Below, in pieces: positions 1 to 32,000 of a DNA stretch of 32,000 nt. The stretch is from an uncultured archaeon (GTDB lineage Archaea > Asgardarchaeota > Thorarchaeia > Thorarchaeales > Thorarchaeaceae), in contig CAZYLT010000003.1 in assembly GCA_964648855.1 (NCBI GenBank), positions 150,001-182,000 of the forward strand, given 5' to 3'. Each line of letters starts with the position of its first letter. The stretch's first letter is position 1. Both the position numbers and the translations under genes were made by a program. A model generated the notes under the pieces. The model was not told the DNA's origin. It did not search any database and was given only the letters and a program-made list of their open reading frames with translations.

Positions 1-2
1 AT

Positions 3-608
3 GACAACAAGGAAGTAGAACAGCGAAAGAAGATGTCCGCCTTGCTAGTAGAGCTGGAGCAGGAATTCGAAGACATGTGGGACGACTGGGAAAAGAGTGA
101 AGTGGAACCGAAGGAGTTTGAAACCTCAATCTTCACAACCCTTGAGGAGTTCCCTCTGATGCCGGTGCATCTTGATTATATTGTGCGAGTAAGAGAAGCT
201 GGAAGACCCTTACCATTTCAAAATCGCGATATGGGACGAGCAATTGTTCAGGTACAAAGTGAGATTGATGGTTCTGAATCAGTGGGCAATCTTGTTAGAT
301 CTCTAGACCTTCCACGGGAAAAAGTGATAGGTTCTCTTCAGATTCTCAATAAATTCGGTTGGGTTGACTTCCAAGTGGAGATTGGTCCAACGAGTCACCT
401 GAAGAGGAGCGGAAACGTAGATTCCGATATTGTCAAAATCTATGGACCGGTAGTTTTGGAATTTGTTGAACTCTGCGATGGGAACAAACAACTTGAGGAA
501 ATTGTGAAAGAAATCAACTCCAAGGGTAAGAAACGAGCAACTGTACCTTCTATGGGTTTTGTTGCCACCAAACTGGTACTCAAGGGCGTCCTTGAAGTTG
601 TTGCGTAG
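3..608 (+). CDS. Partial (5'-truncated) hypothetical protein with two C-terminal winged-helix-like repeats; possibly longin + wHTH (NPRL2/3-like)
   Basis: Frame is open upstream of the ATG at 33 to the window edge (DNKEVEQRKK-M...). Two similar segments (IDGSESVGNLVRSLDLPREKVIGSLQILNKFGWV; CDGNKQLEEIVKEI...VATKLVLKGVL) fit a DG-x-helix-helix-G wHTH pattern. Confidence 0.7.
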   Translation, partial: DNKEVEQRKKMSALLVELEQEFEDMWDDWEKSEVEPKEFETSIFTTLEEFPLMPVHLDYIVRVREAGRPLPFQNRDMGRAIVQVQSEIDGSESVGNLVRSLDLPREKVIGSLQILNKFGWVDFQVEIGPTSHLKRSGNVDSDIVKIYGPVVLEFVELCDGNKQLEEIVKEINSKGKKRATVPSMGFVATKLVLKGVLEVVA

Positions 609-621
609 GAGCTCAAAGGTT

Positions 622-2784
622 TTAGATTTTTATTCTAATCCTTTGCCGTATATCTGGCATTGTTATACCCTTAGGTATTTCTGTTGAAGGTGTATGCACT
701 ATAATCGGTTTCCCCTTGCAGCTATCGATATACTGACTCAGATTTTCAGATGAAGAATGAGCACTCAGGCGCGCATATGCCACTTCACATTCATACGGTT
801 CAAGTCCATTCACTATATTCCATCCAGGCGTTCTTGGAGCGAGATAACCGCAAGGAATAACCGCTGCGTCGGGGTTGTTTCGGTGCTGCTTGAAGTGATA
901 CCGTGCAAGCCCGCCTCCCATCATTCCTCCACCAGCGACCAGGACATCATGCTTGTTGAGCTCTACTTTGTTCTTCTTCATACCCTCCCATCTTCCCTTC
1001 AGCCCCACCATTTTGGTTATTCTTTCCGCGAGGCCTGCTACCATCACATTTCGTTTTGAAGTAACTCCAATCTCATCCAATATCTTCAGAATCTCTTGAG
1101 ACCGCCCAACTGCAAAGCTGGGAATTATAACGGGTCCGTGTTTTTCTATTGTTTCAGACAGAAGTGTAGCCACAGCCGCACGATCAAAGTCCTCTCTTCC
1201 CCAATACGTTCCGTCAAAAATCACATAATCACAGTCAGAGGGGAGGTTTGCTCCTGGGAACAAGACAGAGGTGTCCAGATTGAAGTCTCCAGTATAAAGA
1301 ATCCGAACACCTTCAATATCGATAATATAAGCGACACTACCTGGGATATGACATGCGTCTATAGGTGTGGCTATGATTCCAGGCCCAATTTCAACACTCG
1401 TGCCTTTTTCAAGAGATACATGATTCTTTATCACGCGTGCAATGTTCTTTCCAGTGAATTTTGAAATGAGATCTCTTTTGTCTTCTCGCCTTGGAGGCAA
1501 GGGCGTTCCAACCTTAATTGCGTCTTCTAGGAGTTCCTTGGTGATTGCTCCTGTAATTCCTGTAGCACACCATTTTCCCTCGTAGGAATCAAATAGAATT
1601 GGTAATCCACCTATATGATCCAGGTGTGCATGAGATATTAGAACGCTGTCAAGAGCATTCAATTCAGGTATCCATTCTGGAATCCTTTGGTTCGCTACAG
1701 AAAGCCCAAAATCTAGGAGAACGCTTCCATTGTTAGTCTTGATTACAATCCCACTATGTCCAATTCTTGGGCCTCCAATGAATATAAGCTCAATCTCTTT
1801 GGTATCTGTAGCGTAAGCCACAGCCGGAAGCATATTCATTCTCATTTTTTCCGGAATCATCTCAAATACAACTGGGTCTATCTCCTCAGCAGGAGGCGGA
1901 TTAGGCAATTTTTGGATTCTTACAGGTAAAGTGGACGCCGAATGGCTCTGATATCCAATGTCCTTGAACAATGATCTGATTTTCTTGTGAGTTGCAGAAA
2001 TGTTTGCCTCGCCCTCTATCTTGCTACTAGCAGCTTGATATGCCTCTTGCTGTGCCTTATTGTGAATATGCTGAAGCATAGCATCCGGGAGCCATTTCTT
2101 CACTGATTCGTAGACTTCTAAGAATGGTTTTCCCCGAACCGCCTCCTCAATGTAGTCAGGATACTTGTATATTGACTCAACTAGTCTATAGTCCTCACTA
2201 GCAACCTTCTGGTTAAGATCGATATCCCATCGCAGAGTCGGTTCTATGAAATCACTAGGAGGGAAGAACGGAGTTCCCAGAAAATGGAGCCAGTAGCGAA
2301 TATTCCCTAGAAGAGAATCTTCGTCCTTGGCACTAGATGCCGCCAGCATAGATATGAGAACCTTCAGATGACTATGGATTTCATCAATATCCATCGATTT
2401 CCGAAGTGAGTATCTGTAAAGATATCGGAAGTCTTCCTCTGTATAATTTCCTACAAGTACGCCAAAAGCGCAAAGATTCATAGCTTCTACAAACGCATCT
2501 ATATCTTGCGCATCTATTTCATCTCTAAAAGTTAGCTGGAGATGGTCATGCACATTCTTGGCAATTTCCAGACAATCACTTCCAATCTCCGACTTTCTGA
2601 TAATTTCAAAAGGTAATAGTTCTGGGCTCTCATCAAATACCGTGTTATGGTGCGGTTCGAAATCTCCTTTAATGGCGGTTCTTGCGCTTTTCAGACCGTT
2701 TTCAAGAAGTACTCTGATGGTCTTATTCTGTAGGTCAGGAAGAAGATCCTCTTTCAGTTCCATGTCAGTTGGCATCCTTTTCAT
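622..2784 (-). CDS. MBL-fold beta-CASP ribonuclease with a ~330-aa unknown N-terminal helical domain
   Basis: Motifs LLDFG, SHAHLDHIGG, HIPGS, YTGDF, DGTY, PSFAVGR, GGGM, SAHS and VH in the C-terminal ~390 aa. Start could be ATG 2784, 2775 or 2763. Confidence 0.9.
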   Translation of the reverse strand: MKRMPTDMELKEDLLPDLQNKTIRVLLENGLKSARTAIKGDFEPHHNTVFDESPELLPFEIIRKSEIGSDCLEIAKNVHDHLQLTFRDEIDAQDIDAFVEAMNLCAFGVLVGNYTEEDFRYLYRYSLRKSMDIDEIHSHLKVLISMLAASSAKDEDSLLGNIRYWLHFLGTPFFPPSDFIEPTLRWDIDLNQKVASEDYRLVESIYKYPDYIEEAVRGKPFLEVYESVKKWLPDAMLQHIHNKAQQEAYQAASSKIEGEANISATHKKIRSLFKDIGYQSHSASTLPVRIQKLPNPPPAEEIDPVVFEMIPEKMRMNMLPAVAYATDTKEIELIFIGGPRIGHSGIVIKTNNGSVLLDFGLSVANQRIPEWIPELNALDSVLISHAHLDHIGGLPILFDSYEGKWCATGITGAITKELLEDAIKVGTPLPPRREDKRDLISKFTGKNIARVIKNHVSLEKGTSVEIGPGIIATPIDACHIPGSVAYIIDIEGVRILYTGDFNLDTSVLFPGANLPSDCDYVIFDGTYWGREDFDRAAVATLLSETIEKHGPVIIPSFAVGRSQEILKILDEIGVTSKRNVMVAGLAERITKMVGLKGRWEGMKKNKVELNKHDVLVAGGGMMGGGLARYHFKQHRNNPDAAVIPCGYLAPRTPGWNIVNGLEPYECEVAYARLSAHSSSENLSQYIDSCKGKPIIVHTPSTEIPKGITMPDIRQRIRIKI

Positions 2785-3847
2785 CTTTGTTTTCAGGCAC
2801 TATATCTGTCATTGCATAGAGACCCTGTCGACTATCCCTAAGAGAAACCCGCTTTTTTATGAGTCCTTCTGAGAGCAGTAGGGAGAGGGCATATCGCACT
2901 GTTCTAGGCGGAAGCATCGTTTCTTCAATGATTTGCATTTGTGTCAATTGTCCCTGATATTCTAGCATTTTGAGTACTAATTTCGCACTCGGAGGTAAAT
3001 CATGGATCAAATCCTCTGCAATCTCTGCTTTTTTCATCAGTTTTCCTCTAAGAGCCGCCACCCTTTGCTCGTCGAATTTGACAAATATGGCATCATCATC
3101 TGACTTACGAATCACAACAGGACTACCATCTACTCGGGTTCTAATCTGTCCGTCCAGAACAATCTCTGTAGGAACTGATTTGCTAAGATGACGTATTTCT
3201 ACTCGGGTTTCATCCGGAACAATGAGTGGATGTCTAGATGGATTAATGCTATTCACTGGAACAACGGCGAATACGGCTGCGGTATTGAGAACAACTGGTC
3301 CTCCAACACTCATACTGTATGCCGTACTACCGGTTGGAGTGGCTACTAAGAGGCCATCGCTACCATCGCTCCAGAAGGGTTCTCCATCAAGGTACAGCTC
3401 ATATCTAATCAGCGTGGCGCTTCTTTTTGCAAAAAGCCCAATATCATTCAGAATTGGCGGTGATGAATTGCCGGAGACAGTTGCAGTCAGCCTTGTTCGA
3501 GGATCGCTCGCCCACTTCTTGTCTAGAAGATCCTCAATAATTGTTGGGAACGAAGATACTGTCACATCGAACAGAAAATCCGGTTGCCCCTTTGAGGATA
3601 TCGGCAGAATTGGAATAGCCTTATTTCCTAGCTCAAGAAGCGTGCGCAGCAATAGTCTGTCAGATCCAATAATGGCTAGAATATCAATATCCATTTCATC
3701 CAAGTTGACTCCTTGTTCAGATATGCTATCGGCAAAGGTTGCTTCATAGAACACCTCGCCTCCACGTTTCTTGATTTCTTCAACCACTTTCTGTGCATCA
3801 TTGAGCTGTGTAGTGGTTTGACCTGCAACGATACCGATTCTCGTAAT
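2765..3847 (-). CDS. nadK: NAD(+) kinase family protein fused to a C-terminal winged helix-turn-helix domain
   Basis: ILND and SDGLLVATPTGSTAYSMSVGGP NADK signatures, LDGQ; GGDG motif reads GSDR. C-terminal LPPSAKLVLKMLEYQGQLTQ...LPPRTVRYALSLL..GLI...DSRQGLY is a wHTH. ORF track starts at GTG 3787, but the in-frame upstream RIGIVA strand and GGAGG site point to ATT 3847. Confidence 0.85.
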   Translation of the reverse strand: MTRIGIVAGQTTTQLNDAQKVVEEIKKRGGEVFYEATFADSISEQGVNLDEMDIDILAIIGSDRLLLRTLLELGNKAIPILPISSKGQPDFLFDVTVSSFPTIIEDLLDKKWASDPRTRLTATVSGNSSPPILNDIGLFAKRSATLIRYELYLDGEPFWSDGSDGLLVATPTGSTAYSMSVGGPVVLNTAAVFAVVPVNSINPSRHPLIVPDETRVEIRHLSKSVPTEIVLDGQIRTRVDGSPVVIRKSDDDAIFVKFDEQRVAALRGKLMKKAEIAEDLIHDLPPSAKLVLKMLEYQGQLTQMQIIEETMLPPRTVRYALSLLLSEGLIKKRVSLRDSRQGLYAMTDIVPENKDEKDAN

Positions 3848-4031
3848 GAAGCCTCCGGCCTTCTATTACCCATTTTCCTACTGCTGAATTATCCTTCATA
3901 AATGAACCTGCCGGAGTCAAATAAACTAGACATTTTGGCAATTATTACCGGCTTACGCAACTGCCGACAAACTTTGCCGTTTGAGATTCCGTTATAACAT
4001 GAGTTCATCGGTGTATACGTGATGTGAGTCT

Positions 4032-5006
4032 ATGGACGACGAACTCAGTGAGCTTCAAAAGAAGGTACTGGAACTAAAAGAGAAACGCAATGCATTGATT
4101 CTTGCTCATAATTATCAAACGATGGATATTCAAGAAATTGCCGATTTCACAGGCGACTCCCTTCAGTTGGCCCAGACATCCGCAGAGGTTGAAGGTTACG
4201 ATATGATTGTATTTGCGGGCGTTAGATTCATGGCCGAAATGGCTGCTATCTTGGCAAAGGATACGCCCGTATATCTTCCTGAACCTGAAGTTCCATGCCC
4301 ATTAGCTTCCTTCGTCGATGCTGAGGCTGTACGTAAGAAGAAGGAGGAATATCCAGACGTACCTATCATTGTCTACGTAAACACAACTGCTGAAACAAAA
4401 TACGAAGCAGACATGATTTGCACAAGTGGGAGTGCCGCTGAGGTCGTGGAGGCGGCTGGAACTTCTCGGGTTATTTTCGGTCCCGATTCAAACCTTGCTG
4501 ATTTTGTAAGAAAGAATACGGACATAGAAGTTATTGACCTTGAACCATCTGGTCACTGTTATGTTCATGATCGATTTACTGTCAAACAGATTGAAGATTT
4601 GAAGAAGAAATATCCGAATGCCGTTGCCATAGCTCATCCAGAATGCCCTGACGAAGTACAGAAAGCTGCTGATCTTATTGGATCAACGGGAATGATGGTC
4701 AAGACCGTTGCAGAGTCAGATGCAGATACGTTCTTGATAGCAACCGAAATGGGATTAGTAGAACAGCTGCAGAAGGACAATCCTAGAAAGACGATAATTC
4801 CCGTTTCCGAGGATGCAATCTGTTTCACTATGAAACGGAATACACTAAAGGGAATACACAATCTGCTGAAGGATTTACCCGAAGAGAATCGTGTTACTGT
4901 GCCGGACTACATGGTAGAACACATTACCCAAATCTTAGAAGAAATGAATCGTGTAAAGGGCAATGGAAAAACTGTGAAACTAGGGGTTAAAGCAACCACG
5001 AATTAG
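4032..5006 (+). CDS. nadA: Quinolinate synthase A ([4Fe-4S])
   Basis: AHNYQ, DFTGDS, GVRFMAE, YVNT, GPDSNL, HPEC and GST motifs; three cluster cysteines (PCPLA, HCYVH, ICFTMK). Confidence 0.97.
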   Translation: MDDELSELQKKVLELKEKRNALILAHNYQTMDIQEIADFTGDSLQLAQTSAEVEGYDMIVFAGVRFMAEMAAILAKDTPVYLPEPEVPCPLASFVDAEAVRKKKEEYPDVPIIVYVNTTAETKYEADMICTSGSAAEVVEAAGTSRVIFGPDSNLADFVRKNTDIEVIDLEPSGHCYVHDRFTVKQIEDLKKKYPNAVAIAHPECPDEVQKAADLIGSTGMMVKTVAESDADTFLIATEMGLVEQLQKDNPRKTIIPVSEDAICFTMKRNTLKGIHNLLKDLPEENRVTVPDYMVEHITQILEEMNRVKGNGKTVKLGVKATTN

Positions 5007-5013
5007 ACGGTTT

Positions 5014-5664
5014 TCATACCTTTTCAAGATGTGGAGGAACCTCGATCAGTTCGTTCACTACTGGTCCCTGATGACCCATCTCGCGAAATTGCTCTTCGGA
5101 AAACATTCGCGAGATAGCAATGAAATTACAATATCCAACCGACCGTTCATAGTCTTTTAGCGAATCTCCCACAAAAACCAAATCATCAACCGGAATGCCA
5201 AATTTGTCTGATACATATTCGAAATGGTCAGCTCCCTTTTCAAACCCAGGGCGATAACCAAGAATCTCGACGAAGCAATCGAGAAGCCCCTGTCGTTTGA
5301 AGTACTCGACAATGGTCGACTGAAACGTGCTCGAAGAAACGAATATGTCAATATCCATGGCTCTTATTTTCTCCAAGGTCCGCCTGGAATCGGGAAATAA
5401 CCTCTGTTGATAAATCCTATCGATTTTGAGTCTTTCGAACTCATCGATTGCATCCTCATTCTTGGGGTTCTTTGGAAAGCTGATTTTGACTTGCTGCTCA
5501 TATGGCAGACCAGTTGTTGAGCGATACTTCTCGGTTGCGTCCTTCTCTGAAACCTCGAAATACTTCCTCATTATTTCAACGCCGATTGATTCGAGGAATG
5601 GCATACTGTCTGCCAATGTTCCATCGAAATCAAAGATGACCGCAGCGCACCGGAACTTCTTCAT
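5014..5664 (-). CDS. HAD-superfamily hydrolase (phosphoglycolate phosphatase-like)
   Basis: Motif I FDFDGTLADS, motif II VSS, Lys in FEKG, motif IV FVGDS..D. Confidence 0.92.
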   Translation of the reverse strand: MKKFRCAAVIFDFDGTLADSMPFLESIGVEIMRKYFEVSEKDATEKYRSTTGLPYEQQVKISFPKNPKNEDAIDEFERLKIDRIYQQRLFPDSRRTLEKIRAMDIDIFVSSSTFQSTIVEYFKRQGLLDCFVEILGYRPGFEKGADHFEYVSDKFGIPVDDLVFVGDSLKDYERSVGYCNFIAISRMFSEEQFREMGHQGPVVNELIEVPPHLEKV

Positions 5665-5756
5665 GATGGTTTACCAATCCTGAGGTACTTTGATTTCCTT
5701 CAAAAGGAGTTACTATTAGACCATTGTGGTAATCGTACACCTCACAAGACTAAGTT

Positions 5757-6317
5757 TCAGTCCTTCCTCTTTGGTTTCTTAGTTGATGCTACTTCATCCC
5801 AATCTTCCTCATACGTTTCGATGCATCTCTTGATAGCCTTATAGGCGTCATTCAACTCTCTGATGTTTCGGATTTCTGTGTGTCCTCCCTCTTGTATCTT
5901 GTATGTGGCGTAGAAATGCCTTAGTTCGTCCATTCTACTACGAGGCAAATCAATGATGCTCTTGACATCTCGGTAGTATGGGTCATTGAGAGGAACTGCT
6001 ATGACTTTGTCATCAACATGACCTGCATCATACATCTCCATTATTCCGATAGGTCTTGCATGCACAACGCAGCCTGTGAAGGTGGGTTCGCTGACCAATA
6101 ACACAACATCAATTGGATCTCCATCTTGGTCTAATGTACGGGGAATAAATCCATAGTCAAAGGGAGCATAAGTATAAAGGACCCTGTCCAGCTTGAAGAC
6201 ACCCACTTCCGGATCGTATTCATACTTGTTTTTGCTTGCTTTAGTTAATTCGACAACCACATATATCTCTGAAGGTGGATTCGGGCCTGGTGTCAAATCA
6301 TGGATATAGTTGAACAT
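5757..6317 (-). CDS. ppa: Family I soluble inorganic pyrophosphatase
   Basis: KNKYEYD, LDRVLY, YGFIPRT, DGDPIDV, DDKVIAV, F..YK. Confidence 0.97.
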   Translation of the reverse strand: MFNYIHDLTPGPNPPSEIYVVVELTKASKNKYEYDPEVGVFKLDRVLYTYAPFDYGFIPRTLDQDGDPIDVVLLVSEPTFTGCVVHARPIGIMEMYDAGHVDDKVIAVPLNDPYYRDVKSIIDLPRSRMDELRHFYATYKIQEGGHTEIRNIRELNDAYKAIKRCIETYEEDWDEVASTKKPKRKD

Positions 6318-6454
6318 CTGATTGTTCTCCTGATATGATAGTGGGACAAAACTCCTTTTTCAATGTTGCACAAGTCCAACTGATATCTCTGACAATCTTT
6401 TATTTGTGATAAATGAGATGCTATCGTGTATCATTCGCAGGGTGTGCGACCTCA

Positions 6455-7027
6455 ATGTCAAATGATTCCGAAGACAATAACGCTGGGCTTGATGAACCTG
6501 TGGATATTGGCTCACTATTTCGAGGCACTGGCACTGTGACCTTCATCATTGAAATCGTAACTGTGATTATGATGTTCGGATCCGCAGTGGCTTATTTCAT
6601 AAGCAGGTCTGGATTTATAGAAACAATAGAGATTGATCTTGCTATACTTCTTCTTATGCTCGGTTCTATGATTACTCTCTTCATTTTCCTTGGAGCTATT
6701 GGTTTCTTCATTCGGTTTAGCAGAAGAATCAGTAGAGCAATAGTTGGTCCGGGAATTGAAAAAGTTGACCTCAATCAACCTCGCGTAAAGACTGTGGTTA
6801 TTATCTATGGATTGGCAGTTGGACTTATCCTCATCATGGGTATGTATGCTTTCTGGCTCCTCTGGAAATATGTCCTAGCCGCACCTGCATCAACCTCACT
6901 CAGTATCTTTGGCTTTTCTTTAGGACTTGGTGCCTTCGTGGTCGCATTTCTCATTCAAGTAGTTATTTTCGCGTTGGGACGAACCGCCACAAGAATTATT
7001 GAAGCTGTGCTTACTACTAAGGATTGA
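6455..7027 (+). CDS. Hypothetical integral membrane protein (4 TM helices)
   Basis: Four hydrophobic segments. ATG 6455 follows GGTG; the ORF track start is 6413. Confidence 0.8.
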   Translation: MSNDSEDNNAGLDEPVDIGSLFRGTGTVTFIIEIVTVIMMFGSAVAYFISRSGFIETIEIDLAILLLMLGSMITLFIFLGAIGFFIRFSRRISRAIVGPGIEKVDLNQPRVKTVVIIYGLAVGLILIMGMYAFWLLWKYVLAAPASTSLSIFGFSLGLGAFVVAFLIQVVIFALGRTATRIIEAVLTTKD

Positions 7028-7289
7028 ACCATCCATATGTGTCATGGTGAAACTTAACTAGCAGTTGTCATATCCTCAGAACCAGTGGAGATGGAACATT
7101 GTATCCCCACGCCCGAAAACTATCATAGAATATCGGGTTTGTAATCGTGCTCTCAAGATTATTTTTAGAGTTTCTGGGAATCCACCTACATATGATGGCG
7201 TTGCAGCTGCAGCTCTCATCGGTGGTGTGATACTCATCGCAGGAGCTTGTGAGGTCTTGGTTATCTCAGTAGAGCGAATATCTAGCACT

Positions 7290-7523
7290 CTAGAAGTGAT
7301 TATAGTCTCCAAGTTTCTGAACCTTGATGATGGCGTCGATGAGAACATACTCATCCGCTTCTCTATTTTGCTTGTGAGCGATAGCAACGGCATCCTCACC
7401 AACCTCGCAGATGAACCCTTCCGCTATGATGTTCATGGGATAACCAAAAAAGCGTATGCGCTGGTTCTCATCAGCTGCTCTGTTGAGTATACTCTTCAGA
7501 GTTATTTGATTCTCTGTGGTCAT
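7290..7523 (-). CDS. Small hypothetical protein, possible Sm/LSm- or SH3-like beta-barrel
   Basis: 77 aa, N-terminal helix then beta pattern (AEGFICEVGEDAVAI...EYVLIDAIIKV). TATA-like CTTATGA about 25-30 nt upstream suggests a leaderless mRNA. Confidence 0.7.
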   Translation of the reverse strand: MTTENQITLKSILNRAADENQRIRFFGYPMNIIAEGFICEVGEDAVAIAHKQNREADEYVLIDAIIKVQKLGDYNHF

Positions 7524-7563
7524 ACAGCTGCATTAGACATAATTTGTCATAAGTTTTGCAGAA

Positions 7564-7606
7564 CAAAAGAGAAAAGAGGGACCCAGAAATTATTGCTCTC
7601 TGGGTC
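7564..7606 (-). terminator. Hairpin + pyrimidine tract after kbl
   Basis: GACCCAGA/TCTGGGTC 8-bp stem (7580-7606), followed on the minus strand by CCTCTTTTCTCTTTT. Confidence 0.6.
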
Positions 7607-7624
7607 ATCGAATCATTTTCTATC

Positions 7625-8818
7625 CTAGATTATATCGAGCTTTTTGCCAATCTTCTCATAGGCATTCAATGCCTTGTCCAAATGTTCCTTAGAAAGGCCT
7701 GAATTCATCATATTCCTGATGCGTGCTTTGTCACGAGGAACCATGGGATAGACAATGGGCAATGCCAAGATACCCTCTTCAAAGAGACCATCACTGAGTT
7801 TTACAGCCTTAGAGCTCTCGCCACACATTGCCGGTACAATTGGAGTCTCAGTGACTCCTGTATCATAGCCCATCTCCTGAAGTCCTTTGATGAAGTACTC
7901 TCTGTTATCCCATAGCGTCTTGACATGCTCTTCTTCTGTTTCAAGCACATCGATGGCCGCTATGCATGCAGCTACTGTGGCTGGGGGATGAGAAGCACTA
8001 AGTAGCCATGATCGGCTAGTATTGTAAGCATACTTGACCATGTATTCTCCACCTGAAACATGTCCACCCATCACACCAAATGCTTTGCTGAAGGTACCCA
8101 TCTCGAAGTGTACGTCATCATGAGTGAGACCAAAATGTGATACTATTCCTCTACCGCCTTCACCCAAGACAGCCTCACCATGGGCATCATCCACATAGAT
8201 CATTGCACCATGTTCTTGTCCAAGCTCCACAATTTCGTCAAGAGGCGCAATATCTCCATCCATTGAGAATACGCCGTCGGTGATAATGAGCATCCTTCTT
8301 GGATCATCCTTTTCAGCTTCCTTCAGGACTCTCTCTAGTTCACCCATATCCCGGTGAGCGTAGACGAAACGCTTAGCTTTGGTCAGTCTAACACCGTCAA
8401 TGATACTGCCATGATTCAATTCGTCGGATATGATTGCATCTTCTTTCCCAACAAGCTGTGGGATAAGACCTTCATTTGCTGTAAATCCTGCGCTGTATGT
8501 CAAAGATGCTTGTGCACCCTTGAAATTGGCGAGCCTGTCCTCTAGTTCAAGATGCAAGTCCATTGTTCCTGCAATCGCCCTAACAGAACCCGATCCTACA
8601 CCATGAGTTTCAATTGCTTCTTTTGCGGCTTTCTCAAGTTTTGAGTGATTCGTTAGATTGAGGTAATTATTGCTACAAAGCATAATTACTTCTTTGCCAT
8701 CTATAGTAGATACGGGTTGGCTCCGTCCTTGGAGTTCCCTGATTTTCCAATCTAAATCCTGCTCTGCGAGTTTTTCGTATTCTTCTTTCATCCACCGTGT
8801 TGGGTCTCTTTTTGCCAT
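7625..8818 (-). CDS. kbl: Glycine C-acetyltransferase (2-amino-3-ketobutyrate CoA ligase) / AONS-family PLP enzyme
   Basis: CSNNYL, GSGSVRAIAGT, SDELNHGSIIDG, TDGVFSMDGD, DDAHG, GTFSKAFG (PLP Lys). Likely start ATG 8818 after GGTGA; ORF track start 8863. Confidence 0.9.
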   Translation of the reverse strand: MAKRDPTRWMKEEYEKLAEQDLDWKIRELQGRSQPVSTIDGKEVIMLCSNNYLNLTNHSKLEKAAKEAIETHGVGSGSVRAIAGTMDLHLELEDRLANFKGAQASLTYSAGFTANEGLIPQLVGKEDAIISDELNHGSIIDGVRLTKAKRFVYAHRDMGELERVLKEAEKDDPRRMLIITDGVFSMDGDIAPLDEIVELGQEHGAMIYVDDAHGEAVLGEGGRGIVSHFGLTHDDVHFEMGTFSKAFGVMGGHVSGGEYMVKYAYNTSRSWLLSASHPPATVAACIAAIDVLETEEEHVKTLWDNREYFIKGLQEMGYDTGVTETPIVPAMCGESSKAVKLSDGLFEEGILALPIVYPMVPRDKARIRNMMNSGLSKEHLDKALNAYEKIGKKLDII

Positions 8819-8966
8819 CGTATTCACCATAGTCCTCGATACATCGTTATTTTTCTCAACCACGAGGTCATATCTGGGTTGAGGGCCGGAAATTCAGCTA
8901 TATATGCGCTTCGCTGTAAGTGTTTTTCTTTGGATTTATACGTATTATGAAACCACTATGGCTCTG

Positions 8967-9569
8967 CTATTCTAAGAGGGATTTGGCTTCATGTATCCAT
9001 AAACTAACCTTCTCTCGGGGGATCTGGTATCCTTCGGGAACTCTTACATGTCCTTTCTTAACGGAGGCATCAATCTTTCTGAATAAACTATCAGGATCTG
9101 CACTAGCAAGTTCCTTGATGTCAATAATTCCGCCAGCATACACAATTGCTTCGGCATCCTCTTCGGATACGGTTCCCATCCAACAGAATCTACTCATGGC
9201 AACCCATCTCTGAGCAGTTTCCATGTTCACATCGCAAATATCCGCGACCTCATCAGCCCGTGCTCTCATGAGTTCCTTTAGCGTCCCAATTCCCGCCTTA
9301 TGCAGTTCTATGCCATGAAGCGTACCTATACCCTCAATTGTTTCAACGGGTAGTTTGCGTAGCTCTGCACCGGATTCTTCCACTTCAGGAACATATGACT
9401 CAATTCCTTCATCGAGAGGTTCTTCTTTTTCTCTCGAGCAAATCCCGGCTATCATGGCTGATATTATGATGAGAGCAAATGTAGCTTGGCTCGTGTACGT
9501 GATGGGTACAAGGGCAATGAATAACGCTGCAATAGCTAGGATGATTCTATAGGGCTTGTCTACCTTCAT
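8967..9569 (-). CDS. Membrane-anchored helix-hairpin-helix protein (DUF4332-like)
   Basis: Two N-terminal TM helices, then IEGIG...L..AGI.T..EL and a second degenerate repeat (GTVSEEDAEAIVYAGGI....ELA), ending P....V..WI..AK. Confidence 0.75.
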   Translation of the reverse strand: MKVDKPYRIILAIAALFIALVPITYTSQATFALIIISAMIAGICSREKEEPLDEGIESYVPEVEESGAELRKLPVETIEGIGTLHGIELHKAGIGTLKELMRARADEVADICDVNMETAQRWVAMSRFCWMGTVSEEDAEAIVYAGGIIDIKELASADPDSLFRKIDASVKKGHVRVPEGYQIPREKVSLWIHEAKSLLE

Positions 9570-9653
9570 GTGAGTTCACTCATAATCATGAATGGATACA
9601 TAAAACAACCAGGCCATAATTAGTGTTTGGTAGTAATGCAGAAATCGGCCTTT

Positions 9654-10970
9654 TCACTCGTCACTCGTCTGAAAAAGCAGCTCTGTTTCAGGTTCATCTA
9701 TTCTTCTTGAGTTTCTTCTGACGGCTATATACATAGGAATAACTGAAATGGGGTACAATATCATCGCTATCGGGAATAGAATCTGGCCATAGGTCACCAT
9801 TCCACCTACTAACCCTGCTCCAAGAATGAATGATGTAAGTAGTGTACCAGTTTGACGACTAAATGTCCAGGCAATACGGATAATTGCCCATGACCTTCCT
9901 CGTCTTGACCCACTAATCTCCCCCATGAAGAGAGAATTGGTAGCTGGCCTCGCCATATTTGCGGCAGCCATTCTTGTTATGTAAAATGCAACCATCAACA
10001 AGAAAAATGGAGCATATACCAGTCCAAACATCAGTATGGGCGCAAATAGATACAAAAGAAATATCATCCTTAGCTTGCCGACTTTTTCGCTCTGGAGTCC
10101 CACGAACAAAGTCCCTGTGGCAAGTGTGATACTGGAGATTGCTGGAATCGCGCCCAGAATCACGGGATCTGGTGTGAATGCTGCATTGATCCAAGGGATG
10201 AGATAGGGAATCACCATGCCTGAGCTGAAGCCCATAATCGTCTGAGTCGCACCAAATAGAATTGCGGTCTTAGTATCGTGTTCAGCAGTATGACCGGTCT
10301 CTAAACTCTCTTCTTCCGTCCTCCATCCTATCTTCTCATGATTTGAATGAAGCCACTTGTCAGTGTAATATCCATAGAGTCCAGTTACGAATCCGGTGCC
10401 ACCTACAATGAAAAACACTATGGCAAATCTCGCCATCTCAGGATTGATGCTTGGGAGTGCGGCCGGGTCAAGTATAAATCCCGCAAGAAATGAACCTATC
10501 ATTGCAGTTAGGGTTGCCGCTGTAATGGTTATGCCGTATGATTTGGTCCGCTCTTCTCCCTTTGCAGTATAGTCCGCGACAAGTGCATCGACCGATGTGG
10601 TGGCAAATCCAGACCCAATACCTGTCAAAGCATAGAGAATTAGTATAAGAAGGGTATGTGTCACGAAAGGAATTAGCAAGTAGCATACTCCTGAGAAGAT
10701 GCCCCCCACCAAAATACTGATCCCCCTTCCTTGCCTGTCACTAAATATTCCCGCCGGAAAGAGTATTATTGCCTGCACATAACCAGCTGCTGCTACCATT
10801 ATGCCGTAGAATGATTCAGTTTGCCCAATAGCCAAGACGAAGAGGGGAAGTGCCACATAGATAAATGAACGTGAGATTGTGCTGATAGAGCTGAGAATTG
10901 AAAGCCTAGTGACTTTTGCCTTGTCCTCGGACAGTGTGACATAGTCATCATCTTTCATACCGCTAATCAA
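9654..10970 (-). CDS. MFS transporter
   Basis: About 12 TM helices; motif A GIFSDRQGR and its repeat GLQSEKVGK. Confidence 0.92.
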   Translation of the reverse strand: MISGMKDDDYVTLSEDKAKVTRLSILSSISTISRSFIYVALPLFVLAIGQTESFYGIMVAAAGYVQAIILFPAGIFSDRQGRGISILVGGIFSGVCYLLIPFVTHTLLILILYALTGIGSGFATTSVDALVADYTAKGEERTKSYGITITAATLTAMIGSFLAGFILDPAALPSINPEMARFAIVFFIVGGTGFVTGLYGYYTDKWLHSNHEKIGWRTEEESLETGHTAEHDTKTAILFGATQTIMGFSSGMVIPYLIPWINAAFTPDPVILGAIPAISSITLATGTLFVGLQSEKVGKLRMIFLLYLFAPILMFGLVYAPFFLLMVAFYITRMAAANMARPATNSLFMGEISGSRRGRSWAIIRIAWTFSRQTGTLLTSFILGAGLVGGMVTYGQILFPIAMILYPISVIPMYIAVRRNSRRIDEPETELLFQTSDE

Positions 10971-11038
10971 CTCTCTATTTGCGTGATAACGGAATGCCTC
11001 TTACCATCTTCATAAATTCTTGCGCTCCGGAAATATGA

Positions 11039-11479
11039 CTAAATCTCCGAGTTTGGTGTTCTAGGAGCTTTCTCTCCGATACCTGATATATGAATGTCTT
11101 TCCACTCACCCTTACTCTTCATGTATTCTGCTTTTTCTTCAGCATCATGGAGTTCTTCAACAATCGCAATACAGGTACCAGTAGAGTCAGTAAGAGGATA
11201 GATATATTCATAGAGCATTCTACCTCTATAATTCACCCAACCCTCATACTTTTCCATCTTGCCTTGCCTGAGGTCTGAGAGCATCTTCTTCACCGGTTCT
11301 TCCGAAATGTGTCCATGGCAACGAAGAATGGATGTCCCAATTCTCTCATCGGGATTCTGTTGCAGCATCTCACCCGCAACCCGGTTGAAGAGAATAATCC
11401 TATCTTGCTCATCAACAAGTACAATGCCAATATGCAGAGAATCCAGTACGTTTTGCAGCAGACTCACTTCAAGTGTCAT
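11039..11479 (-). CDS. Stand-alone PAS domain protein
   Basis: LDSLHIGIVLVDEQDRIILFN..A..ML......IG pattern, RCH motif, terminal PL.D..G...AIVE. Likely start ATG 11479; ORF track start 11491. Confidence 0.85.
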   Translation of the reverse strand: MTLEVSLLQNVLDSLHIGIVLVDEQDRIILFNRVAGEMLQQNPDERIGTSILRCHGHISEEPVKKMLSDLRQGKMEKYEGWVNYRGRMLYEYIYPLTDSTGTCIAIVEELHDAEEKAEYMKSKGEWKDIHISGIGEKAPRTPNSEI

Positions 11480-11617
11480 GGTATCAACCAATATAATCTG
11501 GATAAACAGGTATCTATATTCCTAGTGCTATGCAACTAGAATACATTGTGAGAAAGTTAAAGCTGTTACACGGATTAATATCCGATGCCAATCAAGATTG
11601 CATGAGGAAATTCACCG

Positions 11618-12712
11618 TTGGATAGCAATGTCACAAAGACGTTGGAATTGTCTTATCTCAGACACCTCCATGATAATCCCCCAATAGCTCCTTACGTATC
11701 TCGAGGAAGTAAGAGGGATCGAATCGATATTGCCGAGCCTCATCTCCATATCGATAAAGAACTGTTGCGGCTGATATCGTGGGTTATCGATAAGGGCTCA
11801 TCCCGCATTTTGCCAATCATAGGCGCCTCGGGGATGGGGAAGACACATCTCTATTGGGCATTGAAATCTTTGGGAAAGCGACATCCCTCGATATCCTATC
11901 GATGTGTATACATTCCTCCCCCTAGCTCTTCATCAAGAATAGGAATACAAGTGCATACCCCTCTTGTCGAAGAAATGGGGGCTTCACATTTCGTTTCCTG
12001 TGTGAAATATGCTTTTGCCAAGGCGGGACTGCGGGGAATGGCAACCATGCATCTGAATTATTCAGAATACCTCTCACGACTCAAAAATGCATTTCCTGAG
12101 TTATCGTACGATCTCCTCTCGGTTCTTGCCCGATATGGAACCGATTGTAAGCTTCGACCCAAAGCTTTACGGTGGCTTCTTGGGCATTATCTTCATCCAA
12201 AAGATAGAGGAAAACTGCAAGTGGACAAATGCCTTGACGATGATGGAACTGCTTTGGATGCGTTATGTCTGCTCTCAGAATCTTCAGAAATTCCAATAGT
12301 CTTCTATTTTGATGAGATGGAGAGCCCATTTCGAACTCTTAGTGAAACTGAACAAGAGAAATTCCTGTCGTTCATTAGTTTACTAACCAAGAAGTCCAAG
12401 AATGCGGTGATTATATGTGCATGCCTTGATGAAATTTGGACTTCAATTGAATCAACTCTAATTCCGCCCAATGATAGTATTTCAGTAACACCGCTGGAAT
12501 TAGTTCCGTTCACTGCTGATCATCTTCGGGAATATACCCAACGTTTGATGTCAGTATACTGGATTAATCAGGGAGTCGATACTCCTCAAGATGAAATGTA
12601 TCCTTTTTCAAATGATGATATTGTGAACATCTATAGGATTTCTGGTGGAAATCCACGCAAGGCCATAAGACTGTTGTACAAAGTACTAGAACTGAAATCA
12701 GCTCGAATCTGA
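11618..12712 (+). CDS. P-loop AAA+-type ATPase (BrxD/DUF2791- or Cdc6-like), function unknown
   Basis: Walker A GASGMGKT, Walker B VFYFDEME, lid motif SGGNPR; helical insert with ALRWLLG. Confidence 0.8.
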   Translation: MDSNVTKTLELSYLRHLHDNPPIAPYVSRGSKRDRIDIAEPHLHIDKELLRLISWVIDKGSSRILPIIGASGMGKTHLYWALKSLGKRHPSISYRCVYIPPPSSSSRIGIQVHTPLVEEMGASHFVSCVKYAFAKAGLRGMATMHLNYSEYLSRLKNAFPELSYDLLSVLARYGTDCKLRPKALRWLLGHYLHPKDRGKLQVDKCLDDDGTALDALCLLSESSEIPIVFYFDEMESPFRTLSETEQEKFLSFISLLTKKSKNAVIICACLDEIWTSIESTLIPPNDSISVTPLELVPFTADHLREYTQRLMSVYWINQGVDTPQDEMYPFSNDDIVNIYRISGGNPRKAIRLLYKVLELKSARI

Positions 12713-13297
12713 TGATTTGCTTTCTTCGTGTTCTGAAACTTCATCTTTTCCTACAGATGGTTGCTCTTCATCTTCATCACTACTAAAAATCTCCGGTAAC
12801 ACCAGTATCGCAATAAATAGGCCAACCATGACAATTACCCCAACCGGTGTTCGCAAAAACAAGCTGACGTTTCCAAGCCATGGGATGGTTGCTACAACAA
12901 CGCCAACTATCTCCCTGTAGGTCCTGTTATATGGGTCCCTGGTGGGATTATTGTCGCCCTTAGTGAAATAGTAGTAATTACCTTCTACTACCTCAATTTC
13001 AACGACACGGTGTACGATTGGACCGTCTGGGTGCCAGACTTCATCCTGATAAACCACAATATCATTCAGGGCGATTTCCTCGGCCTGTCTGGCTTGAATT
13101 ACGAGAAGGTCTCCTCTGTAAAGAGTGGGTTCCATGGAATCAGAAGTTACTACAACTATGGGCGTCGTTGTACTCATCGTGAACATGAAGACCCCGTATC
13201 CGCCGAGGGTGGCTCCGACTACCAAGAATAAGAGGAATCCAGTCTTGACCCACTCAGATCGTGTATCCCATTGTAGTTTTTGTCTGATTTTCTCCAT
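12698..13297 (-). CDS. sec11: Signal peptidase I, archaeal/ER type (S26B, Sec11-like)
   Basis: VVVTSDSMEPT (catalytic Ser), RGDL, PIVHRV (His), TKGDNN; N- and C-terminal TM helices. Likely start ATG 13297 after GGAGGGG; ORF track start 13378. Confidence 0.95.
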   Translation of the reverse strand: MEKIRQKLQWDTRSEWVKTGFLLFLVVGATLGGYGVFMFTMSTTTPIVVVTSDSMEPTLYRGDLLVIQARQAEEIALNDIVVYQDEVWHPDGPIVHRVVEIEVVEGNYYYFTKGDNNPTRDPYNRTYREIVGVVVATIPWLGNVSLFLRTPVGVIVMVGLFIAILVLPEIFSSDEDEEQPSVGKDEVSEHEESKSSDSS

Positions 13298-13365
13298 TAT
13301 TCGCCCCTCCCGCCCTATTCTCCATATTCTAATAAACACTGAGATTAGAGAATGCGGTGGAATTA

Positions 13366-13563
13366 CTAGCGACCCCATCTTTCCTTGGCGTCTTGAATTA
13401 GTTTTCTTTTGTTATGTGTATCCTTTCTAGGATTAGGGTGCCATGAATCTTTGTTTTTAACATTCTCAATTATCAAGTTGCCTATTTCTGTAACAAGATG
13501 CCCTTTGATTATTGCCAGCTTTGTCCGCTCGGCAGCAGCTGCTTTCGTAGAGTCTTTTGCCAT
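13366..13563 (-). CDS. Small basic hypothetical protein (~65 aa)
   Basis: ORF fills the gap upstream of the signal peptidase, with GGTG upstream of ATG 13563. No recognisable motif. Confidence 0.45.
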   Translation of the reverse strand: MAKDSTKAAAAERTKLAIIKGHLVTEIGNLIIENVKNKDSWHPNPRKDTHNKRKLIQDAKERWGR

Positions 13564-13751
13564 GAGATATCCCGATACACCATTTCTGACGTGGTACTGT
13601 ATTCTAGCAGGCAATTTCCACCCCGTAATGGTAGCCCTGTTTCCGTCATCAAGCCAGTTTTCAATTAAAATGAAGAAGCTGGAAATTCTATCATGCTTAT
13701 CTGACTCCTTAAATATAAGGTATTTCTATTATAATATTTGAGAGAAGTTCC

Positions 13752-15119
13752 ATGAAAATCCGAAAGGTGCGTTCAGAAGGCTTACAGCATTTGTCATATT
13801 TCATTAGCTCGGAAGATGAAGCATTGGTTATTGACCCACGGCGTGATTGCCAAACGTACTTGGACATCGCCTATGAAGAGGAAGTTGCCATTACTTGGAT
13901 ACTAGAAACTCATCGAAATGAAGACTATGTGATTGGTTCTCGGGAGTTGAAGCATTACGTTCCAGATGCCAGAATCGGTCATAGTGACGCAACAAAGTTC
14001 GAATATGGCGAGAGCCTTGCTGATGGGGAAACTTTGCGAGTTGGAGCAATGAAGGTCAAGTGTATCAACACTCCTGGACATACACGCGATAGCATGGTCT
14101 ATGCAGTAAGTGATACGGGGGCGAGCGACGACCCGATTGTTGCCTTCACTGGGGATACGCTTTTTGTTAATGAAACGGGTAGAACAGATTTAGTTGATAA
14201 AGATAGAACCGCAGAGTTTGCTCGGGTTCTCTATGATAGTATTCACGACAAGGTGCTTCCACTTGGTGATAGTGTCATAATCTACCCCGCACATGGTGCA
14301 GGTTCAGTATGTGGTGGTGCCATCGGTGCGAGGGAGTTTTCAACAATAGGATATGAAAAATCCAACAACATATGGTTGAGTATGGATGAGGATCAATTCG
14401 TTGAGGAGAAGCTATCACAGGAACTCATTCTCTCGCCCTACTTTTCGAGGTGTGAACGACTCAACACTTCTGGTCCTCCTCTCTTAGCTGAAATGGAAGA
14501 ACCGAAATCTCTGACCGTTGACGCGTTTGAAAAGATATTAGATATTGAAGGAAATGTTGTCATCGACATGCGGTCTCCGAATCACTTTGTAAACGGACAT
14601 ATTCCCTCCTCTATTAGCCTTGAGCTTGATCATATGGGTCTCTTTGTGGGGTGGGTGCTTGAAGAGAATCAGAGATTTGCATATGTTCTAAAAAACAATG
14701 CAGAGTTTGAACGAGCATCAGCCATATTGTACCGAGTGGGCCTTGATAATACTATAGGATATCTTGCACAGGGATATTCACGTTGGGAGAAGAAAGGCAA
14801 ACCTTCAGAAACTACACCTAATTATGAGATTGAGGAGTTCAAACAACTGGTTGATGAAGATGCAGTCAAAGTTCTTGATATTCGCCAGCCCCACGAATAT
14901 ACCGATGAGGAATTTCCTGGTGCCATAAACATACCTTTGTCCAATTTCATTCATAGAATGGACGAGCTGGACAAGGCAGAATCCTACGCTACTTTGTGCC
15001 CATCAGGGATTCGCAGTCTTACTGCAGCAAGCATACTGCAGAGAGCTAACTTCGAGAATGTGGGCATTCCTCTAGAAGGGATGATTGGCTGGAACAAGAA
15101 AGGGTATTCCGCAGAGTGA
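13752..15119 (+). CDS. MBL-fold hydrolase (persulfide dioxygenase/glyoxalase II-like) fused to two rhodanese domains
   Basis: IDPRRD, ETHRNEDY, TPGHT, FTGDTLF...GRTDL, PAHGAGSVCG; rhodanese GHIPSS and C-terminal active-site loop CPSGIRS. Confidence 0.92.
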   Translation: MKIRKVRSEGLQHLSYFISSEDEALVIDPRRDCQTYLDIAYEEEVAITWILETHRNEDYVIGSRELKHYVPDARIGHSDATKFEYGESLADGETLRVGAMKVKCINTPGHTRDSMVYAVSDTGASDDPIVAFTGDTLFVNETGRTDLVDKDRTAEFARVLYDSIHDKVLPLGDSVIIYPAHGAGSVCGGAIGAREFSTIGYEKSNNIWLSMDEDQFVEEKLSQELILSPYFSRCERLNTSGPPLLAEMEEPKSLTVDAFEKILDIEGNVVIDMRSPNHFVNGHIPSSISLELDHMGLFVGWVLEENQRFAYVLKNNAEFERASAILYRVGLDNTIGYLAQGYSRWEKKGKPSETTPNYEIEEFKQLVDEDAVKVLDIRQPHEYTDEEFPGAINIPLSNFIHRMDELDKAESYATLCPSGIRSLTAASILQRANFENVGIPLEGMIGWNKKGYSAE

Positions 15120-15165
15120 GCCACTACCCTCCGATGAGGACTCCCAATCAATGAGTTGAAGGATA

Positions 15166-16752
15166 ATGTTCTGGCGACGACCTACCGGACGTTCCGATGT
15201 TTTGGCTAGCAATGGGGTGGTAGCAAGCTCCCAACCCTTAGCATCACAGGCAGGCTTGAGAATACTGCAGCAAGGTGGAAATGCAGTGGATGCAGCCATT
15301 GCGACTGCTGCTGTGTTGGATGTCGTGGAACCGTTCAGCACAGGCTGTGGAGGTGATGCATTTGCTCTAGTGCATCTTCCGGGCAAAAGAAAACCAATTT
15401 CGTTTAATGGATCAGGTAGAGCTGGGTCTGGTGTTTCACTTGAAGATTTGCTAGAAAGAGAATGGCGAGAAATTCCTCTACGTGGAGGACCTCCAGTTAC
15501 TATTCCAGGTGCAATGCATCTTTGGGATTCTCTCATTTCAGAGCTTGGCAATCTAGAATTATCAGATGTTCTAAAACCTGCAATCAATTATGCACAGAAC
15601 GGATTTCCAGTTTCTCCCATCATTGCACAGTTATGGGACATTCTTTTACCGGTTCTTGGAAATGATGATGCTCGAAGGACCTTCACAATAGAAGGGAAGA
15701 GCCCAAAAACTGGGGACATGATGCACAATCAAGATTTGGCCGATACATTTCGGACTGTAGCTGAAGGTGGTATAGCATCATTCTATGAGGGTGAGATTGC
15801 AGAACGCATCGTTTCCACAGTGAAAAGCCATGGAGGATTTCTCAGACTCGAGGATCTGGCCAAGCATGAAACAGAAAAAACCAACCCCATCTCTACATCG
15901 TATGATGATGTCTTAGTGTTTGAGCACCCACCGAACGGTCAAGGTTTCGCCGCGCTTGAGATGATCAATATCATGGAGCAATTTGATATCAAAGAAATGG
16001 GAGAATTGAGTCCGGACCGTTTTCATGCAATGATTGAGGCGAAAAAACTGGCTTATGATGACCTCTATCGCCATAATGCTGATCCGGACTTCTACGATGT
16101 TCCAATCGACCACCTTCTTTCGAAAGGATATGCACTCTCCAGAGCAAATCTGATTGATATGAACCATGCAATGGATCTTGAGACTATGAGCATGAAACAA
16201 GGGCCAGATACCGTTTACCTTGCAACCGCAGACAAAGACGGTATGGCTGTTTCTTTCATAAATAGTCTCTACATGGGATTTGGGAGTGGATTAGTCGCTG
16301 AGGGAACCGGTATAAAGCTGCAGAACCGTGGCAATCTCTTCAGCTTAGACCCAAAGCATCCGAATTGTTATGCGCCCGGGAAGAGACCATTTCACACAAT
16401 AATTCCCGGAGCTCTATATAGAAACAAGGAACTTCTCGCTGTGTTTGGAATCATGGGTGGTGCGCATCAAGCTCAGGCACATGCCCAATTCGTGAGTCAT
16501 ATCTCCGACTTTGATATGCCGCCACAAGCTGCCTTGGACTTCCCGAGATTTCACCATGACCAAAAAACGAATACTGTGGCACTGGAAAATGGAATTGCGG
16601 CAGATATTCAGGGTCAATTACGGCTGAAAGGGCACCGGCTTGTACATGAAACCGCGTTTGGCTTTGGAGGTGGACAGGCGATTTTTGTCCACGGAGATGC
16701 ATGGAAGGCTGGCTCAGATCATCGCAAAGATGGTCAAGCTGTTGGATATTGA
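15166..16752 (+). CDS. ggt: Gamma-glutamyltransferase family protein
   Basis: GGNAVDAAIA, GGDAF, PPNGQG, DTVYL (Thr nucleophile), QNRG, PGKRPFHTIIP, GIMGG, SDHRKDG. Confidence 0.95.
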   Translation: MFWRRPTGRSDVLASNGVVASSQPLASQAGLRILQQGGNAVDAAIATAAVLDVVEPFSTGCGGDAFALVHLPGKRKPISFNGSGRAGSGVSLEDLLEREWREIPLRGGPPVTIPGAMHLWDSLISELGNLELSDVLKPAINYAQNGFPVSPIIAQLWDILLPVLGNDDARRTFTIEGKSPKTGDMMHNQDLADTFRTVAEGGIASFYEGEIAERIVSTVKSHGGFLRLEDLAKHETEKTNPISTSYDDVLVFEHPPNGQGFAALEMINIMEQFDIKEMGELSPDRFHAMIEAKKLAYDDLYRHNADPDFYDVPIDHLLSKGYALSRANLIDMNHAMDLETMSMKQGPDTVYLATADKDGMAVSFINSLYMGFGSGLVAEGTGIKLQNRGNLFSLDPKHPNCYAPGKRPFHTIIPGALYRNKELLAVFGIMGGAHQAQAHAQFVSHISDFDMPPQAALDFPRFHHDQKTNTVALENGIAADIQGQLRLKGHRLVHETAFGFGGGQAIFVHGDAWKAGSDHRKDGQAVGY

Positions 16753-16847
16753 TTTTGCAAGGATTCAATACACTGAAAACCCAGTTTGCATCCACAATAA
16801 TTTAACCATTTGCTACACAATCACGTTACTATTAATGAAGTGATACC

Positions 16848-18308
16848 ATGAGTGAAGAAACTAAGGGAGAATTCAGGAAAGAGAGCGATCTCCTTGGAGT
16901 AAGAGAGATCCCTGGTGACGCTTATTGGGGCGTACAAACCCTTCGAGCAAAGGAGAACTTCGGCGTATCCTTAGTCATGCTTGAACGGTATACAACATTA
17001 ATTCAAGCTATAGCAATGGTCAAGAAGGCATGTACGAAGGCGAATCGAGAGCTAGGGCATTTGAAGGAGGAATTCTCGGACGCGATATGTCAAGCGTGCG
17101 ATGAAATAATCGACGAGCAATTTCATGATCAATTCATTGTAGATATGTTGCAGGGAGGAGCAGGAACATCATCGAATATGAACGCAAACGAGGTTATTGC
17201 TTCGCGAGCAAATGAGATATTGGGTCATTCAAGAAATACACAGTATCCCATTCATGCAAATGACCACGTGAACATGAGCCAATCAACAAACGATGTGTAT
17301 CCAACTGCCATCAAGATTGCCACCATATATGGAATGCGAGATCTAAGTAATGCACTAGAGAAGCTCATAATTGCATTGGATGCGAAAGCCGAAGAATTTA
17401 GTGATACATTGAAACTTGGACGAACGGAGATGCAGGATGCCGTGCCGATAACTCTAGGTCAGGAATTTGGAGCATGGTCCGGGGCATTGAAGCGCGACCT
17501 CCTCCGAATCGGACTAGCAATGGATGTTCTAAAGACGCATAACATAGGCGCGACAGCTATTGGAACATCACTGAATGCCGACCCCGAATATATTGAACTT
17601 GCGGAAAGACACCTCCGAGACGTAACGGGACTGCAGGACATGAAAACATCGGAGAACCTAATCGATGATACTCAAAACTCTGATGAATTTGTACATGCTT
17701 CAGGATTGTTGAGAGTGCTCGCAGTGAATTTAGCGAAGATAAGTGGAGATTTGATTCTGTTGTCATCTGGCCCTATTGGAGGCTTCCATGAGATAGTCTT
17801 GCCCGCCGTTCAGCCTGGCTCAAGCATAATGCCTGGTAAGGTCAATCCAGTGATTCCTGAGATGATATCCCAGGTTGCTTTCCAAGTCGTTGGACATGAT
17901 TCCACCATTACTATGGCCGCACAGGAGGGACAATTGGAATTGAATGCATATGACCCGGTCATCGCCTACAACTTCTTCCAAGCACTGAAGATCCTCAGGA
18001 ACTCAATTCCCATATTTGCAGAGAAATGCATCAAGGGCATTCAACCCAATGAAGAGGGGCTCAAGGTGGTAGAAAAGAGTGTAGGTCTTGCCACTGCACT
18101 TAATCCTGTATTAGGTTACGAAAAATCAAGCAAAATCGCTCAGGAGGCTCTCAGAACGGGCAAGACTGTAAAGGAAATTGTGTTAGAATGGGGTCTCATT
18201 GATGAAGATCGACTTGATAGACTACTATCACCGAAAAGGATGACTAGTCCTGTAGATAGCCTGGACTATGATAAGAAAACAGCTGACAGGACTAAAAAGG
18301 GAGCGTGA
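16848..18308 (+). CDS. aspA: Aspartate ammonia-lyase (fumarase/aspartase superfamily)
   Basis: GVQTLRA.ENF, QGGAGTSSNMNANEV, HVNMSQSTNDVYPT, GRTEMQDA, GSSIMPGKVNP. Confidence 0.93.
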   Translation: MSEETKGEFRKESDLLGVREIPGDAYWGVQTLRAKENFGVSLVMLERYTTLIQAIAMVKKACTKANRELGHLKEEFSDAICQACDEIIDEQFHDQFIVDMLQGGAGTSSNMNANEVIASRANEILGHSRNTQYPIHANDHVNMSQSTNDVYPTAIKIATIYGMRDLSNALEKLIIALDAKAEEFSDTLKLGRTEMQDAVPITLGQEFGAWSGALKRDLLRIGLAMDVLKTHNIGATAIGTSLNADPEYIELAERHLRDVTGLQDMKTSENLIDDTQNSDEFVHASGLLRVLAVNLAKISGDLILLSSGPIGGFHEIVLPAVQPGSSIMPGKVNPVIPEMISQVAFQVVGHDSTITMAAQEGQLELNAYDPVIAYNFFQALKILRNSIPIFAEKCIKGIQPNEEGLKVVEKSVGLATALNPVLGYEKSSKIAQEALRTGKTVKEIVLEWGLIDEDRLDRLLSPKRMTSPVDSLDYDKKTADRTKKGA

Positions 18309-18314
18309 TGATGA

Positions 18315-18767
18315 ATGACGATTGATGAACCACTACGTTCGAAACTAAGCAACATTCTCAGAAACCAAAGAATTGCAGTCTTGGGTGTATCAAGAAACGA
18401 TGATCCTTACTCCTGTCTTGTGGCTTTTGTGGCGACCGAAGACTTGCGAAATCTGATATTCGCAACAATGAGAGCTCGGAAAAAATATCGTTACATGGAG
18501 GCCAACCCGCGAGTAAGCCTCATGATAGACAATCGAGAACACAAGCCAACCGATTATACGGATACTACTTCGATAACAGTTGTTGGAACTGCCCAAGAAA
18601 TAAGGGATACAGAAAGAAGTGACTATGCTGCTCTTCTGCTTCGAAAACATCCTGCGTTGACGGACTTCGTGGAGTCAGAGGATGCAGCAATAATGGAAGT
18701 ACAAGTAAGGGACATGTATGTGGTAGATAACTTCGAGTCAGTAAAGAAAATATCATTTGACAACTAA
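18315..18767 (+). CDS. Pyridoxamine 5'-phosphate oxidase-like FMN-binding split-barrel protein
   Basis: PYSCLVAF, IFAT...RKKY....NPRVSLMID, VVGTA. Confidence 0.85.
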   Translation: MTIDEPLRSKLSNILRNQRIAVLGVSRNDDPYSCLVAFVATEDLRNLIFATMRARKKYRYMEANPRVSLMIDNREHKPTDYTDTTSITVVGTAQEIRDTERSDYAALLLRKHPALTDFVESEDAAIMEVQVRDMYVVDNFESVKKISFDN

Positions 18768-18797
18768 AAAGAAAGGAAAGTGCGGGTGGTTACCCGC
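18766..18797 (-). terminator. Hairpin + pyrimidine tract after the Dps-like gene
   Basis: GCGGGT/ACCCGC stem (18782-18797), then ACTTTCCTTTCTTTTT on the minus strand. Confidence 0.6.
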
Positions 18798-18811
18798 CAT
18801 CTCTATTCCGA

Positions 18812-19309
18812 TTAGACTCGGCTCTTCATTACTTCAATGTCTTCCTTGAGTGCTTCAAGGTCTTCTTCATGCTCAATCTCGTCAGTCATGATTTCCCGAG
18901 CCATTTCCCAAGTTACTGGGTCTTTTCCTTCGGTCATCTTCATGATTTTGACGTAAACGTCAATAGCACATCTCTCTGCCTCAATGTTCTGGTCCAATAT
19001 CACCGGCACTGCGGGATCATCGGGTGTTGCGTATTCGCAGTTATTCATTTTGTGCCATTCTTCTGGATTGAGGATTGGTGTCCCCCCCAGAGTAATGATT
19101 CTCTCAGCGAGCATATCCGCATGACGGAGTTCATCAGTTGCGTGTTCAATCAGTTCTGCTTCAACAGCGCCACGCATTGGCCCTACAAGAACCTTTGAGC
19201 CGACCCAGTATTGGTAGTACGCCAGCCATTCATCTGCTAATGCTTTATTGAGTTGCTTCAGTAAGCTATCTACATCTAAATCTACAATTTCTTTCGCTCT
19301 TTTTCCCAT
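18812..19309 (-). CDS. dps: Ferritin-like DPS-like (DPSL/bacterioferritin-related) protein
   Basis: ALADEWLAYYQYW, DELRHA, RI..LGG, AERCAI..Y, DEIEHE di-iron motifs; Cys pair (NNCEY, ERCAI). Confidence 0.92.
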   Translation of the reverse strand: MGKRAKEIVDLDVDSLLKQLNKALADEWLAYYQYWVGSKVLVGPMRGAVEAELIEHATDELRHADMLAERIITLGGTPILNPEEWHKMNNCEYATPDDPAVPVILDQNIEAERCAIDVYVKIMKMTEGKDPVTWEMAREIMTDEIEHEEDLEALKEDIEVMKSRV

Positions 19310-19346
19310 TGCTCTTCACCTAAATATCTAAGACGTTCTCGATAAT

Positions 19347-19370
19347 AACTCAATTTGTAAAATATGAGTT
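19347..19370. promoter_or_regulatory. Inverted repeat (candidate operator) upstream of the Dps-like gene
   Basis: AACTCA-N12-TGAGTT between the TATA box (19412-19420) and the start codon (19309). Confidence 0.4.
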
Positions 19371-19411
19371 TTAGTCTACAGCCTTATTCACTCCATCAAG
19401 CTCATCAATCC

Positions 19412-19420
19412 TTTATATAA
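19412..19420. promoter_or_regulatory. TATA box readable in both directions
   Basis: TTTATATAA on +, TTATATAAA on -. Confidence 0.6.
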
Positions 19421-19440
19421 CCTCGCAAATGCCAGATTGA

Positions 19441-19712
19441 GGCTGCTTAGTGCGCCAAAAGAAGAATTGGGGCACTCATATGCTGAAAAACGATTTGTGG
19501 TTGGTTCCCTCTACTTGAACACTCGGAAAGAGCAAGCATGAGTGCCCCGTGGGTCTGTTGAAAACAACAGAACCCAGCTCTTGGTTAGTACTTTCGTCCC
19601 ATCTCTCTCATATTTCCGAGTATGAAATCTATCACAGAAGCGTAACTTCACTCTTCTTGTGTTTCCTTGTACACATAGGAGGGAGGGGGAAAATTCAATG
19701 GCCCTCCTCTAT
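19441..19712 (+). ncRNA. Candidate structured non-coding RNA of unknown family
   Basis: Several long complementary segments (see findings), G-U pairs favouring the + strand, TATA about 25 nt upstream, no convincing ORF. Ends are approximate. Confidence 0.5.
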
Positions 19713-19732
19713 TGTCCTGTTGGACCTATCAG

Positions 19733-20686
19733 CTATAGTCTGCTGTGGCGGATTAAGCCGGAACAAGCGTAATTTTTCAGTCCTTCCTTTTCCAGCTCAT
19801 CTAGTATCAAGTTCATACCAATCGAGTCAGAGCTATGATGCCCAGCTATGACCACATAGATGCCCTCCTTTTCGCATTCTTTCTTCAGTTTCTTTGACAA
19901 ATGCATTGATATGATTGTGCTTACTCCAGCTCTTGCAAGCTTTTGGATGGCATCTGGTCCCGGTGATGTACCGCCTGTGAAGAAAACGAACTTCTCTCCT
20001 ACACTGCCCGAGGAACTGCCAACAAGGATTTCAGGTCCTGCGCCAACTCTCTGCGCTCCCTGATATTCAGGTATCTCAAGCAGAGTGTCAACAAGATCTC
20101 CTAAAGTGTAGGGTTCCTTTTCCTCAAGATACTCTCTCAGAAATTGATATCCTATCGAATCCGCAGGGGTATGGGCGCACATGAAAGGAATATCTAGCAA
20201 CCTTGCAGAGTCTATCGTTTGGGTGTGATTCCTGGCCTTAGTTGCAAAATGAACCTCTTTTAGTCGGGAAGCCATCGCTGATTCCGCTTGAGCGATTGGA
20301 ACACCAATCTTTGCCCAATGTTCAGGCTGCAGCTTCATCACAAAATCAAGATTTGAACTACCGATGCCATGCGGATGATGGGCAAGGACCAAGTCGATAG
20401 TTTCTCCCTTCTGCTTGAGCCGATCTGCCAACAGAATCTCTCCCGGCGTGATATCGATGCCGGCGAGGATTCCATTTGCCTCCCTATCTTCGTCGCCATT
20501 AAGCAATCTGCAATCCGTGTAGGGGTTCCAGGCGGCGTCCTTATCAGCCAAATCTGCCTTTATCCCATCCAGACTGTCCAATTCTTCTTTTGACTTCTCA
20601 AGAACTCTTTCTACCTTGTCTTTGCCTCGGGGATCAGCGTCAATCCCCATTTGCACGATTCGTCTGTAAATTTCGCCGATCTTCAT
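19733..20686 (-). CDS. NIF3-like dinuclear metal-binding protein (NGG1p-interacting factor family)
   Basis: GID, LAHHPHG, CAHTPAD, SMH and IAGHHSSDSIGMN metal-ligand motifs. Confidence 0.88.
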   Translation of the reverse strand: MKIGEIYRRIVQMGIDADPRGKDKVERVLEKSKEELDSLDGIKADLADKDAAWNPYTDCRLLNGDEDREANGILAGIDITPGEILLADRLKQKGETIDLVLAHHPHGIGSSNLDFVMKLQPEHWAKIGVPIAQAESAMASRLKEVHFATKARNHTQTIDSARLLDIPFMCAHTPADSIGYQFLREYLEEKEPYTLGDLVDTLLEIPEYQGAQRVGAGPEILVGSSSGSVGEKFVFFTGGTSPGPDAIQKLARAGVSTIISMHLSKKLKKECEKEGIYVVIAGHHSSDSIGMNLILDELEKEGLKNYACSGLIRHSRL

Positions 20687-20795
20687 GAATTGGACGATAC
20701 CCTACTCTAGAATGAAGCTTTCGTTCTCGGCTTCTCAAGACTTATCAACAGGATTGCCGATTGCTGTAGTCAATAGATTGGAAGTGTTTCTCTCA

Positions 20796-21647
20796 ATGAC
20801 AGATGATGAACGTAAAGTCGGACCTACATACCGAATCCTCTCTCAAGACCTTCATGCAACTGACCTGCATGGAGAAGAGATTGGAATACGGCAGCATGAA
20901 CTGTGGAGGTCGAAAAGTCGACAGTTCTCCTCAGATGCAGAAATAATTGGTCAAATCAAAGAAACTGAGCGCGACAATCCGGAAGAGAATCTCCCAAAAA
21001 AGGAGGAGACTGGGTTCATTATCCGTCGAGAATCTCTGTGGTCAAAGCTCGATGACGAGCTTGAGCGAAGGCTGGTTGCCAAACTCTTCACGAATAGCGG
21101 TAGTTGGTTTGCCACTATTGAAGAAATGGTTGCTGAGGAATTGGCGAACAGCTATGCATCAGATGAACCTCTTATGTCATTCTGTGTCATTACGGATGAC
21201 AATGAGTACCTGACACATATCAGACAGATGAAGCGGGGCAGAATCGCAACAGAGAATTTCGGATTCTTCATTCTAGGACCTGATAACTCATTTCAAGTCT
21301 TCAGAATTGAGGGGATTCGTGCCTCTGCAGGCGATGATTACAGAGTTATCAGTCTGTCAGAGAACCAAGAAGTGGCAAGAATTGATTCCAGGTTTGGGGA
21401 TGTGGGAGGCGAATTCGAGGTTCTGGTCAAAGACCCAATCCTGGCGAATAACAGGTGGTTTTGTCGGGTTCTTCAATGCTTCTCTGTAGTGATAAAGCAT
21501 AGAATGGATATCAAGTCAAAGATAGATGAGATTCTGAAATCTTGGAGAGATGGAGAAAGAGTAATCCAACAACATAGATTTGAAGTGAGTCTGCTTGGAA
21601 ATCCGAGAAAACTAACACTCAGCAGAGAAGAGTTCGAAGAAATCTAA
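20796..21647 (+). CDS. Hypothetical protein, possible Tubby-C/LURP1/scramblase-like fold
   Basis: Likely start ATG 20796, since the track start 20685 overlaps the divergent gene. Pattern FRIEG.....DDYRVI......VARID......GEFEV.V.D followed by a hydrophobic helix. Confidence 0.65.
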   Translation: MTDDERKVGPTYRILSQDLHATDLHGEEIGIRQHELWRSKSRQFSSDAEIIGQIKETERDNPEENLPKKEETGFIIRRESLWSKLDDELERRLVAKLFTNSGSWFATIEEMVAEELANSYASDEPLMSFCVITDDNEYLTHIRQMKRGRIATENFGFFILGPDNSFQVFRIEGIRASAGDDYRVISLSENQEVARIDSRFGDVGGEFEVLVKDPILANNRWFCRVLQCFSVVIKHRMDIKSKIDEILKSWRDGERVIQQHRFEVSLLGNPRKLTLSREEFEEI

Positions 21648-21726
21648 TTGGCAAGCTGTTTAGGGCAGTCTGCAAATGTGAATACCCTGAACACGGGCCA
21701 ATATTGCACAAAAAACCCAACCAGTG

Positions 21727-21742
21727 TGGAAATCAGTTTCCA
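21727..21742. promoter_or_regulatory. Palindrome upstream of the surface-protein gene promoter
   Basis: TGGAAA-TCAG-TTTCCA about 20 nt upstream of TATA-like GTTAAAA. Confidence 0.35.
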
Positions 21743-21807
21743 ATTAGCAACCCCAGTAAATGTTAAAACCATGTGAGCCTATTCACTAGGAGAGGTGCGC
21801 GCCGAAT

Positions 21808-24183
21808 ATGCTCGCAAGTTGGAGGAGATTTGCCCTAACAATACTAGTAATTTATGTAATCCTAGCTGGACCTGCGTTCATGCTAGTCAACGCTCAATAT
21901 GTTTCTCAAGTTGAAGAAGTCTATAGACAAGACATTCCAACCACTGAAAATGGTCATGCCTACCTATTCGCAGAAGGCCCGGGTCAATTTGTCGATGATC
22001 CTCAATTCTTGATTCACGATGAGGATATAGATTATAATGGCTTCAGTTATCAAAAAAATAGCTGGACTTTTACAACTGGCTCGCGTGAGGGTCCTGCAAC
22101 TCGTTGGTTCAATTTTGTAAGCGATAACACAGCATCATGGGGTTGGCTTAACGACGGAGCATACCTTCCACGATTCTGGGAGTTTGTGAATACCACCAAT
22201 GAGTTATCTCTGGAGGCTGAAGAAGTCATACATAGATTTCCACTCGCCATTGGCGGAGATACCAGTTTAGCAATGAAATCAGGTCACAGTTACTATGGCA
22301 CATTCAATGTCACAACTGAGGAATTCTTCCATCTAACGCTAGTGCCGTTACAGGATGGTGTGGAGATGTTCTATCATATCGTTGACAGTCAAGGAAGGTC
22401 GCTTGCTGAGGACTCGTTTAGTAACGGCAATGTTGTAGTCGTCCCATTTCTGCCTTCGGGAGAAGGAATGCATACCTTGATTCTATTTGCTGATGCAACT
22501 ACCTCTGGCCCAGTTGCCATAGACATGAATCTGGAAGCAGTGACTCCTCAGGTAATCGAATATGGACAGTTGTACCGAGATACAATGCCAGGTAGTGAAT
22601 GGGTCGTTGATGAGGACGGGAGTATCATCCAGGATGAAAAGGTGCCGTATGCTAAGACCTACAAATTTTCGTCTAATCTGACTCACCCAGGACGAATACA
22701 ATACGCATTCAATTATCCAGAGATTTTTCCACCACATGATACTTATGATCCATACGTTGTGTTGACATCAGAGTTGTTTGAACCTGGCACTCTAGGTACA
22801 AGGGATTCTTACGAATCGTCGCTTGGAGGATTGACCTATTACTACCTGTCCACGGCCAATGAGTCATACTATGCAACTTTCATAGGCATGGATAATGTCG
22901 ACTACTATGTCACCAATGAAATGCCTCTTGTTCCTAGTCTCCCTGTCAACCAAAAGTTTTACGTTGAGAACAAGTTGGCAGGAGATGAGAAACGTGCATA
23001 TATTCTGAACCTAGGCCAGGACTCAATTCTACGGATGAACCATTCCTCAGAGGTTAATGGTGGATATGATTGGGATATTAGGACTGCAGACAACAACATG
23101 CGCCGCCTAGATAGGTCTGTATCTTCAAATAGCGTATTTGAGGACGCTTCAATATACTATCTCCCTGCAGGAACATACCTTGTAGAAGGCGACGCAAATG
23201 GTAATGATGCAAGTGGATTCTATCAATTCAATCTAGGTCCAGTAATTGAGGGGGCTGGTGCAGTCGCCATTGATGCGAGCTCACTTACAGGAGTCAGAGT
23301 TGCAACAAATCCTCTTACATTCTACAGAATGAATTTGACTCTGATTGAGCAGAACAATGTTACTGTTGAGGCGGATATCTATATATTCAATCAATATGGC
23401 GGTACTGTCTTTACAGCTAATACAGAACTTGGAAACAGGCAAGATGGCGTATCATGGCATGCTTATGGACAAAACAGAAGCTCCTATGAGCTTGGTTTGG
23501 ATACATCAAGCTACTCCATGTTCTGCAATGGATCAGCTATCATTGCTATATCACCATATGAGGTTTTGAACAATACAGCTGGACCTGCCGGCAACGAGTA
23601 TCATGAATATACCGTGGACTATGACCTAACCTTTGAAGAATTTGGGGCTGGCATAGTCAATGCAACCAATGTGGCTAATCTTGGCAGCTCAGCAATCTGG
23701 AGCAACTTCACTCTCGGAGACCCGGGCGATGCTTCTGAGCTATATGTTGTCCGGCTATCTGCCCCGAAAGGAGTTTGGATGAACTTCTCAGTCTATGCAG
23801 AAGACGTAACATCTTGGACCACCTATGCCTACCAAGATATTGATGGTTGTCCACAGCGTCTGAGCTGGTCCTATTTGGATGATACGTTTGTAGGGTCAAC
23901 TGCCAGCGAGGCATCTTTCCAGATGGGTAGCATAAGTGATGATATCCTCATTGCCTTCAAGGTCCAACGTGACCTTGCTGATGAAGGCAGTTTGGATATT
24001 CAGATATCCCCATTTGAGACCACCAACTTTGAACATCCACCACCCGTCAAATACCACGGTGGAGCTGGAGCAGCAGTGCCTATTGGCGGAGATTGGCTCT
24101 TGATTGGCGCGGGTGTTGCGGTTGTGGCAGTAGTCGTTGTTGTAGCAGTCTACTACTTCAAAAAGCGTGGACGAACAATGTAG
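21808..24183 (+). CDS. Secreted, C-terminally membrane-anchored beta-rich surface glycoprotein
   Basis: Signal peptide (RRFALTILVIYVILAG), beta-sandwich/PPC-like segments (YLPAGTYLV), many N-X-S/T sequons, C-terminal TM + KKRGR; SD GGAGAGGTG. Confidence 0.85.
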   Translation: MLASWRRFALTILVIYVILAGPAFMLVNAQYVSQVEEVYRQDIPTTENGHAYLFAEGPGQFVDDPQFLIHDEDIDYNGFSYQKNSWTFTTGSREGPATRWFNFVSDNTASWGWLNDGAYLPRFWEFVNTTNELSLEAEEVIHRFPLAIGGDTSLAMKSGHSYYGTFNVTTEEFFHLTLVPLQDGVEMFYHIVDSQGRSLAEDSFSNGNVVVVPFLPSGEGMHTLILFADATTSGPVAIDMNLEAVTPQVIEYGQLYRDTMPGSEWVVDEDGSIIQDEKVPYAKTYKFSSNLTHPGRIQYAFNYPEIFPPHDTYDPYVVLTSELFEPGTLGTRDSYESSLGGLTYYYLSTANESYYATFIGMDNVDYYVTNEMPLVPSLPVNQKFYVENKLAGDEKRAYILNLGQDSILRMNHSSEVNGGYDWDIRTADNNMRRLDRSVSSNSVFEDASIYYLPAGTYLVEGDANGNDASGFYQFNLGPVIEGAGAVAIDASSLTGVRVATNPLTFYRMNLTLIEQNNVTVEADIYIFNQYGGTVFTANTELGNRQDGVSWHAYGQNRSSYELGLDTSSYSMFCNGSAIIAISPYEVLNNTAGPAGNEYHEYTVDYDLTFEEFGAGIVNATNVANLGSSAIWSNFTLGDPGDASELYVVRLSAPKGVWMNFSVYAEDVTSWTTYAYQDIDGCPQRLSWSYLDDTFVGSTASEASFQMGSISDDILIAFKVQRDLADEGSLDIQISPFETTNFEHPPPVKYHGGAGAAVPIGGDWLLIGAGVAVVAVVVVVAVYYFKKRGRTM

Positions 24184-24218
24184 ATGGGCTCTTAAAGCCC
24201 GTCCCCCCTTTCTTTTTT
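24183..24218 (+). terminator. Hairpin + T tract
   Basis: GATGGGCT/AGCCCGTC stem (one G-U on +), then TTTCTTTTTT. Confidence 0.65.
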
Positions 24219-24365
24219 CGCCTTCGAGAAAGTTGTACTTTGAAAATTCGAGAACCAATGATGAATTTTTCTCTCAAAACCATTTTTCGTGATTTTCCGA
24301 ATATTGAGTAATCGTCGTATAAGCTCTCTGCGTATAGTGTTCCATGTCAACCGTTATTTGAATTC

Positions 24366-24408
24366 AAAAAAGAGAGTTAAGAGGACCGTAGTACTGTTAC
24401 GGGCCTCT
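24366..24408 (-). terminator. Hairpin + T tract after the first beta-helix gene
   Basis: AGAGG-C-CCGTA...TACGG-T-CCTCT, then AACTCTCTTTTTT on the minus strand. Confidence 0.55.
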
Positions 24409-24417
24409 GTTTTGTTA

Positions 24418-27400
24418 TCAAATCCTGCCTTGTTTTCTCAGCAGCCAGATGACTACAACAACCACTGCAACTACAGCTACTCCTGCCACAATAAGCATCA
24501 CTGCGCCAAGATCCAGCGGTGGGGCTGCACGACCATCTCCAGCAGGAAGAACCGTCACGGTTACAGAGTCACTGATTGAGTTACCGCTTCCGTCGTATAC
24601 GGTTATGGTAAACTCATGATTGCCAACATCTAGGCCATCCACATTAACCAGAATCCTTGAGCCGCCCCACGACCCTTCAACAAGAATGGAGCTGTTGTAA
24701 GTCACCTCAAACCAATCTGGGTACTTATCAGAAGGTGTCCAAACGATCCTATTATTGGTCGATCCAGATCTATAGGTTATATCGTGTGGACTGTCTATTG
24801 TGGGGCTGACATCATCATCAACCACCAGCATAGTGACAGTGTCATATGCAGTATTGCCATCTATGTCCTGGATTACAACTTTGAAGGTATGCTCACCTTC
24901 TATCATTCCGTCAATATTGACATCTAGGGTGCCTGTTGTCCATGAACCTGATTCCCACTCTTCACCATCGAGATATGCCGTGTAAGTATCAGGATGAAGG
25001 TCAGAAACTTGCCATGATAATGTCTGCCCCGTTCCATCTACGAATGCGACAGTGTTCGCTGTGTTGCTGATTTTTGGTGGCGTCCCGTCGTAGACATGAA
25101 TGAGAACTGTGTCCGTCACAGTATTCAGGTCGATATCCCGGACTGTCACGATAGCAGTGTGGGTTCCATAATCCAAACCATCGATATTGATAGTGACATT
25201 ATTATAATTCCACGCATCTGCATCCCAGGAAGATCCATCGATCGTTGCTTCCCATTCTTTGAGGTAGTCATCATAGGGATACCAAGTAATGATATTGCCT
25301 GTAGAACCCTCAGCATAGTAGATGTCGTTAGGTTGGTCGATGATTGGTTCTGTGGGCAGATACAGCATAGGGTACCTATCCTGAGTATCTCCATCCACAT
25401 CATAAGCTCCTGGTGGTGTGTAGTCATCCCACCAATTGCCAGTATCAACTCCATCATCCCAATATGTCCCTGAATTCACATCTTCTCCATTAGCTATATG
25501 ATTCAACGCTATGACATTGTAGTAGATTTCAGGAGCGCCCATGTTATTGACATAAATTCCGTATTCATAGTTCCATCTGATCGTATTGTTGTTTATTTGA
25601 CCATCAGTATTGAAATTGACAACAACACCATTTTCATTATTTTCGATTGTGTTTAGAGTAACGTTTAGGTCCGTTATGGATCCTCCTCCATACCAAACAC
25701 CTCTACTAGTACAGTATCTAACTGTGTTTTCTGCAATTGTAATATTATTCGCGCTATCGACAGAGATGCCAGTTGAAGCGTTCAGAACCAGATTGTTTCT
25801 AATACGGATAAATCCCGAAGCTGCATTGGTTATCTGAATACCATAGCTTTCTGCATTCAGTATCTCAGAGTCTGAGATCAGAACATCAAAACCTTCATCC
25901 ATTCGTAGATTTACGTAATTGGTATCTAACACACAGTCCTCGATTGTGATGTTGTCCGTATATCTCATTCTTATACCATATCTATTGGCTGAATTGCAGT
26001 ATTCAATCGTTGAGTTTACGATCGAGAGTCCATGTGCATAATATGCCATGATTCCATTGCTATAACCAGCCCCCGTGATTTCAATATCGTGGATCGATGC
26101 ATTCTCGCTATTATACAAATAGATTCCATAAGTGTTCCTAGTGGAAACGAGATCCCAGATATCACAATTATGGCTGTGAATAAGCTCCACGGGAACCGTA
26201 ATATGGTCAAACGTCCCATCATGAATGTCCATGTTCGTACAGTTGACCAAGAAGATTTGTGCCCAGTCATCTGCTATTATGTTCTGACCATCCTCATGAA
26301 GGGCAAAGTAGACATCCATGCCATTTACAGTATTTCCCTCGAAGAGATGCTCATAGTATCCTATTGGACGGTCTGGTGACCAATAGAATCCGCAGCCTTG
26401 GAGGATATTGTCAGTGATGTTACAATCATCCATCAAATCAAAAGACATACCGTAGTGTGCATTTGCATCTACCGAGTTCCCGTCTATGACGGAGGTTTCC
26501 AAGTCATACAGAGATATCCCTGAATAGCTTACATCAGTTACCACATTATCAGTAATAGTCGCATTTATGCAACTATCAATATATAGGCCGTCTGATGCGT
26601 CTTCAACAGTGTTCGCATGGATCAGCGATCTATCGGAGGAGCTTACAGACAATCCGTAGCCATCCACATTGTCGACCTCGTTGTTGGTGATTAATGCATC
26701 GGGGTCATTGTCGATACGGATTCCATCATCATTTCCGTGGGACACGCTATTGCGTTGGCAAATGACATTCTCTCCGTTATCGTGATAGAGCCCATACCCG
26801 TCAATGTACTCAATGGAATTATCTGTAATTGTCCAGTTGTCACCGGGTGAAACGTAGAAGCCGTCATCACCTGCATATGAAATGGCATTATTAGCAAAAG
26901 TTACATTGTTAGAATTTCCTGAACTAAATCCTCTATTGCCTGTGTTTGAAATGGTATTCCCAGTTACTGTTGCATTCTGGACGAATCCAAGATTCATGCC
27001 ACTGCCGGTGACTTCAGATACTGAACAGCCTGATATCGTAACGTTAGATAAATTGGTAACACCTATTCCGTCACCACTGGCGTCCTTAACAACGCAGTCC
27101 TTTAGTGAGAAATTGTCAGATAGCTGTATCAGAATACCTGAATTGAAATCCGAGCTGAAGTAGCTATTTTCTATATGAACAAATGGACTGGAGAGAACAC
27201 GCAGTGCTCGGGCGCCGTCAGAGCTGATATGACTATCTTTGATCTCTATATTGGAGCCCTCTGATATCATAATTCCCCCGTTTGCGTCCATGGTGAGTTG
27301 ATCGAAACTGAGATGGTGGCTGTAATAGATATTCACCTCATAGCCGCTGCTAATAGTATCTCCAATGCTATAGGTGTGATTGCAGTAGCGAAGTAGATAT

Positions 27401-28047
27401 GCATAGTAACCGGAATTGCCATAGACCGAGTTGCCACTCAATGCCAAGCTAGGACTATAGTATCCATATAATACACGATACTCGCTTTCAAGTCTGTTAT
27501 TCTCAATAGCACAACTCTCGGAATGCTCCAATGAAATCGAATAAGACACGTCAGAGGTAGTCGAATGCGACATTATGTCACAATGTTCGATTCGTGTGTT
27601 GTTTGCGTTGCTGACGGAAATTCCTCCCTGTGCGGAATCCACAGTTGAGTATCCAATCACACCCCCGGTCGTATTTTCAAACTTGATTGCCCACTCCAAG
27701 GACTGTTGCTCAATATAGCAATCTTGGATGATAAACGACGCATTCGTATTCACGATGCTTATCATCGGGACACCCAAATCCTGTGTGATATTGAGTTCAG
27801 CAATCAGGTATGGGTCTCCAGGTGTCCCAGACCCGGGCCACCCTTGCGAAACAAAATCAGCGGTCCCATCGATTTCGATGGGTACATGTTCTGTAAGGTC
27901 CTCAGGGCCCACGCGAAATCCAGGCTCTTGAGCGGGGATTACCTTACCACTTACGAGTTCAATTGTTTCTGGCGTGCCAAGTCCAACCAGCATAGGTTGG
28001 ATTAGCAGAATAATTAGAGATATGATTGTTAATGAGCGCTTCTGCAA
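24418..28047 (-). CDS. Right-handed parallel beta-helix (NosD/CASH-like) surface protein with three Ig-like repeats and a C-terminal TM anchor
   Basis: Signal peptide, HVPIEIDG..DFVSQGWPG.G...DPY cap, many GI.l......I..N.I repeats, GNWWDDY...D.YP, three P.I..P.....G....I.W...D repeats, TM + RKQGR. Likely start TTG 28047 after GGAGGTG; ORF track start 28056. Confidence 0.92.
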   Translation of the reverse strand: MQKRSLTIISLIILLIQPMLVGLGTPETIELVSGKVIPAQEPGFRVGPEDLTEHVPIEIDGTADFVSQGWPGSGTPGDPYLIAELNITQDLGVPMISIVNTNASFIIQDCYIEQQSLEWAIKFENTTGGVIGYSTVDSAQGGISVSNANNTRIEHCDIMSHSTTSDVSYSISLEHSESCAIENNRLESEYRVLYGYYSPSLALSGNSVYGNSGYYAYLLRYCNHTYSIGDTISSGYEVNIYYSHHLSFDQLTMDANGGIMISEGSNIEIKDSHISSDGARALRVLSSPFVHIENSYFSSDFNSGILIQLSDNFSLKDCVVKDASGDGIGVTNLSNVTISGCSVSEVTGSGMNLGFVQNATVTGNTISNTGNRGFSSGNSNNVTFANNAISYAGDDGFYVSPGDNWTITDNSIEYIDGYGLYHDNGENVICQRNSVSHGNDDGIRIDNDPDALITNNEVDNVDGYGLSVSSSDRSLIHANTVEDASDGLYIDSCINATITDNVVTDVSYSGISLYDLETSVIDGNSVDANAHYGMSFDLMDDCNITDNILQGCGFYWSPDRPIGYYEHLFEGNTVNGMDVYFALHEDGQNIIADDWAQIFLVNCTNMDIHDGTFDHITVPVELIHSHNCDIWDLVSTRNTYGIYLYNSENASIHDIEITGAGYSNGIMAYYAHGLSIVNSTIEYCNSANRYGIRMRYTDNITIEDCVLDTNYVNLRMDEGFDVLISDSEILNAESYGIQITNAASGFIRIRNNLVLNASTGISVDSANNITIAENTVRYCTSRGVWYGGGSITDLNVTLNTIENNENGVVVNFNTDGQINNNTIRWNYEYGIYVNNMGAPEIYYNVIALNHIANGEDVNSGTYWDDGVDTGNWWDDYTPPGAYDVDGDTQDRYPMLYLPTEPIIDQPNDIYYAEGSTGNIITWYPYDDYLKEWEATIDGSSWDADAWNYNNVTINIDGLDYGTHTAIVTVRDIDLNTVTDTVLIHVYDGTPPKISNTANTVAFVDGTGQTLSWQVSDLHPDTYTAYLDGEEWESGSWTTGTLDVNIDGMIEGEHTFKVVIQDIDGNTAYDTVTMLVVDDDVSPTIDSPHDITYRSGSTNNRIVWTPSDKYPDWFEVTYNSSILVEGSWGGSRILVNVDGLDVGNHEFTITVYDGSGNSISDSVTVTVLPAGDGRAAPPLDLGAVMLIVAGVAVVAVVVVVIWLLRKQGRI
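24545..25355 (-). repeat. Three ~90-aa Ig-like tandem repeats (coding)
   Basis: PIIDQPNDIYYAEGSTGNIITW / PKISNTANTVAFVDGTGQTLSW / PTIDSPHDITYRSGSTNNRIVW, each with N.DG...G.H....V.D..GN...D.V.V. Boundaries approximate. Confidence 0.8.
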
Positions 28048-28199
28048 ATTCTCCACCTCCGAAATTATCTAGACGACTTCACTTCGGAATGCATTTTACT
28101 GCTACAAATAGACTGCAATAATAGAATTTAATACTTCGGTAGACATGCCTTTTTGCTCTACCTTAGCTTTTTTCGGAAAAAATCAAAATCCTATAATTA

Positions 28200-28234
28200 G
28201 AAAAACTACTGGCGACCTCAGTAGCGAGGCCGCC
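28200..28234 (-). terminator. Hairpin + T tract after the second beta-helix gene
   Basis: GGCGGCCTC/GAGGTCGCC 9-bp stem with a G-U on the minus strand, then AGTAGTTTTTC. Confidence 0.65.
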
Positions 28235-28248
28235 CTTTTAGTCCTATA

Positions 28249-31200
28249 TCAACTTGTGCGTTTCTTTCTCAGATAAAGCCCGATGGCAACCGCGATGATG
28301 ATGCCGCCAGCTACCGCTCCAACAGCCGCTAGCAAGAGATAATCAATGGGTTGTTGCGGAGGAGCTACCTTGGGAACGACTGTTACATTGACGGAATCAG
28401 TGGCTGTTCTTCCGCTGCCATCAAAGACAGTGATGGTAAATGCGTGCTGACCAATTTCCAACCCATCAACCGAATAGACAATTCTACCCCCTCCCCAATC
28501 ACCTTCTTTCACAATGGTGCCATCTGATACTATCTCATATCGATCTGGGTACTCGTCGGTGGGAGTCCAGACAATAGAGTTCCCTGACGAATCCTCGATG
28601 ATAAGCATATCAGAAGGACTGTCGATCTCAGGCGCTGTGTCGTCATCGATCACTCGAACCCGGATGCTATCGGAGGCTGTGTTCCCATCCACATCTTGGA
28701 TGACCATCTTGAACACGTACTCGCCAGCATCAAGTCCATCTATGTTTAGATTGAGTTCCCCTGTGGACCAGGTCCCCGTATCATACTCCTCGTTGTCGAT
28801 ATAGGCAACGAATGTTGTTGGATTGAGGTCCGATACCTGCCAGCTTAGCTGCTGTCCAGTCCCGTCCTCAAAGGCGATTGTGTTCGGTGGGCTATTGATT
28901 CCCGGCGGAGTATCATCATAGACATGAACCATAACAGTATCATTTACCGAGTTTTGGTCAACGTCCCACACTTCAACAAAGACTGTGTGTGTGCCATAGG
29001 CTAGTCCGTCTATGCTTACATTGATGTTCTTGAAGTTCCATATTCCGGAGGTCCATGTTGCCCCATCTATCTTGACAACCCAGTCACGAAGCGAATTATC
29101 AAATGGAACCCATACGATGAAATTGCCTTCAGATCCCTCTGCGTACCAAATGTCTATTGGATTGTTTATGATGGGCTTATTGACTGTATAGACAAGTGGA
29201 TAGTTATCGACCGATGAGCCGCCAGGCACATTGTAGACGCCTGTGCCGCTATAATCATCCCAATAGTTGCCGCTATCTACTCGATCGTCCCAATCATCAG
29301 CACCGTCATCATATCCGTTATGGATAGTGTTCAGGGCAAATGTGTTGTTGTATATCCACTGGTTGTCATCAGTGGTGGTTATGTAGAGACCGTAGTCATT
29401 CCATCTTATTGTATTGTTATAGATATACCAGCTGTAGGAATCATCCATCTTTATGCCATATTCACAGTCATGGATATTATTGAATGTGGCATTGTTATTG
29501 TCAGACTCCGAGGTTGAATGAATGCCATACATTGACCATAGTATATGATTGTCACTCATTCTACTATTGTCTACAAATTCCAAACGAATGCCATTTGTGG
29601 CATTGAGGATTGCATTTCCCTCAATCACACCATTATTAATGTCGAACATGTTGATTGCTGAGCCGGCTATATCTTCAAACCAACTGTCTTTGACATCAAT
29701 TGTGGTACAAGATTGCATATCAATGCCATTTCCATGTAGGTTTCTAAGTGTCATATTCTCCGCCCAGAACACATCAGCATTCGTCACGCTGATGGCGAAG
29801 TTTTCAGCTCTACCCTCGATGATAGAATCAAGGATGGCCACATTGGCAATCTGATACATAGTAATTGGTTCCCAGTTATCCATGATATGGAAATTGGAAA
29901 TATCCAAATCGTAAGAGTGGAATACTTGGAACGCTACTGTGGAGCGAGCGTAATCTCCGCCAGTAATGGTGACATCTGAGCAATTAACCAAAATGATTTC
30001 TCCATAATCCGTACCGTCGAGGTTCAGCCCGGATTGGTTCAAAGCATAGAACAAATCTTTCTCATTCACATGATTCTCGGCAAAGGAATGATTTAGATTG
30101 GTTATTGATTGCCCAGAAGTGAAGTATAGCCCACAGTCCGTCATATTGTTGCCATCAAATGTACCTTCGGTGACTGTATCAACATATATCCCAAATCGTG
30201 AGCTACCAATGATGTTATCCTTGACTTCTGGACTAGTAGCGCCCTGCATGAAAATACCATATACCATGTTGGAGATCTCGTTATCAACAATGGACGTATT
30301 GACATCCCTTGTTAGAATGCCGGTATTTGCTGCATTGATGATGTTGTTGTGAACGTCCGCTTCTTCTGCCCCAGCCCGAATGTATATTCCCGTGGTACAA
30401 TCATTAATTGTGTTGGTGCTCACTGTCACATTGTCGCTATAAACTGTGATTCCTCCATTCGTATCTCCAATTTGATTGTGGGAAATCTTGGCATTATCTG
30501 CACCACTGAGAGCTATTATCCCCGAGTCAGAATCATATATGCTATTTCCTGTGATTGTGCAATTCGGATGGTTAACATATATTCCATAGCTTCCGACTGA
30601 ATCTATGCTATTGCCAGAAATTTCTGCCCGAGGTGAATCAACAAGGAACAATGCAGTATTATCCGAAATACTACATGTGTTATTTGCAATATTGGCATCA
30701 GGGATGCTATTCAGATACATCGCATAGCTTCCAGCGTTGATAATTGTATTTCTCAATATGCTTACATTGGACCCGGTCATTAAAAAGAGCCCCACCCATA
30801 CATCTTCCATGTAATTGTCCGATATGGTGAAATTGGCTATTGCTCCTGAAAAATAGATAATGGAATAAATAGCATTGTCTATCATCTCATTATCAGAGAT
30901 AATCCCATTCTCAGACCCTGAAGACCTGATTGGATAGCCATCGCCACCATTGAGGATATTACCTACAATGCTTATCCCTTCATGACTGACAAAGTCTATG
31001 CCGTCATCGATGAAATCAATGATTTCATTATCTGAGATCGACACATGCTCAGAGAGCCTAAGAAAGATTGAATCATCAGAGGTGTCCTTGAACAAGTTTG
31101 AATATATCTCGCAGAAGCTAGAATTGTACACGTCTAGACCCTCACTACCTGAATTCTCCACTATGTTGTGGTGGAATAGAGTACCGTTTGACTCGTGTAA

Positions 31201-31836
31201 CCGAGCGCCTGATACTGTTATCATGCTGATTTCATTGTGATGAGCATTGGCGCCACTGCTCTTTGAGATATGCAACCTGCCTCCAGTCAAGAAGCTGCCT
31301 TCGATTTCGATATTGTGAGAATTGGAAACCAGAATGCCATCTGTGCCAGCTGCATCCACATATATTGTGGATATCGTTGAATTTGTTACGTTGTTGAATG
31401 AAACACCCTCTAAAGCTGAATCGATGGTGACGTGCTGCAAGGCAGCATTGGTTACATTCTCCAAATCGATTGCGTGTTCATTGGACAACTGACCAAAGTA
31501 GCAGTCTTGGATGACGAAGTAAGAATCGACATTATACATCCTGATGAGTGGTTCATCAATATCGTAGGTGATGTTCAGCCCTGAGATAACATACGGGTCA
31601 GCCTGGCTTCCCGCACCGTCCCAGCCTTGGGAAACAAAGTCCCCCTCTTCGTCAATCAGAATGGGTACATGCGAAACGTGGTCACCGGGTTCAAGCCTAG
31701 TTCCTGCTTCCTGCAGACTTGACAGACTAACGGTACTTTCTTCCTGTATCCTCATCACCATAAATGAATTGGTAATGACGAATGGATGGCACAAAAGAAC
31801 TGCTACAATTCCTAATACAAGCGCGCGGTTTTTCAC
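28249..31836 (-). CDS. Paralogous parallel beta-helix (NosD/CASH-like) surface protein with three Ig-like repeats and a C-terminal TM anchor
   Basis: Same architecture: HVPILIDEEGDFVSQGWDG.G...DPY, beta-helix repeats, GNYWDDY...DNYP, three repeats, TM + RKKR. Likely start GTG 31836 after GGAGGAGG, giving a normal signal peptide; ORF track start 31935. Confidence 0.92.
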   Translation of the reverse strand: MKNRALVLGIVAVLLCHPFVITNSFMVMRIQEESTVSLSSLQEAGTRLEPGDHVSHVPILIDEEGDFVSQGWDGAGSQADPYVISGLNITYDIDEPLIRMYNVDSYFVIQDCYFGQLSNEHAIDLENVTNAALQHVTIDSALEGVSFNNVTNSTISTIYVDAAGTDGILVSNSHNIEIEGSFLTGGRLHISKSSGANAHHNEISMITVSGARLHESNGTLFHHNIVENSGSEGLDVYNSSFCEIYSNLFKDTSDDSIFLRLSEHVSISDNEIIDFIDDGIDFVSHEGISIVGNILNGGDGYPIRSSGSENGIISDNEMIDNAIYSIIYFSGAIANFTISDNYMEDVWVGLFLMTGSNVSILRNTIINAGSYAMYLNSIPDANIANNTCSISDNTALFLVDSPRAEISGNSIDSVGSYGIYVNHPNCTITGNSIYDSDSGIIALSGADNAKISHNQIGDTNGGITVYSDNVTVSTNTINDCTTGIYIRAGAEEADVHNNIINAANTGILTRDVNTSIVDNEISNMVYGIFMQGATSPEVKDNIIGSSRFGIYVDTVTEGTFDGNNMTDCGLYFTSGQSITNLNHSFAENHVNEKDLFYALNQSGLNLDGTDYGEIILVNCSDVTITGGDYARSTVAFQVFHSYDLDISNFHIMDNWEPITMYQIANVAILDSIIEGRAENFAISVTNADVFWAENMTLRNLHGNGIDMQSCTTIDVKDSWFEDIAGSAINMFDINNGVIEGNAILNATNGIRLEFVDNSRMSDNHILWSMYGIHSTSESDNNNATFNNIHDCEYGIKMDDSYSWYIYNNTIRWNDYGLYITTTDDNQWIYNNTFALNTIHNGYDDGADDWDDRVDSGNYWDDYSGTGVYNVPGGSSVDNYPLVYTVNKPIINNPIDIWYAEGSEGNFIVWVPFDNSLRDWVVKIDGATWTSGIWNFKNINVSIDGLAYGTHTVFVEVWDVDQNSVNDTVMVHVYDDTPPGINSPPNTIAFEDGTGQQLSWQVSDLNPTTFVAYIDNEEYDTGTWSTGELNLNIDGLDAGEYVFKMVIQDVDGNTASDSIRVRVIDDDTAPEIDSPSDMLIIEDSSGNSIVWTPTDEYPDRYEIVSDGTIVKEGDWGGGRIVYSVDGLEIGQHAFTITVFDGSGRTATDSVNVTVVPKVAPPQQPIDYLLLAAVGAVAGGIIIAVAIGLYLRKKRTS
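28375..29180 (-). repeat. Three ~90-aa Ig-like tandem repeats (coding)
   Basis: PIINNPIDIWYAEGSEGNFIVW / PGINSPPNTIAFEDGTGQQLSW / PEIDSPSDMLIIEDSSGNSIVW. Boundaries approximate. Confidence 0.8.
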
Positions 31837-32000
31837 TGGTCTCCTCCTCCATGAAGGTCGGCTTCGGTCACTCTCCACCCGGCAGAGAAGGTGTTCCGAG
31901 GCTAATTTTTCCCTCAGTACATTCTGCATCACCAATTGTTTGCTTAGAAATCCGTGATGAGTTCCTTCTATTCCTCAGGCTTCTATCTGGCGTGTTCCAT

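Follow-up and report, generated by a model that had tools for sequence, protein, structure and literature searches.

The element described here lies in a 423-nt intergenic gap (19310-19732) of the window, the 32,000-nt stretch of DNA that was analysed, on contig C3 of a Thorarchaeota (Asgard) MAG (G000; assembly 3.1 Mb, rated 94.6% complete). The gap separates a Dps-like (ferritin) gene at 18812-19309 (Pfam Ferritin, E 3e-29) from a NIF3-like gene at 19733-20686 that has a weak NIF3 match. Both genes are on the minus strand, so the gap comprises the downstream side of the NIF3-like gene together with the promoter and leader of Dps. A hypothetical RNA read from the plus strand would be transcribed divergently from Dps and converge on the NIF3-like gene. 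The NIF3-like protein belongs to a well-conserved family that is poorly covered by the Pfam model; the DUF34_NIF3 match is weak (28 bits, C-terminal 70 residues), and the identity is 72-78% across Thorarchaeota and 37-49% to proteins of many bacterial candidate phyla. Beside the locus, two ORFs on the plus strand, 20685-21647 (320 aa) and 21808-24183 (791 aa), match nothing in Pfam at E 0.001. Many Thorarchaeota keep the 320-aa protein beside the NIF3-like gene, with 50-62% identity.

Dps and its ~420-nt upstream region are placed between the NIF3-like and PNPOx-like genes in this genus only (compared with loci L013, L016, L035 and L045), while in several other genera those two genes are adjacent, convergent neighbours. 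The gap after the NIF3-like gene in other genera varies between an overlap (27 nt at most) and 435 nt, and no tail similar to the element is found there. Dps is itself patchy in the family, with a match in 17 of 86 genomes. As the insertion of Dps and the upstream region are seen only here, the element either arose as an innovation in the genus or came with Dps.

Lookups through the flanking proteins, covering ~15 billion proteins and contig collections, found two further lineages, MAG TEKIR_14 (G001) and one JGI contig (L148), and in those collections the genus is sampled by three lineages. The comparison set is these two sequences and the window; a Logan contig is identical to G001 within the region. 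The core of the element (taken as 19441-19660) has 84.2-89.6% identity among the three homologues, with 179 of 221 columns invariant. For comparison, G000 and G001 agree at 52-72% of third codon positions in the neighbouring genes and at 56-75% of positions in five other spacers of this 13.5-kb syntenic block; the core is conserved equally with the surrounding coding DNA (74-88%). The core is therefore under purifying selection, since its identity exceeds that of third codon positions and of the other spacers. At 84% for the same genome pair, it is well below RNase P RNA (94%) and SRP RNA (98%).

The element is non-coding, in agreement with the original prediction that the gap holds no credible ORF: none is conserved between 19310 and 19732 in the three homologues. 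Indels of 1 nt near 19487 and 19601 shift every candidate frame between homologues, and one common open stretch of ~30 codons has no common start codon and has 7 residues replaced between the window and G001. A small protein gene was rejected as the frames differ among the three homologues, and a decayed gene as translated searches against related loci and the genome were empty. The element is also single-copy. It occurs once in the 3.1-Mb assembly and partial copies longer than 15 nt are absent, which disposes of a MITE or other dispersed repeat, an origin that the original prediction had named among its refutations. Outside the genus it was not found in a DNA search of 60 relatives or by nhmmer on 47 syntenic Thorarchaeota loci and 17 Dps upstream regions, 15 of the latter belonging to other Dps homologues. 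A covariance model run over 86 family genomes finds one copy per genome, confined to the genus, with the 84 others lacking it.

The promoter region contains a quasi-palindromic TATA box, TTTATATAA (19423-19431), that can be read on either strand and is invariant in the three homologues. Directly upstream of it in the Dps direction is the motif TTTGCGAGG (19432-19441, minus strand), a BRE or regulator site, and a similar motif is present in other genera. In other Thorarchaeota genera the TATA box of Dps homologues is ~105-120 nt ahead of the start codon, and in g1, g9 (L089) and g12 (L084-L086) it comes after TTTGCGAGG or TTTGCTAGA. Because motif and TATA box recur across genera, and AT-rich patches closer to Dps are not conserved in the alignment within the genus, the box at 19423-19431 is, as judged from this comparison, that of the Dps promoter, in minus orientation. 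The upstream TATA box on which the original prediction had relied is present, but it is assigned to Dps. This removes the main argument for an independent gene, while initiation on the plus strand could still occur. On the plus side the context, CAATCC followed by TTTATATA, is similar to that of two tRNA promoters in this genome, tRNA-Tyr and tRNA-Cys, in which the TATA box begins ~34-36 nt ahead of the mature 5′ end. The organism has a poorly defined BRE; among its own tRNA promoters there are analogues for either orientation. The predicted starts are at ~19400 on the minus strand and ~19452 (G19452) on the plus strand, 52 nt apart.

On the minus strand, the predicted Dps 5′ leader (19310-19400, ~90 nt) contains a hairpin (19347-19370) and a Shine-Dalgarno-like AGGTGA, and the position of the TATA box is kept across genera. 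In the alignment with G001 and L148 the arms of this hairpin are kept and the loop is altered. Inverted repeats are found in the long Dps leaders, being AACTCA..TGAGTT here, CAGAGATGA..TCATCTCTG in g12 and GAATCATGATTC palindromes in g5 and g2 (loci L084-L098). The inverted repeat appears to be a conserved operator, or a leader hairpin, that serves to regulate Dps.

The element extends over ~19452-19665. It had been described as a structured non-coding region with long-range crossing helices, and on re-examination the coordinates and pairings check out. The outermost helix, P0, pairs 19456-19465 with 19652-19661 on either strand (10 nt at 90% complementarity, 7 bp perfect), beginning 4-7 nt after the predicted plus start. 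Its 3′ arm is pyrimidine-rich on the plus strand, and its partner (19456-19466) reads TTCTTCTTTT on the minus strand. P0 has one two-sided change and one break, in L148. The longest stem in 500 dinucleotide shuffles averages 7.2 bp, so that this pairing, proposed as closing the domain, is present but at chance level.

The two principal helices are P1 and P3. P1 is an 11-bp perfect inverted repeat formed by GGGGCACTCAT (19469-19479) and ATGAGTGCCCC (19538-19548); arms of 16 and 14 nt had been claimed, and the helix is best read as these continuous 11 bp. It is invariant across the three sequences except for the terminal pair in G001. From within the P1 loop the 5′ arm of P3 (19519-19529) pairs with 19613-19623, forming a perfect 9 bp (19521-19529 with 19613-19621) that is extended to 11 bp with one mismatch or wobble. 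The arms are 58 and 83 bp apart for P1 and P3 respectively and are interleaved, and thus the helices cross as originally proposed. Each is rarer than expected by chance: in 500 dinucleotide-preserving shuffles of 19441-19665, the longest stem reached at least 11 bp at a frequency of 0.004, and a second stem reached at least 9 bp at a frequency of 0.002. Between the 3′ arms of P1 and P3 is the hairpin P2 (19550-19576), which is solid; it has 11 bp with one bulge and a 7-bp core, and its loop is AAAA on the plus strand and UUUU on the minus strand. P2 is followed by a nearly invariant linker (19577-19612) that is unpaired in the P0/P1/P2/P3 model. It contains invariant runs at 19578-19594 and 19600-19609, and 19580-19609 has 97% identity to G001.

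The remaining pairings are less secure. P4 (19494-19508 with 19624-19638, plus strand) makes the 13 of 15 pairs claimed for it in the window, three of them G-U on the plus strand, and pairs far less well on minus; however, it falls to 12 of 15 in both relatives and gains no further support. With 82% of its cells paired across the three sequences and no two-sided change, P4 is no better than chance and its existence is doubtful. An alternative hairpin, P1alt, which the original prediction had not described, was predicted by alifold from a two-sequence alignment of the plus strand, where AGTGCGCCAA (19449-19458) pairs with TTGGGGCACT (19467-19476) and excludes P1. Relative to Dps, its position is 18-45 bp upstream of the TATA box. 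A purine/pyrimidine hairpin (19677-19708) does follow closely on the NIF3 stop codon, able to form on either strand and with 7 bp in the window, but it is poorly conserved; 81% of its cells are paired in the three sequences, and the identity to G001 falls to 0.63-0.77.

The folding z-score on both strands, a check that the original prediction had proposed, is about -3 on each (single-sequence folding energy, z -3.1 on plus and -3.0 on minus). When the consensus fold of the three sequences is compared with column shuffles, z is -4.6 (plus) and -4.9 (minus) for the whole core, and -7.1 (plus) and -5.8 (minus) for P1 and P2 alone. In the helical model as first drawn, 90.9% of cells are paired in the three sequences. 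There are three two-sided changes, comprising C-G to U-A at 19524/19618 in P3, U-A to G-C in P2 (G001), and G-C to A-U in P0. The covariation check gave a result that is not significant for the three sequences, with 32 of 500 shuffles reaching three two-sided changes; the support of the helices by covariation is suggestive, which is the most that three sequences can give.

Every helix is an inverted repeat, equally able to form on the minus strand, and cases distinguishing G-U from A-C are split about evenly between the strands. The minus strand is favoured by the terminal pair of P1 and a P2b pair in G001, and by one P3 pair in the window. The plus strand is favoured by a P2b pair in L148, by P2a and P3 in G001, and by P4. 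In P1alt the pair 19456/19469 on the plus strand is C-G in the window, U.G in L148 and U-A in G001, a path that is workable on the plus strand alone. However, a start at 19452-19457, as predicted, would leave most of the 5′ arm of P1alt outside the RNA, and this undercuts the best argument for the plus strand. The core has no run of T4 or longer on the plus strand and three runs of A4 or longer; three T4-T5 runs on the minus strand are kept in all three sequences. The pattern suits a plus transcript, or three conserved U-tracts ending the NIF3-like mRNA. Downstream of stop codons in this genome, T-tracts show no enrichment relative to A-tract controls, so the asymmetry is a weak clue to the strand either way. 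On the plus strand there is no clear T-tract terminator before 19771.

The modelled RNA is 63% unpaired, and its unpaired bases are 31% U and 27% A. The unpaired positions of RNase P and SRP RNA in the same genome are 39-44% A. Such an unpaired fraction without adenine enrichment argues against a compact ribozyme or RNP scaffold, two of the roles originally suggested. No complementarity above chance to trans targets was found in the genome, and no duplex with the Dps leader is favoured. A match of 15 identical nt to NIF3 codons 32-36 was discarded as a target because it is not conserved. The conserved blocks are not over-represented in the genome as a recurrent DNA motif or regulon, and one look-alike of the promoter motif elsewhere is inside a coding region.

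The element matches no known RNA family, as the original prediction had stated from the absence of recognisable signatures. No match was found in Rfam 15 for the whole window at the gathering threshold; relaxing the limit to E 10 added just one chance match, to a miRNA (18.9 bits against a cut-off of 90), and nothing inside the element was matched in the two homologous loci. A tRNA, including an intron-bearing one, was rejected: ARAGORN found none in 19000-20000, no tRNA model matched at E up to 10, and neither a T-loop nor a D-arm could be placed around the P1 stem by inspection. RNase P RNA and SRP RNA, each of which normally exists as one essential copy in a genome, were set aside, the genome having its own at C6:41563-41894 (155 bits) and C2:49700-50010 (108 bits) respectively, both above the cut-off. 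The layout resembles 5S rRNA in being three-way, with a closing helix and two arms, and the element contains short motifs that we take to be reminiscent of loops C and E. Unlike 5S rRNA it has no match to RF00001, and a canonical copy is present at C4:140180-140299 (65 bits). Local alignment of the element with this 5S rRNA is not significant, the score being reached by 0.86 and 0.27 of shuffles.

C/D box sRNAs have a C box (RUGAUGA) near the 5′ end, a D box (CUGA) near the 3′ end and a K-turn. Neither strand of the element has a C box; the sole TGATGA (19412-19407, minus) is in the Dps promoter region and has no matching D box. In H/ACA sRNAs a hairpin with a pseudouridylation pocket has an ACA box immediately 3′ of its lower stem. 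Here P1 is followed by GUGGGU (plus) or AAUUCU (minus) and P2 by GCUCUU, with no positioned ACA or ANA box. The order of strands on plus (A, B, A′, hairpin, B′) is that of P1, P2, P1′, P4 and P2′ in the nested double pseudoknot of HDV-like ribozymes. Unlike these, P1 has 11 bp rather than 6-7, there is no catalytic-C context and no Rfam match at E 10, and the 8 nt between the inner strand and P1′ (19530-19537) leave no room for P3/L3, on which grounds the class was rejected. A scan for intrinsic-terminator-like sites, defined as a short GC-rich hairpin with a 3-8 nt loop and then a T-run, found none on either strand in 19250-19850; the loop of P1 is 58 nt. In the genome as a whole ARAGORN finds just 17 tRNA genes, and many others may have non-canonical introns or be unassembled.

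The element is probably a small lineage-specific RNA or regulatory element. We tentatively read it as a divergent non-coding RNA of the plus strand, made from a bidirectional Dps promoter. The near-palindromic TATA box would also fire away from Dps, and the divergent transcript would start near G19452, ~52 nt from the predicted Dps start. P0 would bring the ends of the RNA domain together; within the RNA would be P1, of 11 bp and very stable, the P2 hairpin and the long-range P3 that crosses P1. P1 and P3 could form an H-type pseudoknot, or this could be one of two states, of which the other uses P1alt. Having its promoter in common with Dps, the RNA would be switched on together with it, plausibly under oxidative or iron stress. 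It would run against the NIF3-like gene and, being antiparallel, would be complementary to any 3′ tail of that mRNA. The surface for contact with a partner would most likely be the unpaired stretch 19577-19612. Transcription itself, the strand, the ends, the co-regulation and any target are putative properties of the element.

A precedent for such a promoter is provided by Pyrococcus furiosus, where one TATA box gives rise to sense and upstream antisense starts ~50 nt apart at head-to-tail genes, both in vitro and in vivo (PMC6640164). The locus is alike in having the layout of a bidirectional promoter, with head-to-tail neighbours and a single near-symmetric TATA box, and by this analogy the box may fire in both directions. 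The spacing of the predicted starts is ~52 nt here and 49-50 nt in Pyrococcus (PMC6640164). Here, however, the starts are predicted from sequence, and a second BRE is not evident. The upstream transcripts of Pyrococcus are held to be mostly non-functional by-products (PMC6640164), whereas here the 200 nt downstream are conserved and structured. We counted in favour of the plus-strand RNA the conservation, the lack of a conserved ORF, P1 and P3 above chance, the fold z-scores, the two-sided changes, the P1alt path, the tRNA-like promoter context, the proximity of P0 to the start, the Pyrococcus precedent, and the absence of T4+ runs on plus. Counted against it were that Dps alone accounts for the TATA box, the strand symmetry of the helices, the non-significant covariation, the lack of a plus T-tract terminator before 19771, the 63% unpaired fraction without A enrichment, and an identity below those of RNase P and SRP RNA. 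It is unlikely that the element is a self-contained plus-strand RNA of ~205 nt, divergently co-transcribed with Dps, that contains a true P1/P3 pseudoknot or a P1alt/P1 switch and acts as a stress-linked regulator or small ribozyme-like domain of an undescribed family. If it were, few lineage-specific structured RNAs of Asgard archaea would have been defined before it.

The same helices could be read on the minus strand, and it is possible, if somewhat doubtful, that the element is a long structured 3′ tail and terminator or insulator of the NIF3-like mRNA, or an sRNA processed from that tail. The NIF3-like gene is on this strand with its stop at 19733, and after the stop the first conserved T4+ run is the loop of P2 (19564-19561), so that the NIF3-like transcript very likely enters the element. 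Fold and consensus-fold z-scores are equally good on minus, the terminal P1 pair in G001 and one pair each in P2b and P3 are wobbles on minus and mismatches on plus, and termination in archaea is reported to depend on U-tracts (PMC8716108). The conserved runs of T4-T5 could then serve as ends of the transcript. That the last of them, UUCUUCUUUU (19466-19457), located after the P1 hairpin and just upstream of the Dps promoter, would shield the latter from read-through is a similarly doubtful proposal. The element resembles long structured archaeal 3′ UTRs and aCPSF1-assisted U-tract terminators (PMC8716108, PMC7515710) in directly following a stop codon and having conserved T4-T5 runs on the coding strand; it differs from them in being ~270 nt long and conserved in sequence, and in that use of T-tracts is not evident genome-wide. 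Since T-tracts show no excess over A-tract controls after stop codons, termination at U-tracts is not an established rule in this genome, and the simple terminator scan found none here. A terminator or insulator would also leave the 97% conservation of the T-poor 19580-19609 unexplained, other genera have no comparable tail on the NIF3-like gene, and P4 and P1alt favour plus. The mutually exclusive P1alt and P1 and, on minus, a stable stem followed by a U-rich run are reminiscent of bacterial two-state leaders (riboswitches or attenuators). Unlike those, the element has no downstream gene on plus and no match to a ligand-domain family, and on minus the Dps promoter follows the 'terminator', placing the element outside the Dps leader.

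It is quite unlikely that no stable RNA is made and that the inverted repeats act in DNA, as transcription factor sites or structural DNA controlling the Dps promoter. The element does abut that promoter, with P1alt 18-45 bp upstream of the TATA box, and it co-occurs with Dps in this genus only. Strand-symmetric helices and balanced strand tests are as expected if the pairing is not read as RNA, and double changes that keep symmetry arise in palindromic operators too. Yet 220 bp are conserved, far above the need of known archaeal operators or activator sites, interleaved arms 58 and 83 bp apart are an unusual layout for binding sites, and occurrences of the conserved blocks elsewhere in the genome do not exceed expectation. 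Moreover, in other genera Dps has this promoter motif but lacks such an upstream region. A decaying remnant without function, be it a pseudogene fragment, a scar of the Dps insertion, or a 5S-like or mobile-element relic, would suit an element that has no homologue elsewhere and that lies where only this genus has Dps between NIF3-like and PNPOx-like genes that are adjacent in several others. This is disfavoured and very improbable; the identity is far above that of neutral sites and other spacers, the element is single-copy, and it has neither translated similarity to related loci or the genome nor significant similarity to the genome's own 5S rRNA. The divergent plus-strand RNA remains our tentative reading.

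The interpretation first placed on this DNA is therefore partly supported. The RNA had been assigned to an unrecognised class. It is absent from Rfam, but it is known from one genus and three sequences; its restriction to one genus makes the class at most a lineage-specific orphan. We found no paper on the non-coding RNA repertoire of Asgard archaea, nor any instance of regulation at the RNA level for Dps or other oxidative-stress or iron genes. A conserved, structured element that shares the promoter region of Dps is a concrete, testable candidate, and would provide a natural test of whether archaeal bidirectional promoters yield functional RNAs rather than noise. Its reach is limited by its restriction to a single, rarely sampled genus with three known sequences.

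Two minor observations concern the sequences of the element. Within the linker on the minus strand is a five-codon mini-ORF (19596-19578; ATG GGA CGA AAG TAC TAA, encoding MGRKY) preceded by GAGAGAG. It is intact in the three homologues (MGRKY, MGQKY and MRRKY) and echoes the start of Dps (ATG GGA AAA AGA), a likeness that is probably coincidental. In addition, a pattern scan of metagenomes for the arms of P1 gave 47 matches, all in unrelated bacterial repeats. In these, the arms GGGCACTCAT/ATGAGTGCCC flank 45-75 nt in human-gut, lake and soil bacteria (loci L101-L147), sometimes twice per contig. They resemble REP-type or other bacterial intergenic repeats and have no relation to the element of Thorarchaeota.
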